A stretch of 64,000 nucleotides of DNA from a virus (IMGVR_UViG_3300008107_000017:64001-128000); one strand, 5' to 3'. Counted from the stretch's first letter, positions 1 to 64,000 are shown. Program-made: numbers and translations. Notes: a model not told the origin generated them from the letters alone.

Positions 1-1
1 G

Positions 2-3000
2 TCGACTGAAGAAACTGCATCAAAATTAGATGCTGTGGTTGCTGCTGTTGCCGGTGGAAGTAGTGGGCAGTTAAGTCAAGCAATTGTAGCCGAATTACAA
101 GTACAGACAGATTTATTAAAACAGATTGCTACAAATACGAAAAATGGTGCAATATCCGTAGGAGGTAAACCTATGGATAAAGATAAACTTAAAGAAGGAG
201 CAGAAGCCATCAAAATGTTAGGTGGTGGTGCTTCTTCTTTAGCGTTCGGTCTATTAACTTTTATGCTAGTACCTAAAGGTGCTATTAGAAAATTTTCATC
301 AACCATTAAGGAAATAATGGCTGTCTTTGATGATTTAGATACAAAAAAGATTAAAGAAGGGTCAGAAGCATTTGAAAAAATAGCAGCAAACATAGGTAAA
401 TTTGCAAGAGGGCTGGCTGCGGCTGCATTCTTACTTATACCAGGATATGTAGGTGCTCTTTTACTTAAAGCTACATTAAAGATATTACTTCCTACATTTG
501 AAATGATAGGAAAGAAAAGTAAAGTGATAAGTAAAGGCGCCGATGCATTAGGCCTAATGGGTGACTCATTAATTAAATTTGCAAAAGGGCTTGTAGTAGT
601 TGCAATTGCTTCTATTATAGGTATTGTTATGGCTCCTGTTATATTACTGACCGTAGTATTATTTGCAGGAGCATTTGCACTATTAGGTAAATTTGATAGA
701 CCAATCAGACAGGGTGCCCGAGCTCTTTTATTAATGGGAAGATCATTAGTTTTCTTTAGTGCCGGATTAGTTCTATTTGCTTTAGCTTCTCTATTTATCT
801 TATTAAACCCAATCATTCTGCTAGCAATGGTAGGAACTCTTGTTCTTATAAGTGGAGCATTTGCTCTTATAGGATTATTTGATAAGCAAATCAGAAAGGG
901 TGCGGTTGGTTTATTAATTATGGGATTGAGCTTAATAGTATTTTCTGTTGGGTACCTAGTGTTTGCAATGGTAACAAAAGATATAACTCTTGAAAGATTA
1001 GGTATACAATCAGCAATTTTAATTGGTGTCGGAGCTGCTGTTGCTGCGGCTGGATTACTTGCTAGTCAATTAATTAAAGGGGCTATAGGGGTTGCTGCTA
1101 TGGGACTTGGATTACTTGTATTTAGTCTTGGATATTTACCGTTTGCCAAGGTAACAGAGGATATGACTCTGAAAGATGTAGGTGTACAATCAGGTATCCT
1201 ATTAGCATTAGGTTTAGAATTTGCTGCGGCTGGTGCTGGGGCATTATTTATATTAGCTGGGTCTGCAGCATTTGCTGCAGTTGGAATATCTTTAGCTGTA
1301 TTATCTGGTGGTTTGGCTTTATTTAAAGCAGTAGGTTTTACTGAGGATGATGCTTCTGCTATGACAACTACTTTAGTTGGTATTAAATCAGCATTCTTAG
1401 GTAATGCCGATGCAGATGAAGGATTTTTTGCTAAATTAGGCGGAGCTATTACTGGCGCAGTCGATGCTGTTAGGATGGTTGAAGCCGCTGCTGGTTTTAC
1501 TGCTGCTGGTATTGCATTAACAACATTATCATTTGGTCTTAATAAGTTTAAAGAAGTTGGATGGAATGATGAGTTATCTAAAGAATTGGTAACAATGTTA
1601 AATGGTGTTACTACTGCATTTGCATTAGCAGGATCAAGCGAACAGGTACCTAGTTCATCTTTCTTTGGTCAAATGTTTGGATTTAAGAGAACTGCGGTTG
1701 AAGAAGGTATTAATTCAGTGCTAGGCGCCGGTAGAGCATTAAAAGATATTGCCAAAGGCCTAAAAGAATTCCAATCTCTTATTGATAGCGGAGTTAGTTT
1801 TGGCCAACCTGATGGTAATGGTAATTATGAAGAAGGTACATTAGGTTATGCTGTTACAAACACAGTAGGATTTATTAGAACTGCTTTTGCCGCCGTAGCC
1901 AATGAAGGAAATGTCCAAGGTGGTGGTTTCTTTGATACTTTATTTAATGTTAAACAGAATAAGGTACAGGAAGGTATCCAATCAGTTATGGGAACCGGTA
2001 AAGCGCTTAAAGACATCGCAGAGGGTCTTAAATCATTCCAGGCATTAATTGATGGTGGTGTTCAATTTGGACAACCTGATGCAAACGGAAGATATGCTCC
2101 TGGTACATTAGGTTATGCTGTTACAAATACCGTAGGTTTTGTTAGCGAAGCTTTTGCTGCGGTTGCAAGTCAAGGTAATGTACAGGCAGGTGGAATTATG
2201 GGATCTCTTTTTGGAATTGAAAAGAATAAAGTTGCTGAAGGTATTGATTCTGTAAAGGGTGCAGGTCAAGAACTTACTAATATTGCAACAGGTCTTAAAA
2301 CATTCCAAGACATGGTTGATCAAAATATTAACTGGGATACATTAGCAGGTGCTGTTAAAAAATCAATTACCTTTGTAGGAGAAGCCTTTGCTTCAATAGG
2401 TGGAATGGAACAAGAGGATGGGTGGTTTATTTTTAGCTGGGATGAAAACCTTGTCCAAAAGGGTGTCGAGAGTGTAAAGGGTGCTGGTGAGCAACTTAAT
2501 TTAATTGCAAATGGTCTTAAGTCTTTTCAAGATATGATTTCTAATAATGTTGATTTTGAAAAGTTAGGATATACGATTAAAAATACCCTTATGTTTGTAG
2601 GTGATGCATTTATGGCAATAGGTGGAAAAGAACAGGAAGATTCAACTGGATTAAGTTCTCTGTTTGGTATAAGCTGGGATGAAAACCTTGTTCAAAAAGG
2701 TATTGAGAATGTAAAGGGTGCAGGTAAAGAATTAGAAAATATTGCAAAAGGTTTACAGGCATTTACGGATCTTAAGAATCCACAAGCAATTGCAAAAAGC
2801 ATTAAAGAGATCTTTACATCAATAGGTGATACATTTACATATTACTATGAGAAACCTAAATTTAAGTCCCAGGTCGATCATATGCAAGGATTTATTTCTG
2901 AAATATCTAAGAATGCTGGAAAAGGACTTATTCATAAAGCTGCTGAAGGTATGGATAAAATGGCTGCCGCTATTAATAAGATAGATGCAGATAAAGCAGA

Positions 3001-3286
3001 ATCATTTGCAAATCTATTTAAGGGCGCAGGTGAATTAAGTAACAATGCAGCTGCATATGCTCAATTACTTAGTGCCGTCGAAGACATTAGAGATGCGTTA
3101 AATCAAAGTAATACTTCTACTGCTACCACCACAACAACATCTGATGGTAATGCTGGCGGTGGAGGCGGAGATAAAGGTCTTTCAGTAACTCTTAGAAGTA
3201 TTAATACTACTTTAGGTAACCTAAATTCTACAATGAGTGGTTTACCTGGAAAAATTGCCGTACTCATTCCTACCGAAGGTAATTAA
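2..3286 (+). CDS. Tape-measure-like protein, 5'-truncated by the window edge
   Basis: Frame is open from position 2. Long Ala/Gly-rich helical protein with many hydrophobic segments and ~80-90 aa repeats (GVxFGQPDxNGxY..GTLGYAVTNTVGF twice; SWDENLVQKG twice). Confidence 0.65.
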   Translation, partial: STEETASKLDAVVAAVAGGSSGQLSQAIVAELQVQTDLLKQIATNTKNGAISVGGKPMDKDKLKEGAEAIKMLGGGASSLAFGLLTFMLVPKGAIRKFSSTIKEIMAVFDDLDTKKIKEGSEAFEKIAANIGKFARGLAAAAFLLIPGYVGALLLKATLKILLPTFEMIGKKSKVISKGADALGLMGDSLIKFAKGLVVVAIASIIGIVMAPVILLTVVLFAGAFALLGKFDRPIRQGARALLLMGRSLVFFSAGLVLFALASLFILLNPIILLAMVGTLVLISGAFALIGLFDKQIRKGAVGLLIMGLSLIVFSVGYLVFAMVTKDITLERLGIQSAILIGVGAAVAAAGLLASQLIKGAIGVAAMGLGLLVFSLGYLPFAKVTEDMTLKDVGVQSGILLALGLEFAAAGAGALFILAGSAAFAAVGISLAVLSGGLALFKAVGFTEDDASAMTTTLVGIKSAFLGNADADEGFFAKLGGAITGAVDAVRMVEAAAGFTAAGIALTTLSFGLNKFKEVGWNDELSKELVTMLNGVTTAFALAGSSEQVPSSSFFGQMFGFKRTAVEEGINSVLGAGRALKDIAKGLKEFQSLIDSGVSFGQPDGNGNYEEGTLGYAVTNTVGFIRTAFAAVANEGNVQGGGFFDTLFNVKQNKVQEGIQSVMGTGKALKDIAEGLKSFQALIDGGVQFGQPDANGRYAPGTLGYAVTNTVGFVSEAFAAVASQGNVQAGGIMGSLFGIEKNKVAEGIDSVKGAGQELTNIATGLKTFQDMVDQNINWDTLAGAVKKSITFVGEAFASIGGMEQEDGWFIFSWDENLVQKGVESVKGAGEQLNLIANGLKSFQDMISNNVDFEKLGYTIKNTLMFVGDAFMAIGGKEQEDSTGLSSLFGISWDENLVQKGIENVKGAGKELENIAKGLQAFTDLKNPQAIAKSIKEIFTSIGDTFTYYYEKPKFKSQVDHMQGFISEISKNAGKGLIHKAAEGMDKMAAAINKIDADKAESFANLFKGAGELSNNAAAYAQLLSAVEDIRDALNQSNTSTATTTTTSDGNAGGGGGDKGLSVTLRSINTTLGNLNSTMSGLPGKIAVLIPTEGN

Positions 3287-3371
3287 TAAATCTTTTTCTT
3301 AGAAACCTAAAACTAAGTTATCTGGTTACTATATAAAATTAACGGATTGTTCCACTAAAAGTATAGTAATT

Positions 3372-4166
3372 ATGGATAAGAGTATTGTTTGGTTTGATTT
3401 AGAAACTACTGGTGTTAACACAGCAACAGATAGGATTATTGAGATCTGTATGATCAAAACTGATTTTGAAGGTAATGAGATCTCATCTTTTTATACACTC
3501 GTAAATCCTGGGCCTGGTATTGAATGGCGCCAAGAAGCGATTGATAAACATGGAATCACACCAGATATGCTCGAAGACCAGGATAGGTTTGAATATATTG
3601 CCAAAGAAGTTATGGACTTTATAGGTGATAGCGACCTCGGTGGTTATAATGCACTTTACTTTGATATCCCAATGCTTACTGAAGAATTTATGCGAGCTGG
3701 TCTTGTATTTAATCCTCGCGGTAAGGCCGTTATTGATCCGTTCCTAATCTATTCTAAATACGAAAGACGAGATCTTAGTACTGCATATACCAAGTACACA
3801 GGTAAAACTTTAGATGGTGCACACCGTGCAGAAGCAGATATTCGTGCAACAATGGAAATCTTCCAGGCACAACGTAAACTATATGATATGCCAGGATCTG
3901 CTGCCGAAATTGACCAAGCGGTTAATGAGTCTCGTCAAACGCAAGTTGACCTAAGCGGTAAGTTTAAGTTTGCCGAAATTAACGGGAAAAAAGAAATCAT
4001 CTTTAATTTTGGAAAATGGGCAGGTAAACCTTTTAAAGAAGTTTATGAAGCAGATTCCAGATATATTGAATGGATGATTGATAAAGGTGAATTTGCAAAA
4101 GAAACCAAAATCATTGCAAGAAAGCTTATAGAAAAGTTAAAGGCAGAGTCTCCAATGCCATTCTAA
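3372..4166 (+). CDS. DEDDh 3'-5' exonuclease (DNA pol III epsilon-like)
   Basis: ExoI FDLETTG, ExoII YNALYFD, ExoIII HRAEAD; C-terminal FGKW motif. Confidence 0.9.
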   Translation: MDKSIVWFDLETTGVNTATDRIIEICMIKTDFEGNEISSFYTLVNPGPGIEWRQEAIDKHGITPDMLEDQDRFEYIAKEVMDFIGDSDLGGYNALYFDIPMLTEEFMRAGLVFNPRGKAVIDPFLIYSKYERRDLSTAYTKYTGKTLDGAHRAEADIRATMEIFQAQRKLYDMPGSAAEIDQAVNESRQTQVDLSGKFKFAEINGKKEIIFNFGKWAGKPFKEVYEADSRYIEWMIDKGEFAKETKIIARKLIEKLKAESPMPF

Positions 4167-4265
4167 ATTGTTAATAACTTTTTTCATCTGGAGAGAAAAA
4201 AGTCTCCCAAATATTTTCAAATCCCAAAAATTTGTTTTATATTTATATAAAATTAAACGGATATG
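4165..4265 (+). promoter_or_regulatory. Repeated early-promoter module, copy 1
   Basis: AAATTGTTAATAACTTTTT..AAAAAAGT..TTTCAA-N17-TATATTTA..AAACGGATATG; near-identical copies at 50802, 52629, 52930. Confidence 0.75.
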
Positions 4266-4469
4266 GAAAATCAAATTAACAAAGGATCAATCGTAACATA
4301 CCAAGGTGGATTCTACCGGGTATCAAACTGCACAAAGAATACGGTCAATCTAAAGTCTGTCTTTGGAAACCGAGTCTACTTCAAAAGTATTAAGCTTACT
4401 GAAGTTACAGAATCTGCTGCCGCATTCTATGAATACTGGTCTAAGTCTGAAACTTATCAATGCATGTAA
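4263..4469 (+). CDS. Small hypothetical (early) protein
   Basis: ATG directly after the repeated promoter module. Confidence 0.7.
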   Translation: MENQINKGSIVTYQGGFYRVSNCTKNTVNLKSVFGNRVYFKSIKLTEVTESAAAFYEYWSKSETYQCM

Positions 4470-4470
4470 T

Positions 4471-4698
4471 ATGATACGAGAAAAACACGAAAGAACTGGC
4501 CCTATAGTAATTGATCTTACAGGCCCTGATGGAAATGCATTCGCACTAATTGGTCTTGCACAAAACTTAGCAAAGCAATTAGGGTATCAACCGAATAGGC
4601 GCGGAGAACTTACCACTGAAATGATGAGTGGTGATTATGAACATCTCCTTCAAGTATTTGATCGCGAATTTGGTAACTTTGTAATTTTAGAAAGATGA
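4471..4698 (+). CDS. Small phage hypothetical protein
   Basis: ATG 2 nt after the previous stop; DLTGPDGNAFAL...SGDYEHL motif. Confidence 0.75.
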   Translation: MIREKHERTGPIVIDLTGPDGNAFALIGLAQNLAKQLGYQPNRRGELTTEMMSGDYEHLLQVFDREFGNFVILER

Positions 4699-4997
4699 AA
4701 ATAGAAATTGAAAAACTCAAACAGATTGAAAATGCCTTAGGGCAATTCGAGGTATGCCGTATCTTTGGTGGCGGTAATCATAATTACCTTCGCTTTGGGT
4801 ATTGGAGACCAACAGATTGGAAAACTCTTCAAGAAATCCTTGGTCATTCTATTGTGGTAGAAGAAGATTCTGACTATGATGATGACTGTGGGTGGAAGTA
4901 TTCCTATGTTCTATATGATCGTATGGAATGGGATATGATTCAAAAGAATCGCCGCGAACAAATGGAATCTTGGAGAGCTCCAGTAAACAATCGTTAA
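4695..4997 (+). CDS. Hypothetical protein
   Basis: ATGA overlap with the upstream gene. Confidence 0.7.
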   Translation: MKIEIEKLKQIENALGQFEVCRIFGGGNHNYLRFGYWRPTDWKTLQEILGHSIVVEEDSDYDDDCGWKYSYVLYDRMEWDMIQKNRREQMESWRAPVNNR

Positions 4998-5020
4998 CCG
5001 CGATTATATAAATAAAGGTA

Positions 5021-5036
5021 CGTTCTTTAACATATT
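5021..5036 (+). promoter_or_regulatory. boxA-like antitermination element upstream of tmRNA
   Basis: CGTTCTTTAACATATT resembles E. coli rrn boxA TGCTCTTTAACA; second copy at 5839. Confidence 0.6.
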
Positions 5037-5418
5037 GGGGGTGACCAGGTTTTGACGATTAAGCTGAAATTAGGTTACTGATGCAAGCAGGGTTAGATGG
5101 AAACCCTTAAACACCTATCGCACAATAAAAGGCGAAGAGAAATCTTCATTCACCTGGGAAGACGCAATGGCTTTCATTGGTGCTGATTACGCTGTAGCAG
5201 CCTAATCAGTCTCGCACTCATCGTGAGATATTAAAAAGAATGAGAATTCAAGGTCTCGTTCAGAGTACTACCTTATAAGTGAACTCGACATAGTTATTGG
5301 TAACGATGTCAAAATAGGAACCATTTATTTTGGCCATTAAGAAAAATGGCCTAAGCTTGTGAATGAGGGATTTAGGTTCCTTAGTCGGACATGGGTTCGA
5401 ATCCCATCACCTCCACCA
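5037..5418 (+). ncRNA. ssrA: tmRNA; tag reading frame 5131-5205 = GEEKSSFTWEDAMAFIGADYAVAA*
   Basis: 5' GGGGGTG pairs with 3' CACCTCC-ACCA including the G3.U Ala identity pair; GGTTCGAATCC T-arm; internal ORF ending YAVAA-stop. Confidence 0.95.
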
Positions 5419-5421
5419 AAA

Positions 5422-5477
5422 AGGATGCATACAGCAACTTTGGACTAGACTTGTAAACTACAACCCAATGCATCCTG
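5422..5477 (+). ncRNA. 56-nt AGGATRCAT-ACAGCAA hairpin element, copy A
   Basis: 9-bp closing stem AGGATGCAT/ATGCATCCT plus ACAGCAA; same length and ends as 6111-6166. Confidence 0.6.
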
Positions 5478-5482
5478 TTTCT

Positions 5483-5555
<73 letters not shown>

Positions 5556-5573
5556 CAAATTCTCACACATGTG

Positions 5574-5603
5574 AAACAAACACAATGTGAGTATATATAA
5601 ATA
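5574..5603 (+). promoter_or_regulatory. Putative promoter of the leader ORF
   Basis: AAAC(5574)-N17-ATATAA(5595), the class seen before many genes here; also contains TATAAATA (5596-5603). Confidence 0.55.
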
Positions 5604-5621
5604 ACAAATAAAACAATTTCA

Positions 5622-5717
5622 ATGCAACTGCACGGATGTACATATTGGATTCTTAGTAATGTGGAAAAGAATTTTCCGCAGGCGGATTCAATTACACCAA
5701 GTCCAGGCAGGAGCTGA
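5622..5717 (+). CDS. 31-aa leader peptide containing all 20 amino acids: MQLHGCTYWILSNVEKNFPQADSITPSPGRS
   Basis: Translated by hand (absent from the ORF track); A-rich 5' UTR, TGA-TAA double stop, terminator 24 nt downstream. Confidence 0.8.
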   Translation: MQLHGCTYWILSNVEKNFPQADSITPSPGRS

Positions 5718-5752
5718 TAAGATAAAACACTTATAATACTAAGCCTCCTGGA
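5702..5752 (+). promoter_or_regulatory. Putative antiterminator helix
   Basis: TCCAGG(5702-07)/CCTGGA(5747-52) plus AGG/CCT, or alternatively CAGGAG(5708-13)/CTCCTG(5745-50); inner helix ATAAG(5717-21)/CTTAT(5730-34). Confidence 0.65.
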
Positions 5753-5777
5753 TAAAAAATTCCGGGAGGCTTTTTTT
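5741..5777 (+). terminator. Intrinsic terminator (candidate attenuator) upstream of the tRNA array
   Basis: AAGCCTCCTGGA-8 nt loop-TCCGGGAGGC followed by T7. Confidence 0.9.
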
Positions 5778-5786
5778 ATGGGTCTC

Positions 5787-5817
5787 TTTCAGAAAAAGAT
5801 TGAATGAGTTATATTTG
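5787..5817 (+). promoter_or_regulatory. Host-type (Bacteroidota sigma-A-like) promoter
   Basis: TTTCAG-N17-TATATTTG; -7 element matches TAnnTTTG; same spacing at 8602, 16123, 4215, 47846, 52969. Confidence 0.6.
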
Positions 5818-5838
5818 TTTAGAATAGAATTTCAAATT

Positions 5839-5854
5839 CGTTCTTTGACATATT
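5839..5854 (+). promoter_or_regulatory. boxA-like antitermination element upstream of the tRNA array
   Basis: CGTTCTTTGACATATT, 15/16 identical to 5021-5036. Confidence 0.6.
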
Positions 5855-5865
5855 GAGGTACCAAC

Positions 5866-5951
5866 GGAAAGATGGTAGAGTTGGTTGATTACACCGGTCT
5901 TGAAAACCGGCATACCGCGAGGTATCGGGGGTTCGAATCCCTCTCTTTCCG
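5866..5951 (+). tRNA. tRNA-Ser(TGA)
   Basis: CCGGT-CTTGAAA-ACCGG, long variable arm. Confidence 0.95.
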
Positions 5952-5959
5952 CTTTAAAT

Positions 5960-6030
5960 TGCCCTCTCGTCTAATGGCAGGACATGTGGTTTTGGTCCAC
6001 AGTGTAGAGGTTCGAATCCTTTGGGGGCAA
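5960..6030 (+). tRNA. tRNA-Gln(TTG)
   Basis: TGTGG-TTTTGGT-CCACA. Confidence 0.93.
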
Positions 6031-6035
6031 CATAT

Positions 6036-6108
6036 AGGGAAGTAGCGCAGTTGGTAGCGCACCTGGTTTGGGACCAGGGGGTCGCAGGTTCGAGCCCTGT
6101 CTTCCCTA
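6036..6108 (+). tRNA. tRNA-Pro(TGG)
   Basis: CCTGG-TTTGGGA-CCAGG. Confidence 0.95.
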
Positions 6109-6110
6109 CA

Positions 6111-6166
6111 AGGATACATACAGCAAATTTTATCAAACTGCAACTTTGAAGCCAAAACGTATCCTG
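6111..6166 (+). ncRNA. 56-nt AGGATRCAT-ACAGCAA hairpin element, copy B
   Basis: AGGATAC/GTATCCT stem plus ACAGCAA; matches 5422-5477. Confidence 0.6.
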
Positions 6167-6172
6167 TATTTT

Positions 6173-6245
6173 GCCTCTGTAGCTCAGTTGGTAGAGCTAC
6201 TGATTTGTAATCAGTGGGTCGTAGGTTCGAATCCTATCGGAGGCT
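6173..6245 (+). tRNA. tRNA-Thr(TGT)
   Basis: ACTGA-TTTGTAA-TCAGT. Confidence 0.95.
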
Positions 6246-6257
6246 CAAACATTATTT

Positions 6258-6331
6258 GGTCCGTTCGTCTAATTGGTTAGGACATCTCCCTTTCACGGAG
6301 AAGCTTACGGGTTCGATCCCCGTACGGACTA
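6258..6331 (+). tRNA. tRNA-Glu(TTC)
   Basis: TCTCC-CTTTCAC-GGAGA. Confidence 0.95.
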
Positions 6332-6337
6332 CAACAT

Positions 6338-6412
6338 TGCGGGGTGGACTGGAGATGGTTCCAGCTCGGTCTCATAAGCCGAACCACATGGGTTCGATTC
6401 CCATCCCCGCAA
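6338..6412 (+). tRNA. tRNA-Met(CAT), initiator-like acceptor stem, atypical D-arm
   Basis: TGCGGGG/CCCCGCA acceptor; TCGGT-CTCATAA-GCCGA. Confidence 0.85.
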
Positions 6413-6416
6413 CAAA

Positions 6417-6512
6417 GGTGGTATCTAGACGAAAATGAAATTCCTGCTGTGAAGTCGACTTAATCAGCATATTCAGAAGTAGAAATGAAGGATCGCAAAT
6501 CTTTCGCCACCC
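6417..6512 (+). ncRNA. tRNA-like structured RNA without a canonical anticodon arm
   Basis: GGTGGT/GCCACC acceptor-like stem, T-arm-like AAGGA-TCGCAAA-TCTT, internal TGCTG/CAGCA stem. Confidence 0.45.
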
Positions 6513-6519
6513 TCTTATT

Positions 6520-6596
6520 GGCTCGTTAGTAGAGATGGTTACAATGTCGCCCTGTCACGGCGAAGGTCACGGGTTCGAGTCCCGTACGGGCCGCCA
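6520..6596 (+). tRNA. tRNA-Asp(GTC), CCA encoded
   Basis: TCGCC-CTGTCAC-GGCGA. Confidence 0.93.
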
Positions 6597-6601
6597 AAAA
6601 A

Positions 6602-6664
6602 TGCCGAGGTTAATGCATAACCTAAAGTAACACGTACGGTTACACAGTAGGAAGGCTACCTACA
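6602..6664 (+). ncRNA. Three-hairpin spacer RNA (C1)
   Basis: AGGTTA/TAACCT, GTAAC/GTTAC, GTAGG/CCTAC. Confidence 0.45.
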
Positions 6665-6668
6665 CTTT

Positions 6669-6742
6669 GGGGGTATAGCTCAGTTGGCTAGAGCATCTGC
6701 CTTGCACGCAGAGGGTCGTGGGTTCGAATCCCTCTACCTCCA
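6669..6742 (+). tRNA. tRNA-Ala(TGC)
   Basis: TCTGC-CTTGCAC-GCAGA; G3.U70. Confidence 0.95.
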
Positions 6743-6746
6743 CTAA

Positions 6747-6819
6747 GATCTCGTAGCTCAGTTGGTAGAGCAATACACTTTTAATGTATGGGCCGCGCGT
6801 TCGAGCCGCGCCGGGATCA
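6747..6819 (+). tRNA. tRNA-Lys(TTT)
   Basis: ATACA-CTTTTAA-TGTAT. Confidence 0.95.
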
Positions 6820-6826
6820 CAAAAAA

Positions 6827-6915
6827 ATCGTACATCATAGTTTTCCCGTTTAGGATGTAGCTATAAGATGTAAATGTGAAAGGCGCAATCACAGTAGGTT
6901 AAGCGATATCCTACA
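6827..6915 (+). ncRNA. Three-hairpin spacer RNA (C2)
   Basis: TACATC/GATGTA, TGTGA/TCACA, GTAGG/CCTAC; shares CACAGTAGG..CCTACA with C1. Confidence 0.45.
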
Positions 6916-6919
6916 ACTT

Positions 6920-7000
6920 GCCGAAGTGGTGGAATGGTATACACGCTGGTCTTAGGAACCAGTGCCTAACGGCTTAAGGGTTCGAGTCCCTTCTTCGGTA
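6920..7000 (+). tRNA. tRNA-Leu(TAG)
   Basis: CTGGT-CTTAGGA-ACCAG, variable arm. Confidence 0.95.
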
Positions 7001-7005
7001 CTAAT

Positions 7006-7080
7006 GCACCCTTAGCTCAGTGGGAGAGCATCTGCCTTACATGCAGAGGGTCGGTGGTTCGAAACCATCAGGGTGCACCA
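7006..7080 (+). tRNA. tRNA-Val(TAC), CCA encoded
   Basis: TCTGC-CTTACAT-GCAGA. Confidence 0.95.
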
Positions 7081-7197
7081 AGAGAGATAGTGAAGCTGTA
7101 TGATATGGTCTTAATCCCGCTGACTGTCAAAAAGGCATTAGGAGATTCAGATGTGTTGATTATATCACAGAATGCCCGAAAGACCCGAAGTCTCTCT
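7081..7197 (+). ncRNA. Rod-like structured RNA of unknown family
   Basis: AGAGAGA/TCTCTCT closing stem, asymmetric bubble, CTGTATGATATGGTC/GATTATATCACAG stem. Confidence 0.5.
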
Positions 7198-7202
7198 TTT
7201 AT

Positions 7203-7285
7203 TGGAAGGTGGGTGAGTGGTTAAAACCGGCAGACTGTAAATCTGCTCTCTTCGGAGTACGGCGGTTCGAATCCGTCCCTTCCAA
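7203..7285 (+). tRNA. tRNA-Tyr(GTA)
   Basis: GCAGA-CTGTAAA-TCTGC, variable arm. Confidence 0.95.
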
Positions 7286-7290
7286 CATTT

Positions 7291-7364
7291 GGACCTTTAG
7301 CTCAGTTGGTTAGAGCATCGGACTCATAATCCGCAGGTCGCAGGTTCGAGCCCTGCAAGGTCCA
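7291..7364 (+). tRNA. tRNA(CAT), probably Ile2 (lysidine type); elongator Met not excluded
   Basis: CGGA-CTCATAA-TCCG; GGACCTT acceptor resembles Ile2 tRNAs. Confidence 0.85.
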
Positions 7365-7369
7365 CATTT

Positions 7370-7442
7370 AGTCGATTAGTTCAATTGGATAGAACACTTG
7401 ACTACGGATCAAGAGATAAGGGTTCGAGTCCTTTATTGACTA
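7370..7442 (+). tRNA. tRNA-Arg(ACG)
   Basis: CTTGA-CTACGGA-TCAAG. Confidence 0.93.
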
Positions 7443-7447
7443 CTAAT

Positions 7448-7520
7448 GGTGATGTAGCTCAGTTGGTAGAGCAAAGGACTGAAAATCCTTGTGTCGGCGG
7501 TTCGATTCCGTCCATCACCA
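7448..7520 (+). tRNA. tRNA-Phe(GAA)
   Basis: AAGGA-CTGAAAA-TCCTT. Confidence 0.95.
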
Positions 7521-7522
7521 CT

Positions 7523-7599
7523 AAGTAATAGGTAAGCATCTAAGGGGTCTCCTATGTAATATTAGGGCGTGTCTAACCCAAAGCCTCTGCTTATTACTT
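7523..7599 (+). ncRNA. Structured spacer RNA with a 12-bp closing stem
   Basis: AAGTAATAGGTA/TGCTTATTACTT; inner CCTA/TAGG hairpin. Confidence 0.45.
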
Positions 7600-7603
7600 T
7601 TAT

Positions 7604-7675
7604 TCCTCGGTAGCTCAGAGGCAGAGCACATGACTGTTAATCATGGGGTCGGGATATCGTAATTCCCCCGGGGAG
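7604..7675 (+). tRNA. tRNA-Asn(GTT), atypical T-loop
   Basis: CATGA-CTGTTAA-TCATG; T-loop ATCGTAA. Confidence 0.88.
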
Positions 7676-7733
7676 CAAAAACGCTTAATAGAACAAAGTA
7701 CAAGTTCAGAACAGGGTGCGGGTCCTGTGACAT

Positions 7734-7807
7734 TGGAATATAGCTCAGTTGGTTAGAGCATTCGTCTGATACGCGAAGGGTCGGCAGTTCGAGTCTGCCT
7801 ATTCCAA
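7734..7807 (+). tRNA. tRNA-Ile(GAT)
   Basis: TTCGT-CTGATAC-GCGAA. Confidence 0.93.
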
Positions 7808-7812
7808 CACAT

Positions 7813-7887
7813 GGTGGTTATAGCTCAGTTGGTTAGAGCATCTGATTGTGGTTCAGAAGGTCGTGGGTTCGACTCCCATTAATCACC
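7813..7887 (+). tRNA. tRNA-His(GTG) with G-1
   Basis: TCTGA-TTGTGGT-TCAGA; G-1:C73. Confidence 0.95.
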
Positions 7888-7893
7888 CATAAT

Positions 7894-7964
7894 GGCACTA
7901 TGGCCGAGTGGTTAGGTGGAGGTCTGCAAAACCTTTCACACAGGTTCGATTCCTGTTGGTGCCT
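7894..7964 (+). tRNA. tRNA-Cys(GCA)
   Basis: GAGGT-CTGCAAA-ACCTT; U73. Confidence 0.95.
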
Positions 7965-7972
7965 CAATAAAT

Positions 7973-8045
7973 GCGTCTGTAGCTCAGTTGGTAGAGCACT
8001 GGTCTCCAAAACCAGGTGTCGGTGGTTCGAACCCATCCAGGCGTG
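7973..8045 (+). tRNA. tRNA-Trp(CCA)
   Basis: CTGGT-CTCCAAA-ACCAG. Confidence 0.95.
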
Positions 8046-8062
8046 CGAAATACATAAAATGA

Positions 8063-8512
8063 ATGAAGGTGTTTAGAAAGACAAATGGAGTCAAGGTTAA
8101 TGTGATAGATCACACCCTCGAGCAGTTAAAGAATTATCCTCATGCATCGATTCACATTGGAACCGATTCACAAAATCATGGTGATGTAACTATGTATAGC
8201 ACAGTGATAGCATATCGCTTTGGATCATCAGGTGTACATTATATTTTTACTAAACATAAAATGCCAAAGATCACTGATATGTGGACACGTCTTTGGAAAG
8301 AAGCCGAGATGAGTATTGAAACCGCTGAATGGCTTACACAACAGATTAATGTTAAGGTTCAAATTGATATGGACTATAACGGAGATGAAGAACACAAATC
8401 ATATAGAATTATTTCTGCGGCTAAAGGGTGGGCAAATTCTCTGGGCTATAAAGTAAATGTAAAACCTAACGAGCAAATTGCAACTCGTGCAGCTGATTAT
8501 TGCTGTAGATAA
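8063..8512 (+). CDS. RNase H-like YkuK-family protein
   Basis: IGTDSQ...RLWKEAEMS...IDMDYN...AAD motifs. Confidence 0.8.
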   Translation: MKVFRKTNGVKVNVIDHTLEQLKNYPHASIHIGTDSQNHGDVTMYSTVIAYRFGSSGVHYIFTKHKMPKITDMWTRLWKEAEMSIETAEWLTQQINVKVQIDMDYNGDEEHKSYRIISAAKGWANSLGYKVNVKPNEQIATRAADYCCR

Positions 8513-8513
8513 A

Positions 8514-8598
8514 GGAAGGTTACCCAAGTGGTGAAGGGGGCAGTTTGCTAAACTGTTAGGTCGGCAACGGCGCGAGGGTTCGATCCCCTCACCTTCCG
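8514..8598 (+). tRNA. tRNA-Ser(GCT)
   Basis: GCAGT-TTGCTAA-ACTGT, long variable arm. Confidence 0.93.
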
Positions 8599-8601
8599 CT
8601 C

Positions 8602-8632
8602 TTTCAGAAATCATATCTATGTATTATATTTG
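8602..8632 (+). promoter_or_regulatory. Host-type promoter
   Basis: TTTCAG-N17-TATATTTG. Confidence 0.6.
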
Positions 8633-8648
8633 AATAAATAGTTTAGGT

Positions 8649-8846
8649 ATGAAAAAGGATTTTATTTGGGTACGCAGGGTTATCCTAAACAAAGACAACA
8701 AGACCGTTCATTACGAGTCTTTGGTTAAACTTATTCATTTGTTTTCAGCAAAATGGAAACATAATGAAAAAGATCCACGATTTAGGGAAGCCTATAATTC
8801 ATATAAAGCCTTTCTGAAACTTACACTTAGACATCAATATAATTAA
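8649..8846 (+). CDS. Hypothetical protein
   Basis: ATG ORF after promoter. Confidence 0.6.
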   Translation: MKKDFIWVRRVILNKDNKTVHYESLVKLIHLFSAKWKHNEKDPRFREAYNSYKAFLKLTLRHQYN

Positions 8847-8870
8847 ACCAAACAGAGTTTTAGCATATAA
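8845..8870 (+). promoter_or_regulatory. AAAC-N16-ATATAA promoter (putative phage-sigma class)
   Basis: Same spacing at 8817, 12105, 13460, 37636, 39702, 45446, 58692. Confidence 0.6.
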
Positions 8871-8881
8871 AAATAAAAGGT

Positions 8882-10759
8882 ATGGCCGTAAGTGTAGAAA
8901 AGAGGTATCAAAAACTTACTGACACTGAACACGTTCTCCTTCGTCCAGGTATGTACATCGGTTCAATTAAACCGCATACCGAGGAAGTATTTCTTCTTAA
9001 CGAAAAGAAAGGTAAATTTGAACCTACGGAGATTACTTATAATCCAGGTTTCATAAAACTTTTTGACGAGATCGTATCAAATTCAGTTGATGAACATAAA
9101 AGAAATCCTCAACTTAACCAGATTAAAATTACTATTGATGAAGTATCTGGCAGAATATCAATCTGGGATAATGGAGGAATTCCTGTAGAGATCCATAAAG
9201 AGTACGGAGAATGGGTTCCAGAAATGATCTTTAGTAATCTTAAGACTGGTAGTAATTTTGATGATACTGAAGACCGTACTGTTGTAGGTACTAATGGTGT
9301 AGGTAGTACATTAACCAATATCTTTAGTAAAGAATTCAAAATTGAAACATGTGATGGTAAAAAATCATTTGTGCAGGTATTTTCAGATAACATGTCCAAA
9401 AAGACAGAACCTGTAATTAAATCACATAAGAAAGGCTATACTGAAATTTCTTATATTGCAGATTTTGAAAGATTTGGAATGAAGAAAATTGATAAGTCTT
9501 CTCTGCAAATGATTCAGAAAAGGCTTTATGATATTGCTGCATGTAATACTTTGCTTAAGATCTATCTTAATGATACCTTAATATCGTTTAAGAACTTTAA
9601 AGAATATGCAGATCTTTATACTGATAATGTTTTCTATGAACAGTCTCCTAATTGGAAAATTGGTATAGGACATTCAACATCAGGATTTAAAGCAATATCA
9701 TTCGTCAATTCGGTTGAAACAAAGGATGGTGGCACCCATGTTAATAATGTTACATTTCAAATCATCCAATACCTTAGAGAAAAGATTAAGAAAAAATATC
9801 GGGTTGATGTAAAACCAACCGATCTAAAACAACACATCTTTCTCTTTATTGATTGCACAGTTATTAATCCTGCATTCTCGTCTCAAACTAAGGAGAAACT
9901 CATTACTGAACCTAAAGACTTTGGGAGTATACATGAACTATCAGAAAAGATTCTTAAACAAGTATTTGCATCTGAAATCATCCAATCTGTTCTTGACTGG
10001 ATTGAAAGAAAGCAGGCAGCCGAAGAAAGAGCAAAACTTAGAAAATTAAATAATAACCTCGATAAGTCAAAGGTAATTAAATTAATCGATGCTAAGAAAA
10101 CCGGTGATAGAAAAAATTGTACTCTTGCAATATTTGAAGGTGACTCTGCATCCTCTGCGTTTCGTCGTTACCGTGATCCGCTAACGCAAGGTGCGTTTCC
10201 TCTTCGCGGTAAATTTATTAATGTAAGAGAGATTCCTGATTCAAAGGTGGTACAAAATAAAGAAGTACAATCTCTTATGGCTGCAATAGGATTAAAGATT
10301 GGTCATGAACCAAAGGACTTAAGATATGGTAAGATCTTATTCTATACTGATGCCGATGTTGATGGGAATTCAATTTCTGCATTGCTAATTAATTTCTTTG
10401 GTAAATATTGGCCTGAGTTATTTGAAGAAGGTAAAGTTCTTAAGGTAGAAACACCTCTTATGGTAGCAAAGAAAGGAAAGGAAACTTTAAGCTTTTATTC
10501 TGAAGAAGATTATAAAGAATGGGAGTTAAAACAAAAATCATTATCCTCATGGAATATTGAATATAAGAAAGGATTGGCTGCATTGGAGGACGATGAATAT
10601 CAGGAGATCATTAGAAGCCCTAGATCATACTTTCTTACCAGAGATAATGGATTTAACAGTACATTAAATATCTGGTTTGCAGGTGACTCTAGCCCTCGTA
10701 AAAAGAAGATTCTAGGCGAATCTGTTGAAATTAAAACAAGCAATAAATCTCTTTTCTAA
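8882..10759 (+). CDS. Type IIA DNA topoisomerase, ATPase/TOPRIM subunit (T4 gp39+60-like)
   Basis: LRPGMYIGS, EIVSNSVDE, GTNGVG, EGDSA, PLRGK, YTDADVDG, YKKGL. Confidence 0.97.
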   Translation: MAVSVEKRYQKLTDTEHVLLRPGMYIGSIKPHTEEVFLLNEKKGKFEPTEITYNPGFIKLFDEIVSNSVDEHKRNPQLNQIKITIDEVSGRISIWDNGGIPVEIHKEYGEWVPEMIFSNLKTGSNFDDTEDRTVVGTNGVGSTLTNIFSKEFKIETCDGKKSFVQVFSDNMSKKTEPVIKSHKKGYTEISYIADFERFGMKKIDKSSLQMIQKRLYDIAACNTLLKIYLNDTLISFKNFKEYADLYTDNVFYEQSPNWKIGIGHSTSGFKAISFVNSVETKDGGTHVNNVTFQIIQYLREKIKKKYRVDVKPTDLKQHIFLFIDCTVINPAFSSQTKEKLITEPKDFGSIHELSEKILKQVFASEIIQSVLDWIERKQAAEERAKLRKLNNNLDKSKVIKLIDAKKTGDRKNCTLAIFEGDSASSAFRRYRDPLTQGAFPLRGKFINVREIPDSKVVQNKEVQSLMAAIGLKIGHEPKDLRYGKILFYTDADVDGNSISALLINFFGKYWPELFEEGKVLKVETPLMVAKKGKETLSFYSEEDYKEWELKQKSLSSWNIEYKKGLAALEDDEYQEIIRSPRSYFLTRDNGFNSTLNIWFAGDSSPRKKKILGESVEIKTSNKSLF

Positions 10760-12102
10760 TGGAAAAAAGAACAGTAACATCATTCTTTGATAAAGAATAT
10801 TTGGAGTATGCCAAATATGTTGTAGAAAATCGTGCAATCCCTAGCTGTATTGACGGTCTTAAACCAACACAACGGAAGGTCGTTTTCGTGGCAAATAAAA
10901 TCTGGAAAAATGGAGCAGAAAAGCCAATGAAACTATTCCAACTTGCAGGCCGTGTAGCGGCAGAGGCATATTATCATCATGGTAATACTTCCTTGGAATC
11001 TGCTATGGTTGGTATGGCACAGAAGTTTAAGAACTCTTTACCTCTTTTGGATGGCATTGGCCAATTTGGATCTTTACGTTCCCCTTCTGCCGGTGCACCT
11101 CGTTACATCAGTGCAAAATTACATCCTAATTTTAGATTAATTTATCAGGATTTTGACCTTCTTAATAATAAGATTGAAGAAGGTGTAGAAATTGAACCAG
11201 ACTTCTTTCTTCCTATCGTTCCAACCGTTATCTTAAATGGATCTTCTGGTATTGCTGTAGGATTTGCAACTAACATTCTTAATCGTAATCCTAAAGATGT
11301 AGTTGAAGCATGTTTGGCCGTTCTTAAGGATAAGAAGATTAAAACACTTCCTCCTTGGTTAAGTGAATTTAAGGGATCATTTACTAGAGATCCTGGTAAT
11401 CCTAATACGTGGAAGATTAGTGGATCATATGAAATAGTAAATAGTACAACAGTAAAAGTAACAGAAATTCCACCTTCATTTACTTATGAGAGATATGAAG
11501 AGTGGTTAAACGCTCTGGTTGATAAAAAGATCATTGTTGATTATGAAGATAATTCATCAGATAAAATTGAATACCTTCTTAAATTTCAACGAGCAATTCT
11601 TAAGGACTATATTTCAAAGGATAGACTAGAAAATCTGTTAAAGATTCATTCACAAGAAACTGAAAACCTTACCACTATCGATGAGACTGGTAAATTAAAG
11701 ATCTTTACCAAAGCTGAAGATATTGTAACCCACTTTGTTGGAATAAGACTTCAGTATTATCATAAGAGAAAGGCCTATCTTCTTGATAAATTAGGAAGAG
11801 AGCTTCTTATCATATCAAATAAGGCAAGATTCATTAAAGATATTATTGAAGGAAAACTTAAGGTAAATAATGTAGCAAAAGATATCATTGTTAAATACCT
11901 GGAAGATAACAAATATGATAAGATTGATGGTTCATATACATACCTATTAAGTATGGCAATCTATTCATTAACTAAGGAGAGATTTGAAGAACTACTTAAA
12001 CAAAAAACAGAAAAGGAATCTGAGGTAGAAGCCATTAAGAAAACTGATCCTAAGGACATGTATATAACTGATCTTGAACAATTGAAAAAATCATTAGGGT
12101 AA
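10759..12102 (+). CDS. Type IIA DNA topoisomerase, breakage-reunion subunit (T4 gp52-like)
   Basis: DGLKPTQRK, YHHG, APRY catalytic Tyr, GIAVGF. Confidence 0.97.
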   Translation: MEKRTVTSFFDKEYLEYAKYVVENRAIPSCIDGLKPTQRKVVFVANKIWKNGAEKPMKLFQLAGRVAAEAYYHHGNTSLESAMVGMAQKFKNSLPLLDGIGQFGSLRSPSAGAPRYISAKLHPNFRLIYQDFDLLNNKIEEGVEIEPDFFLPIVPTVILNGSSGIAVGFATNILNRNPKDVVEACLAVLKDKKIKTLPPWLSEFKGSFTRDPGNPNTWKISGSYEIVNSTTVKVTEIPPSFTYERYEEWLNALVDKKIIVDYEDNSSDKIEYLLKFQRAILKDYISKDRLENLLKIHSQETENLTTIDETGKLKIFTKAEDIVTHFVGIRLQYYHKRKAYLLDKLGRELLIISNKARFIKDIIEGKLKVNNVAKDIIVKYLEDNKYDKIDGSYTYLLSMAIYSLTKERFEELLKQKTEKESEVEAIKKTDPKDMYITDLEQLKKSLG

Positions 12103-12141
12103 TGAAACTTATTAAGATACTTCAATATAAAAAATAAATCC

Positions 12142-12303
12142 ATGAAAACATTTATTATAGTAGGTTCAGGAGTTAAGTGGACGTGTAAGGCAAATACCGA
12201 GGAAGAAGCATGGGAATCCTTATCTAAAATTAAAGTATTACCTATCACAGAACTAAAGAAAATGTTTAAAGTATTAAACGGTGATCAATCAAAAAATCAA
12301 TAA
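12142..12303 (+). CDS. 53-aa hypothetical protein (not in the ORF track)
   Basis: MKTFIIVGSG...KNQ*, directly after an AAAC-N16-ATATAA motif; fills the gap. Confidence 0.6.
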   Translation: MKTFIIVGSGVKWTCKANTEEEAWESLSKIKVLPITELKKMFKVLNGDQSKNQ

Positions 12304-12304
12304 T

Positions 12305-12532
12305 ATGTTAATAGAACAAACCTCGATGACAGACTCATCAATGATTAAAAAAGCAGTTTATAATTTTTCTGCAAACACATTAAAAATTGAATTTAATTCA
12401 GGTACTATCTATGAATATTCAAATGTTGACTCTCAAACATATGAAGAATTTTGTAGAGCAGAATCTCAAGGAAAATTCTTTAATGAAAAAATTAAAAACA
12501 ATTTTCAAAACTCTAAACTTTTATTAGACTAA
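12305..12532 (+). CDS. KTSC domain protein
   Basis: SSMI...Y...LKIEFNSGTIYEY..V....F..AESQGKFFN. Confidence 0.85.
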   Translation: MLIEQTSMTDSSMIKKAVYNFSANTLKIEFNSGTIYEYSNVDSQTYEEFCRAESQGKFFNEKIKNNFQNSKLLLD

Positions 12533-12534
12533 TT

Positions 12535-12771
12535 ATGGGACCAACTAATGTAATGTATGATGCTCTCAAAGCACAATTTGAAGCACAAAAACAAAAGGCT
12601 CTTGCCACACTTACTATCTACTTAACAAATCCAGTAGGTATCGGTGAACATCCACAGCATATAGATGAAATGATGACCTTAACAAGATCTCTTGCTGAGG
12701 CCAATGATTGCATTCAAACTTTAGAAAATACCTTTGAGGTAAAAAATGCAGCCAATGAAAACGGTAACTGA
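12535..12771 (+). CDS. Phage hypothetical protein
   Basis: NPVGIGEHP motif; tight gene packing. Confidence 0.7.
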   Translation: MGPTNVMYDALKAQFEAQKQKALATLTIYLTNPVGIGEHPQHIDEMMTLTRSLAEANDCIQTLENTFEVKNAANENGN

Positions 12772-13006
12772 GATAGTACAAAGACTTCTTGATGAAAGAC
12801 ATATTACTGCAGAGGAAGCCATAGTACTTTTACAAGCCGAGGTAAATAGAAATCAGCCTTTTTACATACCTAGCCCTACGCCAACCATTCAACCTTATTC
12901 TCCGCCTTATAAACCAGGCGATCTTTGGTATAGTTTTTCATCAACCTCACCAGGCACAACCGTAAACACTCCTATTGCAGGTTCAAAATCAGAAGATAAT
13001 GAATAA
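12746..13006 (+). CDS. Hypothetical protein
   Basis: Fills the gap between packed genes. Confidence 0.6.
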   Translation: MQPMKTVTEIVQRLLDERHITAEEAIVLLQAEVNRNQPFYIPSPTPTIQPYSPPYKPGDLWYSFSSTSPGTTVNTPIAGSKSEDNE

Positions 13007-13478
13007 AGTAATCCTAGTAGGTAAAGCCGCTGCAGGTAAAGATCACATGAGAAAGGTAATGGAAGGCCGTGGATTTATCTACGGTATTTCTTATACCACT
13101 CGACCACCGAGAGAAGGTGAGATTGACGGCCAAGATTATTACTTTATGTCAAAAGAACAATTTGATGATGGTATTAAGAATAACTTTTGGTATGAATGGG
13201 TTGAATTTAATGGTTGGTATTATGGAACAAGTTATAAACAGTTCAAGGAACAGTGTAACTTATTTATAATGACACCTAAAGGCATTTCTCATATCAATCC
13301 AATTGATCGTAAAGAATGTACAATCATTTATCTCAATATGCCAATTGAAGTAAGACGCCAAAGACTTATTAGCCGCAATATGCCAGGTGATACATTGGAA
13401 CGTAGAATTCAGGCAGATGAAAATGACTTTGCTAATTTTACAGATTTTGACATTGAGATAAACAATCATAACTTCTAA
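12999..13478 (+). CDS. gmk: Guanylate kinase-like protein
   Basis: GKAAAGKD P-loop, SYTTRPPREGEIDGQDYYF, YYGT. Confidence 0.85.
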   Translation: MNKVILVGKAAAGKDHMRKVMEGRGFIYGISYTTRPPREGEIDGQDYYFMSKEQFDDGIKNNFWYEWVEFNGWYYGTSYKQFKEQCNLFIMTPKGISHINPIDRKECTIIYLNMPIEVRRQRLISRNMPGDTLERRIQADENDFANFTDFDIEINNHNF

Positions 13479-13492
13479 CATATAAAAATAAA

Positions 13493-14092
13493 ATGAGTAA
13501 GTTCATTATCATTGAAGGCACCGATAATACCGGTAAAGATACACAGCAAAATCTTATTATTAAGAATCTTAAAGATACTGTCTTTCATAAGATTCATTAT
13601 TCGTCTTTACCCTTTAAAGATGATATTGAAATGCATACTTCATATTCAAAGAAAATGTATGAAGACATGTTTAAGATGATGGTTCTCTGTAAAGATCAAG
13701 ATATTAATATCATCTTTAATCGTTCTCATTTAGGTGAAAGTATTTACTCTCCACTTTACCGTGGATATTCCGGTGATTATGTTTTTGATATTGAAAAAGG
13801 TTTTGTAAATACATTAAGAGAAAATCTTTATCTTATTACGTTAACAAATGACCCTCATACCATTTGGAGCAGAGATGATGGAAAATCATTTTATAAAAAT
13901 GAAGAAGGTATTAAAGCCGAGGTTGATGGATTCCAACGTGCTCATCGTTTGAGTAAGATTAAAAATAAACTTCTTCTTAATGTAGGTACTATGGGTGCCG
14001 ATGAAGTCTCCAAAATTATTATTGAGTTTTTATCCCATGAAAATACAATAACCGGAGATCCTAAACAATTATCTATGTTTAGTCATGAGTAA
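13493..14092 (+). CDS. Thymidylate-kinase-like dNMP kinase
   Basis: IIIEGTDNTGKDT P-loop; FNRSHLGESIY. Confidence 0.8.
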   Translation: MSKFIIIEGTDNTGKDTQQNLIIKNLKDTVFHKIHYSSLPFKDDIEMHTSYSKKMYEDMFKMMVLCKDQDINIIFNRSHLGESIYSPLYRGYSGDYVFDIEKGFVNTLRENLYLITLTNDPHTIWSRDDGKSFYKNEEGIKAEVDGFQRAHRLSKIKNKLLLNVGTMGADEVSKIIIEFLSHENTITGDPKQLSMFSHE

Positions 14093-14273
14093 GTGGAGAG
14101 AAGAACGCATGTATGAGATAATGAATCATCTCTGGGATAATCCTAAGTTGATGGAATTATATGAACTCGAAATGAAAAAGGCACAAGCCGAAAAATACGT
14201 AGAAGAGTTCTTTCCTAAAATGGAAAAATGTTACGAAAAAGCTTTAAAAGAATATGAGAATTTACAAAGGTGA
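14085..14273 (+). CDS. Hypothetical protein
   Basis: Overlapping packed ORF. Confidence 0.6.
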   Translation: MSKWREERMYEIMNHLWDNPKLMELYELEMKKAQAEKYVEEFFPKMEKCYEKALKEYENLQR

Positions 14274-15135
14274 AACATTTGCTGATGTGTATCAAACTGC
14301 ACTAACTGATGTACTCCAAAATCCTGAATATGTTACCTCTCCAAGAGGTATGAAAATTAATGAAGTTACTAATGCTGCGTTAGTTATCGAAGATCCTACA
14401 TTTCCTCTTTATGAAAATAATAGAAGGAGTAGTCAATTCAAATATATTGCAGCCGAATTAGTTTGGTACTTTACTGGCCGTAGAGATACTAATTTTATTT
14501 CAAAATTTGCAAAGTTCTGGGAACAAATTGATAACGGAAACGGTACGGTAAATTCTGCTTACGGTAATCTTATCTTTACGGATAAGAATCCTCATGGTAT
14601 TAATCAGTACCAATGGGCATTACAGTCTTTAATTGAAGATAAAGATTCTCGTCAAGCTATTCTTCATTTTAATATGCCTTCACATCAGTGGAAAGGTAAT
14701 AAAGATTTTGTATGTACTCTTACAGGCGTATTTCAAATTCGTGATAATCATCTTAACTTTACCATTGATATGAGATCAAACGATCTTATTCTAGGTACAC
14801 CGACTGACATTGCATTTTTCTGTCTTCTTCAACAGCAGATGTATGAGCATCTTAAAAAGTATTACCCAGATCTAGAATTAGGTACATATACACATATTGT
14901 ACATTCTCTTCATATTTATGAAAGGCACTTTGGCTTAATAGATGAAATGTTAGATCATTCTTTTGAACCAATGAGTTTTCCAGAGATAAGAGAATTCTTA
15001 ATCGATCCTAATGGTAATCCTTTAGAAGGTATTAAAGAAATTGAATCTGAAATAGAATCAGATTCCGAGGTTATAAGAGTTAAAGATGATCCTTTACATG
15101 TGTGGATATCCGATGCGGTTTTCATGGATATATAA
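14254..15135 (+). CDS. Thymidylate-synthase-family protein, dCMP hydroxymethylase/methylase-like
   Basis: DSRQA, catalytic Cys in DFVCT, MRSND..LG.PTD (Asp at the TS Asn177 position), SLHIYERH. Confidence 0.8.
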   Translation: MRIYKGETFADVYQTALTDVLQNPEYVTSPRGMKINEVTNAALVIEDPTFPLYENNRRSSQFKYIAAELVWYFTGRRDTNFISKFAKFWEQIDNGNGTVNSAYGNLIFTDKNPHGINQYQWALQSLIEDKDSRQAILHFNMPSHQWKGNKDFVCTLTGVFQIRDNHLNFTIDMRSNDLILGTPTDIAFFCLLQQQMYEHLKKYYPDLELGTYTHIVHSLHIYERHFGLIDEMLDHSFEPMSFPEIREFLIDPNGNPLEGIKEIESEIESDSEVIRVKDDPLHVWISDAVFMDI

Positions 15136-15152
15136 TAAAATCATCTATAACA

Positions 15153-16103
15153 ATGAAGTATGTCAAACTTTTTGAAGAGTTCTTAAATGAAGCCGTTGAA
15201 GATAACGGATTAAAGAAAGTATATTTAGCCACCCGCCGAGATAGTGGACAGAGATGGTGGTCTTATAAAGGTTTTGCCGGTGATAAGTTTTTTATTCAGG
15301 TTACCGAAAATAATATTGATAAGTTAGACATTAATCCTGAGTACCCTGTACTTAATTATCATAGTACTATAGTTGATGAATTACTAAAAAGAAAATTGAT
15401 TAAAGAGGAAAACATCTATAATCATCCTAAGTATATTCCACTATCTGGATCAAAGAAAGAGTTTCATAAACTTGTAGGTGAAGATGAAAATGTACCTAAG
15501 ACCGTTTACTCAAAAAACGAGGCTTTAGAGAAATTAAACTTTCCTATCATTGCAAAGCCTGCAAATGGTCATAGCGGTATTGGAATTCAGGTTATTAAGA
15601 AGCCTGAATTAATGGAAGAACTTGATGAAAAGATATTTGACACTTTTTCTGAATATGTAGATAAGGTAGAGGAAATGAGATTCTTTAACTTTAAAGGTCA
15701 ACCTATTTTTTGGATGGAAAGAACACCTGCAAACAGTAAGGCAAAATCTGGTGATGGTAAGACCGATGAGGAAATGGAATTTAATTATGCTAAGAGAAAT
15801 GTTGATAATATTCCAGAAGACTATAAAAAGGTTTTAGAAAAATACTGCAAAATATTTGAAAAGTTTCCTTACATCTGTTTTGATATGATGAAGGATAAAG
15901 AAGGTAAGATCTATGTTATTGAGTCAAATGCCCAGCCCGGTGTACCTTTCGATAGCACAGTTGAAATCTATAAGAAAGTATATGAAGACTTCTATGGTAA
16001 ACCCCTAGATGAAAAATCTCTTCAAAAACTAGACGAATACTCAAAGGAAATGATTGAAAGAACACTGGAACGCGATAAGAAAAGATTTTCTGTAAAAAAG
16101 TAG
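15153..16103 (+). CDS. ATP-grasp ligase-like protein with capsid-targeting-like N-terminus
   Basis: VPKT, FPIIAKPANGHSGIGI, FDMM...VIESNAQPG; starts MKYVKLFEEFLNE. Confidence 0.8.
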   Translation: MKYVKLFEEFLNEAVEDNGLKKVYLATRRDSGQRWWSYKGFAGDKFFIQVTENNIDKLDINPEYPVLNYHSTIVDELLKRKLIKEENIYNHPKYIPLSGSKKEFHKLVGEDENVPKTVYSKNEALEKLNFPIIAKPANGHSGIGIQVIKKPELMEELDEKIFDTFSEYVDKVEEMRFFNFKGQPIFWMERTPANSKAKSGDGKTDEEMEFNYAKRNVDNIPEDYKKVLEKYCKIFEKFPYICFDMMKDKEGKIYVIESNAQPGVPFDSTVEIYKKVYEDFYGKPLDEKSLQKLDEYSKEMIERTLERDKKRFSVKK

Positions 16104-16190
16104 AAAAAAGTCTACGAAAAATTTTCAAATCTCGTTTTTTTGTTTTATATTTGTACTGATGGTATTTTTATACTGTCTTAAAACAATGAT

Positions 16191-16736
16191 ATGTCTGAAG
16201 AACAATTAAGAGAAATCTCTGATTTTTACATTACATCGGATACGTGGTTTGGAAGGCCACAAATCCTTGATATTGCAAGGCGTACCCAGTTTTCAAGTAT
16301 TGATGATATGAATGATCAATTCATCAAAAACTGGAATAAGCAGGTCAAATCATCTGACCTCGTTTTTCACTTAGGTAATTTTGCGTGGGATCCACATACC
16401 GCAAGAACTGTTTTGAAAAAGCTTAAAGGCAAAATCTTTTTCATGATTGGAAATTCTGATGAATCTCTACTGGAAGTAGCCGATGAGTTTGAAAACGTTG
16501 AGGTTCTTGATCAACAAATTATTGAACTTCCTCAATTTGATTCTATTCTCTGTCACTATCCGTTGGAAGTATGGAATGGAAAATCATCAGGGACTATTCA
16601 TTTTCATGGACATACCGTCTTTTCACATAAGACAGATCTAAGATCATCCAATCGTGTAAACGTTTGCATTGATTTTTGGAATTATTCACCAATTAAATTT
16701 TCGGCAATTAAAGAATTTACAAATGGCAAAATCTAA
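16191..16736 (+). CDS. Calcineurin-like metallophosphoesterase with degenerate metal ligands
   Basis: SDTWFG, HLGNF, GNSD, CHYP, HGHT. Confidence 0.75.
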   Translation: MSEEQLREISDFYITSDTWFGRPQILDIARRTQFSSIDDMNDQFIKNWNKQVKSSDLVFHLGNFAWDPHTARTVLKKLKGKIFFMIGNSDESLLEVADEFENVEVLDQQIIELPQFDSILCHYPLEVWNGKSSGTIHFHGHTVFSHKTDLRSSNRVNVCIDFWNYSPIKFSAIKEFTNGKI

Positions 16737-17349
16737 AACCTACAAAGAACTGGCAATTGAGTTTAAGAAAACTCGCTCAGAAAGAATTTACAATGAACTT
16801 TACAAAAAGATGAGACCAGGATTATGGTCTTATGTAAATAACATCGTAAGAGATCCGGCGGTGGCTGATGATATTGTATCAACCACATTAACAAATGTTT
16901 ACTTAAAGATTGATCAATATGATGAATCTTACCAAATAACTACATGGGCCTATCGTATTGCATATAATGAATGCATTGGATGGATTAGGTTCCGCAATAA
17001 AAAGATAAGTATTAATGTATTTACCGATGCAGGTGTTGAACCTCCGGCAAGAGATGGTTTCCTTGAACCAGAAATGCATGTAAAAACCGAGGATGATTTC
17101 TGGGCAGAGGAAGATATCTTAACCGAACAGGTAAGACTAACTAAAGAAGCGATTAATGCATTACCTCCAATGTATAAGAGATACATGATAGAGAGATTCC
17201 TTAATCATAAATCATATAACGATATTCTTGATATCATGGTAGAACATGAAAAAGATATCAATCTACAGACGGTAAAGAATCGCATTTTCCGAGGTAGAAA
17301 AATAATTCAGAAACAGTTAGAGAAAATGAAACTCTTTTCTGAAGCATAA
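16723..17349 (+). CDS. RNA polymerase sigma factor, ECF-like
   Basis: Region 2 (ADDIVS...TTWAYRIAYNECI) and region 4 (AINALPP...SYNDI...TVKNRIFRGRK). Confidence 0.88.
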   Translation: MAKSKTYKELAIEFKKTRSERIYNELYKKMRPGLWSYVNNIVRDPAVADDIVSTTLTNVYLKIDQYDESYQITTWAYRIAYNECIGWIRFRNKKISINVFTDAGVEPPARDGFLEPEMHVKTEDDFWAEEDILTEQVRLTKEAINALPPMYKRYMIERFLNHKSYNDILDIMVEHEKDINLQTVKNRIFRGRKIIQKQLEKMKLFSEA

Positions 17350-17368
17350 ATAGATAAAATAAAGAACT

Positions 17369-17809
17369 ATGTATATTTTTAATCTCATCAATGAAATAAA
17401 CATCTGGCGAAAGGTAAGAGCTATTGCATTGGAAAATGAGGGGCTCCTAAAAGAAAATGGCTTTAGGGTAGATTGGGTCGGTAGAATTTATACCGTTATT
17501 AATCTGCCTGAAGAAGTGGTTAATCAACCATTTTCCAGAGAAGGTTATGTACTTATGAAACTTCGTGAATATGACTCGATGTTTCTTAATATGGGAATAG
17601 CCGATGCTATTGCACCAGAACTAGTTGATTTACAAGATGCTGAAGCATATCTTTTAATCCTATCACCCGATAGAGACTATATTAAGCTTTGGCCATTTCT
17701 TATATCATTATTTAAGACAGGCGGACTTTTCTTATTATTAAGATTAGTATATCTTTTACTTTCCAGTTATTGGGGCAGCATTACTTCTGCCTTTAATTGG
17801 TTATTCTAA
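17369..17809 (+). CDS. Hypothetical protein with C-terminal TM segment
   Basis: Hydrophobic C-terminus. Confidence 0.7.
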   Translation: MYIFNLINEINIWRKVRAIALENEGLLKENGFRVDWVGRIYTVINLPEEVVNQPFSREGYVLMKLREYDSMFLNMGIADAIAPELVDLQDAEAYLLILSPDRDYIKLWPFLISLFKTGGLFLLLRLVYLLLSSYWGSITSAFNWLF

Positions 17810-17813
17810 AAAC

Positions 17814-18557
17814 ATGGCAACAAAAGAATCTCTTTTACAGACCGAGACAATAAATGGAAAACGATACTATGTTATAGGTGAACATAAGTACCCATCAGTT
17901 ACAACCATCTTAGGATCAATGACAGATTCATCTGGACTTGATAAGTGGAGAAAAAACATTGGTGAAGCCGAGGCAGATAAGATCTCTAAGTTTTCTGCTA
18001 ATCGTGGTACAATCATGCATCAAATGATTGAATATTATTTAGGTTCAGAAAAAGAAACTCAAAAAGAAAGGCTTAGAGAAGCACAGGAAAAAATCATTAC
18101 TTTTGTTGAAGCAGAAGGTTTTACTGAAGATGAATTAGAGGTTGGCAGAAAATTATTCTATAGTTTTTATAATAATGATCTCTTCAGTAAGATTGGTAAG
18201 GTTATAAGTATCGAGGAGACGATCTACTCCCACCAGATGGGAGGGTATGCAGGTAGAGTAGATAATATTTACGAGAATGTTTTATCTCATCTACTCATTC
18301 TAGACTTTAAGACATCTCGTAAGAGAAAGAAAAAAGAATGGATAGAAAACTATTTTATGCAGATTGCTGCATATTTTCTAGCATATTGGGAAATGACCGG
18401 TAAAAAACCGGACGGTGGAGAAATCTGGATAGGTGTAGAAAATGATGAGCCTCAGGTTTTTGAACTTACCTGGGATGATATTCAAGAATATGGTAAGAAA
18501 TTCTTATCCCTAGTAAAGGAGTATCATAAACTCAATCCATTACCTCAGAATATATAA
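17814..18557 (+). CDS. PD-(D/E)XK exonuclease
   Basis: YPSVTTIL, RGTIMH, AGRVD, LDFKTS, YFMQIAAY. Confidence 0.9.
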   Translation: MATKESLLQTETINGKRYYVIGEHKYPSVTTILGSMTDSSGLDKWRKNIGEAEADKISKFSANRGTIMHQMIEYYLGSEKETQKERLREAQEKIITFVEAEGFTEDELEVGRKLFYSFYNNDLFSKIGKVISIEETIYSHQMGGYAGRVDNIYENVLSHLLILDFKTSRKRKKKEWIENYFMQIAAYFLAYWEMTGKKPDGGEIWIGVENDEPQVFELTWDDIQEYGKKFLSLVKEYHKLNPLPQNI

Positions 18558-18573
18558 AAAAACAAAATAATGA

Positions 18574-19407
18574 ATGAAACACATACAAACATTCGAGAGC
18601 TTCTTAAATGAAAGCATATTAAATGAAGCAGTGTCTGGAGGACCATACTTCCTTCAGATCAATTTGAGACAACAATACGGAGGAGGCCACAGCCTGGAAG
18701 CTGCAGTAGCTCCTTCGGATAAACAAGATTTTGCCGACATTCGCGACAAAGACAGCTTCTTGAGATCTCCCGAAATAGACAAAGCAATTCGGAATTTGAC
18801 TAACTGGAAACGCGGAGATAAGAGCGGAAAGATTGACGCGTCTTTCCTCAAAGAGTTCGAAAGGGCAATGGAAGGTATAGGGTTCAAGCTTGTTAAGTTT
18901 AGATACTCTCATCCTCTTGTAATGCAAGTATCAAATGAATCTGAAGCAGTTGCAGCAATCAACAAGACAATTGCATTGCTAGATAAACTTTACGATTCTT
19001 ACACACCTGAACTGATACCTGTACAACCAGGTCCTGCTTCTTCTGTAAGAGCTTTTGCTGACCGACTTGTGAATGATTATGTAAGTGGGAGAGGTGATGT
19101 TGTAAGAGAACTTGCAAGTTTTATTGAATCTGTGGTTGGTGCCAAGGTTACTAAATACCTTAAGCACGGACCCGATGACAACACTGCAATTGACGCTGTT
19201 AGAGACCAATACAGAAAAGAGAGCCCTGTAAAGGAAGAAACTTGGGGAGTATTGAAAGCATGCGCATATAAAGACGGTGTGGTAATTGTGTGGATCGAAG
19301 ATCCTGCTAAAACATCTACTCCAGAATACAACACAGACTATTCAGCCAAAAATCTTAAATATGGTGGTGTAGAACCTGGAGATGCCGCATTGGTAGTAAA
19401 AAAGTAA
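18574..19407 (+). CDS. Putative internal head protein
   Basis: N-terminus MKHIQTFESFLNE. Confidence 0.7.
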   Translation: MKHIQTFESFLNESILNEAVSGGPYFLQINLRQQYGGGHSLEAAVAPSDKQDFADIRDKDSFLRSPEIDKAIRNLTNWKRGDKSGKIDASFLKEFERAMEGIGFKLVKFRYSHPLVMQVSNESEAVAAINKTIALLDKLYDSYTPELIPVQPGPASSVRAFADRLVNDYVSGRGDVVRELASFIESVVGAKVTKYLKHGPDDNTAIDAVRDQYRKESPVKEETWGVLKACAYKDGVVIVWIEDPAKTSTPEYNTDYSAKNLKYGGVEPGDAALVVKK

Positions 19408-19414
19408 ACGTAAT

Positions 19415-19720
19415 ATGAAACATATTCAGACATTCGAGACTTTTTTTGCTAGATTTCTATCTGAGGAATTAGACCAAACTAGACATAAGGCAGCTAAGCA
19501 TATTGAGGACATTGAAACTGATAATGAATCAGATAAAAAGACCGAAAAGGATGCACAAGATTACTTAGACGATAAATCTGATTATTGCCCACGATGCAGT
19601 GAACATAAAGACGATTGTCAATGTCAGGAAGATGATCCTTGGTCAACTCAAAATTACCATAGAGTACCTCCAGGTAAAAAAGAGAAGAGTAAAGCAAAAC
19701 AAGAATTCAAAACAAAGTAA
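19415..19720 (+). CDS. Putative internal head protein with Cys cluster
   Basis: MKHIQTFETF...LSE; CPRC..CQC. Confidence 0.65.
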   Translation: MKHIQTFETFFARFLSEELDQTRHKAAKHIEDIETDNESDKKTEKDAQDYLDDKSDYCPRCSEHKDDCQCQEDDPWSTQNYHRVPPGKKEKSKAKQEFKTK

Positions 19721-19724
19721 AGAT

Positions 19725-20012
19725 ATGGAAAAGATTAATTTATTTTTTGCAAAAAATGGATCAAAAGTTATCACAGTTCTTTTGATTCTTTTGTACTTTA
19801 AATCATGCGGAGTTGATAGCGAATTAGAGAGACTTAAAAAGGAATCTAAAGCAAACACTGAATTGATTAATAAGCTTCCCTCTGCGGCTGATGTAAAGAT
19901 TGAAGGCTTAAATGCAGAGAAAAGAATGATCCAAGCAACAGATCGTAAGATGTTGGATGTACAGCGTCAAAACGAAATTGAAAAAGAGATCAAAATATTA
20001 CAAGGTAAATAA
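19725..20012 (+). CDS. Membrane/lipoprotein-like coiled-coil protein
   Basis: Hydrophobic N-terminus ending FKSC, then coiled coil. Confidence 0.6.
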
Positions 20013-22288
20013 TGGCAAATATCATACCAGGTGTACCAACGCCAAGTGATCCATCGTGTGCTCTTACCATTTGCGGTAGAATTATAGCACAAGTAGATTG
20101 CATTAAGTATATAATGCAAGGTACATCCGCGTGTATTGATATTCAGTTTTTTGGTGCTGATGGTCAACCTCTTGACCTAGATCGTTTTTGCGAAATGCAA
20201 ATTCAATTAACGAATGAATTTGAATGCGTTGTTGCAAATTTTTGGTATCCTGGTGTTCCTACTGGATCAAAAGGATTTGATATTGAGATTTTACAATACA
20301 CTACAACAGGTGGTCATATTGTAAATAAGGGTCTTGTTAGAATATGCTTATCAACTAACTGTACATTAACTTCACCTGGTGCTGTTTCTGCAGAGATCAT
20401 ATTAAAGGAATGTTTATTAACAGGTGAGCAAGGAATTTTAACTGGAGTACCTACACCAACCGGAGCGGATGGTGAAACGTTTGGCATTCCATGTTTACTA
20501 ATTGCAAATATTCTTAATTCAAAAATTGCAAAAAACGGTGGAGATAGCGGATGTTTTCCTGGATACATTCCACCTCAGCCTGGTAGTAGTGGTATAGGAT
20601 ACGCAATAGGATCAACTGGAGCAACAGGTATTCACGGGGCAACTGGTGTGCAAGGTTTGGCTGGAGAAGGCTCAACTGGTGCAACAGGAACACAAGGATT
20701 TACTGGTTCAACCGGATCGCAAGGTAATCAAGGATTTACTGGTTCAACTGGTGCAACAGGAACTCAAGGATTTACTGGTTCAACCGGATCGCAAGGTAAT
20801 CAAGGATTTACTGGTTCAACCGGATCGCAAGGTAATCAAGGATTTATTGGTGCAACCGGTATAGGTGCAACCGGCCCCCAAGGTGCAGGTGGTACATTAG
20901 GTTATTGGGGTAGTTTTTGGAGTACACAAACACAAACCAATCCAACACCTAATGCCGTTAATGTAATGTCATTTAATAACACTGACCCAGATTCAAATGG
21001 TGTTTCTATTCAAAATAACACGGAACTAACATTTGCATATGAAGGTGTTTATAATATACAATTTTCTGCACAGGTTAATAGAATACTTGCCGCTCCTTTA
21101 GCGGCAGAGGTTGATATTTGGTTTGCAAAAAATGGAGTATCAATCCCTGACTCTAACACCATTTTGTTCATTTCAGGACCGAGCTCTGGGGCAAAGGATG
21201 TTGCTGCATGGAATTATCAACTAAAACTAAATGCAGGAGACTACATTGAACTCTATTGGTCATGTCCTAATACTGATATTGAACTTACGTACATACCCGT
21301 AACATTTAGTCCTACTCGCCCAGCTGTACCATCTGTAATTTTAACTGCTCAACAAGTAACATATACGCAAAAAGGTGCAACCGGCGCAACTGGCACACAG
21401 GGCGATCCTGGTGCAACTGGAACCCAGGGTGATCCAGGTTTTATTGGAGCAACAGGTTTAGGTTCTACTGGCGCAACTGGTGCTCAAGGTGACCCAGGTC
21501 TAATTGGAGCAACTGGAATGGGTTTTATTGGAGCAACTGGAATGGGTTCTACTGGGGCCACTGGAACCCAAGGGGATCCGGGTCTAATTGGAGCAACTGG
21601 AACAGGTTTTACTGGAGCCACTGGAACGGGTTTTACTGGAGCCACCGGTGCAACTGGCACATCCGGTTTAAACGGAATACCTGGCCCAACTGGTCCGCAA
21701 GGTTTTACTGGAGCAACTGGACTAATAGGATCAACTGGATTTATTGGATCAACTGGCCCACAGGCAAGTTCCAGCGCAGGCCTATTTTCACAGATAGCAA
21801 ACTCAACTCCAGTTACAGCCACTACAACGGAGTTGAGTATTTTAGGCAGTGGGGTTGGAACTTTATCTGTTCCTGCTAATGGATTTGCAGTAGGTGATAG
21901 TTTTACCGCAAATATGAGTGGTATTATGTCTGCCCAAAATGGTAATACACTTAGACTTAGAATTAAAAGTGGAAGTGTGGTTCTTGCAGATAGCGGGCCA
22001 TTAACTATGCCTGGTAGCGGTATAACTAACCAGGTGTGGAATCTAACAATAGATTTTACAATTAGAGCTATAGGTGGTGCTGGTACTGCTGGAATAGCAA
22101 CATTAGGTCAAATGCATATTCTTAAACTTGCAAGCGGTTCACAAGAAGGTTTTGGTTTTAATACAATTAATACTACAACATTTGATACCACAACATCTAA
22201 TACTCTGGATGTAACCGCACAGTGGTCTAGCAACAATGCAAATAATAGTATTTACACCGATATATTCGTGCTAACTAAAATTTATTAA
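20012..22288 (+). CDS. Collagen-like (Gly-X-Thr) fibre/structural protein
   Basis: Two G-X-Y repeat tracts separated by beta-rich domains. Confidence 0.85.
20696..20847 (+). repeat. Near-exact tandem repeats inside the collagen tract
   Basis: GGATTTACTGGTTCAACCGGATCGCAAGGTAATCAA occurs three times. Confidence 0.8.
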
Positions 22289-22383
22289 TATAGATGAATA
22301 ATTTTGAATGGAAAGGTGGTTGGTTAAATAGTATATTACGGATACACACAGATTTAATCTGAAATAAATATTAAAACTAAGTC

Positions 22384-23049
22384 ATGAAAAATAAACTCGT
22401 TCATTATTTTATCATAGGTATCTTTTGTAGTCTTTATTTCTTAGTAGCTACAATCTCTATGATTAACTCTGTTGCATTTTTTGACCTAGCTCATAATGGC
22501 ATTATGAACTGGGCTCTTGCTATTGGATTTGAATTGGGTGCAGCTGCTTCTCTTGCTGCTATTATTATCTTGGATAAGACAAATAAAACAATGGTATGGA
22601 CTCTATTCCTACTTTTAACCGGATTCCAAATGATGGCAAATTCATTTCATGCATTTGTAAATCTTGAAAACTATATGCCTTGGATAGAACTGTTTGGTCT
22701 TGAAGAGGAAGAGCCTATATTCCAAAAAAGAATTCTCTCAATTGTGAGTGGAGCCGTATTACCTATTGTGGCTCTAGGATTCATTAAATCATTGGTTGAT
22801 TATATTAGACCTGAAAAAACTGAGGAACCTCTACAGGCGGCAATTGAAAATAAACCGGCCGAGGTACCTACAGAACCACAAATAGAAGCCCTTACTGTAG
22901 TGGAAGAAAAAGTGGAAGCCTCATCTATCATAGGTGATTCAAAGGTAGGTCATGTTACCATAACACCTGAAGTCACTGAAACTAAAGAAGATGTAGTGGC
23001 GTCCAAACAAGAAATCTCCCCAGTTAAACATTACAATCCTAAGCCATAA
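22384..23049 (+). CDS. Four-TM membrane protein
   Basis: Four hydrophobic helices and an acidic tail. Confidence 0.7.
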   Translation: MKNKLVHYFIIGIFCSLYFLVATISMINSVAFFDLAHNGIMNWALAIGFELGAAASLAAIIILDKTNKTMVWTLFLLLTGFQMMANSFHAFVNLENYMPWIELFGLEEEEPIFQKRILSIVSGAVLPIVALGFIKSLVDYIRPEKTEEPLQAAIENKPAEVPTEPQIEALTVVEEKVEASSIIGDSKVGHVTITPEVTETKEDVVASKQEISPVKHYNPKP

Positions 23050-23091
23050 GTATATACTTATGAACTTATTAACTCAAAAAAATAAAAAGGT

Positions 23092-23805
23092 ATGCCAGCT
23101 AGAACCTATGATGATGAAGTGTTTCGTGAAAAACGAACTATAAAAAACCCAATAAAATTTAAGATACCTCTAAACGAAGAACAAAAATCTGCAAAAGATA
23201 TAATCTTAGCAAATACTATAACACTCCTTGCTGGTAAAGCAGGTAGTGGTAAAACGCTATTAGCATGTCAAATTGCCCTTGACGGTTTATTCCGTAGGCA
23301 TTTTGAAAAAGTAATTATTACAAGACCTACTGTATCAAAAGAAGAAATAGGATTCCTACCAGGTGATCTTCACCAAAAGATGGATCCATGGGTACAACCA
23401 ATTTATCAAAACATGTATCTTTTGTACGGTAAGGATAAAATAGATCCCTTTATTCAAAGTGGTCAAATTGAAATTGTGCCAGTTTCATTTATGAGAGGCC
23501 GAACATTTCTTGACTCGTGTGTTATTGTTGACGAAGCACAAAACGTTACCAATGAACAAATGGAAATGATTGTTACTAGGGTAGGTCTTCGTTCCAAAAT
23601 GATTATCTGTGGAGATGATGGCCAGGTTGACTTAAAGAATAAGAGTGACTCCGGCTTTAGATTTTTGTACAATTGCGCAAAGAAAATAAAGCATCTTGCT
23701 GCAATTACTCTATTTCAAAATCACAGAGATCCTATTGTTGATACTCTTATTGATATTTATGAAGAAGAGAATTTAAGAAGAAATGGCGGAAAGCCTAATA
23801 AATAG
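23092..23805 (+). CDS. phoH: PhoH-family ATPase
   Basis: GKAGSGKT, GFLPG, FMRGRTF, DEAQN, GD..QVD. Confidence 0.95.
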   Translation: MPARTYDDEVFREKRTIKNPIKFKIPLNEEQKSAKDIILANTITLLAGKAGSGKTLLACQIALDGLFRRHFEKVIITRPTVSKEEIGFLPGDLHQKMDPWVQPIYQNMYLLYGKDKIDPFIQSGQIEIVPVSFMRGRTFLDSCVIVDEAQNVTNEQMEMIVTRVGLRSKMIICGDDGQVDLKNKSDSGFRFLYNCAKKIKHLAAITLFQNHRDPIVDTLIDIYEEENLRRNGGKPNK

Positions 23806-23820
23806 AAAAAATGAACCATT

Positions 23821-24702
23821 ATGATATTAAAGAAAGGCTCCAAGGGAAATGATGTTAAAGAATTACAAAGATTCCTTGGTATTAAAGATGACGGGAATTT
23901 TGGACCAGGAACTGAAGCCGCTGTTAAAAAATGGCAAGCCGCAAATGGTCTTACCGCTGATGGTATTGTGGGTCCTGCCACTTGGAACGCTATGGGTGTT
24001 GCTACTACTGATGCTTCGGAAAAAGTTTATACGACATCAAATGGATTAATAGTTAATCGCTATTATATGCCTACTGATGAATACCTGCCAGGTCCTATTA
24101 AACCTGAATGGGTATTCCTTCACCATACCGCAGGATGGCATAATCCTTATAACACTATTGATAGCTGGGCAAAGGATACTCGTGGAAAAATCGCAACTGA
24201 ATTTGTTCTAGGAGGCCCTTCGGTTAGAGGTAATGACGATAAGTACGATGGTGTAATGGTCCAAGCATTTCCTGAAGGAAATTATGGATGGCACTTAGGT
24301 CAATGTGGATCTCAAAAAATGCATAAGAATTCAGTAGGAATTGAGGTATGTAATTTTGGGTATGTAGTAAATGGTAAAACATATGCAGGTACTCAAGTTA
24401 CACAATCACAAACTGTTGAATTAGCAAAGCCGTTCCGTGGTCATAAAATATGGCATCGCTATTCAGACGCTCAAATTGAATCATTAAGACTTTGGATTCT
24501 TTGGATTGCTGAAAGAGACAACATTGATGTTAGATCAGGATTACCTGCTTTAATTAAGGAGAATGGTGCTGCCGCATTTGAATGGAATGAAGATGCTTAT
24601 TATGGTAAAGCCAAAGGACTTTGGACTCATACCAATACAAGAAAAGATAAAGTTGATATGTTCCCTCAGCAAGAATTGATGGATATGTTAACAAGCCTCT
24701 AA
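23821..24702 (+). CDS. Endolysin: peptidoglycan-binding domain plus Zn amidase
   Basis: LKKGSKG..V..LQ..DG.FGPGT..DGIVGPATW; LHHTAG, SVGIE, H...KVD. Confidence 0.88.
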   Translation: MILKKGSKGNDVKELQRFLGIKDDGNFGPGTEAAVKKWQAANGLTADGIVGPATWNAMGVATTDASEKVYTTSNGLIVNRYYMPTDEYLPGPIKPEWVFLHHTAGWHNPYNTIDSWAKDTRGKIATEFVLGGPSVRGNDDKYDGVMVQAFPEGNYGWHLGQCGSQKMHKNSVGIEVCNFGYVVNGKTYAGTQVTQSQTVELAKPFRGHKIWHRYSDAQIESLRLWILWIAERDNIDVRSGLPALIKENGAAAFEWNEDAYYGKAKGLWTHTNTRKDKVDMFPQQELMDMLTSL

Positions 24703-24719
24703 AAAATAGAAAATATGAA

Positions 24720-24863
24720 ATGGCAAAAGCTAAAGCCGGTGTAACAAATTCTTTCAAAAGTAAACCTAAGGTATGTAGACCTGGGGTTCAGGCTAAGACT
24801 AAACAGTCTAAGAATAAGAAATCAAAGAATTACGTTAAGCCATATAGAGGTCAAGGTCGCTGA
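24720..24863 (+). CDS. 47-aa very basic peptide (not in the ORF track)
   Basis: MAKAKAGVTNSFKSKPKVCRPGVQAKTKQSKNKKSKNYVKPYRGQGR*. Confidence 0.7.
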   Translation: MAKAKAGVTNSFKSKPKVCRPGVQAKTKQSKNKKSKNYVKPYRGQGR

Positions 24864-25014
24864 CTTATTGTCATAGACACTTTTGAGTTTTCATGAAATC
24901 CATGACATTTTTTGTAGTGTTTTCTTAAAAATATAGTTTTGCATGGTTTTTATAGTTATAATAAACAAATAGGGGAAACTCTATTATAATAAAAAACTAA
25001 AAAAAAATTAAGCT

Positions 25015-25377
25015 ATGTTTTATTACAATTCAAATCATTTTGATGATCTGCTAAAGGACACATTTAAAGATTGGCCTACATGGTCAACAACAGTAACTTC
25101 ATTAGGTAATCACTATTCAGAAAAAACTGATGATGGTTATAAGTTGGAAATTGCAGTACCTGGTTTAACTAAAGAAGACCTAAAGGTTAAGATCATCAAA
25201 GGCCGTCTTAATGTTATCTGTGAAAAAGAAAATCATTGGACTTCTGCTTTTGACAAAACATTTACTCTACCAGAAGATGCTGATGTTAAAAAAGTAAAGG
25301 CATCTGTTGAGAATGGTATCTTATCAATTGTAGTTCCTATTGGTAAAGATCCTGAAAACATTATTGAAATTATTTGA
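25015..25377 (+). CDS. Small heat-shock protein Hsp20
   Basis: VPGLTKEDL...F.K.F.LP...ASVENGILSI. Confidence 0.92.
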   Translation: MFYYNSNHFDDLLKDTFKDWPTWSTTVTSLGNHYSEKTDDGYKLEIAVPGLTKEDLKVKIIKGRLNVICEKENHWTSAFDKTFTLPEDADVKKVKASVENGILSIVVPIGKDPENIIEII

Positions 25378-25419
25378 AACAAGATAAGTAAACTTGTATA
25401 TAAATAAAAAACAATAGAT

Positions 25420-25644
25420 ATGGAAAATCAAAATCCTCAGGAATTAACCCAAGCACAGGCAGTCAATGTTTTAATCCAGGCCGCTCGTATTGCACAGTCA
25501 AAAGGAGCATTCACGCTTGAAGATGCAGAATTAGTTTCTAAAGCAATTAAAGCGTTTGTACCGGTTAACCAAGAAAATGGCCAGGATCCTGTTATTAATG
25601 AAACTCAAGAAGAGACTATTCAACCGGTAGTAGAAAAAGCATAA
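25420..25644 (+). CDS. Hypothetical protein
   Basis: AQSKGAFTLEDA motif; ATG ORF after promoter. Confidence 0.7.
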   Translation: MENQNPQELTQAQAVNVLIQAARIAQSKGAFTLEDAELVSKAIKAFVPVNQENGQDPVINETQEETIQPVVEKA

Positions 25645-25669
25645 GGTGGTTAAGATCTTAGTTTTGATC

Positions 25670-25700
25670 GAGGATCTGAGTAATCAGATCCTCTTTTTTT
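25670..25700 (+). terminator. Intrinsic terminator
   Basis: GAGGATCTGA-GTAA-TCAGATCCTC-T7. Confidence 0.9.
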
Positions 25701-25735
25701 GCTTACAGATAAATAATAAAATTAAGAACCTGCAG

Positions 25736-27125
25736 ATGAAAAGGAGAATTCCTAAAATAATTGTTAACCCAACTAGAGTACAACCCAATAGGCCAATACA
25801 GGTTACAAACCAGGTACAACCACAAAGGCAAGTACCACAAATAAATAATGGACCTAGTGTACCTATAAATAAGAGAACAAGTTTTTCTGCAAAGAGTTCT
25901 ACAAGAGTTTTTATTCTAGGCGGTGGTCCTTCAATTAAAGATGTAAATCTTTCATTTCTAAATGGTGAAGATGTTATTTGTGTAAATAAGTCAATCGATC
26001 TGGTAAGAAATCCTACATTCTTTATCACAATGGATTATAGCTTTTTTGGCAAGGTTGGTGCACCTGTACAAAATATTACATCCAAGGCAAAGAGTAGCCA
26101 TTTTATAATTAATAAGGGACATAAGTATATCCAGGAGATAAATGGATCTTATGTTGATGTTAGGAATAACCTTAGGTATGCTGGGCTTGAACACTTTACA
26201 TCTTTGTGCAATTCAATTTGCAATCCTGGCGGGATATCGTGAAATCTACTTATTAGGATTTGATTTAGGAAATACTAATATTCATGCAGAAACTCATTTT
26301 CATGGAGCATATCCTAAAGTTCCATCAGAAACATTTAGACAAAGATTAGGTACATATACAGCAAATCTTGTAGCCTCTATCTCTAAATTATCTTCAAAGA
26401 GTTCAACCAAGATAATGACAATGACACCTACTCCATTAGAGGCGGTGATACCTTTGGTAAAAACTGTGAGTGGTGTTGATAAAGTAGAACTACAAGAACC
26501 GCCTAAAGAAGTCATTAACACAACATCTTCTCTATCTGATCTGGTAATTGTTGCATACTATACACTTAACACTCCGTATGAAGATGAAGCCAAAAAATTA
26601 ATCAGATCTCTTAGTAGATTAGGTCTTAATCACGACGTAGTAGGTGTTAAGAATCTTGGTGATTGGCAGGCAAACACCAGATTTAAGGCTAAGTTTATGG
26701 AAGACATGTTAAATAAGCATCAAGGAAAAAATCTTTTATATGTTGACTCTGATGCCATAGTACACAGTAAACCGGTTCTTTTTGAAAACTATAACTATGA
26801 TATTGCAGTTAGGTGGCAAGACTTTAGATGGAGAAAGGATGAATGCCTAAGCGGTACTATTTTTATGGCAAATAATAATAAGACCAGAGAACTCTGTAAA
26901 AGATGGCAGAGAATTAACATAAGCGAAGGACCTAATGCAAAAACATTTGAACAATGGAACTTAGGCGCAGTGATTAAAGAAATGGAAAGTGAAGGAAAGA
27001 TTAAGACTGATAATCTACCTGCCGAATACACATTTATATTTGATAGTATGAGAGCATTATATCCTAATGCAGTACCTATTATTGAACATTTTCAGGCTAG
27101 TAGAAAATTAAGAAATAAGATATAA
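25736..27125 (+). pseudogene. DUF115/MAF-like domain plus GT-A glycosyltransferase fusion, broken by a frameshift near 26200
   Basis: ILGGGPSI..ICVN..TMD in one frame; CAIQFAILAGYREIYLLGFD and YVDSDA in another. Confidence 0.7.
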
Positions 27126-27131
27126 TTATTT

Positions 27132-27806
27132 ATGAAAATTAATGAATACTTCGATAAAGTAATCTGTATCAATCTCGCTAAGCGTAATGATAGATGGGAA
27201 GAAATGCAGAAACAATTTAAGAAACATAACATTAAGGTAAGTAGATTTAATGCGATTGATGGAAATCCTATGGGATGGAAAAGTGATAACTTTGAAGGTA
27301 AAGAAACATCGTTTGCCGGCGCTATGGGTTGTATTGCAAGTCATGTTAATGTTTATAGTTTAGCAAAACAAAACGGTTGGAAAAATGTTTTAATCATCGA
27401 AGATGATTGCGATTTTATAGACGATTTGAATAAAATGTTTGAAGAGTCTATAAAAACATTACCTAATAAATGGGATCTTTTATACTTTGGTGGTGTTCAT
27501 GAAACACGTGGTGGTAAATTTGTTCCTGAAAAATTTAATAAGTTTTTTGTTAAGGCAAAAAGAATTATAACAACTACATGTTATGCAGTGAATCATACTG
27601 CGTATGATTTGATTTTAGATACTGTATTGGAAAAGAAGCCGTATTTTGATTGTCCTATTGATACATATCTAGGTGCATATATTCAACCTAATCTAGAAAC
27701 ATACGCATATCATCCTCCGATTGCTTGGCAAAGACCAAGTCATAGCGATATCCAAAATGCACATCGTGATTATTCTGAAATGATGAAAAATAATAATGTA
27801 AAGTAG
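27132..27806 (+). CDS. Glycosyltransferase family 25
   Basis: CINLAKRNDR, RFNAIDG, GCIASH, IIEDD. Confidence 0.9.
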   Translation: MKINEYFDKVICINLAKRNDRWEEMQKQFKKHNIKVSRFNAIDGNPMGWKSDNFEGKETSFAGAMGCIASHVNVYSLAKQNGWKNVLIIEDDCDFIDDLNKMFEESIKTLPNKWDLLYFGGVHETRGGKFVPEKFNKFFVKAKRIITTTCYAVNHTAYDLILDTVLEKKPYFDCPIDTYLGAYIQPNLETYAYHPPIAWQRPSHSDIQNAHRDYSEMMKNNNVK

Positions 27807-27810
27807 TAAT

Positions 27811-28374
27811 ATGAAGATTGATTATATTATTCCAACTTTACATAGAGATACGTTAGATAGAGCTATAAAATCTATAACAGATGAAGGCACAAATCATAAT
27901 ATTTTTGCCATTAGTCATGTTAAGGATGGTAGAGGTTGTGGTAATAGAAATGCAGGATTATCTCAAGTTAAAGATAGTGATTGGATTATTTTTCTAGATG
28001 ACGACGACTATTTAGTTAAAGGATTTAGTAAACAGCTTGATAATAATTTCGATGTTGTTGTTTTTAGAATGTCACAGGATGCGTCTAACCCATATTATCC
28101 ACCTAAGGTGATTCCTAGGGTATGTAATAAATGTTCTGAAACTACATCAAAGGGGTGCTGTTTACATAGCGGAAATGTTGGTTGTAATTTTGCAATAAAG
28201 ACTTCATTTTATCTTCAATATAAATGGTTATTTGACTGTTCTGTTAAAACACCTGATTGGCATTTCTTAGAAAGAGTAATTAATAAAACCGATAGAATAA
28301 AGGTTACAAAAGATATTTTTTATGTTGCTCCAATGGGAGGATATAATAAAGTAAAACCTAATGGAAAAAAATAA
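27811..28374 (+). CDS. GT-A (family 2-like) glycosyltransferase
   Basis: IIPT..R, RNAGL, FLDDDD. Confidence 0.8.
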   Translation: MKIDYIIPTLHRDTLDRAIKSITDEGTNHNIFAISHVKDGRGCGNRNAGLSQVKDSDWIIFLDDDDYLVKGFSKQLDNNFDVVVFRMSQDASNPYYPPKVIPRVCNKCSETTSKGCCLHSGNVGCNFAIKTSFYLQYKWLFDCSVKTPDWHFLERVINKTDRIKVTKDIFYVAPMGGYNKVKPNGKK

Positions 28375-28380
28375 AAGAAT

Positions 28381-28974
28381 ATGATAATAACTGTTTATAA
28401 TGATGTTATTCCACATGAAGTTGTAGAAAACCAAAGAAAGGTATTCGAAAAATTTGGAGAAAAGATTATACAAATTAAACCTAAAGTATGGGAGGGTCAT
28501 GCCCATACGGTAGATTCTCATTTAAGAAATAGTAATTGGGAATATGCAATAGTATTTGATATTGATTGCATTCCTCTAAATAAAGATGTGATTAAAGAAG
28601 CACGAGACTGGGCATTAAAGAATATGGGATTATATTCAGTAGCACAAAATCCTAATCATATACCAGGTGCGCCTGATTATGCAAGCCCGGCCTTTATTGC
28701 TTTTTCAAAAAAGACATATGAAGAGTTAGGAAGACCTAGTTTTCAAGGAACTAAAATTTGGGATGTTGGTGGAGAATTAACCTATAGAGCAAGAGAAAAG
28801 AATATGCCAGTAGTGTTAATGTACCCAAGCCACGTTGAAATTCCTAAATGGAAATTTAAAGATGGTAAAATGTTTGGTATAGGAACTACTTATGCAAATA
28901 AAATATATCATCATTTTGAAGGAAGAAGAGTAACAAAAAGTTTTTTAGATAAATGTAAACAAATTTTATTATGA
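28381..28974 (+). CDS. Putative glycosyltransferase
   Basis: FDIDCIP DxD motif, WDVGG. Confidence 0.6.
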   Translation: MIITVYNDVIPHEVVENQRKVFEKFGEKIIQIKPKVWEGHAHTVDSHLRNSNWEYAIVFDIDCIPLNKDVIKEARDWALKNMGLYSVAQNPNHIPGAPDYASPAFIAFSKKTYEELGRPSFQGTKIWDVGGELTYRAREKNMPVVLMYPSHVEIPKWKFKDGKMFGIGTTYANKIYHHFEGRRVTKSFLDKCKQILL

Positions 28975-29690
28975 AAAAGACAATTATAATTATCCCTGCA
29001 AGATGGGGATCAACTAGACTACCTGCAAAACCACTTGTTAAGATCTTAGATAAAATAATGATCCAATGGGTTTATGAAGAATGTAAAAAATCATTGGCAG
29101 ATGAAGTCTATGTGGCAACAGACGATGAAAGAATCCGCACTAAGGTTAATGAATTTGGTGGTAAATGTATAATGACAGGTGAATGTAAAACCGGCACAGA
29201 TCGCGTATTAGAAGCTGCTAAAGATCTATCATATGATATTCTTATAAACATACAAGGCGATGAACCTGGTATATCATTTAGAGATATTAACTCTCTTATT
29301 AATCTGGCAAATAGAAACACACAATCAGTTTCTACATTATCATCTCTTTTATCCAAAGAAGAACTAACCAATAGAAATGTAGTAAAACTCATTAAGTCTG
29401 GTAAAAAGGTTGTAATGTTTACCAGGAGCAGTTCTTATCTTTTTAGTCCTGATGTAGAAAAGCATATTGGGGCATATGCATTTCCTAAGGAGATTGTAGA
29501 AAAGATAGTAAAGCTTAAAACACAAACAGAAAATGAGATTGCAGAATCTTTAGAACAGTTAAGATGGGCAGATTCTGGAATATCATTTGTATGTAATACA
29601 GTTCTTCATGCTGCTAAAGGTGTTGATACACCAGAAGACTTAAAAATGATTGAAACATATCTTAAACAAAATAGAAAACAATCAATATAA
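28971..29690 (+). CDS. kdsB: CMP-Kdo synthetase (3-deoxy-manno-octulosonate cytidylyltransferase)
   Basis: IPARWGSTRLPAKPL, ATDD, GTDR, NIQGDEP, HIGAY, ESLEQLR, GVDTPED. Confidence 0.92.
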   Translation: MKKTIIIIPARWGSTRLPAKPLVKILDKIMIQWVYEECKKSLADEVYVATDDERIRTKVNEFGGKCIMTGECKTGTDRVLEAAKDLSYDILINIQGDEPGISFRDINSLINLANRNTQSVSTLSSLLSKEELTNRNVVKLIKSGKKVVMFTRSSSYLFSPDVEKHIGAYAFPKEIVEKIVKLKTQTENEIAESLEQLRWADSGISFVCNTVLHAAKGVDTPEDLKMIETYLKQNRKQSI

Positions 29691-29706
29691 AACTAAATAC
29701 TGTATT

Positions 29707-29934
29707 ATGCAACAGCAAATGAACTTAGATATTAATAACACAACGGAAGTTGTTTGTGAAAGCTGTGGTAACAATACATTTAGACCAATCTTCTTTTTAA
29801 GAAGATTAAGTCCACTTATTTCACCTGATGGCAACGCTCGTTTAATTCCGATGGATACACTTGCATGTTTAAAATGCGATCATGTAAATAAAGACTTTAA
29901 CCCAATTCCTCCACAAATTCAAACAGAAAAATAA
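29707..29934 (+). CDS. Small Zn-ribbon protein
   Basis: CESC...CLKC. Confidence 0.7.
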   Translation: MQQQMNLDINNTTEVVCESCGNNTFRPIFFLRRLSPLISPDGNARLIPMDTLACLKCDHVNKDFNPIPPQIQTEK

Positions 29935-29936
29935 AC

Positions 29937-30512
29937 ATGGAAAACAACGAAGAAACAGTAGTACAAGAGCCTTTAAAGAAAAGCGAATTAATTGCTAAAC
30001 AAAAGGAACTTATGGAGCTTAATGAAAAGCTTCTTAAAGAAATGCAGGAAAGAGAGTATACCATTGATCTTAACAACAAAAAGATTTTTGATCGTCTTGT
30101 TAAATTTCTTGAAAAGGATGCTCCTTGGGGTCATACCACTGCAACTGGCTTGGTTATGTTATATCATAATCTTCGCGAGCAGAAAGATATCATTATTAAG
30201 ACAAAGGATTGGGATGGTAAGATCCAATTAAGATCTGCCAATGTAACTATTCTTTGGTCAATGGTTACTAAAATGACCGGAAATGGATTCCATGAAGCCA
30301 AAGCCTTTATTGAATTAATGGCTGTATGTGGAGAAACTTTGGCCGGTGCTGTACAACGTGCCCACCAAGATAATCAACAACTTCGTGAAAATCATGCTAA
30401 GCTATCTCAAATTGATGATCAATTAGCAGATCCTAATATCATCAATGATATTGAAGAATCTACAGAGACTGTATCTATTGCTAATGAAGTAGACCCAGTA
30501 ACTGAAGCATAA
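29937..30512 (+). CDS. Hypothetical protein
   Basis: Long packed ORF. Confidence 0.75.
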   Translation: MENNEETVVQEPLKKSELIAKQKELMELNEKLLKEMQEREYTIDLNNKKIFDRLVKFLEKDAPWGHTTATGLVMLYHNLREQKDIIIKTKDWDGKIQLRSANVTILWSMVTKMTGNGFHEAKAFIELMAVCGETLAGAVQRAHQDNQQLRENHAKLSQIDDQLADPNIINDIEESTETVSIANEVDPVTEA

Positions 30513-30760
30513 TGGGATTCCATAAAAGATACATAGATAATCAACAGGTTATTCGCCTATTTAATGAAGGCGGGTCTGACCGGGTTATTAAATGGTATAC
30601 CGGTAAGGTTGACTCTTTAATCCTAGAAACCGGACTAGCATCTGACATTAATAAGATTTTATCAGATGGTGAATGGACAATGTTTGGTCAGGCAAAAATT
30701 GCCGAAGAAGTTACCAAACGGATTCATCAAGAATTAGGAATAGAAGAAATTAAAAAATAA
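30512..30760 (+). CDS. Hypothetical protein
   Basis: TAATG overlap. Confidence 0.7.
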   Translation: MGFHKRYIDNQQVIRLFNEGGSDRVIKWYTGKVDSLILETGLASDINKILSDGEWTMFGQAKIAEEVTKRIHQELGIEEIKK

Positions 30761-30779
30761 GGGACTTCGGTCCCTTTTT
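30759..30779 (+). terminator. Intrinsic terminator
   Basis: GGGAC-TTCG-GTCCC-T5. Confidence 0.85.
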
Positions 30780-30823
30780 ATTTCTCTATGTTATGATGAA
30801 TAAATAAAAAAAGATATCCTAAC

Positions 30824-31546
30824 ATGAAATTTATTAAAACGTTTGTTAACTTCTTAACTGAAAAGAAAGAAGAAAAAGACTTCGAGGATAAAATAAAAGG
30901 CCACGGATACTTTAAAGGTATATCAACCTCAACTGCCCGCAAGAAAGTGGATCAAATGAAAGACCAGGCTGCTAAACCTGATAATGATCCTTCTGCTTAT
31001 AAAGAATTACCAGGCGACACCAAAGGAAAGAAACTCCTAAAACCTTCTAAACATACTAAGAATTATCAGGATATCTATGCTGATGATGAAAAGGACACTA
31101 AAAATGAATCTATCATTAATTGGGAACTCTATCAAAAGCTTAAAGAAAATGATCTTAAAATAGAAAAAGAGATCAAGGATTTTAGTATTCTTCCATTTAT
31201 GATTAATGAGGATGACGCAGGTGGGGATCGTTCGCCGATTGATAATGATGCTATTGAAACTGGGTTAAAGAAAAAGAGCGAGGAAACAGGTGTTCCTTTA
31301 CCGCTTCTTAGAATAGTAATGCGTCGTGGAATGGCTGCATGGAAAAGTGGTCATAGACCTGGTGCAGGACAAGAACAGTGGGGTTATGCTAGAGTTAATT
31401 CATTTTTAACTCAAGCACCAGGAACATGGGGTCGTCCTATTAAAGATCCTCAAAAGAATGGACCTAAAGGCGCTTATGGTGCCGATGCTGATGTAGCACA
31501 AGAAGTAATTAAAGGTGGTCATGATAAAAATCTAAAAAAAGGATAA
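30824..31546 (+). CDS. Putative internal head protein
   Basis: MKFIKTFVNFLTE; C-terminal RRGMAAW..HRPG..QWGYARVNSF. Confidence 0.7.
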   Translation: MKFIKTFVNFLTEKKEEKDFEDKIKGHGYFKGISTSTARKKVDQMKDQAAKPDNDPSAYKELPGDTKGKKLLKPSKHTKNYQDIYADDEKDTKNESIINWELYQKLKENDLKIEKEIKDFSILPFMINEDDAGGDRSPIDNDAIETGLKKKSEETGVPLPLLRIVMRRGMAAWKSGHRPGAGQEQWGYARVNSFLTQAPGTWGRPIKDPQKNGPKGAYGADADVAQEVIKGGHDKNLKKG

Positions 31547-31992
31547 TGAAAACAATAAAACTATTTGAAGAATTTAAAGAAGCTACTTCATGTCCTGTAC
31601 CAACTAAAGATTTAGAAGTTAATACCAAAAATCGTGATAGAGCAATTCATGCAGATTTTATTGATTATGGACCTCTTAATGTAGATGAACCTGCAGGTTA
31701 TTGGGAACATTTAGCAGATCATTGGAATACCAGTGTTGATGCAGCTAAAGCATCTACATGTGGAAATTGTGTGGCTTTTGACATATCTCCTCGTATGTTA
31801 GAATGTATGCCAGGTGAAATTAGTGATGGCGATGGAAGATTAGGTTATTGTTGGATGCATCACTTTAAATGCCATTCTGCCCGCTCTTGTTATACATGGG
31901 CAAAGGGTGGTCCTATAACCGATGATAAGATATCTTACGGATGGCAAGAAAAAAATCTGGATGCTGCAAACAATCCAAACCCTATTAAGTAA
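31546..31992 (+). CDS. Putative internal head protein, Cys-rich
   Basis: MKTIKLFEEFKE; CGNC...GYC...C..W. Confidence 0.7.
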   Translation: MKTIKLFEEFKEATSCPVPTKDLEVNTKNRDRAIHADFIDYGPLNVDEPAGYWEHLADHWNTSVDAAKASTCGNCVAFDISPRMLECMPGEISDGDGRLGYCWMHHFKCHSARSCYTWAKGGPITDDKISYGWQEKNLDAANNPNPIK

Positions 31993-31994
31993 TT

Positions 31995-32537
31995 ATGAAA
32001 TTTGTAAAAAACTTTAATGATTATCATAAAGTCTCCGAGGGACTTAAATATCATATAGAAAATGGTTTGGATTTAACAAACAGTGTTTATCGCTTAGGTT
32101 CAGATTCATATGCCAATCTATTTGAAGAAGTAAAACAATATTGGGATAAAGGAAATATCATCCTAAACGGAAAGAGCGGTTGGATGGCAAAAAATCTCGA
32201 GGTTGGAAAACCCGCTGTTTATACTGACCGTAAAACCGGAAGAACTACTAAGGTAAAACTCGATTCACCAGAAAGAGGTGGAAATAAAAAGTTTATCGTT
32301 TATCGTAATACTGGTAGAACTAATGAAAATGGCGATGTGGTTGCAAGAAAGATTGAATGGGGTGATCCTAATCTTACTGTAAAGAATGATGATCCAGGTC
32401 GGGCTGCATCTTTTTGGGCAAGGCATGGTTGCGATAAAGCAGAAAAGATGGATCCTAATAAGGCAGGTTTCTGGGCATGTTATGGTCCAAGCTTGTTTGG
32501 AAAACAGTTAGGTTTAAGTAGCACTGAACCTTGGTAA
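31995..32537 (+). CDS. Putative internal head protein
   Basis: MKFVKNFNDY..VSE; WGDP..RAASFWARHGC..AGFWAC. Confidence 0.7.
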   Translation: MKFVKNFNDYHKVSEGLKYHIENGLDLTNSVYRLGSDSYANLFEEVKQYWDKGNIILNGKSGWMAKNLEVGKPAVYTDRKTGRTTKVKLDSPERGGNKKFIVYRNTGRTNENGDVVARKIEWGDPNLTVKNDDPGRAASFWARHGCDKAEKMDPNKAGFWACYGPSLFGKQLGLSSTEPW

Positions 32538-32564
32538 ATAAATAAACAAATAATAAAAAAAGAT

Positions 32565-33920
32565 ATGAGACATATTCCTAATTATTCGGAATTTAAGAAA
32601 ATTAATGAAGCTTTTGCTACTTCAATGACAACAGTTCAAAATGATGCCAAATTGAATCAGGCCGCTGATATTATTACAAACTTCTTAAATAAGAAAACCG
32701 GTAAGGCATTTAAGAAATTCCCGTTCCTGGTATATTCAAATGGAACCCCGGGCATTATGCTTTATAGTGATAAAGATAGTTCTGCGGTTAGAATTAGCGG
32801 CGGGGCTGGTCGTTTTCCTGGTGTAGTTGGTCAATTGGACTATTTTTCTGATGCTGCTTCACAAACGGCTGATTTTTCTGTTAGTAGTGAAACATTCCCA
32901 ATTGTTGCATTACTTAATGAATTTGTTAAATTAGTCAATGAACCTTCATATGCAACAGAAGTAGAATCATTAACTGAATCTACTCTTAATGAAGCAACTA
33001 AATCTTTCTCACCAGCTGAGCAGAAAACAATCTTAAGCAGATTGGATAAAGGCGAAAGCGGCGCTGCTATTGCAAGAGATATGGGAGTATCATACGGTAT
33101 GATCCTACAACTTAAGAGAAATGTAAATGTTCCTCAAGATGAGAATCCTGCAGTAAAGGCAAACGAATTAACTTTGCAAGATAAGGTTAAACTATTGGAT
33201 GAAACATTAGATGACCTTTATGAAATTACTAGAAGACTTGCTGCTGGTGCATTTACTTCCCTAATGGTTTCAGGTAGAGCAGGTACTGGTAAAACATTCT
33301 CTGTTACTAAAGCATTAAAAGATGAAGGTCTTATTGAGGATGATGACTTTATCGTTGTGTCCGGAGCAGTATCAGTTATTATGATGTATAAGAAAATGTA
33401 TCAATACAGAAATCAAGTTCTTGTATTTGATGACTGTGATGCTGTATTCCGTGATGAAAATGGTCGTAACATCTTAAAGGCCGCTCTTGATACTAAAAAG
33501 ACCAGAAGAATTTCTTATCTTAAGAAGAGTGGATTAGTATTTGACCCTAAAGATTTTGAAAATAATCCAGAAGGTGAATTTAATGCAATTGAAAATGGAT
33601 TAGTTCCTGCATATTTTGATTTTGCCGGTAGAGTGGTATTTATCTCAAACCTTCCTAAAGATAAAGCTGACCCTGATGGAGCTATTCGTTCAAGATCAAT
33701 CTTAATTGACGTTAATCCTGATGATATGACTCTAATGGAAAGAATTAAGATTCTTTTACCAGATCTTGAACCAAGAGATATGCCTCTCAAAGATAAAGAA
33801 GAAATTTTTGAATTTATGAAACGCGCAAAAGACGTCTCAATGAGAACCTTTGTTAAGGCTGCAGGTTTCAAACAGGCAGGTCTAAACAATTGGGAAAGAA
33901 TGGCACAAAGATATCTATAA
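32565..33920 (+). CDS. HTH plus AAA-type ATPase with capsid-targeting-like N-terminus
   Basis: GESGAAIARDMGVS HTH; GRAGTGKT Walker A; VFDDCD Walker B; FISN; AIRSR. Confidence 0.8.
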   Translation: MRHIPNYSEFKKINEAFATSMTTVQNDAKLNQAADIITNFLNKKTGKAFKKFPFLVYSNGTPGIMLYSDKDSSAVRISGGAGRFPGVVGQLDYFSDAASQTADFSVSSETFPIVALLNEFVKLVNEPSYATEVESLTESTLNEATKSFSPAEQKTILSRLDKGESGAAIARDMGVSYGMILQLKRNVNVPQDENPAVKANELTLQDKVKLLDETLDDLYEITRRLAAGAFTSLMVSGRAGTGKTFSVTKALKDEGLIEDDDFIVVSGAVSVIMMYKKMYQYRNQVLVFDDCDAVFRDENGRNILKAALDTKKTRRISYLKKSGLVFDPKDFENNPEGEFNAIENGLVPAYFDFAGRVVFISNLPKDKADPDGAIRSRSILIDVNPDDMTLMERIKILLPDLEPRDMPLKDKEEIFEFMKRAKDVSMRTFVKAAGFKQAGLNNWERMAQRYL

Positions 33921-33923
33921 TAT

Positions 33924-35402
33924 ATGAAACATTTTAGATCATACAGTGAGTTTAAACTCCAGGAAAAATACGAAGGTGTAGAGGTTAGTACTAGACGCTA
34001 CGAAAGAGTACATGGTAAAAAACCGCGTGGAAATGGAATGTGGGCATTTTACCTTGATCCAATTGGTGATGAACCTATTTTTACTCCTTCTGCAATGAAC
34101 TATACCGATGCTGTTAAATGGGCATCTCTTAAAGCCAGAAACATGGGTAAGAAAGTTATCTATGTTGGTGAATCGGTTAATGAAGAAGTAAATCCTAAAA
34201 TTAAAGATGAAGTTATTTCAAGACTATCTGACTTCTTTAGAGTTTCCCCTAATGCCTTAAAGAAATTTAATTTTGATGGAAACGATAACATTAAAGAACT
34301 TACAAAGGCTCTTAATTCAACTAGTGATCAAGGCACTAAGCTTTATTATGATACTGCAATTAAACTTGCAAAAGAAGATCTTGGTATCAGAGAATCGGTT
34401 AATGAAGCCTATAACGGTAATATGTCAGACTTCAAATATGATTTGGAAATGGCAGTTGAAGAACTGGGTATATCTGGTAATGCAATAAAAAAGGTTTCAA
34501 AATCTGGTAAAGGATATGAAGTTAGAATGTCCAGTTATATGAGTCAACGTGGTACTTGGGAAAAGATTGGGGAACTTATTGGGGCTACTCTTGTAGATTT
34601 TAAAGCAGATAAATCAATCAATGTTGGAATTTATGAAAGGGAAACATCCATCACTGAAGGTGAAGCTCTTATCTTTGATATAGTAGAACCTGAGTTTAAT
34701 GATCTTAAGAATAAGATATCTGATCTTAATAAAAAGACAGTTGACCTAAAATGGAGAAAGGCATTAGATCAAATTCAAAGAGAGGTTGAAAAACTTGAGT
34801 TCTTTATATCTAAATACGATAAACAATTAGGTGCGATTGAAACTAATGAATCTCTTAACGAACGTGAATACTCTGATGAAGAAAGAAAAGATATGGCTGA
34901 TAAAGGCTTAGCCTTACCTGATGGTTCATTTCCAATTAAAGACTTAGAGGATCTTAAAAATGCTATTCAGGCATACGGCCGCTCAAAGGATCAATCCGCT
35001 ACTGCTAAATTTATTGTTAAGAGAGCAAAGGCACTAAGTGCCGAGGATCTTATTCCTGATACTGAAGATTTTCAAAAGGCTTTAAAGGAAACTATTACTG
35101 AAGGTAATGCATTCCTTGCTGCCCGTGCAAAAGCAATTGATGAAGATGCCGAGGAGTTTGAATTTAATGGTAAAAAATATCCAGTATTAAATAGACCTAA
35201 GAAACTTAATGAAGAGCTTTCTGATAATGATGCATATAAGATTATAGATATAGGTTCAAAGTTTTCTAAGGAAGTAGGCGGACATTTACTTGCAACCCAG
35301 ACATTTGATACAGCCAATGATTTTGTTGATTACCTTCTTTCTGAATTTATTCCAAAGAAAGATCATCCAAAATTCTTAAAGTCTGTTAAATCATTAATGT
35401 AA
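33924..35402 (+). CDS. Multi-domain putative internal head polyprotein
   Basis: MKHFRSYSEFKLQE; internal ESVNE/ESLNE/ETITE linkers. Confidence 0.7.
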   Translation: MKHFRSYSEFKLQEKYEGVEVSTRRYERVHGKKPRGNGMWAFYLDPIGDEPIFTPSAMNYTDAVKWASLKARNMGKKVIYVGESVNEEVNPKIKDEVISRLSDFFRVSPNALKKFNFDGNDNIKELTKALNSTSDQGTKLYYDTAIKLAKEDLGIRESVNEAYNGNMSDFKYDLEMAVEELGISGNAIKKVSKSGKGYEVRMSSYMSQRGTWEKIGELIGATLVDFKADKSINVGIYERETSITEGEALIFDIVEPEFNDLKNKISDLNKKTVDLKWRKALDQIQREVEKLEFFISKYDKQLGAIETNESLNEREYSDEERKDMADKGLALPDGSFPIKDLEDLKNAIQAYGRSKDQSATAKFIVKRAKALSAEDLIPDTEDFQKALKETITEGNAFLAARAKAIDEDAEEFEFNGKKYPVLNRPKKLNEELSDNDAYKIIDIGSKFSKEVGGHLLATQTFDTANDFVDYLLSEFIPKKDHPKFLKSVKSLM

Positions 35403-35403
35403 T

Positions 35404-35997
35404 ATGAAATACTTTAAAAAATATAATGAATTTATCACTGAAAAGATTGCATATCCTGATGGAGACAAAACTACCGGTGATAAGATTCTTGATAAGTTTG
35501 CTAAATTAATTAATAGTCCATCAAGTACTGTTAATATTATGTCATGGGCAGTTCAGGGTAGAAGTATACCTTTTATGACTGGTGCCGAATCTTTTTCTGT
35601 AAATGCTAATCCATCACAAGACTATTTTTGGATTAATACATCAAAGGGAAAATTTAGACTACCTAAGAAGGATATTAAAAAGGCCGAGGAATTATATGAT
35701 GAGGTAGAATCTATTATACAAACTGGAAAGCCTAAAAGAAGTGTTGAAGAATCTCTTAATGAATCTACTTCATTAAAGAATGCAATTGCTATTCTTAAGA
35801 AAGAAAACATTATGGCATATCCTAACCCAGAAGATTTGGCAAAAGCAATTCACAAACACTATAAAGAAATTACAGGAGATAAGTACGAAGATGCTGTTGA
35901 AATGTCAATGAACGATAAGGTAGCTGATATCGTATCATATTTCAAAATCGACGGTTCAGACTTTATGTCAGCCTGGGATAAAACAATAAAAGACTAA
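35404..35997 (+). CDS. Putative internal head protein
   Basis: MKYFKKYNEFITE; internal ESLNE. Confidence 0.7.
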   Translation: MKYFKKYNEFITEKIAYPDGDKTTGDKILDKFAKLINSPSSTVNIMSWAVQGRSIPFMTGAESFSVNANPSQDYFWINTSKGKFRLPKKDIKKAEELYDEVESIIQTGKPKRSVEESLNESTSLKNAIAILKKENIMAYPNPEDLAKAIHKHYKEITGDKYEDAVEMSMNDKVADIVSYFKIDGSDFMSAWDKTIKD

Positions 35998-36000
35998 ACT

Positions 36001-36417
36001 ATGATTACATCATTTAATAATTTCTTAAACGAAAACTTCGGAGAAGCACAAGACATTTATGGCTCATTCTTTGTTGCTATGTTAGGACTTAGAGATCAGG
36101 CCCATATATTTCATTGGCAAACAGAATCATTTGCACAACATAGCGCATTTGGTGGATTTTATGATACCTATCTTACATTAGTTGATAAGTTATCAGAATC
36201 TTTAATTGGTATTCATGGAAGACCTTCTTTTATGGAAGCTGAAATTGAATTATCTGGTTATAGTGAAGAAAACATTGCGATATTTTTAGAAAAAGCATAT
36301 GCTTTATTCTTAGGGCAAGGAACTGAATTGGCTGGCGGTAATACCGAAATTAAGAATATCATCGATGAGATTATTGCTGAACTTGATAAGTTAAAGTATC
36401 TTCTTACTCTTAAATAA
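36001..36417 (+). CDS. Ferritin/Dps-like four-helix protein
   Basis: HIFHWQT..FAQH.A..FYD..D.L.E...KLKYLLTL; starts MITSFNNFLNE. Confidence 0.75.
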   Translation: MITSFNNFLNENFGEAQDIYGSFFVAMLGLRDQAHIFHWQTESFAQHSAFGGFYDTYLTLVDKLSESLIGIHGRPSFMEAEIELSGYSEENIAIFLEKAYALFLGQGTELAGGNTEIKNIIDEIIAELDKLKYLLTLK

Positions 36418-36719
36418 TGAAATTCATTAAGGCATACGAATCGTTCCTATTTGAAGGAAAACCTAAAGGTGCTCCTGATTGGCATGATTCAGATGCTCCT
36501 GATGCAGAAGGTCGTTTTAAAGATCTTTCACCAAAGGACCTCGCCGCTTGGCTTATTAAGTCAAGAAAAGGCGATCTAAAAAGAATAAGCGGTTCACTCA
36601 CACAGCAGGTTGTTTTTAATCGTAATGATGATCCTGCATATGCGGAAAAGATGGAAAAGACTCGTAAAGAAGTTTATAAACAATTAGGGAGAGAAGACCT
36701 ATTAAATAAAAAGGATTAG
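36417..36719 (+). CDS. Putative internal head protein
   Basis: MKFIKAYESFLFE. Confidence 0.65.
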   Translation: MKFIKAYESFLFEGKPKGAPDWHDSDAPDAEGRFKDLSPKDLAAWLIKSRKGDLKRISGSLTQQVVFNRNDDPAYAEKMEKTRKEVYKQLGREDLLNKKD

Positions 36720-37271
36720 ATGAAAAACATTATCTTAGATAATTTACAAACAAATTTTTGGTTTAACTATCCTAATTTTTATACCGAGGTTTCACAAAAA
36801 GATTATAAGATATTTGTGGAGGTTGGGGTTTGGAAAGGTCATTCAATTTCTTATCTTGCAAAAAAGCTAAAAGAATCTAAAAAAGATTTTAAAGTTTATG
36901 CAGTTGATTTATTTGAAAATACCTCAAAAGAAGATTGGGGTTATCTAAAAGAAGTTCCTTATATTTATGAAATCTATAATGAAGTTCTGAAGAGAGAAGG
37001 CGTTAGAGATGTCATAACAGATATTAAAGGTTGTTCTTGGGATATGGCATCTAAATTCGAAGATCATAGCATAGACTTTGTTTTTATAGATGCAGGTCAT
37101 GATTATGAATCTGTTAGTAAAGATATTAAAAATTGGCTACCAAAGATCAAACCGGGTGGTATGATATCTGGTCATGATTTTTATAATTCTTCTGGTGTAG
37201 CTCAAGCAGTTAAGGAGTTAGTTCCAGACTTTAAGATTAGTTCAGAAAAAATTTGGTTTAAGCAAATCTAA
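36720..37271 (+). CDS. Class I SAM-dependent methyltransferase
   Basis: VEVGVWKG.S, FVFIDAGHDY, KPGG..SGHD. Confidence 0.9.
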   Translation: MKNIILDNLQTNFWFNYPNFYTEVSQKDYKIFVEVGVWKGHSISYLAKKLKESKKDFKVYAVDLFENTSKEDWGYLKEVPYIYEIYNEVLKREGVRDVITDIKGCSWDMASKFEDHSIDFVFIDAGHDYESVSKDIKNWLPKIKPGGMISGHDFYNSSGVAQAVKELVPDFKISSEKIWFKQI

Positions 37272-37282
37272 AAAAGTATTAA

Positions 37283-37624
37283 ATGTGTTGTAAAAATTGT
37301 AAATGTAAAGATCTAACTGCGTCCAGAATTATTGAGCAGATGGATGATACAAGAAAACCTTTCGTTGATACGAAAGTTGATAAGAACACAAGAATACGAA
37401 ATTTCCACCCACAATATGAAGACCACTTATTTAAGTGGCATTGGGATGATGAAGATCGTTGGATTGAAGCAACTGGCGAAAATGATTGGCAGTTTCAATT
37501 TGATGATGAGTTACCCCAATCATTGGAGCCAAATAAAATAATTATGATTCCAAAAGGAATTTATCATAGATTAATCAAAGGTTCAAATATCCTGACTATC
37601 AAAATATCAGCTGTTCCTAATTAA
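37283..37624 (+). CDS. Cupin-like protein
   Basis: WHWD.EDR...IPKGIYHRLIKG. Confidence 0.65.
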   Translation: MCCKNCKCKDLTASRIIEQMDDTRKPFVDTKVDKNTRIRNFHPQYEDHLFKWHWDDEDRWIEATGENDWQFQFDDELPQSLEPNKIIMIPKGIYHRLIKGSNILTIKISAVPN

Positions 37625-37678
37625 AAGTCTTTCTTAAACCATTTTCAATCCATGGGTATAATTAATATACATTGAAAC

Positions 37679-39703
37679 ATGGGCGAAATATATCCAGAAG
37701 ATAATACGGAAAGAGAACCTATTAAACAACAAAAGTTTAAGAGATCTTCTCTACAGGTTCTAGAGGCATACGGAACCAATATTACTAAGCTTGCCACAGA
37801 AGGTAAGTTAGATCCAGTTATTGGTAGAGAAGATGAAATTCTTAGAGTTATCCAAATACTTGGTAGACGTAGAAAAAATAACCCGGTCCTGGTTGGAGAA
37901 CCTGGTGTTGGTAAAACTGCAATTGTTGAAGGCTTGGCAATGAGAATGATTGAAGGTAATGTTCCTGCTTCTCTCCAAGGAAAAATCATTTATACATTAG
38001 AGTTAACAACTATAGTTGCTGGTACTAAATACCGTGGTCAGTTTGAAGAAAGAATGAAGGCCATCGTTGATGAATTAGTTGCTAATCCTCATGTAATTAT
38101 TTTCATAGATGAACTTCATACCCTCGTAGGGGCAGGTGGAACTTCAGGATCCTTGGATGCATCAAACATTATTAAACCGGCATTGGCTCGTGGAGAAATC
38201 CGCTGTATTGGTGCAACCACATTTGATGAGTTTAGAGAAAATATCGAAAAGGATGGTGCATTGGATCGTAGGTTTCAAAAGGTCGTTATAGAACCTGCAT
38301 CAACAGACGAAACGGTTACTATCTTAACTAATATTAAGCATAAATATGAATCATTTCATAATGTTTCATATTCAGAGGAAATCATTTCTTTAATTGTTAA
38401 ATTAGCCGACCAATATATCATGGAAAGATTTTTACCTGATAAAGCGGTGGATATTCTTGATGAAGTTGGTTCCTTTAAGCACTTAAATAATATGAAGATT
38501 CCTAAAAAGATTAAGAGTCTTGAGGAAAAACTTCATAAAAAAGAAGCAGATAAAAATGAAGCAGTAGGGCGGCAAGATTATGAAGCCGCGGCTCGTGAAA
38601 GAGATGTCTGTATACAACTTAAAGACCAGATTCAAAAAGAATACACAATCTGGAAAAAAGAAATCTCTGAAAGTAAACTTGAAATTACAACCGATGATGT
38701 TCTTAAGGTGGTTTCAAAAGGCACAGGAATTCCTTTAGAAAAAATTAATGATAAGGAAAATAAAAATCTGATTGGTCTTAATGATCATCTTTCTTCCAGA
38801 GTCATTGGACAAAAAGAAGCCATTGATAAAATTTCAATAACAATTCAAAGAAATCGCGTAGGTATTAGAAAGAGAGATCGTACCGTAGGTAACTTTATCT
38901 TTTTAGGACCAACTGGGGTTGGTAAAACTCAATTGGCAAAAGAGATCGCAAATTACATGTACGGTTCAGAAGACAGTCTTATTAGAGTAGATATGTCAGA
39001 GTATATGGAACCTCATTCTATCTCCAAGTTAATTGGATCCCCTCCTGGATATGTTGGACACGAGTCTGGTGGGTTTCTAACGGAGCAGGTAAAGAGAAAA
39101 CCACACTCTGTTATATTATTTGATGAAGTAGAAAAAGCTCATCCAGAAGTGTTTAATGTGCTCTTGCAAATGTTAGATGATGGGAGGCTTACCGATTCTC
39201 TTGGTAGGACTATTGATTTTAGAAACTGTTTAGTTATCTTAACATCAAATACAGGAAGTAGAAAACTTGAAGAGTTTGGTGAAGGCATTGGTTTTAGACC
39301 ATCTACGACTATTGCTGAAAAGTCTCATGCTGAAAAGGAAGTTTTAAAGAAAGCACTTAATCATAAATTTTCGCCAGAGTTCTTAAATCGTATAGATGAA
39401 ATCATTATCTTTAATAAGTTAAGTAAGGAAGATGTATTTTACATTCTAAATAATGAATGTAATGATCTTAAAGATAACCTATTTGAAGTAGGTGAATATG
39501 ATTTTAAGATAAGTAAAGCAGCCAAGGAGATCATTATCAATGAAGGATACGATCCTAAGTTTGGAGCCCGTCCACTGAAAAGAACCTTAGAAAGACTGAT
39601 TGAAAATCCTATTGCAGAAATGATTCTAAAAGGAGAATTAAAACCTGGAGATACTATCAAGGCTGGAGTCTCCAAAGAATCAATAAAGATTGAAAAGGGT
39701 TAA
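37679..39703 (+). CDS. ClpC/ClpB-family AAA+ ATPase lacking the Clp-N domain
   Basis: LDPVIGR, GEPGVGKT, FIDELH, GATT, UVR-like coil, GPTGVGKT, GSPPGYVG, FDEVEKAH, FGARPL. Confidence 0.95.
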   Translation: MGEIYPEDNTEREPIKQQKFKRSSLQVLEAYGTNITKLATEGKLDPVIGREDEILRVIQILGRRRKNNPVLVGEPGVGKTAIVEGLAMRMIEGNVPASLQGKIIYTLELTTIVAGTKYRGQFEERMKAIVDELVANPHVIIFIDELHTLVGAGGTSGSLDASNIIKPALARGEIRCIGATTFDEFRENIEKDGALDRRFQKVVIEPASTDETVTILTNIKHKYESFHNVSYSEEIISLIVKLADQYIMERFLPDKAVDILDEVGSFKHLNNMKIPKKIKSLEEKLHKKEADKNEAVGRQDYEAAARERDVCIQLKDQIQKEYTIWKKEISESKLEITTDDVLKVVSKGTGIPLEKINDKENKNLIGLNDHLSSRVIGQKEAIDKISITIQRNRVGIRKRDRTVGNFIFLGPTGVGKTQLAKEIANYMYGSEDSLIRVDMSEYMEPHSISKLIGSPPGYVGHESGGFLTEQVKRKPHSVILFDEVEKAHPEVFNVLLQMLDDGRLTDSLGRTIDFRNCLVILTSNTGSRKLEEFGEGIGFRPSTTIAEKSHAEKEVLKKALNHKFSPEFLNRIDEIIIFNKLSKEDVFYILNNECNDLKDNLFEVGEYDFKISKAAKEIIINEGYDPKFGARPLKRTLERLIENPIAEMILKGELKPGDTIKAGVSKESIKIEKG

Positions 39704-39756
39704 ACCTTTTGCTTATTTTGCATATAAAAATAAATGACAATTTTACCTTTTAATTA

Positions 39757-40809
39757 ATGAATCCTACTTACCTTACTTACGATGACATTCAACTTGTACC
39801 AAAGTTTTCAAACATTAGGTCAAGAAATCAAATATCATTAAGAACCAAACTAAGTAAAAGATATGACCTACTTATTCCTATTGTAGCATCACCTATGGAT
39901 ACTGTTTGTGAAGTTGATATGGCGGTGAAAATGTTTCGTATGGGTGGCGTTGGATGTATTCATCGCTTTAACTCCATAGATGAACAAGTTATGATGGTTA
40001 GAAAAACTGTTTATCAATGTTTTGGGGAAAATGGTGAAGGGCACTTAATGACAGATTGGGACAATGAAGATAATATCCCAATCATGGCTGCAATTGGTGT
40101 TAGCGAAAATGATAAGGAAAGAGCCTTAAAACTTACTGATGCAGGAGCAAACGTATTACTTATTGATGTTGCTCATGGAGATCATCAGAATGTAATTGAT
40201 ATGATTAAGTGGTGTAAAGCTAACTTACATTATAGTATTGATATTATTGCAGGTAACATCGCAACAGTTGAAGCCGCTGAAAGACTACAAGATGCTGGTG
40301 CAGATGGGTTAAGAGTAGGTATTGGTGGAGGGTCACTTTGCACTACAAGAATTAAGACAGGGTTTGGAATTCCTAATGTAACCTGCATTGAAGATATCGC
40401 AGCAGTTTCATCGGTACCAATTATGGCAGATGGAGGTATTCGTGAGAGCGGTGATATTGCAAAAGCATTGGCCGTAGGTGCAGATAATGTTATGCTAGGA
40501 TCTCTTATTGCCGGTACTGATGAATCACCTGGTAATATTATTGAAAGCAGAAAAGGATTGTATAAAAGATATAGAGGATCTGCATCATTGGAAACAAAAT
40601 CGGCACACGGCCAAGAACAAAGAAATGTTGAAGGTGAATCAACAGTTATTCCTTATAAAGGTGGTGTTAAGTTTATTGTTAAGGGATTACTTGAAGGTAT
40701 TCGTTCTGCCTTTTCATATGCAGGTGCTGATTCAATTAAAACATACCACCCAGATTATGTTGTTGTAACTAACTCTGGTATTAACGAAGCAAAACCACAT
40801 CTATTATGA
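39757..40809 (+). CDS. IMP dehydrogenase / GMP reductase family, no CBS domain
   Basis: ASPMDTV, IDVAHG, GIGGGSLCTTR, ADGGIR. Confidence 0.9.
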   Translation: MNPTYLTYDDIQLVPKFSNIRSRNQISLRTKLSKRYDLLIPIVASPMDTVCEVDMAVKMFRMGGVGCIHRFNSIDEQVMMVRKTVYQCFGENGEGHLMTDWDNEDNIPIMAAIGVSENDKERALKLTDAGANVLLIDVAHGDHQNVIDMIKWCKANLHYSIDIIAGNIATVEAAERLQDAGADGLRVGIGGGSLCTTRIKTGFGIPNVTCIEDIAAVSSVPIMADGGIRESGDIAKALAVGADNVMLGSLIAGTDESPGNIIESRKGLYKRYRGSASLETKSAHGQEQRNVEGESTVIPYKGGVKFIVKGLLEGIRSAFSYAGADSIKTYHPDYVVVTNSGINEAKPHLL

Positions 40810-41087
40810 ATTTAATTCAACGTATTACTTCAACTAAAGAAAATACTCTAAGTATTAATCTTGATGATCAATTTATTGCTGTTCATCACTTAGGATTATA
40901 TGAAGACCAAAGATGGTACTCATGGTCAAGCTGGGGTCCAACTGAAGGACTTATTCCAGATTATGATAGTCACATTGTAACAGAAAAAGAAATCATAGAA
41001 AGAATTGAATTACTCTTAGGTGATGACGAACCAGATTCTGTACAAAAACATGCAATTAATGTATTTTTTGGAAAGTCTATTTTATGA
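40806..41087 (+). CDS. Hypothetical protein
   Basis: ATGA overlap. Confidence 0.65.
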   Translation: MNLIQRITSTKENTLSINLDDQFIAVHHLGLYEDQRWYSWSSWGPTEGLIPDYDSHIVTEKEIIERIELLLGDDEPDSVQKHAINVFFGKSIL

Positions 41088-41314
41088 GTAGCTTTAAAGA
41101 AAAATTAGATGCATTTCATTATCATGAAGCATTAGATAGATCCGCCATGATATGTGATATGATAGATACCTTTTTAATACATCACCCTGTGACTAAGGCA
41201 GAAAAAGAATTTGCAGAAAAATTAGAAGAAGCAAATATGAAATTATATGAAGCATACCAAATAATTGGAAGTATTTGCCACAATAAAGAAAACAGATATG
41301 AAAACAAACCCTAG
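41084..41314 (+). CDS. Hypothetical protein
   Basis: ATGA overlap; FHYHEALDR motif. Confidence 0.65.
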   Translation: MSSFKEKLDAFHYHEALDRSAMICDMIDTFLIHHPVTKAEKEFAEKLEEANMKLYEAYQIIGSICHNKENRYENKP

Positions 41315-43166
41315 ACCTAATAAGATTACTAAAATGACAGAGGAAGAATTTTTAGCAGCTGCAATGAAAACCCCAAGAGATCCAATGAAACCTGGTATTG
41401 CATTAGGTTTTTCCGTTGGGCATGATAAAGGAGCAGTACTTATCATCAATGGAAGTATTTCGGTTGGTATCTCCGAGGAAAGATTATCACGACTTAAACA
41501 TGATAAGCCTTGGGATCATTCAATTCCGTTGGCATCAATTAATTACTGTCTTGATTATGCAGGACTAAGCTACGACGATGTTGATATGTATGCATATAAC
41601 ACAGCCGAGGTTGGAGCACAACCTATTGCAGACATTGAAAATGAATTTCAATACTTATTAAGACAGCCATTAAGTAAACTAAAATTCTTAAATCATCATG
41701 AAGCTCATGCATATTCAACTTTCTTTAGTTCAGGATTGGATGAAGCTGCAGTGGTTGTTGCTGATGCAAACGGAAATGGAATTATACCAGGTACACCTGC
41801 ATATGAAGGGTTTGTAAAAAATAACCCAGAGTATTTAAGTAATGCTCCTAAAGATAGATTTTGGGCAGAAGGAACTTCTATATATCATTTTACCTTAAAT
41901 GGGTTTAAGGAATTAGAAAAAGACTTTGTTCTTCAGCCACATCCACCACTTAATGACTTTAAGAATAAAGAAAGATTTAATATTGGCCATGTTTATGCAT
42001 ATGCCACTATGAAACTTGTTTATAAGTACAATGAAAAAGATCCTAATAATAACTGGCCTGCATCAAGTGCAGGAAAGCTAATGGGATTGGCTTCATTTGG
42101 TAATAAAGACTGGGTTGAAACTCAACCATACTTATGTAAATATGATGATCTTAATCATACATTTACCAACGAGGCCGGTGAAATCTATAAAGTATATCCT
42201 GGAGTAAGTACAGATTCAAATTTTGCAGAAAAAGCAAATATTGCAGCAGTATTTCAACGTGAACAGGAAAGGATGTGTTTAACTGTTGCAAAAAGAGCCA
42301 AAAAATTATCAGGATCAAAAAACATCTGCCTGTCTGGTGGCTCATTCCTAAACTGTAATTCAAATGAACTTATCATTAACAGTGGAGAATTTGATAATTG
42401 TTATTTTGTACCACCTGCTGATGATAGCGGTATTCCATTAGGATGCGCATGGTATGCATATCAACAGGTTATGGAGATAACAAACAACTATTTTCTTTCC
42501 CCTTATTTAGGAAAGACATATACCCAACTTGAAATAGAAAGAGACTTCCAAAGGTTTGTTAAAGAAGATCATACTAGAATTAATCATTTTACTGTTTTTG
42601 ATCATACTGATGAAAATGTATTAATTACTCATATCACAGATTTATTAAATGCTAATAAAGTAATTGGTATGCACAGAGAAGGATCTGAAATTGGCCCTCG
42701 TGCATTAGGTAATCGTTCTATTTTGGCATCTCCAATTAAACCTTGGATGCAGAATTATGTAAATATGCATATTAAGAGCAGGGAATGGTTTAGACCTTTT
42801 GCACCATCTGTTTTAGCAGAAAGAGTATCTTCTATATTTGATATAACTGCATTCTCTCCCTACATGTTAGTCACCTGTAATGTTAAAGAAGAGTGGAGGG
42901 AAAAGATTCCTGCTGTAGTTCATATTGATAATACTTCAAGAATACAAGCAGTAAGAGAAGACATTAATCCTTTCTATCATAAGCTTATAACTAAATTTGA
43001 AGAGTGGACTGGAGTCCCTGTGATTCTGAATACATCATTTAATGGTGCACATGAACCTGTGGTTGAAACACCATACGATGCGTTAAAAACTTTTTGGACA
43101 TGTAATCTTGATGCTGTATGTATTGGTAATAAATTAATAATTAGAAATTCATACTTTAATAGGTAA
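41298..43166 (+). CDS. O-carbamoyltransferase (NodU/CmcH/TobZ family)
   Basis: HD..A, EERLSR.KH, HH.AHA, GKLMGLA, SGGSFLNC, GPRALGNRS, FRPFAP, LNTSFN. Confidence 0.95.
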   Translation: MKTNPRPNKITKMTEEEFLAAAMKTPRDPMKPGIALGFSVGHDKGAVLIINGSISVGISEERLSRLKHDKPWDHSIPLASINYCLDYAGLSYDDVDMYAYNTAEVGAQPIADIENEFQYLLRQPLSKLKFLNHHEAHAYSTFFSSGLDEAAVVVADANGNGIIPGTPAYEGFVKNNPEYLSNAPKDRFWAEGTSIYHFTLNGFKELEKDFVLQPHPPLNDFKNKERFNIGHVYAYATMKLVYKYNEKDPNNNWPASSAGKLMGLASFGNKDWVETQPYLCKYDDLNHTFTNEAGEIYKVYPGVSTDSNFAEKANIAAVFQREQERMCLTVAKRAKKLSGSKNICLSGGSFLNCNSNELIINSGEFDNCYFVPPADDSGIPLGCAWYAYQQVMEITNNYFLSPYLGKTYTQLEIERDFQRFVKEDHTRINHFTVFDHTDENVLITHITDLLNANKVIGMHREGSEIGPRALGNRSILASPIKPWMQNYVNMHIKSREWFRPFAPSVLAERVSSIFDITAFSPYMLVTCNVKEEWREKIPAVVHIDNTSRIQAVREDINPFYHKLITKFEEWTGVPVILNTSFNGAHEPVVETPYDALKTFWTCNLDAVCIGNKLIIRNSYFNR

Positions 43167-43357
43167 TGAAAAGATTTGTTGAATTCACTCTTATCTGGAT
43201 AAGTCAAAACATGGCCATACCGTTTTGGATGGTTGGTCACATTCACCTTATGACATCCATTTATGAAGACATTCATGAAATCATTATGAGCATAGGTATG
43301 AATATTATTGTAGGTATAGGATTTTACTTAGATTGGAAAAAGAACAAAAATGAATAA
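43166..43357 (+). CDS. Small membrane protein
   Basis: Two hydrophobic segments; TAATG overlap. Confidence 0.6.
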   Translation: MKRFVEFTLIWISQNMAIPFWMVGHIHLMTSIYEDIHEIIMSIGMNIIVGIGFYLDWKKNKNE

Positions 43358-44468
43358 TTTAGATAAACAATATCAGGATCTTCTTAAAACGATTTTGGAA
43401 CATGGTGTTACAAAAGAAGACCGGACCGGCGTAGGAACCAAGTCAATTTTTGGTTATACTATTCGTCATAATATGGCGGATGGGTTTCCTCTTTTAACTA
43501 CAAAGAAAATGTATTGGAAAGGAATTGTAACTGAGCTCATCTGGTTTCTTCGTGGTGATACTAATATTAAGTTCTTAATTGATAATGACTGTAATATTTG
43601 GAACGGCGATGCATATAAAGGATATGAAAAGGAATGTATTGCACATGGCGTAGATCCAATGTCGATGGAACAATTTATCCAAGGAATTAAGAACTATAAA
43701 GATGATCGAGATTGGATTGAGAAGATTAAAAATCCCGCTACTCATTTTATTCCAGATTTAACAGGTTACCAACTCGGAGATTTAGGTCCAGTTTATGGTA
43801 AACAATGGAGACAATGGCAAGGTTGGATGAAATATAAAAATGATGATGGTAAAACTGGACATGGTTCCCTTTGGTATGATCAGATTCGTCGTCTTCTTAA
43901 TGATCTTGAACGTAATCCAGATTCTAGACGATTAATGGTTAACTCATGGAATGTTGCAGAAATTGATCAAATGGTTCTTCCACCTTGTCATTATGGGTTT
44001 CAAGTTTATACAAGACCAACTACACGTGAAGAAAAGATTGTTAATCCTGGAAAATACAGAGCAATCTCTCTTATGTGGAATCAACGTTCAGTAGATACAT
44101 TCTTAGGTTTACCGTTTAATATTGCTTCTTATGGTCTTTTATTAGAGATCATTGCAAAATTAATGAACATGGTACCTGACCAATTAATAGGCAATCTTGG
44201 AGATACACATCTCTATCTAAATCATATTGAAGCAGCAGAAAAACAAATCACCAGAGAATCATTTGAATTACCTAAACTAAATATTAACACGGAATGGTGG
44301 CCTACTGTTGGCGGTGAATGTGGGGAAGGCCCAATTAGTTGGCAATCATTCATGGATGGATTAAATAAATTCAACAGTAATTCATTCTGTAAGTGTCTTA
44401 TTGAAGAAGATATTCAACTAGGTAAATATGAATCGCAGCCTGGTATTAAGGCACCGTTAAATAATTAA
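43350..44468 (+). CDS. thyA: Thymidylate synthase (canonical)
   Basis: DRTGVGT, FPLLTTKK, GPVYGKQWR, LPPCH, QRSVDTFLGLPFNIASY. Confidence 0.97.
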   Translation: MNNLDKQYQDLLKTILEHGVTKEDRTGVGTKSIFGYTIRHNMADGFPLLTTKKMYWKGIVTELIWFLRGDTNIKFLIDNDCNIWNGDAYKGYEKECIAHGVDPMSMEQFIQGIKNYKDDRDWIEKIKNPATHFIPDLTGYQLGDLGPVYGKQWRQWQGWMKYKNDDGKTGHGSLWYDQIRRLLNDLERNPDSRRLMVNSWNVAEIDQMVLPPCHYGFQVYTRPTTREEKIVNPGKYRAISLMWNQRSVDTFLGLPFNIASYGLLLEIIAKLMNMVPDQLIGNLGDTHLYLNHIEAAEKQITRESFELPKLNINTEWWPTVGGECGEGPISWQSFMDGLNKFNSNSFCKCLIEEDIQLGKYESQPGIKAPLNN

Positions 44469-44469
44469 T

Positions 44470-45447
44470 ATGACCCAAAATACATTAGGCATACATACCG
44501 TTTATACTCCAACTAATAGGCGAGGTACTACTAAGATTCATGATATGATGAGATTTGAATCAATTACAATGATTCTATCTTGTCTTTATTGGAAAAAGTT
44601 TCAAGGACCTATAAAGTTATATTGTGACAGTAATTTTTATGACTACATAAAGAAGTTAGGATTACTTGGTCTGTGGGATGAAATTGATACAAAGACAGTC
44701 ACTGAAGGTTTTGCAAAAGATATAAATCATGATACCTTCTGGGCATATGCAAAAATGTATGTTAACTCATTGCAGAAAACTCCATTTGTTAGTGTTGATC
44801 TTGACCTGTTTCAAAATGAACCGTATGATTACACAACCCATGATATTATATGCTCTCATATTGAACATTCTGATTTTATAAATGATAATGTACAAAATCG
44901 AACCACACCTGTCTATTATCCTAACTATTTTAATTGGGATATGTTTAAGGATAGGTTTGTAAAGTATCCTGATTTAAGATTCTTAAATCATTCATTGAAT
45001 GTGGCAGTACTTGCTGTTAATAAACCTGAATTTTGTAAAGAAGTTTTTGATATTGCAACTTCATTTGCTAGGAATAATAACTTTGATCCACAGAATGTTA
45101 GTACACATGGTTTTGAAAGATATGCATATACGATTCATTCATCTTCATTAATAACATTTATTGAACAAAGGGTTGCTGCAGCTGTTGCAAATACTAGAGG
45201 TTATTCCGTAAAGTCCATAATGGATTTAGAATATGACGCAGGCTTGCAAGGATGGATTGGTGATTCATCAAAAATGAAAAATCCTGGTATTACTCATCTT
45301 TGGGGATGGAAGGCTACTATGAAGCTTCCAGAAAACGAAAAAAGCAGAATCGATTTAACGAAAGAATTAGACGCGCAGTTTGCTGAAAATTTTCCAAAAG
45401 AATATGAAAGATATATGCCAACTATTCTAAAATATTGTAATGAATAA
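44470..45447 (+). CDS. Putative glycosyltransferase-like protein
   Basis: FWAYAK...PFVSVDLD DxD motif, THLWG. Confidence 0.55.
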   Translation: MTQNTLGIHTVYTPTNRRGTTKIHDMMRFESITMILSCLYWKKFQGPIKLYCDSNFYDYIKKLGLLGLWDEIDTKTVTEGFAKDINHDTFWAYAKMYVNSLQKTPFVSVDLDLFQNEPYDYTTHDIICSHIEHSDFINDNVQNRTTPVYYPNYFNWDMFKDRFVKYPDLRFLNHSLNVAVLAVNKPEFCKEVFDIATSFARNNNFDPQNVSTHGFERYAYTIHSSSLITFIEQRVAAAVANTRGYSVKSIMDLEYDAGLQGWIGDSSKMKNPGITHLWGWKATMKLPENEKSRIDLTKELDAQFAENFPKEYERYMPTILKYCNE

Positions 45448-45485
45448 ACAAATTAGAAAAACTACATATAAAAATAAAATAAAGT

Positions 45486-46466
45486 ATGCATTCGTGTTCA
45501 ATTGAAAAGGTAAAGTTTTATTTAGATGAAAATGAATACATTTCGTATGAATCTTACCTCTTAAGAGGATGGATTTTTGGTGAAGAAACAAAAATTGATG
45601 ATTTAAGATTGGTATCATTAGATAGAAAAACTGTTTATGACGCCTCTATCAAATATCCTATCTTAAGATCAGATGTCGGTTCTGTGTATTCGGACTTTAC
45701 TCCTAACTCAAGTAATTCAGGTTTTAGTATAACATTTAAATCTGATATAGAAGGAGAGGTTATTCTTGAGGCAAAGATTAAAGGTAAATGGGTATTAGTT
45801 GAAAAAATACCTATTGCAGATTATCGGATCGTAACTAAAGGACCTTTAACTAAAGTAAATGATAATGCTCACCCTGCTATAGTTGCAATAGATAACTTTT
45901 ATGAAAATCCTGATATCATTCGTGAGTTGGCGTTAACTCTTGATTTTAATCCTAGTGGTTATCATAAAGGAAAGAGAACAGAATTAAAATACATAGTAGA
46001 AGGCACTCGTGAAAAAATAGAACAAGTTTTAGGAAAGAAGATTCGTAATTGGACAAGCCAACCTCATAATGGTGTATTTCAATATTGCACCCCAACCGAT
46101 CCTATTGTTTATCATTATGACTCACAAAGATTTGCAGGTGTAGTTTTCTTAACACCTGATGCACCACCTGAAGCAGGTACATCTTTTTATCGCCACAGAA
46201 AAGAAACTTGGTTGGATAAGAATCCTGCAAAATATGGTGGGTGGAAGAGCGAAGAAGAAATGAGAGACTTCGATAAAAGAGTTGTAGGTGGAGAACATGA
46301 TGACTTTTTAGATCCTTCTAAATGGGAAGAAATTGATAGAATCGGTAATAAGTACAATCGATTTGCTATGTGGGATGCAAGCCTAATACATGCAGCCACA
46401 TCATACTTTGGAAAATCAAAAGAATCAGGAAGACTATTTCATATGTTCTTCTTTGACGCATATTAA
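45486..46466 (+). CDS. 2OG-Fe(II) oxygenase-like protein with extra N-terminal domain
   Basis: IDNFYENPD, HYD, GTSFY, H.A..YFG...R. Confidence 0.7.
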   Translation: MHSCSIEKVKFYLDENEYISYESYLLRGWIFGEETKIDDLRLVSLDRKTVYDASIKYPILRSDVGSVYSDFTPNSSNSGFSITFKSDIEGEVILEAKIKGKWVLVEKIPIADYRIVTKGPLTKVNDNAHPAIVAIDNFYENPDIIRELALTLDFNPSGYHKGKRTELKYIVEGTREKIEQVLGKKIRNWTSQPHNGVFQYCTPTDPIVYHYDSQRFAGVVFLTPDAPPEAGTSFYRHRKETWLDKNPAKYGGWKSEEEMRDFDKRVVGGEHDDFLDPSKWEEIDRIGNKYNRFAMWDASLIHAATSYFGKSKESGRLFHMFFFDAY

Positions 46467-46478
46467 TAAAATAAATTT

Positions 46479-47738
46479 ATGAAATTTAGTATAATAACAC
46501 CTACACACAGACCTACTTTTATTAAAGAGCTGTATGATTCAATAAAAGAGCAGACCTATAAAGATTGGGAGTGGATTCTTTATCTTAATGGTTCTGTTTC
46601 TAAATCTGATTTACCTGAAGAAATTACTTCTGATGGTAAAGTAAAAATCTACATTGATAAGAAATGTGACCTTAGTCCTAATGTAGGTTATCAAAAGAAT
46701 AAAGCATTTCATTTAGGTACAGGCGATGTATTAGTTGAAGTTGATCATGACGATATTCTATTACCTAATTGCCTAGATGAATTGGCCAAAGCATATAAAG
46801 AAAATCCTGATGTAGGATTTGTTTATAGCGATGATGCAATCTTAGGAGATAACACTATTCCCTTTAATCAGGCAATGGGTTGGACTTACCGTGAATTTGA
46901 TTGGAAGGGTAAAAAGTTAATTGCACATGATGGGTTCCCCGCGGACGGCGGTGCAATATCAATGATCTTTTTTGCACCAGATCATGTAAGAACATGGAAA
47001 GCCGATGTTTATCGTCAGATCGGCGGCCATGATGTAAATCTTTCTATTCTTGATGACCAGGACTTAATGATTAGAACATACCTAGTTACTAAGTTTAAAC
47101 ATATCCCAAAGGTTCTCTACATCTATAGGGTTCATGGAGATAATACTTGGTTAGAAAGAAATAAAGCTATCCAAGATGGTACCTGGCAAATGTTTAATCA
47201 ATGGCAACAAAGATTAGCAGAAAGAGATGCCGATCTAAAAGGACTTAGAAAAATTGATATTGGCGGCGGTCTTTATCCTCGTCCAGGTTATGAATCTGTT
47301 GATATTACAAACGGTGACATTACGGCTGACTTAAATAAAAAATGGCCATTTAAAGATGGTGAGATTGGGGTAATTAATGCGTCCCATGTAATTGAACATC
47401 TTGTAGACAAGCATCATACAATGTCAGAAATTCATAGAGTACTTGCTGATGGTGCATGGGCATTTATTGAGGTACCTTCAACTGATGGCCGAGGTGCATG
47501 GCAGGATCCTACACATGTTAGTTATTGGAATCAAAATAGTTTTTGGTATTACACAAGACAGCAACAAATGGACTATATCTATAATAAAGATATAAAGTTT
47601 CAAGCTAGGGATTTGCAAACTGCATATCCTACTCAATTTTTTGCAGATAATAACATTTATGTAACGAGAGCCTGGTTAAGAGCAATTAAGAGTTCAAATA
47701 GAAAGAACTATCCAGGCGAACTATTATGTGACTTATGA
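46479..47738 (+). CDS. GT2 glycosyltransferase fused to a SAM methyltransferase-like domain
   Basis: FSIITPT, VDHDD; IDIGGG, SHVIEH, QDPTH. Confidence 0.88.
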   Translation: MKFSIITPTHRPTFIKELYDSIKEQTYKDWEWILYLNGSVSKSDLPEEITSDGKVKIYIDKKCDLSPNVGYQKNKAFHLGTGDVLVEVDHDDILLPNCLDELAKAYKENPDVGFVYSDDAILGDNTIPFNQAMGWTYREFDWKGKKLIAHDGFPADGGAISMIFFAPDHVRTWKADVYRQIGGHDVNLSILDDQDLMIRTYLVTKFKHIPKVLYIYRVHGDNTWLERNKAIQDGTWQMFNQWQQRLAERDADLKGLRKIDIGGGLYPRPGYESVDITNGDITADLNKKWPFKDGEIGVINASHVIEHLVDKHHTMSEIHRVLADGAWAFIEVPSTDGRGAWQDPTHVSYWNQNSFWYYTRQQQMDYIYNKDIKFQARDLQTAYPTQFFADNNIYVTRAWLRAIKSSNRKNYPGELLCDL

Positions 47739-47842
47739 AAAAAGGAGGCTTCTTAGGAATATCCTGGGTGGGTTGGTTTTGGATTGCGGCATTTATAACC
47801 GGCATATCTTTTTGGGTTTGGGTAATAAGATTGTTTATCTAA
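47735..47842 (+). CDS. 35-aa Trp-rich membrane peptide (not in the ORF track)
   Basis: MKKGGFLGISWVGWFWIAAFITGISFWVWVIRLFI*; ATGA overlap. Confidence 0.6.
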   Translation: MKKGGFLGISWVGWFWIAAFITGISFWVWVIRLFI

Positions 47843-47891
47843 AACTTTCAGATATGCCAAACCTTGTTTATATTTAATTAAACAAAGAGTA

Positions 47892-48830
47892 ATGGCAACA
47901 AATTTAGGATATTGCTGTATCAACCTAAACCTTCGACCTAAAAGGGTTTCGGTCAATAACAGCTGCATACGTCGCACGTATGATGAGAAGGGATTGGAAC
48001 ATGTAAGTCAATTGGCTTTACTTAATGCTCGCAACCTAGTAGAGATCATCAAATGGAATGATCAAAACGGTTTCAAGGTTTATCGCATGTCTTCTGATAT
48101 GTTTCCTTGGATGTCAGAGTACGAAATCAAAGACCTTCCAGATTATCGTAAAATTTCAATTCTTCTTCGTGGAGCAGGTAATCTTGCTCTTAAGTATGGC
48201 CAAAGGCTATCCTTTCATCCAGGCCCATTCAATGTTTTAGGTTCTCCTAATCCAACACTTGTACGGAAAACAATCAAAGAACTTAACCAACATGCGGAGA
48301 TCATGGATCTAATGGGTCTCCCTCAATCTCACCTGTATCCCATCAACATCCACTGTAATGGTGTATATAACAGTAAGATAGATACACTGTCTAGATGGGC
48401 GAGTAATTATCTACTACTCTCGGATTCGGCACAATCCCGCCTGGTTGTGGAGAATGACGATAAGGGAAGTATGTATTCAGTAAAAGATCTTTATGACGGC
48501 ATCTTTCAGGCGGTAAAGGTACCTATTACATTTGACTACCACCATCACCGTTTCAATGACGGTGGTCTTTCAGAAAGAGAAGCCTTTGAATTGGCAATGT
48601 CTACATGGCATCATCATGGTATCAAACCGCTCTTTCACTATTCTTCATGCCGACGTACCTTTGAGAACAATGAGGCTAAAGCACAGGCACATGCTGACTT
48701 TATCTATGAACAGATCAATGACTACGGTCATGATGTTGATATCGAGGTAGAGGCAAAAGCCAAAGAAGTGGCTGTCTTACGATACAAAGAAACACATCAT
48801 CAATTACTAACCGAATACTTACCATTCTAA
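47892..48830 (+). CDS. uvsE: UV-damage endonuclease
   Basis: LGYCCIN, YRMSS, RLSFHPG, RLVVENDD, FDYHHH, HAD, EAKAKE. Confidence 0.93.
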   Translation: MATNLGYCCINLNLRPKRVSVNNSCIRRTYDEKGLEHVSQLALLNARNLVEIIKWNDQNGFKVYRMSSDMFPWMSEYEIKDLPDYRKISILLRGAGNLALKYGQRLSFHPGPFNVLGSPNPTLVRKTIKELNQHAEIMDLMGLPQSHLYPINIHCNGVYNSKIDTLSRWASNYLLLSDSAQSRLVVENDDKGSMYSVKDLYDGIFQAVKVPITFDYHHHRFNDGGLSEREAFELAMSTWHHHGIKPLFHYSSCRRTFENNEAKAQAHADFIYEQINDYGHDVDIEVEAKAKEVAVLRYKETHHQLLTEYLPF

Positions 48831-48838
48831 ATTCATTT

Positions 48839-49270
48839 ATGAAAACACTATCACCTTATTACTATCACACTAGTAAAAGAGTTTTACAAAAACTTGCAAT
48901 AAAAGTTATTAAAGCCCTTGATCCTAGTAAGAATCAGCCTAAGCATGGAGAATATGAATCTGAGGCAGTTTCAATTTGTAGAAAACTAATATCAAAAGAA
49001 GATACAGTTCTTCTCATATCTCCAATCTCAGGAAAAAGATATATTAAGAGTGATGATAATCAACTCTTTATCATTATAGAGGATCTTCGAATGACTATTG
49101 TAAATCATTCATATAGTTATAACATACCTCTTGAAGCCAAGGCATTTGGTAGAGTTTCAAAAATATTTGATAATGAAGTTGAAAAACGCAGAATGCAAAT
49201 GGAAACTGAAATCCGCTCAAATGTGAAACATTCACTATCAAACATATATAAAAATATCGTAAATGAATAA
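48839..49270 (+). CDS. Hypothetical protein
   Basis: Packed ORF. Confidence 0.7.
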   Translation: MKTLSPYYYHTSKRVLQKLAIKVIKALDPSKNQPKHGEYESEAVSICRKLISKEDTVLLISPISGKRYIKSDDNQLFIIIEDLRMTIVNHSYSYNIPLEAKAFGRVSKIFDNEVEKRRMQMETEIRSNVKHSLSNIYKNIVNE

Positions 49271-49532
49271 GTTTAGAGTCCTATTTATCTTTGGTTTAGG
49301 CATGATTACATTGCCTATAACTATGGTCATTTTTGCATACATTTGGCATATAGGATCAAATCGCGTAGAGAAGAGTTTTTTACAGAAAGATGATAAAGTT
49401 ATTTATGATACTATTGAGGTAAAGAAAACTGTGGTTGATACGATAAAAATTAAAGTCTATGAAAAAGTGCCTCAGATAGATACAAAAAGAGTAGAAACCC
49501 AGTCTTTACCTATAAAAGATACCTTAAAATAA
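49263..49532 (+). CDS. Membrane-anchored hypothetical protein
   Basis: N-terminal TM. Confidence 0.65.
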   Translation: MNKFRVLFIFGLGMITLPITMVIFAYIWHIGSNRVEKSFLQKDDKVIYDTIEVKKTVVDTIKIKVYEKVPQIDTKRVETQSLPIKDTLK

Positions 49533-49537
49533 AAGAC

Positions 49538-50173
49538 ATGGAAGTCAAATTTGCAGATAGTTTTAGTAAATCAATAGAAAAGATAATTAGAGCCAATAGG
49601 TGGTATAATAAAGCATGGTCTTGGATTTGCTATGATGTTCCTCATTTTTGGAAAAATGTTTGGAAATTCAGAGCAGCTCTTTCTAAGCATTATTGGTGGG
49701 ATTATAGTGGAACTTTAAAGTTCATGGAAATTGCAATTAATGACATTGTAACTAATGTTGAATTAAAGGGGCTCGAGATTGATGAATCTCGACTAAAGAA
49801 GGTTACAGCAATGAAACGAGTTGTTGAAATCTTAAAACATATTAGTGAAGACAGTTATATTGAAATGTCTGAGGCTAAACACGGTAAAGTAATATTTCAT
49901 GGATTTGAATTTGAAGATGCCAAAGATCACCCAGGATATTACCAATTAGTTGATAATGAAACCCCGAAAGAAAGGAATCATAACAGCAAGGTTTATGAGT
50001 ATGCTAGAAAACTTGAAGAACAAGAATGGAAAGAACTTTGGAAACTTTTAGAAGGTCAATATTATAAAGATTACGAAAAAACAGTAAAACATTTAACACC
50101 AGAAGAAAGACGAAAGGATGATCACTATTATAAGTGGTTTGACGGTAGCGGCCTTAAAGGATGGTGGGACTAA
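49538..50173 (+). CDS. Phage hypothetical protein
   Basis: WWDY...GWWD motifs. Confidence 0.75.
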   Translation: MEVKFADSFSKSIEKIIRANRWYNKAWSWICYDVPHFWKNVWKFRAALSKHYWWDYSGTLKFMEIAINDIVTNVELKGLEIDESRLKKVTAMKRVVEILKHISEDSYIEMSEAKHGKVIFHGFEFEDAKDHPGYYQLVDNETPKERNHNSKVYEYARKLEEQEWKELWKLLEGQYYKDYEKTVKHLTPEERRKDDHYYKWFDGSGLKGWWD

Positions 50174-50186
50174 ATAAATACTATAT

Positions 50187-50774
50187 ATGATTAAATTTCA
50201 AAAACCCGTTTCTCCTGATCCTACCAATTGGTATTGGTTTGATGGAGGATTTACTGATGAAGAGATCACTCGTATAGAGAGAATGTCGTCTTCATTCAAT
50301 TTGGAAAATGCAACTGTTAGTGATAGCGGTATCATTAATGAGGCAATGCGAAAGAGTGCAGTTGGATGGATCCCTTTTGATGATAAGTATAGGTGGATCT
50401 ACGAAAAACTTGCCCACATGGTTTCTGAAGCCAATGATGTACTTTGGCATTTTGAATTAGGTGAGTTAAAGGAGCAAATCCAATACACGGAATACTATGA
50501 AGACGGTGGCCATTACGATTTTCACCTTGATGTAGGTGGTGGTGATCCTCTTAATCAAAGAAAGATAAGTATTACAGTTCAATTGTCAGATGGTTCTGAA
50601 TATGAAGGTGGAGATTTTCAAATGTTAAGAGGTGGTATTGAACCAGAAACTCTTCCTAAGAAGAAAGGTGCTGTAATCATTTTTCCATCCTACATTTTAC
50701 ATAGGGTTACTCCAGTTACTGCCGGTACGAGAAAATCTCTCGTTTTATGGATAGGTGGTGGGAGTTATAAGTAA
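50187..50774 (+). CDS. 2OG-Fe(II) oxygenase (prolyl-hydroxylase/PKHD-like)
   Basis: HLD, RKISITVQL, YEGG, FPS..LHRVTPV..G.R.SLV.W. Confidence 0.92.
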   Translation: MIKFQKPVSPDPTNWYWFDGGFTDEEITRIERMSSSFNLENATVSDSGIINEAMRKSAVGWIPFDDKYRWIYEKLAHMVSEANDVLWHFELGELKEQIQYTEYYEDGGHYDFHLDVGGGDPLNQRKISITVQLSDGSEYEGGDFQMLRGGIEPETLPKKKGAVIIFPSYILHRVTPVTAGTRKSLVLWIGGGSYK

Positions 50775-50801
50775 GAGGTGTACCCGGTGTGGGTGATTTT
50801 C

Positions 50802-50913
50802 AAATTGTTAATAACTTTTTTCAGTTTTTTTCACTCTAGAGAGAAAAAAGTTTCCTAAAAATTTTTTTATCCCAATTATTTGTATTATATTTATATAAAA
50901 TAAAACGGATATG
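50802..50913 (+). promoter_or_regulatory. Repeated early-promoter module, copy 2
   Basis: AAATTGTTAATAACTTTTT...ATCCCAATTATTTGTATTATATTTATATAAAATAAAACGGATATG. Confidence 0.75.
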
Positions 50914-51114
50914 GAAAACAAAATCAAAATCAACCGCAACCCTCTAATTCTGAGTATCGTATCATTTACTGTGGCCTATATGACTGCAACTGGTAAGATT
51001 CTATCCTACATCGAATTTGCCGATGTACTTAATGAAATTGCATTCTTCGGTATAGCTGTAATGCTTGGTACCATAGGATTATTCGCATCTTTTGAAAAAT
51101 CTCAATCTAAATAA
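50911..51114 (+). CDS. Small two-TM protein
   Basis: ATG at the module end. Confidence 0.7.
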   Translation: MENKIKINRNPLILSIVSFTVAYMTATGKILSYIEFADVLNEIAFFGIAVMLGTIGLFASFEKSQSK

Positions 51115-51115
51115 T

Positions 51116-51334
51116 ATGACACCTCTTGTAATCCGGGCATGGGCCCAACAACGCACTGCGGCCGATTTTATTCAACTAATTGAAGACTATAACATTGACC
51201 TAGAGTTGATAACCATTGACAACTTATTAGACTATAACGAAGGTATGGCCTTAGTAAGAGTCAATGATCTTCTGATTGAATTCTGTGATGGTAATCTTTT
51301 TGAAATCTCTGAATATAACTTTGACTGCATATGA
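51116..51334 (+). CDS. Hypothetical protein
   Basis: ATG after the previous stop. Confidence 0.65.
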   Translation: MTPLVIRAWAQQRTAADFIQLIEDYNIDLELITIDNLLDYNEGMALVRVNDLLIEFCDGNLFEISEYNFDCI

Positions 51335-51429
51335 CAAATACAAAGTACATAACTAAAGATTCTTTGGATGCATTCCTAATTGGAATGAGTAAAAATGTTA
51401 ATTAAAAACTGGCCTCAACTCCGAAAATA

Positions 51430-51675
51430 ATGCAAGTATACCACGCAACTCAAGCAGCTGCTCTGATAGAAGCCGAACAGTATGCAAAGAAAAAAGGTTA
51501 CTCTGTAATCTATGAAGACCGCCTATGGACTGAACATGTTGGATATGGGCACACGGTGAAGTATTCATTCCCACTTACTTTAGACCGCACTGGCAATGAA
51601 GCAAAATTTTGGTTACACATTCAACTCTACCGCATGGGAAACGGTGGGTATGAACTTAATTGTTACTTATCATGA
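51430..51675 (+). CDS. Hypothetical protein
   Basis: LHIQLYRM..G.YELNCY motif. Confidence 0.7.
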   Translation: MQVYHATQAAALIEAEQYAKKKGYSVIYEDRLWTEHVGYGHTVKYSFPLTLDRTGNEAKFWLHIQLYRMGNGGYELNCYLS

Positions 51676-51848
51676 ATCTAGCACAACTTAAAGAAAAGAC
51701 AAAAGAATTAATCACAAAGAATCCCGAACTTAAGGATGACCTTATGGAGTTTTATTACTTGGCAGTATCAGAGATTGAGGAAGGTGGATCTGAAAGCCAT
51801 GAATGTGAACTTGCATATAGTGATATGATGGACCTTATAGAAAAGTAA
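51672..51848 (+). CDS. Hypothetical protein
   Basis: ATGA overlap. Confidence 0.65.
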   Translation: MNLAQLKEKTKELITKNPELKDDLMEFYYLAVSEIEEGGSESHECELAYSDMMDLIEK

Positions 51849-51850
51849 TT

Positions 51851-52423
51851 ATGGGAGCAGATATTCATATGTACGTTGAGTACAGAAACAAAAAACAAGC
51901 TAAAGAGCGAGATGCTCGAGGTGAAAAGCCTTATTGGTTGGCTTATGGTAACCGAGTAAATCCTGGTCGTAACTATATCATGTTTGCCATCTTGGCAGGC
52001 GTCCGCGGTGAGTATGACGAATCGTTTCATCCCAAAGGTAAATTACCTAAAGACATGATGAGTTGGACTACAGCCAGTGATGCATTTATGCACATCTATC
52101 CTAAGAAGCATGAAGACAAAGAATGGGAAGGTTTCGTAACTCTTGAAAAGGCAACTAAATGGGAAACCTGGGGTAGACAAATCATCATTAATGAAAATGG
52201 TGAACCTACGCATATTGAACATCCAGATTGGCACTCACACACATGGATGAGTATAGAAGAGCTTAAGAAGGCTTATAAGATCTATGCTAAAAAAGCATCT
52301 AAAGAATGGGATCAAAAGATCACCAAACCACCAGTTGAATGGATGGCTTTATTGGCTTCAATGAAAGCCTTAGAGGATGAAGGTGAAAACGAGGTTCGTG
52401 TAGTATTTTGGTTTGATAATTAA
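51851..52423 (+). CDS. Phage hypothetical protein (MGxDIH...RVVFWFDN type)
   Basis: RNY..FA.LAGVR, HSHTW motifs. Confidence 0.8.
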   Translation: MGADIHMYVEYRNKKQAKERDARGEKPYWLAYGNRVNPGRNYIMFAILAGVRGEYDESFHPKGKLPKDMMSWTTASDAFMHIYPKKHEDKEWEGFVTLEKATKWETWGRQIIINENGEPTHIEHPDWHSHTWMSIEELKKAYKIYAKKASKEWDQKITKPPVEWMALLASMKALEDEGENEVRVVFWFDN

Positions 52424-52429
52424 AAGAGC

Positions 52430-52630
52430 ATGAACTTCTCTGACTTACAAAACTCCAATGCATTTAAGTATGCAAAGAATGTGGTTATTCCAACTGAAAG
52501 GGCTATTAAAGAAGTTACCGAAATCGAGAAGTATGACTCTGATTATGTGCTCTATATGACAGATAAGACATCTTATGGAATATCACAATGCCAATCAATA
52601 GAAGAAACTTTTCGTCAAGAATTTTATTAA
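52430..52630 (+). CDS. Hypothetical protein
   Basis: Packed ORF. Confidence 0.6.
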   Translation: MNFSDLQNSNAFKYAKNVVIPTERAIKEVTEIEKYDSDYVLYMTDKTSYGISQCQSIEETFRQEFY

Positions 52631-52723
52631 ATTGTTAATAACTTTTTGAAAAAAGTCACTAAAATATTTTTTTATCCCAATTATTTGTATTAAATTTATA
52701 CTATAATTAAATAAACGGATATG
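52629..52723 (+). promoter_or_regulatory. Repeated early-promoter module, copy 3
   Basis: Same motif string as copy 1. Confidence 0.75.
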
Positions 52724-52939
52724 GTACACAGAGAATACAAGTTAAAAGTCGTAGAGGATATAGTAATCCACTCAGTAGACCAGGATACATGGGAAAGACT
52801 AAAAAAGGGGGAGACTATAGAAAAACCGGTCTATGATGGTTTTATCCGCTACAACAAAAAGAACTTCGCTAATGAAGTACAATGGACCGAGGTGGCGGTA
52901 AGCTATGGAATCGCTAAACTGGGTTTACGAAATTGTTAA
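52721..52939 (+). CDS. Hypothetical protein
   Basis: ATG at the module end. Confidence 0.65.
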   Translation: MVHREYKLKVVEDIVIHSVDQDTWERLKKGETIEKPVYDGFIRYNKKNFANEVQWTEVAVSYGIAKLGLRNC

Positions 52940-53022
52940 TAACTTTTTGAAAAAAGTTCCCAAACTATTTTCAAATCCCAATTATTTGTATTATATTTAT
53001 ATAAATTAAAAACGGAAATATG
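52930..53022 (+). promoter_or_regulatory. Repeated early-promoter module, copy 4
   Basis: Same motif string; TTTCAA-N17-TATATTTA. Confidence 0.75.
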
Positions 53023-53316
53023 GATACAACCATTCGCATCACAACCCAGTATTACGAGAACTACGGTGATTCTACTAGTCCTCATTGGAAACCTAAAGGC
53101 GGTTTTGAATTTATGATCAAGGCCGACGCTGACCTTGTTATGTATGTGCCTAATCTTAAGGCGGTTCTCGCTGACATGGTGGCTAATGAATCAAACGGCC
53201 ACGAGAAGTTTGAATACATCGACCACGAAGTCCTCTTTACTGAACCTTTTCAACTATCCACCGAGGATTTTGAAAATCGTGTACGTGCTCAATATGAACA
53301 AACCCAATATGCATAA
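53020..53316 (+). CDS. Hypothetical protein
   Basis: TQYYENYG...HWKPKGG. Confidence 0.75.
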   Translation: MDTTIRITTQYYENYGDSTSPHWKPKGGFEFMIKADADLVMYVPNLKAVLADMVANESNGHEKFEYIDHEVLFTEPFQLSTEDFENRVRAQYEQTQYA

Positions 53317-53317
53317 T

Positions 53318-53656
53318 ATGAATACTTTCACTCACCAATTCCGCGAAGCGGTAGAATCTGTGGCCGAAGAGATTGGCCTTCTTAATGCAACCAACTCTCG
53401 CCATGAGAAGAATGGTACAATTGCATATATTGACCCGGTAACATCTGCCATGTACACACTACACACAAATGGTTACATTCGTCGTACTCATCGTCGTAGA
53501 ATGTGGTACAGGGGTACAATGCAGAATGTAACATATCAACTAAATCCAGTGAAAAGAACCCAAGGCCGTAATGAACGAGTTATGATGAGTCATTGGGAAC
53601 AGCTTGGAAAGTTAACAACTTCTGTAATTTCTTATCGTAAGAACAATGGGAACTAA
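53318..53656 (+). CDS. Hypothetical protein
   Basis: ATG after the previous stop. Confidence 0.7.
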   Translation: MNTFTHQFREAVESVAEEIGLLNATNSRHEKNGTIAYIDPVTSAMYTLHTNGYIRRTHRRRMWYRGTMQNVTYQLNPVKRTQGRNERVMMSHWEQLGKLTTSVISYRKNNGN

Positions 53657-54149
53657 TTACTATCGTATACCTCTTGCCTCTGAAGTGGAGGAGAGAAAAG
53701 CCCTTCTTATGAAAAGAGTAGCAGAGATGGAAATGACACCAGGTAACATTGAACGAGGATTTAATACAATACCAACTCATGACTCTGATTATTCATGGGA
53801 ATATGACAGTCCTTGGTCAGAGTTTACAGAAGGTATGAGTGTCCATTTAGGCAAGAGATCATGTGGATGGAAGTTCTGTTGGAATTTTCATAAGAACCGC
53901 CATTATCATCATAAAGAATCTCTATTGGAATTTATTCGCGCAGGCCGTGTTGTTAATGAGTACGGCGAAGAGATTCCCACTGAAGAGTTTATTCAAATGG
54001 CTCTTGATTGGGGACAACCTGACGGTTGGGTACATAATGCAGAATATGAAAAACACCAACGAGAATTAGGACATAAAACATGGGGACCTTCATATTATGA
54101 TACAATTATAGATGGTCTCCGAGTATCAACTTCAACTGAATTTTCTTAA
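53646..54149 (+). CDS. Phage hypothetical protein (MGTNYY...HLGKRS.GW)
   Basis: Recognisable phage motif. Confidence 0.75.
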   Translation: MGTNYYRIPLASEVEERKALLMKRVAEMEMTPGNIERGFNTIPTHDSDYSWEYDSPWSEFTEGMSVHLGKRSCGWKFCWNFHKNRHYHHKESLLEFIRAGRVVNEYGEEIPTEEFIQMALDWGQPDGWVHNAEYEKHQRELGHKTWGPSYYDTIIDGLRVSTSTEFS

Positions 54150-54168
54150 ACAGCTAAAAATAGAAACT

Positions 54169-54642
54169 ATGGGATTAGACATGTATCTTACCAAAAAACA
54201 TTACGTTAAAAACTGGGATCATACTCCAGAAGAAAAACAACACACAGTGACCGTCACGCAGGGTGGAGAAACCCCTTCATACATTGACACGACCAAAATC
54301 AAATACCTTGAGGAAGAGGCTGGTTATTGGCGTAAAGCAAATCATATTCATAATTGGTTTGTCGATAATGTACAAGAAGGTAAGGATGAATGCCAAAAGG
54401 CATGGGTTTCACCTAGACAGTTAGAAGAGTTATCCACGGCCTGTAAAGAAGTCTTGGCAGATAATTCTAAAGCAGGAGAACTTTTACCTACCGCTGATGG
54501 ATTCTTTTTTGGTGGGACTGAATATGATGAGTATTACTTTAGAGATATTGAAGATACTCTCAAATTCATTGAACCTATCCTAGCCGATATGGATCAAGGT
54601 GGTAATCTACCTTATGATGTTTATTACCAATCTTCTTGGTAA
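54169..54642 (+). CDS. Phage hypothetical protein (MGLDMY...YWRKAN.IH.WF...YQSSW)
   Basis: Recognisable phage motif. Confidence 0.8.
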   Translation: MGLDMYLTKKHYVKNWDHTPEEKQHTVTVTQGGETPSYIDTTKIKYLEEEAGYWRKANHIHNWFVDNVQEGKDECQKAWVSPRQLEELSTACKEVLADNSKAGELLPTADGFFFGGTEYDEYYFRDIEDTLKFIEPILADMDQGGNLPYDVYYQSSW

Positions 54643-54691
54643 TCTTTCAGAACATAAAGAAACTTGTTATTATTTTATAAATTAAAACAAA

Positions 54692-54979
54692 ATGAAATTC
54701 TCTGATATTATCTTTACACCCCACCCACACGGAGGAGTGAAGTCTCGTACATTCTTTCCTAACGGATATGAACTATCTGTTGTGGCAGGTCAATTCGCAT
54801 ATTCAACTCCTAGAACCGATTTTGATTCTGCTGATGATTATGAAGCATTTGAAATTGCTGTTTTTGACCAGGACGGTGAATTCGTTACTAATCAATTTGG
54901 ATTCGGTGATGATGTCCAAGGTTGGTTAAGCAGAAAAGAGATTGAAGAATTGATGAAAACCATATCCGAACATGCCTAA
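54692..54979 (+). CDS. Hypothetical protein
   Basis: FPNGYELSVV...DVQGWL. Confidence 0.75.
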   Translation: MKFSDIIFTPHPHGGVKSRTFFPNGYELSVVAGQFAYSTPRTDFDSADDYEAFEIAVFDQDGEFVTNQFGFGDDVQGWLSRKEIEELMKTISEHA

Positions 54980-55277
54980 GAAATACAGATACCGCATTGA
55001 ACACATTTATCCACCGGCATTTGCAGTGGTAGGTGGTCAGCGGTATCTGTTTCCTGGCTGGATTCCTGTCGAAGATGATGTTACATTCGAAGATGTGGAA
55101 CATATTAATCCTTATGCAAATCTAAAAAAGGAAACCTTCACGGTGACAGGATCCACTGGAAATACATACACGGTGACACGGCGAGAAAACGCACTCACTT
55201 GTGACTGCCCAGCCGGAAAATTCCGCGGTCAATGTAAACATATAACCCAAATTAAAACCGAACTGTCATTGTCCTAA
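54972..55277 (+). CDS. SWIM zinc-finger protein
   Basis: GSTGNTYTV...CDCP...CKH. Confidence 0.85.
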   Translation: MPKKYRYRIEHIYPPAFAVVGGQRYLFPGWIPVEDDVTFEDVEHINPYANLKKETFTVTGSTGNTYTVTRRENALTCDCPAGKFRGQCKHITQIKTELSLS

Positions 55278-55299
55278 TATATAAAATAAATTAGTACAA

Positions 55300-55602
55300 A
55301 TGAATACAGTTCTTATTATTTTATTGATTGCAGCTGTTATTGCAACAATATATACTACGTTTAGTGGTAAAAAGAGTTCAACATTAGTAGGATATTCCGA
55401 ACCACATAAACCAAGCGGTATCTCTGGGTTTAAACCGAGCGGTACATCTGGTATCTCTGGAACTAAACCGAGCGGTACATCTGGTATCTCTGGAACTAAA
55501 CCAAAGCCAAAACCGAGCGGTACATCTGGTATTAAAGGTGTTAAAAAACCTGGAAGACCAAAGAAGACGAGTGGCAATAGCGGAATTAAAGGAATTAAAT
55601 AA
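55300..55602 (+). CDS. Membrane-anchored protein with KPSGTSGISGT repeats
   Basis: N-terminal TM; 33-nt tandem repeat. Confidence 0.7.
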   Translation: MNTVLIILLIAAVIATIYTTFSGKKSSTLVGYSEPHKPSGISGFKPSGTSGISGTKPSGTSGISGTKPKPKPSGTSGIKGVKKPGRPKKTSGNSGIKGIK

Positions 55603-55988
55603 TGAAAAGCTATAAAGACTTCATATCAGAATCATTTGTACAAAATGTAGTACAAAACGATAAGGATCCAAACTTTGATGGTGCAGATCCTTCCTCTATT
55701 GAAATTCATAATAGGGGTATTGGTGGAGTAAATTCTCTACAAGGTCATCGTGATCAAATTGTAAGACTTTTGGAACAAATGCTTGCTGATGCTAAAATGG
55801 CTCAAAAGAACCATAAATTAGCTCATTACTCTATTGCAAAGATTTTATCTTTGGCTGATCCTGATCGTATAACAGGTGTGTTACTCACTTACCTAAAGAA
55901 CCATCAGACTGCAATTGAAGAATTAGAAGCAATTCGTAGAAAAGGTGGAAGTGGAGCCGGAAAATCAATTCCTAAAGGATTGATCTAA
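55602..55988 (+). CDS. Putative internal head protein
   Basis: MKSYKDFISE, close to the T4 capsid-targeting sequence MKTYQEFIAE. Confidence 0.7.
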   Translation: MKSYKDFISESFVQNVVQNDKDPNFDGADPSSIEIHNRGIGGVNSLQGHRDQIVRLLEQMLADAKMAQKNHKLAHYSIAKILSLADPDRITGVLLTYLKNHQTAIEELEAIRRKGGSGAGKSIPKGLI

Positions 55989-56003
55989 AAATAAAATTAC
56001 ATA

Positions 56004-56774
56004 ATGGCATTAAGATTTAACAGCATTCAAGAATACGGTGAGTATATCTATAATGAATGTATTAAGCAAAACAAGCAAAAAGATGTTTGTAATAGTGGAA
56101 AAGGTGGTACAAAAACAAAAGTAACTGACTCCGATCCTGATGGTTTTAGTTTAACTTATTCTTCAAGTAACCTAGATGCTAAATCACAGGAATATCTAAA
56201 CACCCACACGGTGATAAGTAAGGCACCACCGCAAAATGCCCCAGCCCATATAGAAATTGTTGAAGGTGAAATCTGGAAGCAAACTATTCACAAGTATGAT
56301 AAAAATGTTTATGCAAACAAAACTGTAGTTGATAATTCAACTGACTTTTCTGTTTCTGCTGATGCATCTTATAAAGAAGCTAATGTAAGTGCCAATTACG
56401 AACAGGTTTATTCTGAAGAAGATACTAATGTAAGTGAAGAAGTTTCAAAAGATGCATCACAATATGATTTGGAATTTCACGGCATTCAAGGAAAGCATTA
56501 TGCTGTAGATTTTTATACAAATAAGTATACGTGCTCTGACCGCCCAACTTTAGAAATTACTTATACTTTTAAGTCAATAACATTTAGAGCGGTATGCGAT
56601 TATTCAGACGGAGCTGCATTACATTGGAATAATGAACATTATCATAAAACATATGATATAGTATCTTTAGGTCTTGACCCTATTGTTACAATTCCACAAA
56701 CTGTGGTATTTGATGTTAATTATGATAACCCATGGCCTAGTTACACAATAACAAACATAATTGATAACATATGA
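56004..56774 (+). CDS. Hypothetical beta-rich protein, possibly aerolysin/ETX-MTX2-like
   Basis: Ser/Thr-rich, with alternating amphipathic segment FSVSADASYKEANVSANYEQVYS. Confidence 0.5.
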   Translation: MALRFNSIQEYGEYIYNECIKQNKQKDVCNSGKGGTKTKVTDSDPDGFSLTYSSSNLDAKSQEYLNTHTVISKAPPQNAPAHIEIVEGEIWKQTIHKYDKNVYANKTVVDNSTDFSVSADASYKEANVSANYEQVYSEEDTNVSEEVSKDASQYDLEFHGIQGKHYAVDFYTNKYTCSDRPTLEITYTFKSITFRAVCDYSDGAALHWNNEHYHKTYDIVSLGLDPIVTIPQTVVFDVNYDNPWPSYTITNIIDNI

Positions 56775-57358
56775 AACATATTAGAGAATACGAAGAATTT
56801 CTAAACGAAAACACAAACGCAAGGCGATTCCAAAATAAAGGAAAACTGCGCTATAGTGATCAATTTAGTGGTAATATTAGTCTTTCTAAAACAATTGGTA
56901 CTGAACTAGGATTTGATCCAAAAAAAGGATCATCGGGTGTTGGATTTGATAATGTATCTATGTATGATAATGAATCGAGTAAAACTATCGTAGGTGATGC
57001 ACTTACCGGTAAATACACATACGATGAACTGGTTAAACTTGCCAAAGAATGGTACGATAAAAATGAATCTATGATTGGTGAAGCCGCAAGTGTACCTTCA
57101 AATATCATGGATTTTGCAAAGAGAAAGGGTTCTTATGCAGTTAGTCTTGTAAAGAAAGCTGCAACCTGGGCAGAGAAAGCCGGTAAAAGAATCTCGGGTG
57201 GTACTGCAATTGGAAAGAATTATGATACAATTATTCTTGATATGAAACACCAAGGATCTGAGATTTATATCAATCTTAATGATGAAACAATTGAACTATT
57301 TGGAGAAGAGGTAACTGATGCTAAATCGTTTGCCAAGGTACTTCAGGATAACGAATAA
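56771..57358 (+). CDS. Putative internal head protein
   Basis: MKHIREYEEFLNE. Confidence 0.7.
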   Translation: MKHIREYEEFLNENTNARRFQNKGKLRYSDQFSGNISLSKTIGTELGFDPKKGSSGVGFDNVSMYDNESSKTIVGDALTGKYTYDELVKLAKEWYDKNESMIGEAASVPSNIMDFAKRKGSYAVSLVKKAATWAEKAGKRISGGTAIGKNYDTIILDMKHQGSEIYINLNDETIELFGEEVTDAKSFAKVLQDNE

Positions 57359-57368
57359 ATATTTTACC

Positions 57369-57818
57369 ATGAAGCACATACAAACATTTGAAAGTTTCTT
57401 AAATGAAGCCGTTAAATTAAAAATTGCATATACTCCGATTGATAAGAAAGCGTATACTACGCAAAGGCAAGGTATTAAGTTTTCTGTAAAAATTAACAAT
57501 CAAACGGCAACCGGAATTTGGGTTCCGAAGTATGGTGATATAAGTAACGGTGTTGATGTAAATGAATTAGAAGGATCTGACAGAAAAAGATTCTACATAT
57601 TTTCTTCTGGCGGATCTTCTAGATCTTTTCCTATTAGTGTTCAACTCGAGGAATTGGATAAACAGCCAAAAGATCTAAGTTTCACTGGGCCGTATCTTGA
57701 TATTAGCAAACTAAAAAGTGCGTTTATTGATAAGATAACACAAGCTATAGAAAAACCTACAAAAGAAGAACAACTTTCACCAGAGTTTTTGGAGTACTTT
57801 GGTATAAATCAAATTTAA
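57369..57818 (+). CDS. Putative internal head protein
   Basis: MKHIQTFESFLNE, identical to 18574. Confidence 0.7.
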   Translation: MKHIQTFESFLNEAVKLKIAYTPIDKKAYTTQRQGIKFSVKINNQTATGIWVPKYGDISNGVDVNELEGSDRKRFYIFSSGGSSRSFPISVQLEELDKQPKDLSFTGPYLDISKLKSAFIDKITQAIEKPTKEEQLSPEFLEYFGINQI

Positions 57819-57834
57819 GAATAAGTAATTTACT

Positions 57835-58683
57835 ATGAAACATATTAAACACATTGATTCATTTATTAATGAAGCAAAAGACCTATCAATTAAAGACTAT
57901 AAAGTTGGTGATGTTATTTCCTTTAAAGACGGTGAAGACTGGAAGGTAACAAAGATTAAGTATGATAAACTCATGGTTAAGCCTCATAATGAAAAAGCCA
58001 AAAAAGCAAATACGAGTATAGAGATTGATATTGACTTAGACTATCTTAAAAATAATTTAGCAGAATCTACTGTTAATGAAGGTCGTACAATTGAAAAGAT
58101 TGAAAAAGACAGAACCAAGATCATAAATGATATGGCTGAAATTGTTACTAATTGGAAAGCCGCTAAAGAATCTGGTGATAAAAAAGCCGAGGCATCATTT
58201 TTACAAAGACTTAAGGACCTCACCGCTCAAAAGAAAGGCCTAGAGAAAGAACTTAATGTGGCAATTGCTGGTAAAGACCGTGATGTCGAATTAGTTATCT
58301 CAGAAGGTGTTATGTCCGAGATTGACCTATTAGCTCAAGAAGCCAAAAACTTTAAAGATTTTCTTAAAGCATTTAAGACCGATAATCGTTATAAAGGTTT
58401 AGATACCGCAGGTGATGTTAAGGAATTTGAATCTTGGTTAAAATCTATATATGATAACGCTAAGAATGAAAGTATGAATGAAGGTGAAGATGTTAAGAAA
58501 GGCATTCATGATCATTGGAAAGAACTGTATAATGAAGACTTTGTTTCTGCTTATCCTAAAGTAGCAAAGATTCTTAAGAATCGTCAAAACGTTGATCGTC
58601 GCGAATTGGCAAGAATCTGGGATGAAACCTATGGCGAAGACTTTAAAGAAAAGTACGCTAAGATCTGGGATGTTTTAGATTAA
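57835..58683 (+). CDS. Putative internal head polyprotein
   Basis: MKHIKHIDSFINE; internal STVNE, VISE, ESMNE. Confidence 0.7.
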   Translation: MKHIKHIDSFINEAKDLSIKDYKVGDVISFKDGEDWKVTKIKYDKLMVKPHNEKAKKANTSIEIDIDLDYLKNNLAESTVNEGRTIEKIEKDRTKIINDMAEIVTNWKAAKESGDKKAEASFLQRLKDLTAQKKGLEKELNVAIAGKDRDVELVISEGVMSEIDLLAQEAKNFKDFLKAFKTDNRYKGLDTAGDVKEFESWLKSIYDNAKNESMNEGEDVKKGIHDHWKELYNEDFVSAYPKVAKILKNRQNVDRRELARIWDETYGEDFKEKYAKIWDVLD

Positions 58684-58766
58684 CATTCATTAAACTTTTT
58701 ACATTTTTTTCATATAATAATAGAGGGACCGTTTCAAAAACCTGGTCCCTTTGTTATTATTGTTAT

Positions 58767-59192
58767 ATGGAAACTTTATTATGGTTAGATGATATCAGAG
58801 ATCCAAAGGATAGCATTTGGTGGAATTGGATTGCGGTATCTGGTGTTAACCCAACCCATTATGATATTGTATGGGTAAAGAATTATAACGATTTTACTAA
58901 GTGGATCAAATTCAATGGTTTACCAACGGTAATCTGTTTTGATCATGATCTGGGTGAAGATCTTGCCAAAGACCGCGTATCTAGCGGTATGAGTAAGAGA
59001 AAGGCCCGGTCATTAAAGAGAGAAACTTTAAGCGGTTTTGATTGTGCCAAATGGTTGGTTGAATTCTGCTTGGATGGTAAACATTCAATGCCAGAGTATA
59101 GAATTCAATCTGCTAACCCAGTAGGCGCAGAGAACATAAAGGGTTTAATTGAAAACTTTAAAAAGAATGTAGAAAATGTTAGGACTGTATGA
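58767..59192 (+). CDS. Cyclic-phosphate-processing receiver-like domain protein
   Basis: LWLDDIRDP, FDHDLG, GFDCAKWL, SANPVG. Confidence 0.75.
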   Translation: METLLWLDDIRDPKDSIWWNWIAVSGVNPTHYDIVWVKNYNDFTKWIKFNGLPTVICFDHDLGEDLAKDRVSSGMSKRKARSLKRETLSGFDCAKWLVEFCLDGKHSMPEYRIQSANPVGAENIKGLIENFKKNVENVRTV

Positions 59193-59370
59193 TATAATGG
59201 ATGACATGTTTGCAACTGGTTTAGGTGTTGATGTTGAAACATATATTGATGTTATTGAGAACCGCTGTAATACAGAAGAAGCCATGTTTATTATTGATAA
59301 TCTTTGGGATGAAGATGGTAACCCGGACAAAGCAAAAGAACTGTTTAATCAAAAACTAAAAGGAGAGTAA
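59176..59370 (+). CDS. Hypothetical protein
   Basis: Packed ORF. Confidence 0.6.
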   Translation: MLGLYDIMDDMFATGLGVDVETYIDVIENRCNTEEAMFIIDNLWDEDGNPDKAKELFNQKLKGE

Positions 59371-59371
59371 T

Positions 59372-60049
59372 ATGATTGCTAATATTAAGAGATATGCTAT
59401 GAGAAATGCAAAATCAAAAGAGAGTAAGTTTTATGTAAAGGATAAGAGATCCTTTAAGGAAAAGGCTAAAGACTTTGGACAGAGTCTTTTATTTTGGAGA
59501 GGCCGTAAGAAAGGAATGATTCATACTCGTAACCTTGAATGGTCAGACTTAAGATACATTTTCTTTCCAAAGAAATTGGAAAAATACGGATACTTAAATA
59601 TCACATTCTATAAAGAGGATAGTGAATACTACAGAGCACTTTATCCGCTGGTTCTTGCTATGGATTATGAAGCTAAACCTACTTGGTGTCCACGTTGGTT
59701 CTTACGATTCTTACATGTTTTTGGTAATGATAAGTCATTAGTGAGAGTACGTAATAGGGCTTTGCACGACCTACACAGGTACTTAACCAAAGGTATCTTA
59801 TTCTGGGATTGGAAAACTAAATGGGCTTCTTATGATCTGCGGATTAGTATTTCAGGACCTACCCACCTACAAAATTTAGCCGATGATATTGAACGTGGCT
59901 TCTATTCTAGAGGTAGAGAAAAAGAACTTGTTGAGCAGATCTTAAAATTGGATCCTAATGCATCAATCATTTGGGGAAGCATTAAACGATTTGAAGAACA
60001 ATTAGAAGAATTAGAAAATCAAAAAGAAAATGACAATACGGGAGTTTAA
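59372..60049 (+). CDS. Hypothetical protein
   Basis: Long packed ORF. Confidence 0.7.
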   Translation: MIANIKRYAMRNAKSKESKFYVKDKRSFKEKAKDFGQSLLFWRGRKKGMIHTRNLEWSDLRYIFFPKKLEKYGYLNITFYKEDSEYYRALYPLVLAMDYEAKPTWCPRWFLRFLHVFGNDKSLVRVRNRALHDLHRYLTKGILFWDWKTKWASYDLRISISGPTHLQNLADDIERGFYSRGREKELVEQILKLDPNASIIWGSIKRFEEQLEELENQKENDNTGV

Positions 60050-60269
60050 CGAAAAGTATAAGCAATACTTAGAAGAAGGGCATTATGGCCTTGCTGTTGG
60101 AGATGCCGAATTTATTCAATGGCTTGATAAAAGATTCCAAGAATTCATACAAAAGCCTGGGTTTAGTTATAGTCAAATTAAATCAAAATTTGGTATGGGC
60201 CGCTTCTATTGCGAAGGACTTACTCGTGAAGAAACATCAGAAATAGAACTTAAAATATCACAACTATGA
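60030..60269 (+). CDS. Hypothetical protein
   Basis: QIKSKFG..RFY motif. Confidence 0.65.
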   Translation: MTIREFNEKYKQYLEEGHYGLAVGDAEFIQWLDKRFQEFIQKPGFSYSQIKSKFGMGRFYCEGLTREETSEIELKISQL

Positions 60270-60943
60270 AAAGAATAACATTTATAAGCGATACACATAC
60301 GAAACATAGAATGTTGGATCTTCCAGGTGGAGATATTCTTATTCATAGTGGAGATCTTATGAATAGCGGATATAACCTAAATGATGTCCATGACTTTCTT
60401 ATGTGGTTTGAAAAACAGGATTATAAAGAGCTTATCTTTATTGCAGGTAATCATGATCGTATGTTTGAAAACCATCCAATAAGAATGGATGAAATACTTG
60501 AAGGATTCCCTTCTATTACATATCTTGAAGACGACTGGGTTGATGTAGATGGAATTAAGATTTATGGAAGTCCTTGGCAGCCAGAGTTTTATAATTGGGC
60601 ATTTAATCTACCAAGAGGAGGCGAAGATATTGAAGAAAAATGGTCAATGATTCCTCCAGATACTGACATTCTCATCACACACGGTCCACCACAAGGTCAC
60701 CTAGATATAAGCGGTGCACCTTATAATGAACCTAACTTAGGCTGCGAAATGCTTCGTATCTATGTTGATAACATTATACCAAAGATTCATGTATTTGGTC
60801 ATATTCATGGAAGTGGAGGATATAAGAAAGATAATGGAATACATTTTGTTAATGCCGCTGTTCTTAATGAAAGATATGAACAGGTAACGAATGGTATTAC
60901 TGTTGACTGGGATCCAGAAACAAATTCAATAGACTTTATATAA
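60266..60943 (+). CDS. Metallophosphoesterase with intact motifs
   Basis: SDTH, HSGD, GNHD, THGPP, FGHIH. Confidence 0.92.
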   Translation: MKRITFISDTHTKHRMLDLPGGDILIHSGDLMNSGYNLNDVHDFLMWFEKQDYKELIFIAGNHDRMFENHPIRMDEILEGFPSITYLEDDWVDVDGIKIYGSPWQPEFYNWAFNLPRGGEDIEEKWSMIPPDTDILITHGPPQGHLDISGAPYNEPNLGCEMLRIYVDNIIPKIHVFGHIHGSGGYKKDNGIHFVNAAVLNERYEQVTNGITVDWDPETNSIDFI

Positions 60944-60954
60944 AAATAAAAATT

Positions 60955-61113
60955 ATGAAAATTGAATATGTACCTTATTGGGATAGACTTTATCTTATTC
61001 CTACAATTGCAATCGTTTTAGATCCAATGTTTGCGGGTTATAAGTATTTAAGCCTATCATGGCTTAGGGGGTCAATTGAGATAAGTTGGGGTCGCATTAA
61101 AGAAAATGAGTAA
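60955..61113 (+). CDS. 52-aa hypothetical protein (not in the ORF track)
   Basis: MKIEYVPYWDRLYLIPTI...KENE*. Confidence 0.55.
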   Translation: MKIEYVPYWDRLYLIPTIAIVLDPMFAGYKYLSLSWLRGSIEISWGRIKENE

Positions 61114-61116
61114 ATA

Positions 61117-61398
61117 ATGGCAAAAAGGATAGTGATGCAAATAAATAAAACAAAAAACCGCCTCATGAGATTTTTGAGATCACTATTTGTTAAGAAACCT
61201 AAAGAAGTATTCCCTTATTCTGTAAAAGGATTTAGAGATGCTAAGAGATGGGCATTATCCCAACCTCACCCATTTGCTCCTGAACTTTGCCTATGGGATT
61301 ATGTTAAAGCTATGGCTTATCATGAAACTGAACTCCAATTACATATTATTAATCAATTCGTTAAAGGTAAGCTTGACGATAAACATATGTTTATATGA
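61117..61398 (+). CDS. Hypothetical protein
   Basis: Packed ORF. Confidence 0.6.
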   Translation: MAKRIVMQINKTKNRLMRFLRSLFVKKPKEVFPYSVKGFRDAKRWALSQPHPFAPELCLWDYVKAMAYHETELQLHIINQFVKGKLDDKHMFI

Positions 61399-61832
61399 AG
61401 ATAGGAATTACATGTTCTGCATTTGACCTATTTCATGCAGGGCATGTTAAAATGTTAGAGGAGGCAAAAGGTCATTGCGACTATCTTATTATTGCTCTTC
61501 AAACAAATCCTACTATAGATAGGCCTAATAAGAATAAGCCTATACAGTCAGTAGTTGAAAGATACATTCAACTTGCCGCATGTAAATGGGTTGACCAAAT
61601 AGTACCATACGAAACTGAAAAGGATCTTGAAGATATCTTCCTAACATTTGATATTCATGTTAGGATTATAGGCGATGAATATCAAAGTAAACAATTTACC
61701 GCTAGAGAGATATGCAGTAATCGTGGCATAGAGATCATTTATAATAAACGTGATCACTCTTTCTCTAGCACTGAACTTAGAAAACGAATTTATAATGAAG
61801 AACTTAAAAATCAAGTCAAAGTACCTTCTTAA
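61395..61832 (+). CDS. TagD-like (glycerol-3-phosphate) cytidylyltransferase
   Basis: FDLFHAGH, ERYIQL, R.HSFSSTELR. Confidence 0.88.
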   Translation: MKIGITCSAFDLFHAGHVKMLEEAKGHCDYLIIALQTNPTIDRPNKNKPIQSVVERYIQLAACKWVDQIVPYETEKDLEDIFLTFDIHVRIIGDEYQSKQFTAREICSNRGIEIIYNKRDHSFSSTELRKRIYNEELKNQVKVPS

Positions 61833-61900
61833 TGTTGAAGGTAAAAAAATTAAGGCAAACAGTCTTATTGAATTAATTTGGAAGGTATTGAGAGGAAGCC

Positions 61901-62644
61901 ATGAGTAAACTTTACCTAGACTTTCTTGAGGTAGGTAGTAGTGATTTTAACACTATCATGGAATCCTGTAAAGAATCAGAGGTAGGCATGGTCATTGAAC
62001 CAATTAAGACCTACCTCGATAATTTACCCAATAAAGAAAATGTAATAAAAGTTAATGCAGCACTCTTATTTGGAGACAGTGAACCTGTTCCAATTTATTA
62101 CATTAAACCTGAGGTAATAAAGAAACATGGGTTATTTGAATGGATGAGAGGGTGTAATTCTATAGGTCATCCTCATGATCATCATTTAGATTATTTTGAG
62201 ACAATAGAAGAGTTTGATAAATGGCATTCTGCTTGGAAAGGACCTGATACTCCTAAAGGTAGAAACCTTCTTGAAGAAGGATTAGTTTCTATAGAACATG
62301 TACCTAGCATATCATTCTATAATCTTGTAAAAGAATTTAATATAGGTGGTATTAAGTACATTAAGCTTGATACTGAAGGAATAGATGCCGATCTTTTAGA
62401 ATCAATATTGGATGATCTATGGGAACTTGACTCTGTTAAATTACCAGAAAAGATTATGTTTGAAACCAATGCACATAATGATACTACGAAATCATTTCAG
62501 ATAATTGAAAGATTAGGTAGAATGGGATATGAAATCTTGGTAGGTCAAGCCGACCCAGAATATTGGACTAAATTTGAGGGAACTATCTATAGAGACTGTA
62601 AAGCAACCTTAACACCTAAATGGGATGAGCATAAAAAAGATTAA
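61901..62644 (+). CDS. FkbM-like methyltransferase
   Basis: FLEVG, IEP, VNAA, IKLDTEG.D, I.FE. Confidence 0.75.
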   Translation: MSKLYLDFLEVGSSDFNTIMESCKESEVGMVIEPIKTYLDNLPNKENVIKVNAALLFGDSEPVPIYYIKPEVIKKHGLFEWMRGCNSIGHPHDHHLDYFETIEEFDKWHSAWKGPDTPKGRNLLEEGLVSIEHVPSISFYNLVKEFNIGGIKYIKLDTEGIDADLLESILDDLWELDSVKLPEKIMFETNAHNDTTKSFQIIERLGRMGYEILVGQADPEYWTKFEGTIYRDCKATLTPKWDEHKKD

Positions 62645-62924
62645 GAAAGAGTATAAAGAAACTCCGAAAAAAGAAATAGGTGGAGCAGTAATTGAAAACT
62701 TTACATACGGTTTCATAGGATCCGTTATTGTAGTATTCATTTCAAATAAAGTTGATATCGCTGTGCTTTTAAGTTATCTGGCATATTACTTTTTTGTTGG
62801 TCGTGTTGTCAATCGACCAAAATATGTAACATCATTAGGTAAATTTATTGTATTTCCTGTTTCTGCTGCATTAGGAGCATTTACTGGATATAAGCTTGCA
62901 CAATTTGTAACACCGTACTTATGA
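62625..62924 (+). CDS. Three-TM membrane protein
   Basis: Hydrophobic segments. Confidence 0.7.
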   Translation: MSIKKIKKEYKETPKKEIGGAVIENFTYGFIGSVIVVFISNKVDIAVLLSYLAYYFFVGRVVNRPKYVTSLGKFIVFPVSAALGAFTGYKLAQFVTPYL

Positions 62925-63295
62925 AAATTGCATTAATAGCCCATGATGGTAAAAAGGCCGATATGGTTGCCTTCGTTATGAAAAGACTAGATTTCTTTAA
63001 CAGAAGTAATGTTAACATTGTTGCAACCGGTACAACCGGTACAATGATCACACATGCCGGTGTTGATAAAGTAGAAAGAGTAAACAGCGGCCCTCTTGGT
63101 GGAGACGCCGAAATAGGTGCAATGGTGACAAGAGGGGAAATTACAGGTGTAATCTTTTTTAGAGATCCTCTTGATAAACACCCACATGAACCTGACATCC
63201 AAATGTTAATGAGAGTATGTGATGTACATGACATACCACTTGCAACCAATTACAAATCAGCACATATAATGATTAAATATTTTCAAAAAAAATAA
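62921..63295 (+). CDS. mgsA: Methylglyoxal synthase
   Basis: IALIAHD.KK, ATGTTG, SGPLGGD, FFRDPL..HPHEPD, R.CDVH.IPLATN. Confidence 0.97.
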   Translation: MKIALIAHDGKKADMVAFVMKRLDFFNRSNVNIVATGTTGTMITHAGVDKVERVNSGPLGGDAEIGAMVTRGEITGVIFFRDPLDKHPHEPDIQMLMRVCDVHDIPLATNYKSAHIMIKYFQKK

Positions 63296-63299
63296 TAAA

Positions 63300-64000
63300 A
63301 TGAAAACAGAATTATGTAATTTATTTGAAAAGTATAAAGCGGATAAATGCCCTACCGTTTTACATACATACTCACCGGCTTATTTTAACATTCTAAAAGA
63401 TATTAGAAAATCTGCGAAGAATGTATTAGAAATTGGAATTGGTACAGTTCCTATCATGGAAGGTGGTGTTGGTATAAAAGGTTATGTACCAGGCGCAAGT
63501 ATTAAAGGGTGGCGAGACTTTTTTCCTAATGCAACCATATATGCAGTTGATATAGAGGAATCCGTTATGTTCTCTGACGATAGAATTATTACAGATGTAG
63601 TAGACCAATCCTCCGTTGATAGTATTAGAAAGTTTACAAAAAAAGTAAATAAACAATTTGATTTTATTATTGATGATGGTTCTCATCTAATTGATCATCA
63701 AATTATATCTGCATATGAATTAGTAAATAATCTTGCTGATGATGGCATATACATTATTGAAGATGTTCATATAAACTATATGCCTATTTACGAAGAGATA
63801 GAGTTTCCAGGTTTAACTAAGATACATACCCATCTTGGAACTGGTGATGTCTGGGATAATTTTATAGCATATAAGAAAACTAAATCTATAACTAAAGATA
63901 TCCCTAAAATACTTCATATGATATGGGTTGGTAAACAAGAGCCGCCACAGTATTTTATTGATAATGTTAATAAGTGGAAGTCTCTTATGCCGGATTGGGA
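63300..64000 (+). CDS. SAM methyltransferase fused to a GT32-like domain, 3'-truncated (not in the ORF track)
   Basis: VLEIGIG, FDFIIDDGSH, YIIED, then IPKILHMIWVG; open to the window end. Confidence 0.85.
   Translation, partial: MKTELCNLFEKYKADKCPTVLHTYSPAYFNILKDIRKSAKNVLEIGIGTVPIMEGGVGIKGYVPGASIKGWRDFFPNATIYAVDIEESVMFSDDRIITDVVDQSSVDSIRKFTKKVNKQFDFIIDDGSHLIDHQIISAYELVNNLADDGIYIIEDVHINYMPIYEEIEFPGLTKIHTHLGTGDVWDNFIAYKKTKSITKDIPKILHMIWVGKQEPPQYFIDNVNKWKSLMPDW

Follow-up and report, generated by a model that had tools for sequence, protein, structure and literature searches.

Phage tRNA genes pose a long-standing question of purpose and timing, to which codon-usage matching, making up for the decay of host tRNAs, and evasion of tRNA-cleaving defenses have been proposed as answers. 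The DNA analyzed here (the window, 64,000 nt, part of a 139.8-kb IMG/VR virus record with an estimated completeness of 45%) raises that question in a specific form. A 309-nt spacer (positions 5557 to 5865), with a tmRNA and a tRNA-Gly gene on its 5′ side and a tRNA-Ser gene plus 19 further tRNA genes on its 3′ side, holds a short open reading frame (ORF) in which all 20 amino acids occur, followed by an intrinsic terminator. What would such an ORF do at the head of a tRNA array? An earlier reading of the same DNA, made from the sequence only, took it for a leader peptide that senses the depletion of nearly any tRNA and gates the array through a terminator/antiterminator switch.

The spacer and its surroundings

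The candidate attenuator is embedded in a longer stable-RNA region, since the tmRNA and tRNA-Gly genes, which have a promoter of the leader class, lie directly 5′ of it. The features of the region are as follows.

4983 to 5013, + strand: promoter-like motif of the leader-promoter class (GTAAACAA, 13 nt, TTATATAAAT), 8 nt 5′ of a boxA and the tmRNA
5022 to 5036, + strand: boxA-like element (GTTCTTTAACATATT), immediately 5′ of the tmRNA
5037 to 5418, + strand: tmRNA (ARAGORN; Rfam RF00023, 110 bits)
5483 to 5556, + strand: tRNA-Gly (GCC), 5′ of the leader and hence outside the array that would be gated
5571 to 5601, + strand: promoter-like motif P1 (GTGAAACAA, 13 nt, ATATATAAA), ending about 20 nt 5′ of the leader ATG
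5622 to 5717, + strand: leader ORF, 31 codons plus TGA, with all 20 amino acids (translation; open with all 20 kinds in seven close versions and in L042)
5644 to 5691, + strand: predicted stem-loop inside the ORF body (minimum-energy folds; same place in L003, L006, and L042)
5702 to 5711, + strand: antiterminator 5′ strand, formed by the last ORF codons, pairing with 5744 to 5752
5717 to 5734, + strand: antiterminator inner helix (ATAAG/CTTAT), 5717 to 5721 pairing with 5730 to 5734
5741 to 5777, + strand: intrinsic terminator with a 12-bp stem, an 8-nt loop, and a T-run (scan, folding, and five-sequence alignment)
5787 to 5817, + strand: promoter-like motif P2 (TTTCAGAAA, 13 nt, TTATATTTG), conserved and resembling the Bacteroidota −33/−7 type
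5827 to 5839, + strand: small hairpin (GAATT-TCA-AATTC; fold), directly 5′ of a boxA
5840 to 5855, + strand: rRNA-operon-type boxA (GTTCTTTGACATATTG) between the terminator and the first tRNA gene, heading a stable-RNA unit and fitting the boxA consensus
5866 to 8046, + strand: array of 20 tRNA genes, the first being tRNA-Ser (ARAGORN and Rfam)
8514 to 8599, + strand: tRNA-Ser (GCT), the 21st tRNA gene, downstream of an RNaseH-like ORF

All that the sequence-only reading had described of the sequence was recovered. Translation and counting agreed with its ORF at 5622 to 5717 and with its residue and codon tallies, the terminator scan returned the hairpin that it had placed at 5741 to 5777, the promoter-like motif that it had noted at 5787 to 5817 is present, and the 21 tRNA genes that it had counted downstream correspond to the 20 at 5866 to 8046 plus the tRNA-Ser at 8514 to 8599. 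That reading had made no mention of the tmRNA, the tRNA-Gly, or the boxA at 5840 to 5855.

The spacer folds more stably than its shuffles (z = −6.2). Searched against Rfam, it (5557 to 5865) returned noise only (ncr1575, E = 0.47; L10_leader, E = 0.57; mir-7180, E = 0.43). A T-box reading was rejected, no T-box match having appeared in an Rfam search of 4500 to 9000 at E values up to 1, and the known Rfam amino acid leaders (Trp_leader, His_leader, Thr_leader, Leu_leader, and others) likewise gave no match at E values up to 1.

Related contigs, found via the flanking proteins, supplied seven distinct versions of the 31-codon ORF, and L042/L142 carry a 34-codon ORF with all 20 kinds at the same place, the flanking exonuclease being 68% identical. 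A promoter-plus-ATG pattern search of viral and metagenome contigs led to the same three lineages only, and a 15-mer scan of viral contigs gave mostly chance matches. Motif matches in L123, L131, L149, and L161 were discarded as chance, as they fall inside coding sequence. GenBank phages showed only tRNA-Gly similarity to the locus, two other leader families likewise went unmatched among them, and no cultured phage suitable as a test system turned up. A comparable ORF was absent from the fetched stretches of L008 to L012, L031, L032, and L038, and may lie elsewhere in those genomes.

Terminator, antiterminator, and the route into the array

The hairpin at 5741 to 5777 is the sole strong terminator between positions 4600 and 9000. 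Its stem (5741 to 5772) has 12 pairs, 7 of them G-C, with the T-run extending to 5777, and reaches −22.4 kcal/mol when folded alone; in the alignment of five sequences all of its cells are paired, with two compensatory pairs. The alternative fold (−15.9 kcal/mol) joins 5702-5711 to 5744-5752 through 6 bp, a bulged C, and 3 bp. Folding thus reproduced the pairing between the last codons and the terminator arm, together with the ATAAG/CTTAT helix, that had been proposed from the sequence alone. The inner helix stands in the same place, with a different sequence, in the window, L006, and L042, and L002 and L003/L109 fold differently there. For the RNA preceding the terminator 3′ arm, every lineage gave −12.6 to −16.9 kcal/mol for the antiterminator versus −18.5 to −22.5 kcal/mol for the terminator.

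When the upstream 50 nt are dinucleotide-shuffled, 99% of the shuffles fall short of the antiterminator stability in the window group and only 93% in L042, a marginal result (P = 0.07). Antiterminator cells are paired in 97.5% of cases in the five-sequence alignment, where one C-G pair has become U-A; the arm base involved, G to A in L042, is matched by changes of the bases that it faces in the terminator and in the antiterminator alike. This covariation, drawn from five sequences, is suggestive and not significant alone (90 of 500 shuffles reach it). The sequence-only reading had proposed relatives as a check on both composition and covariation: composition is kept in the diverged relatives, and covariation falls short of significance with the five sequences at hand.

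A sliding ribosome mask, the folding analysis that the same reading had called for, left the antiterminator intact, with 8 to 9 arm bases, at A-site codons 2 to 25 and weakened it from codon 26; with the ribosome at codon 30 to the stop, 3 arm bases were left and the antiterminator was lost. The stretch from which stalling could be sensed covers 19 kinds of amino acid in the window, 18 in L006, and 18 in L042, where Cys and Asn lie outside it. The kind lacking in the window is Arg, whose only codon (AGG, codon 30) lies within the antiterminator strand and is mismatched to the phage tRNA-Arg (ACG); the mask thus agrees with the earlier caveat that Arg would go unsensed. The gap between stop codon and stem is 23 nt. 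In Escherichia coli, a terminator lying close to a stop codon is repressed by the ribosomes standing there, and termination is maximal beyond about 30 bp (PMC4824070); by analogy, the geometry fits, the gap falling where a terminating ribosome no longer represses the E. coli terminator.

Rich in A and free of predicted pairing, the leader 5′ end is of a kind suited to Bacteroidota, and the ORF is open in all relatives, its length changing in frame (31 versus 34 codons). The predicted stem-loop inside the ORF may serve for pausing or timing. When the full length was folded, every lineage also displayed a weak helix joining the two ends of the ORF, of the classical protector type.

The conserved geometry of terminator and antiterminator, together with the match between leader and array described below, leads us to regard the segment from 5571 to 5777 as probably a ribosome-mediated transcription attenuator that heads the tRNA array and reports decoding capacity for the codons read by that array. 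What the sequences compared show directly is the set of components and how far they are conserved, the two alternative folds, and the leader/array match. RNA polymerase would start at P1, or arrive from the tmRNA unit, and transcribe a short A-rich 5′ end and the ORF. A ribosome moving smoothly to the stop codon would cover 5702 to 5715, so that the terminator folds and transcription ends at the T-run. A ribosome lagging or stalled at about codons 2 to 25, because any of 19 kinds of charged tRNA is scarce, would leave the last codons free to pair with the emerging terminator 5′ arm, and the terminator would be prevented. Polymerase would then pass the boxA, where it would load host rRNA-type antitermination factors, and enter the 21 tRNA genes. 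More tRNA would mean faster decoding, which would shut the switch, closing a negative feedback loop whose read-out is decoding speed, whatever the cause of the slowing. From the sequence we infer that the ORF is translated, the direction in which the switch works, and its weight relative to P2. The connection with anticodon nucleases drawn in the sequence-only reading is speculation.

Both blocks of P1 and their 13-nt spacing are unchanged in all four lineages including L042, and the window holds one exact match to it. The copy on the tmRNA side is slightly degenerate in the window; in the relative L003, an exact GTGAAACAA-N13-TATATAAA stands ahead of boxA and tmRNA. The two units are therefore laid out as promoter-boxA-RNA (tmRNA) and promoter-ORF-terminator-boxA-RNAs (tRNA array). 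The cassette of ORF and terminator looks like an inserted regulatory module, since the same promoter motif precedes boxA and tmRNA without it.

The distance from T-run to boxA in the window is 62 nt, and P2 lies within it. The P2 motif recurs at 8602 to 8632, and the pattern TTT[GC]-N18-20-TAnnTTTG has 10 matches in the window versus 3.1 expected; L042 carries three tandem promoter/boxA-like repeats 3′ of its terminator. In the window lineage the array thus probably has a second, unconditional input from P2. Because P2 and a boxA lie between terminator and array, the attenuator is probably one of two inputs rather than the sole gate, so that control may be partial, and most transcription of the array may begin 3′ of the terminator.

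The arrangement without a P2 was found elsewhere. A scan of viral contigs for GTTCTTTGACA no more than 8 nt 3′ of a T-run returned 108 distinct sites, 106 of them with enough upstream sequence: 29 precede tRNA arrays and 77 are without tRNAs. A strong hairpin is present at 27 of the 29 array sites, and an ORF of 19 to 60 amino acids ends 20 to 38 nt 5′ of the stem at 27 of the 29, versus 4 of the 77 control sites. The leaders of this class can be sorted into at least a dozen families that lack evident similarity to one another; in 18 of 25 distinct leaders, the pairing of upstream RNA with the terminator 5′ arm beats at least 95% of shuffles. At all 29 array sites the terminator abuts the boxA, with no room for a promoter between them, and read-through is on that account, judging by the layout of these loci, the only route into the array.

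These data bear on an alternative in which the ORF senses decoding and the output is something other than read-through into the array. The array would then be transcribed from P2, and the short RNA would report translation status through its amount, its stability, or an action in trans; opposite polarity, or coupling through Rho or the ribosome, belongs to the same alternative. The promoter-like motif of a recurring class 3′ of the terminator, the tandem repeats of L042, and the greater stability of terminator over antiterminator speak for it, and terminated attenuator RNAs can act in trans in other bacteria, as described for rnTrpL (PMC6614838). Against it stand the 29 other loci, where the abutting of terminator, boxA, and array leaves read-through alone, and the conserved stop-to-terminator spacing and antiterminator, which are as a read-through switch would have them. 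We consider this alternative unlikely, and read-through the better reading also for the window.

Leader composition and tRNA repertoire

Residues 1 to 10 of the leader are all distinct, residues 1 to 22 hold 19 kinds (Arg alone being absent), and codons 1 to 23 comprise 22 distinct codons, with AAT occurring twice. The 139.8-kb record contains 751 ORFs of 25 to 40 amino acids, with a mode of 13 to 14 kinds and a maximum of 18 except for the leader, which has 20; across the roughly 2 Mb of other viral loci compared, all 20 kinds occurred in no unrelated ORF of up to 36 amino acids. The analytic probability of all 20 kinds in 31 residues is 3e-4, which by itself is marginal given hundreds of short ORFs per genome. 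With single-sequence odds marginal, the comparative data become decisive.

Across the seven versions of the 31-codon ORF there are 8 synonymous and 11 nonsynonymous codon changes. The only single-copy kinds lost by nonsynonymous change are those affected by K16I and F18L, both in the L006 lineage, where they are offset by N17K and I24F. L006 thus retains all 20 kinds despite 17 base changes; 17 random changes keep all 20 in 0.8% of trials. The peptide of L042, whose leader precedes a 28-tRNA array, shares 10 residues with that of the window (32% identity), Cys, His, Phe, Lys, and others having moved, and the chance of all 20 kinds given those 10 shared residues is 0.005 to 0.01. For L006 and L042 jointly, the chance of keeping the set is about 4e-5 to 1e-4. 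Being unique among the 751 ORFs and kept in both L006 and L042, the all-20 composition is, on this comparative evidence, under selection.

The composition was then set against the arrays in 16 leader/array pairs, namely 14 loci chosen to cover the leader families, the window, and L142. Leader ORFs were picked by a fixed rule blind to the arrays, and arrays cut by locus ends can only weaken the test. Only 7 of the 184 amino acid kinds served by the arrays were missing from their own leaders, versus 34.3 ± 5.0 when leaders and arrays were re-paired (minimum, 16 in 20,000 trials); with near-complete leaders excluded, the figures were 7 of 107 versus 26.3 ± 4.2. Leaders with more kinds precede arrays with more kinds (rank correlation, 0.84). 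The match extends to codons: 169 of 187 anticodons had a cognate codon in their own leader, versus 149.0 ± 3.7 when synonymous codons were redrawn from local usage (18 of 19 anticodons served in the window, 20 of 21 in L142). The recurrent unserved anticodon is that of tRNA-Arg (ACG). These comparisons indicate that each leader has been matched to the tRNAs behind it, a complete array going with an all-20 leader.

Diversity varies accordingly from leader to leader, from 20 kinds in the 31 residues of L296, through 19 kinds in both L301 and L316, down to 10 in the 19 residues of L116. Because several leader families have ordinary diversity, the all-20 set is not, from the families compared, a rule of the class; it accompanies complete arrays.

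Could the spacer simply house an ordinary small gene, encoding a protein or an RNA, with its own promoter and terminator, the terminator closing off the tmRNA/tRNA-Gly unit and shielding the array promoter? The locus does have a promoter-like motif of its own and a strong terminator, and the region folds well (the z score of −6.2 given above). Some leader residues are invariant (M1, Q2, T7, Y8, W9, E15, Q20, D22, and the G and R), and among close relatives conservation is high at the nucleotide level. A small gene would leave unexplained the persistence of the all-20 set through 68% sequence divergence and relocation of its rare residues, the presence in unrelated leaders of the amino acids and codons of their own arrays, and the position of the ORF end, always 20 to 38 nt before a terminator with a pairable arm; the absence of an Rfam match above noise also speaks against it. 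This explanation appears rather improbable, slightly more so than an output other than read-through, and a plain small-RNA gene was rejected on the survival of the all-20 set, the leader/array match, and the position of the ORF end. Chance, that is, an unselected short ORF with 20 kinds lying beside a terminator, could draw on the look-elsewhere effect (3e-4 per 31-residue ORF, with hundreds of ORFs per genome) and is nevertheless very improbable, as the set is kept in L006 and L042, both single-copy losses are compensated, and the class-level tests of repertoire, anticodons, and ORF position all point the other way.

Going back to attenuation by the leader, the class-wide pattern suggests closed-loop control, in which each array carries a bespoke test ORF with a codon set mirroring the anticodons and is transcribed only when decoding fails. 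We favor this extension with somewhat less confidence than the attenuator itself. If correct, it would represent a regulatory principle, widespread and unpublished, that governs viral tRNA genes, as well as a compact global decoding sensor.

Relation to known attenuators and to rRNA antitermination

The locus has a terminator before the genes, an antiterminator that excludes it, and leader codons matching the controlled product, as leader-peptide attenuators do. The E. coli leaders trpL, hisL, pheL, thrL, and leuL, and the multivalent ilvGMEDA, likewise consist of a translated ORF (here predicted) whose 3′ part pairs with the terminator 5′ arm; in those amino acid operons, as proposed for the phage element, ribosome position picks between terminator and antiterminator, and the regulatory codons match the controlled product. 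The amino acid operon attenuators control biosynthetic enzymes, whereas the phage element would control tRNA genes. Their leaders are specific, whereas the phage leader has no runs of a single codon and uses each kind about once or twice, as a broad sensor would. The phage element also differs in belonging to a phage with Bacteroidota signals, in being followed by an rRNA-type boxA, and in having no sequence relation to the amino acid operon leaders.

Aminoacyl-tRNA synthetase genes are controlled by tRNA charging in the pheST leader and in T-box riboswitches. The pheST leader uses Phe codons only, and T-boxes bind one uncharged tRNA and need no ribosome. To our knowledge, neither controls tRNA genes. 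In a full-text search of the literature, leader-peptide control of tRNA genes came up neither for phages nor for cells.

The mechanism belongs with the classical leader-peptide attenuators, and the nearest published design is the whiB7 upstream ORF (uORF). In Mycobacterium smegmatis, 19 of the 20 amino acids occur in this uORF, and what it senses depends on its composition; removal of its Trp or His codons abolishes the response to the matching starvation, and stalling leads to antitermination (PMC10274678). The whiB7/wblC uORF and the phage leader are alike in that many kinds of residue set the sensing, with stalling leading to antitermination (in the phage, by prediction). The gene under whiB7 uORF control, found in actinobacteria, encodes a transcription factor of the WhiB family that acts in antibiotic and stress responses, and the uORF is enriched in Ala and free in composition between species; the output of the phage leader would be tRNA supply, and thus direct feedback, and its composition is tied to the tRNAs downstream. 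No homology between the two was seen. Membership in the whiB7/wblC group was rejected on account of the downstream tRNAs, the single Ala in the leader, and the Bacteroidota host signals: the two would work alike, and the phage leader is not a member. The whiB7 uORF is thus a partial precedent for the all-amino-acid sensor of the sequence-only reading, for which the literature search returned no published example. The comparative tests upheld the sensor and its link to the array, and the presence of P2 3′ of the terminator tells against its being the only gate.

If the attenuator operates as proposed, the phage would measure decoding capacity and dose its tRNAs accordingly, and the question of what phage tRNA genes are for would become a testable circuit. 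Leader-peptide attenuation would be extended to tRNA genes and to all 20 amino acids, and a natural part of about 200 nt would report the shortage of almost any charged tRNA. Phages would, moreover, have borrowed the host rRNA antitermination signal and placed it behind a conditional terminator.

The boxA elements bear on this last point and on the host. The 17-mer boxA of the relatives, GTTCTTTGACATATTGG, was found as an exact match in >120 genomes, almost all of them Bacteroidota (e.g., Pedobacter, Mucilaginibacter, and Chitinophagaceae), and of 81 occurrences inspected, 41 follow tRNA-Ile/tRNA-Ala within an rRNA spacer. This identity with Bacteroidota rRNA spacers supports a Bacteroidota host for the phage, as well as use by the phage of the host rRNA antitermination system. 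The boxA of rRNA operons nucleates its complex through NusB/NusE; that of the phage relatives is identical over 17 nt and stands 5′ of the tmRNA and tRNA units. Unlike the rRNA-operon element, the boxA of the array lies 3′ of a conditional terminator, so that loading of the antitermination complex is predicted to take place only past the attenuator. The small hairpin at 5827 to 5839 might be taken, from its position in the predicted fold, as standing in the place of a boxB.

Promoter-like motif and hairpin flanking the proposed attenuator

A promoter-like sequence recurs in the window, and a hairpin with an invariant loop lies upstream of the predicted leader ORF:

5787-5817, 8602-8632 and 16123-16153: promoter-like motif, TTTCA(G/A)A, a spacer and TTATATTTG
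5562-5591: hairpin with invariant loop AAACAAA, directly 3′ of tRNA-Gly

The recurring motif resembles the Bacteroidota −33/−7 promoter type, and a loose version of the pattern matched the window 10 times (3.1 expected). The first copy is located directly 3′ of the attenuator's terminator and the second directly 3′ of the last tRNA. The hairpin overlaps the upstream half of P1, the promoter-like motif preceding the leader. In lineages where it adjoins tRNA-Gly, its outer stem varies in sequence while pairing is kept; in L042, a distant relative with an all-20 leader, the outer stem is absent. The hairpin may serve as a site of processing or of protein binding.

Other features of the tRNA and tmRNA regions

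A protein-coding gene lies inside the tRNA region, between tRNA-Trp and the last tRNA-Ser:

8063-8512: RNaseH-like protein, 149 aa (Pfam PF04308)

This position is kept in related phages, and the search with the RNaseH-like protein gave 19 related loci, 11 of which have tRNA genes. The phage tmRNA (5037-5418), preceded by a boxA and a promoter-like motif of the same class as P1, is predicted to encode a long tag, 24 residues in length with YAVAA at its C-terminus.

Arrays and leaders in other viral loci

In L042, three tandem repeats of ~120 bp (11400-11860) follow the leader's terminator and precede the final boxA. Each has a promoter-like TTGATTATATTTA and a boxA-like CGTTCTTTAAAAA, a layout reminiscent of tandem rRNA promoters. 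The first called tRNA of this array is a Gln, at 12139; the ~260 nt that separate it from the boxA (11870-12135) gave no tRNA or Rfam call and may be a structured RNA not yet recognised or a tRNA of unusual form.

At position 4414 of L301, another viral locus of this organisation, a second T-run and boxA occur within the tRNA array. The ORF upstream overlaps tRNA-like sequence and does not match the leader pattern, which disfavours a second attenuator; the site is therefore probably an internal boxA.

Across the leaders of the window and of L235, L251, L270 and L296, the array anticodon most often without a cognate leader codon was that of tRNA-Arg (ACG), these five leaders either encoding Arg by AGA or AGG or lacking it.
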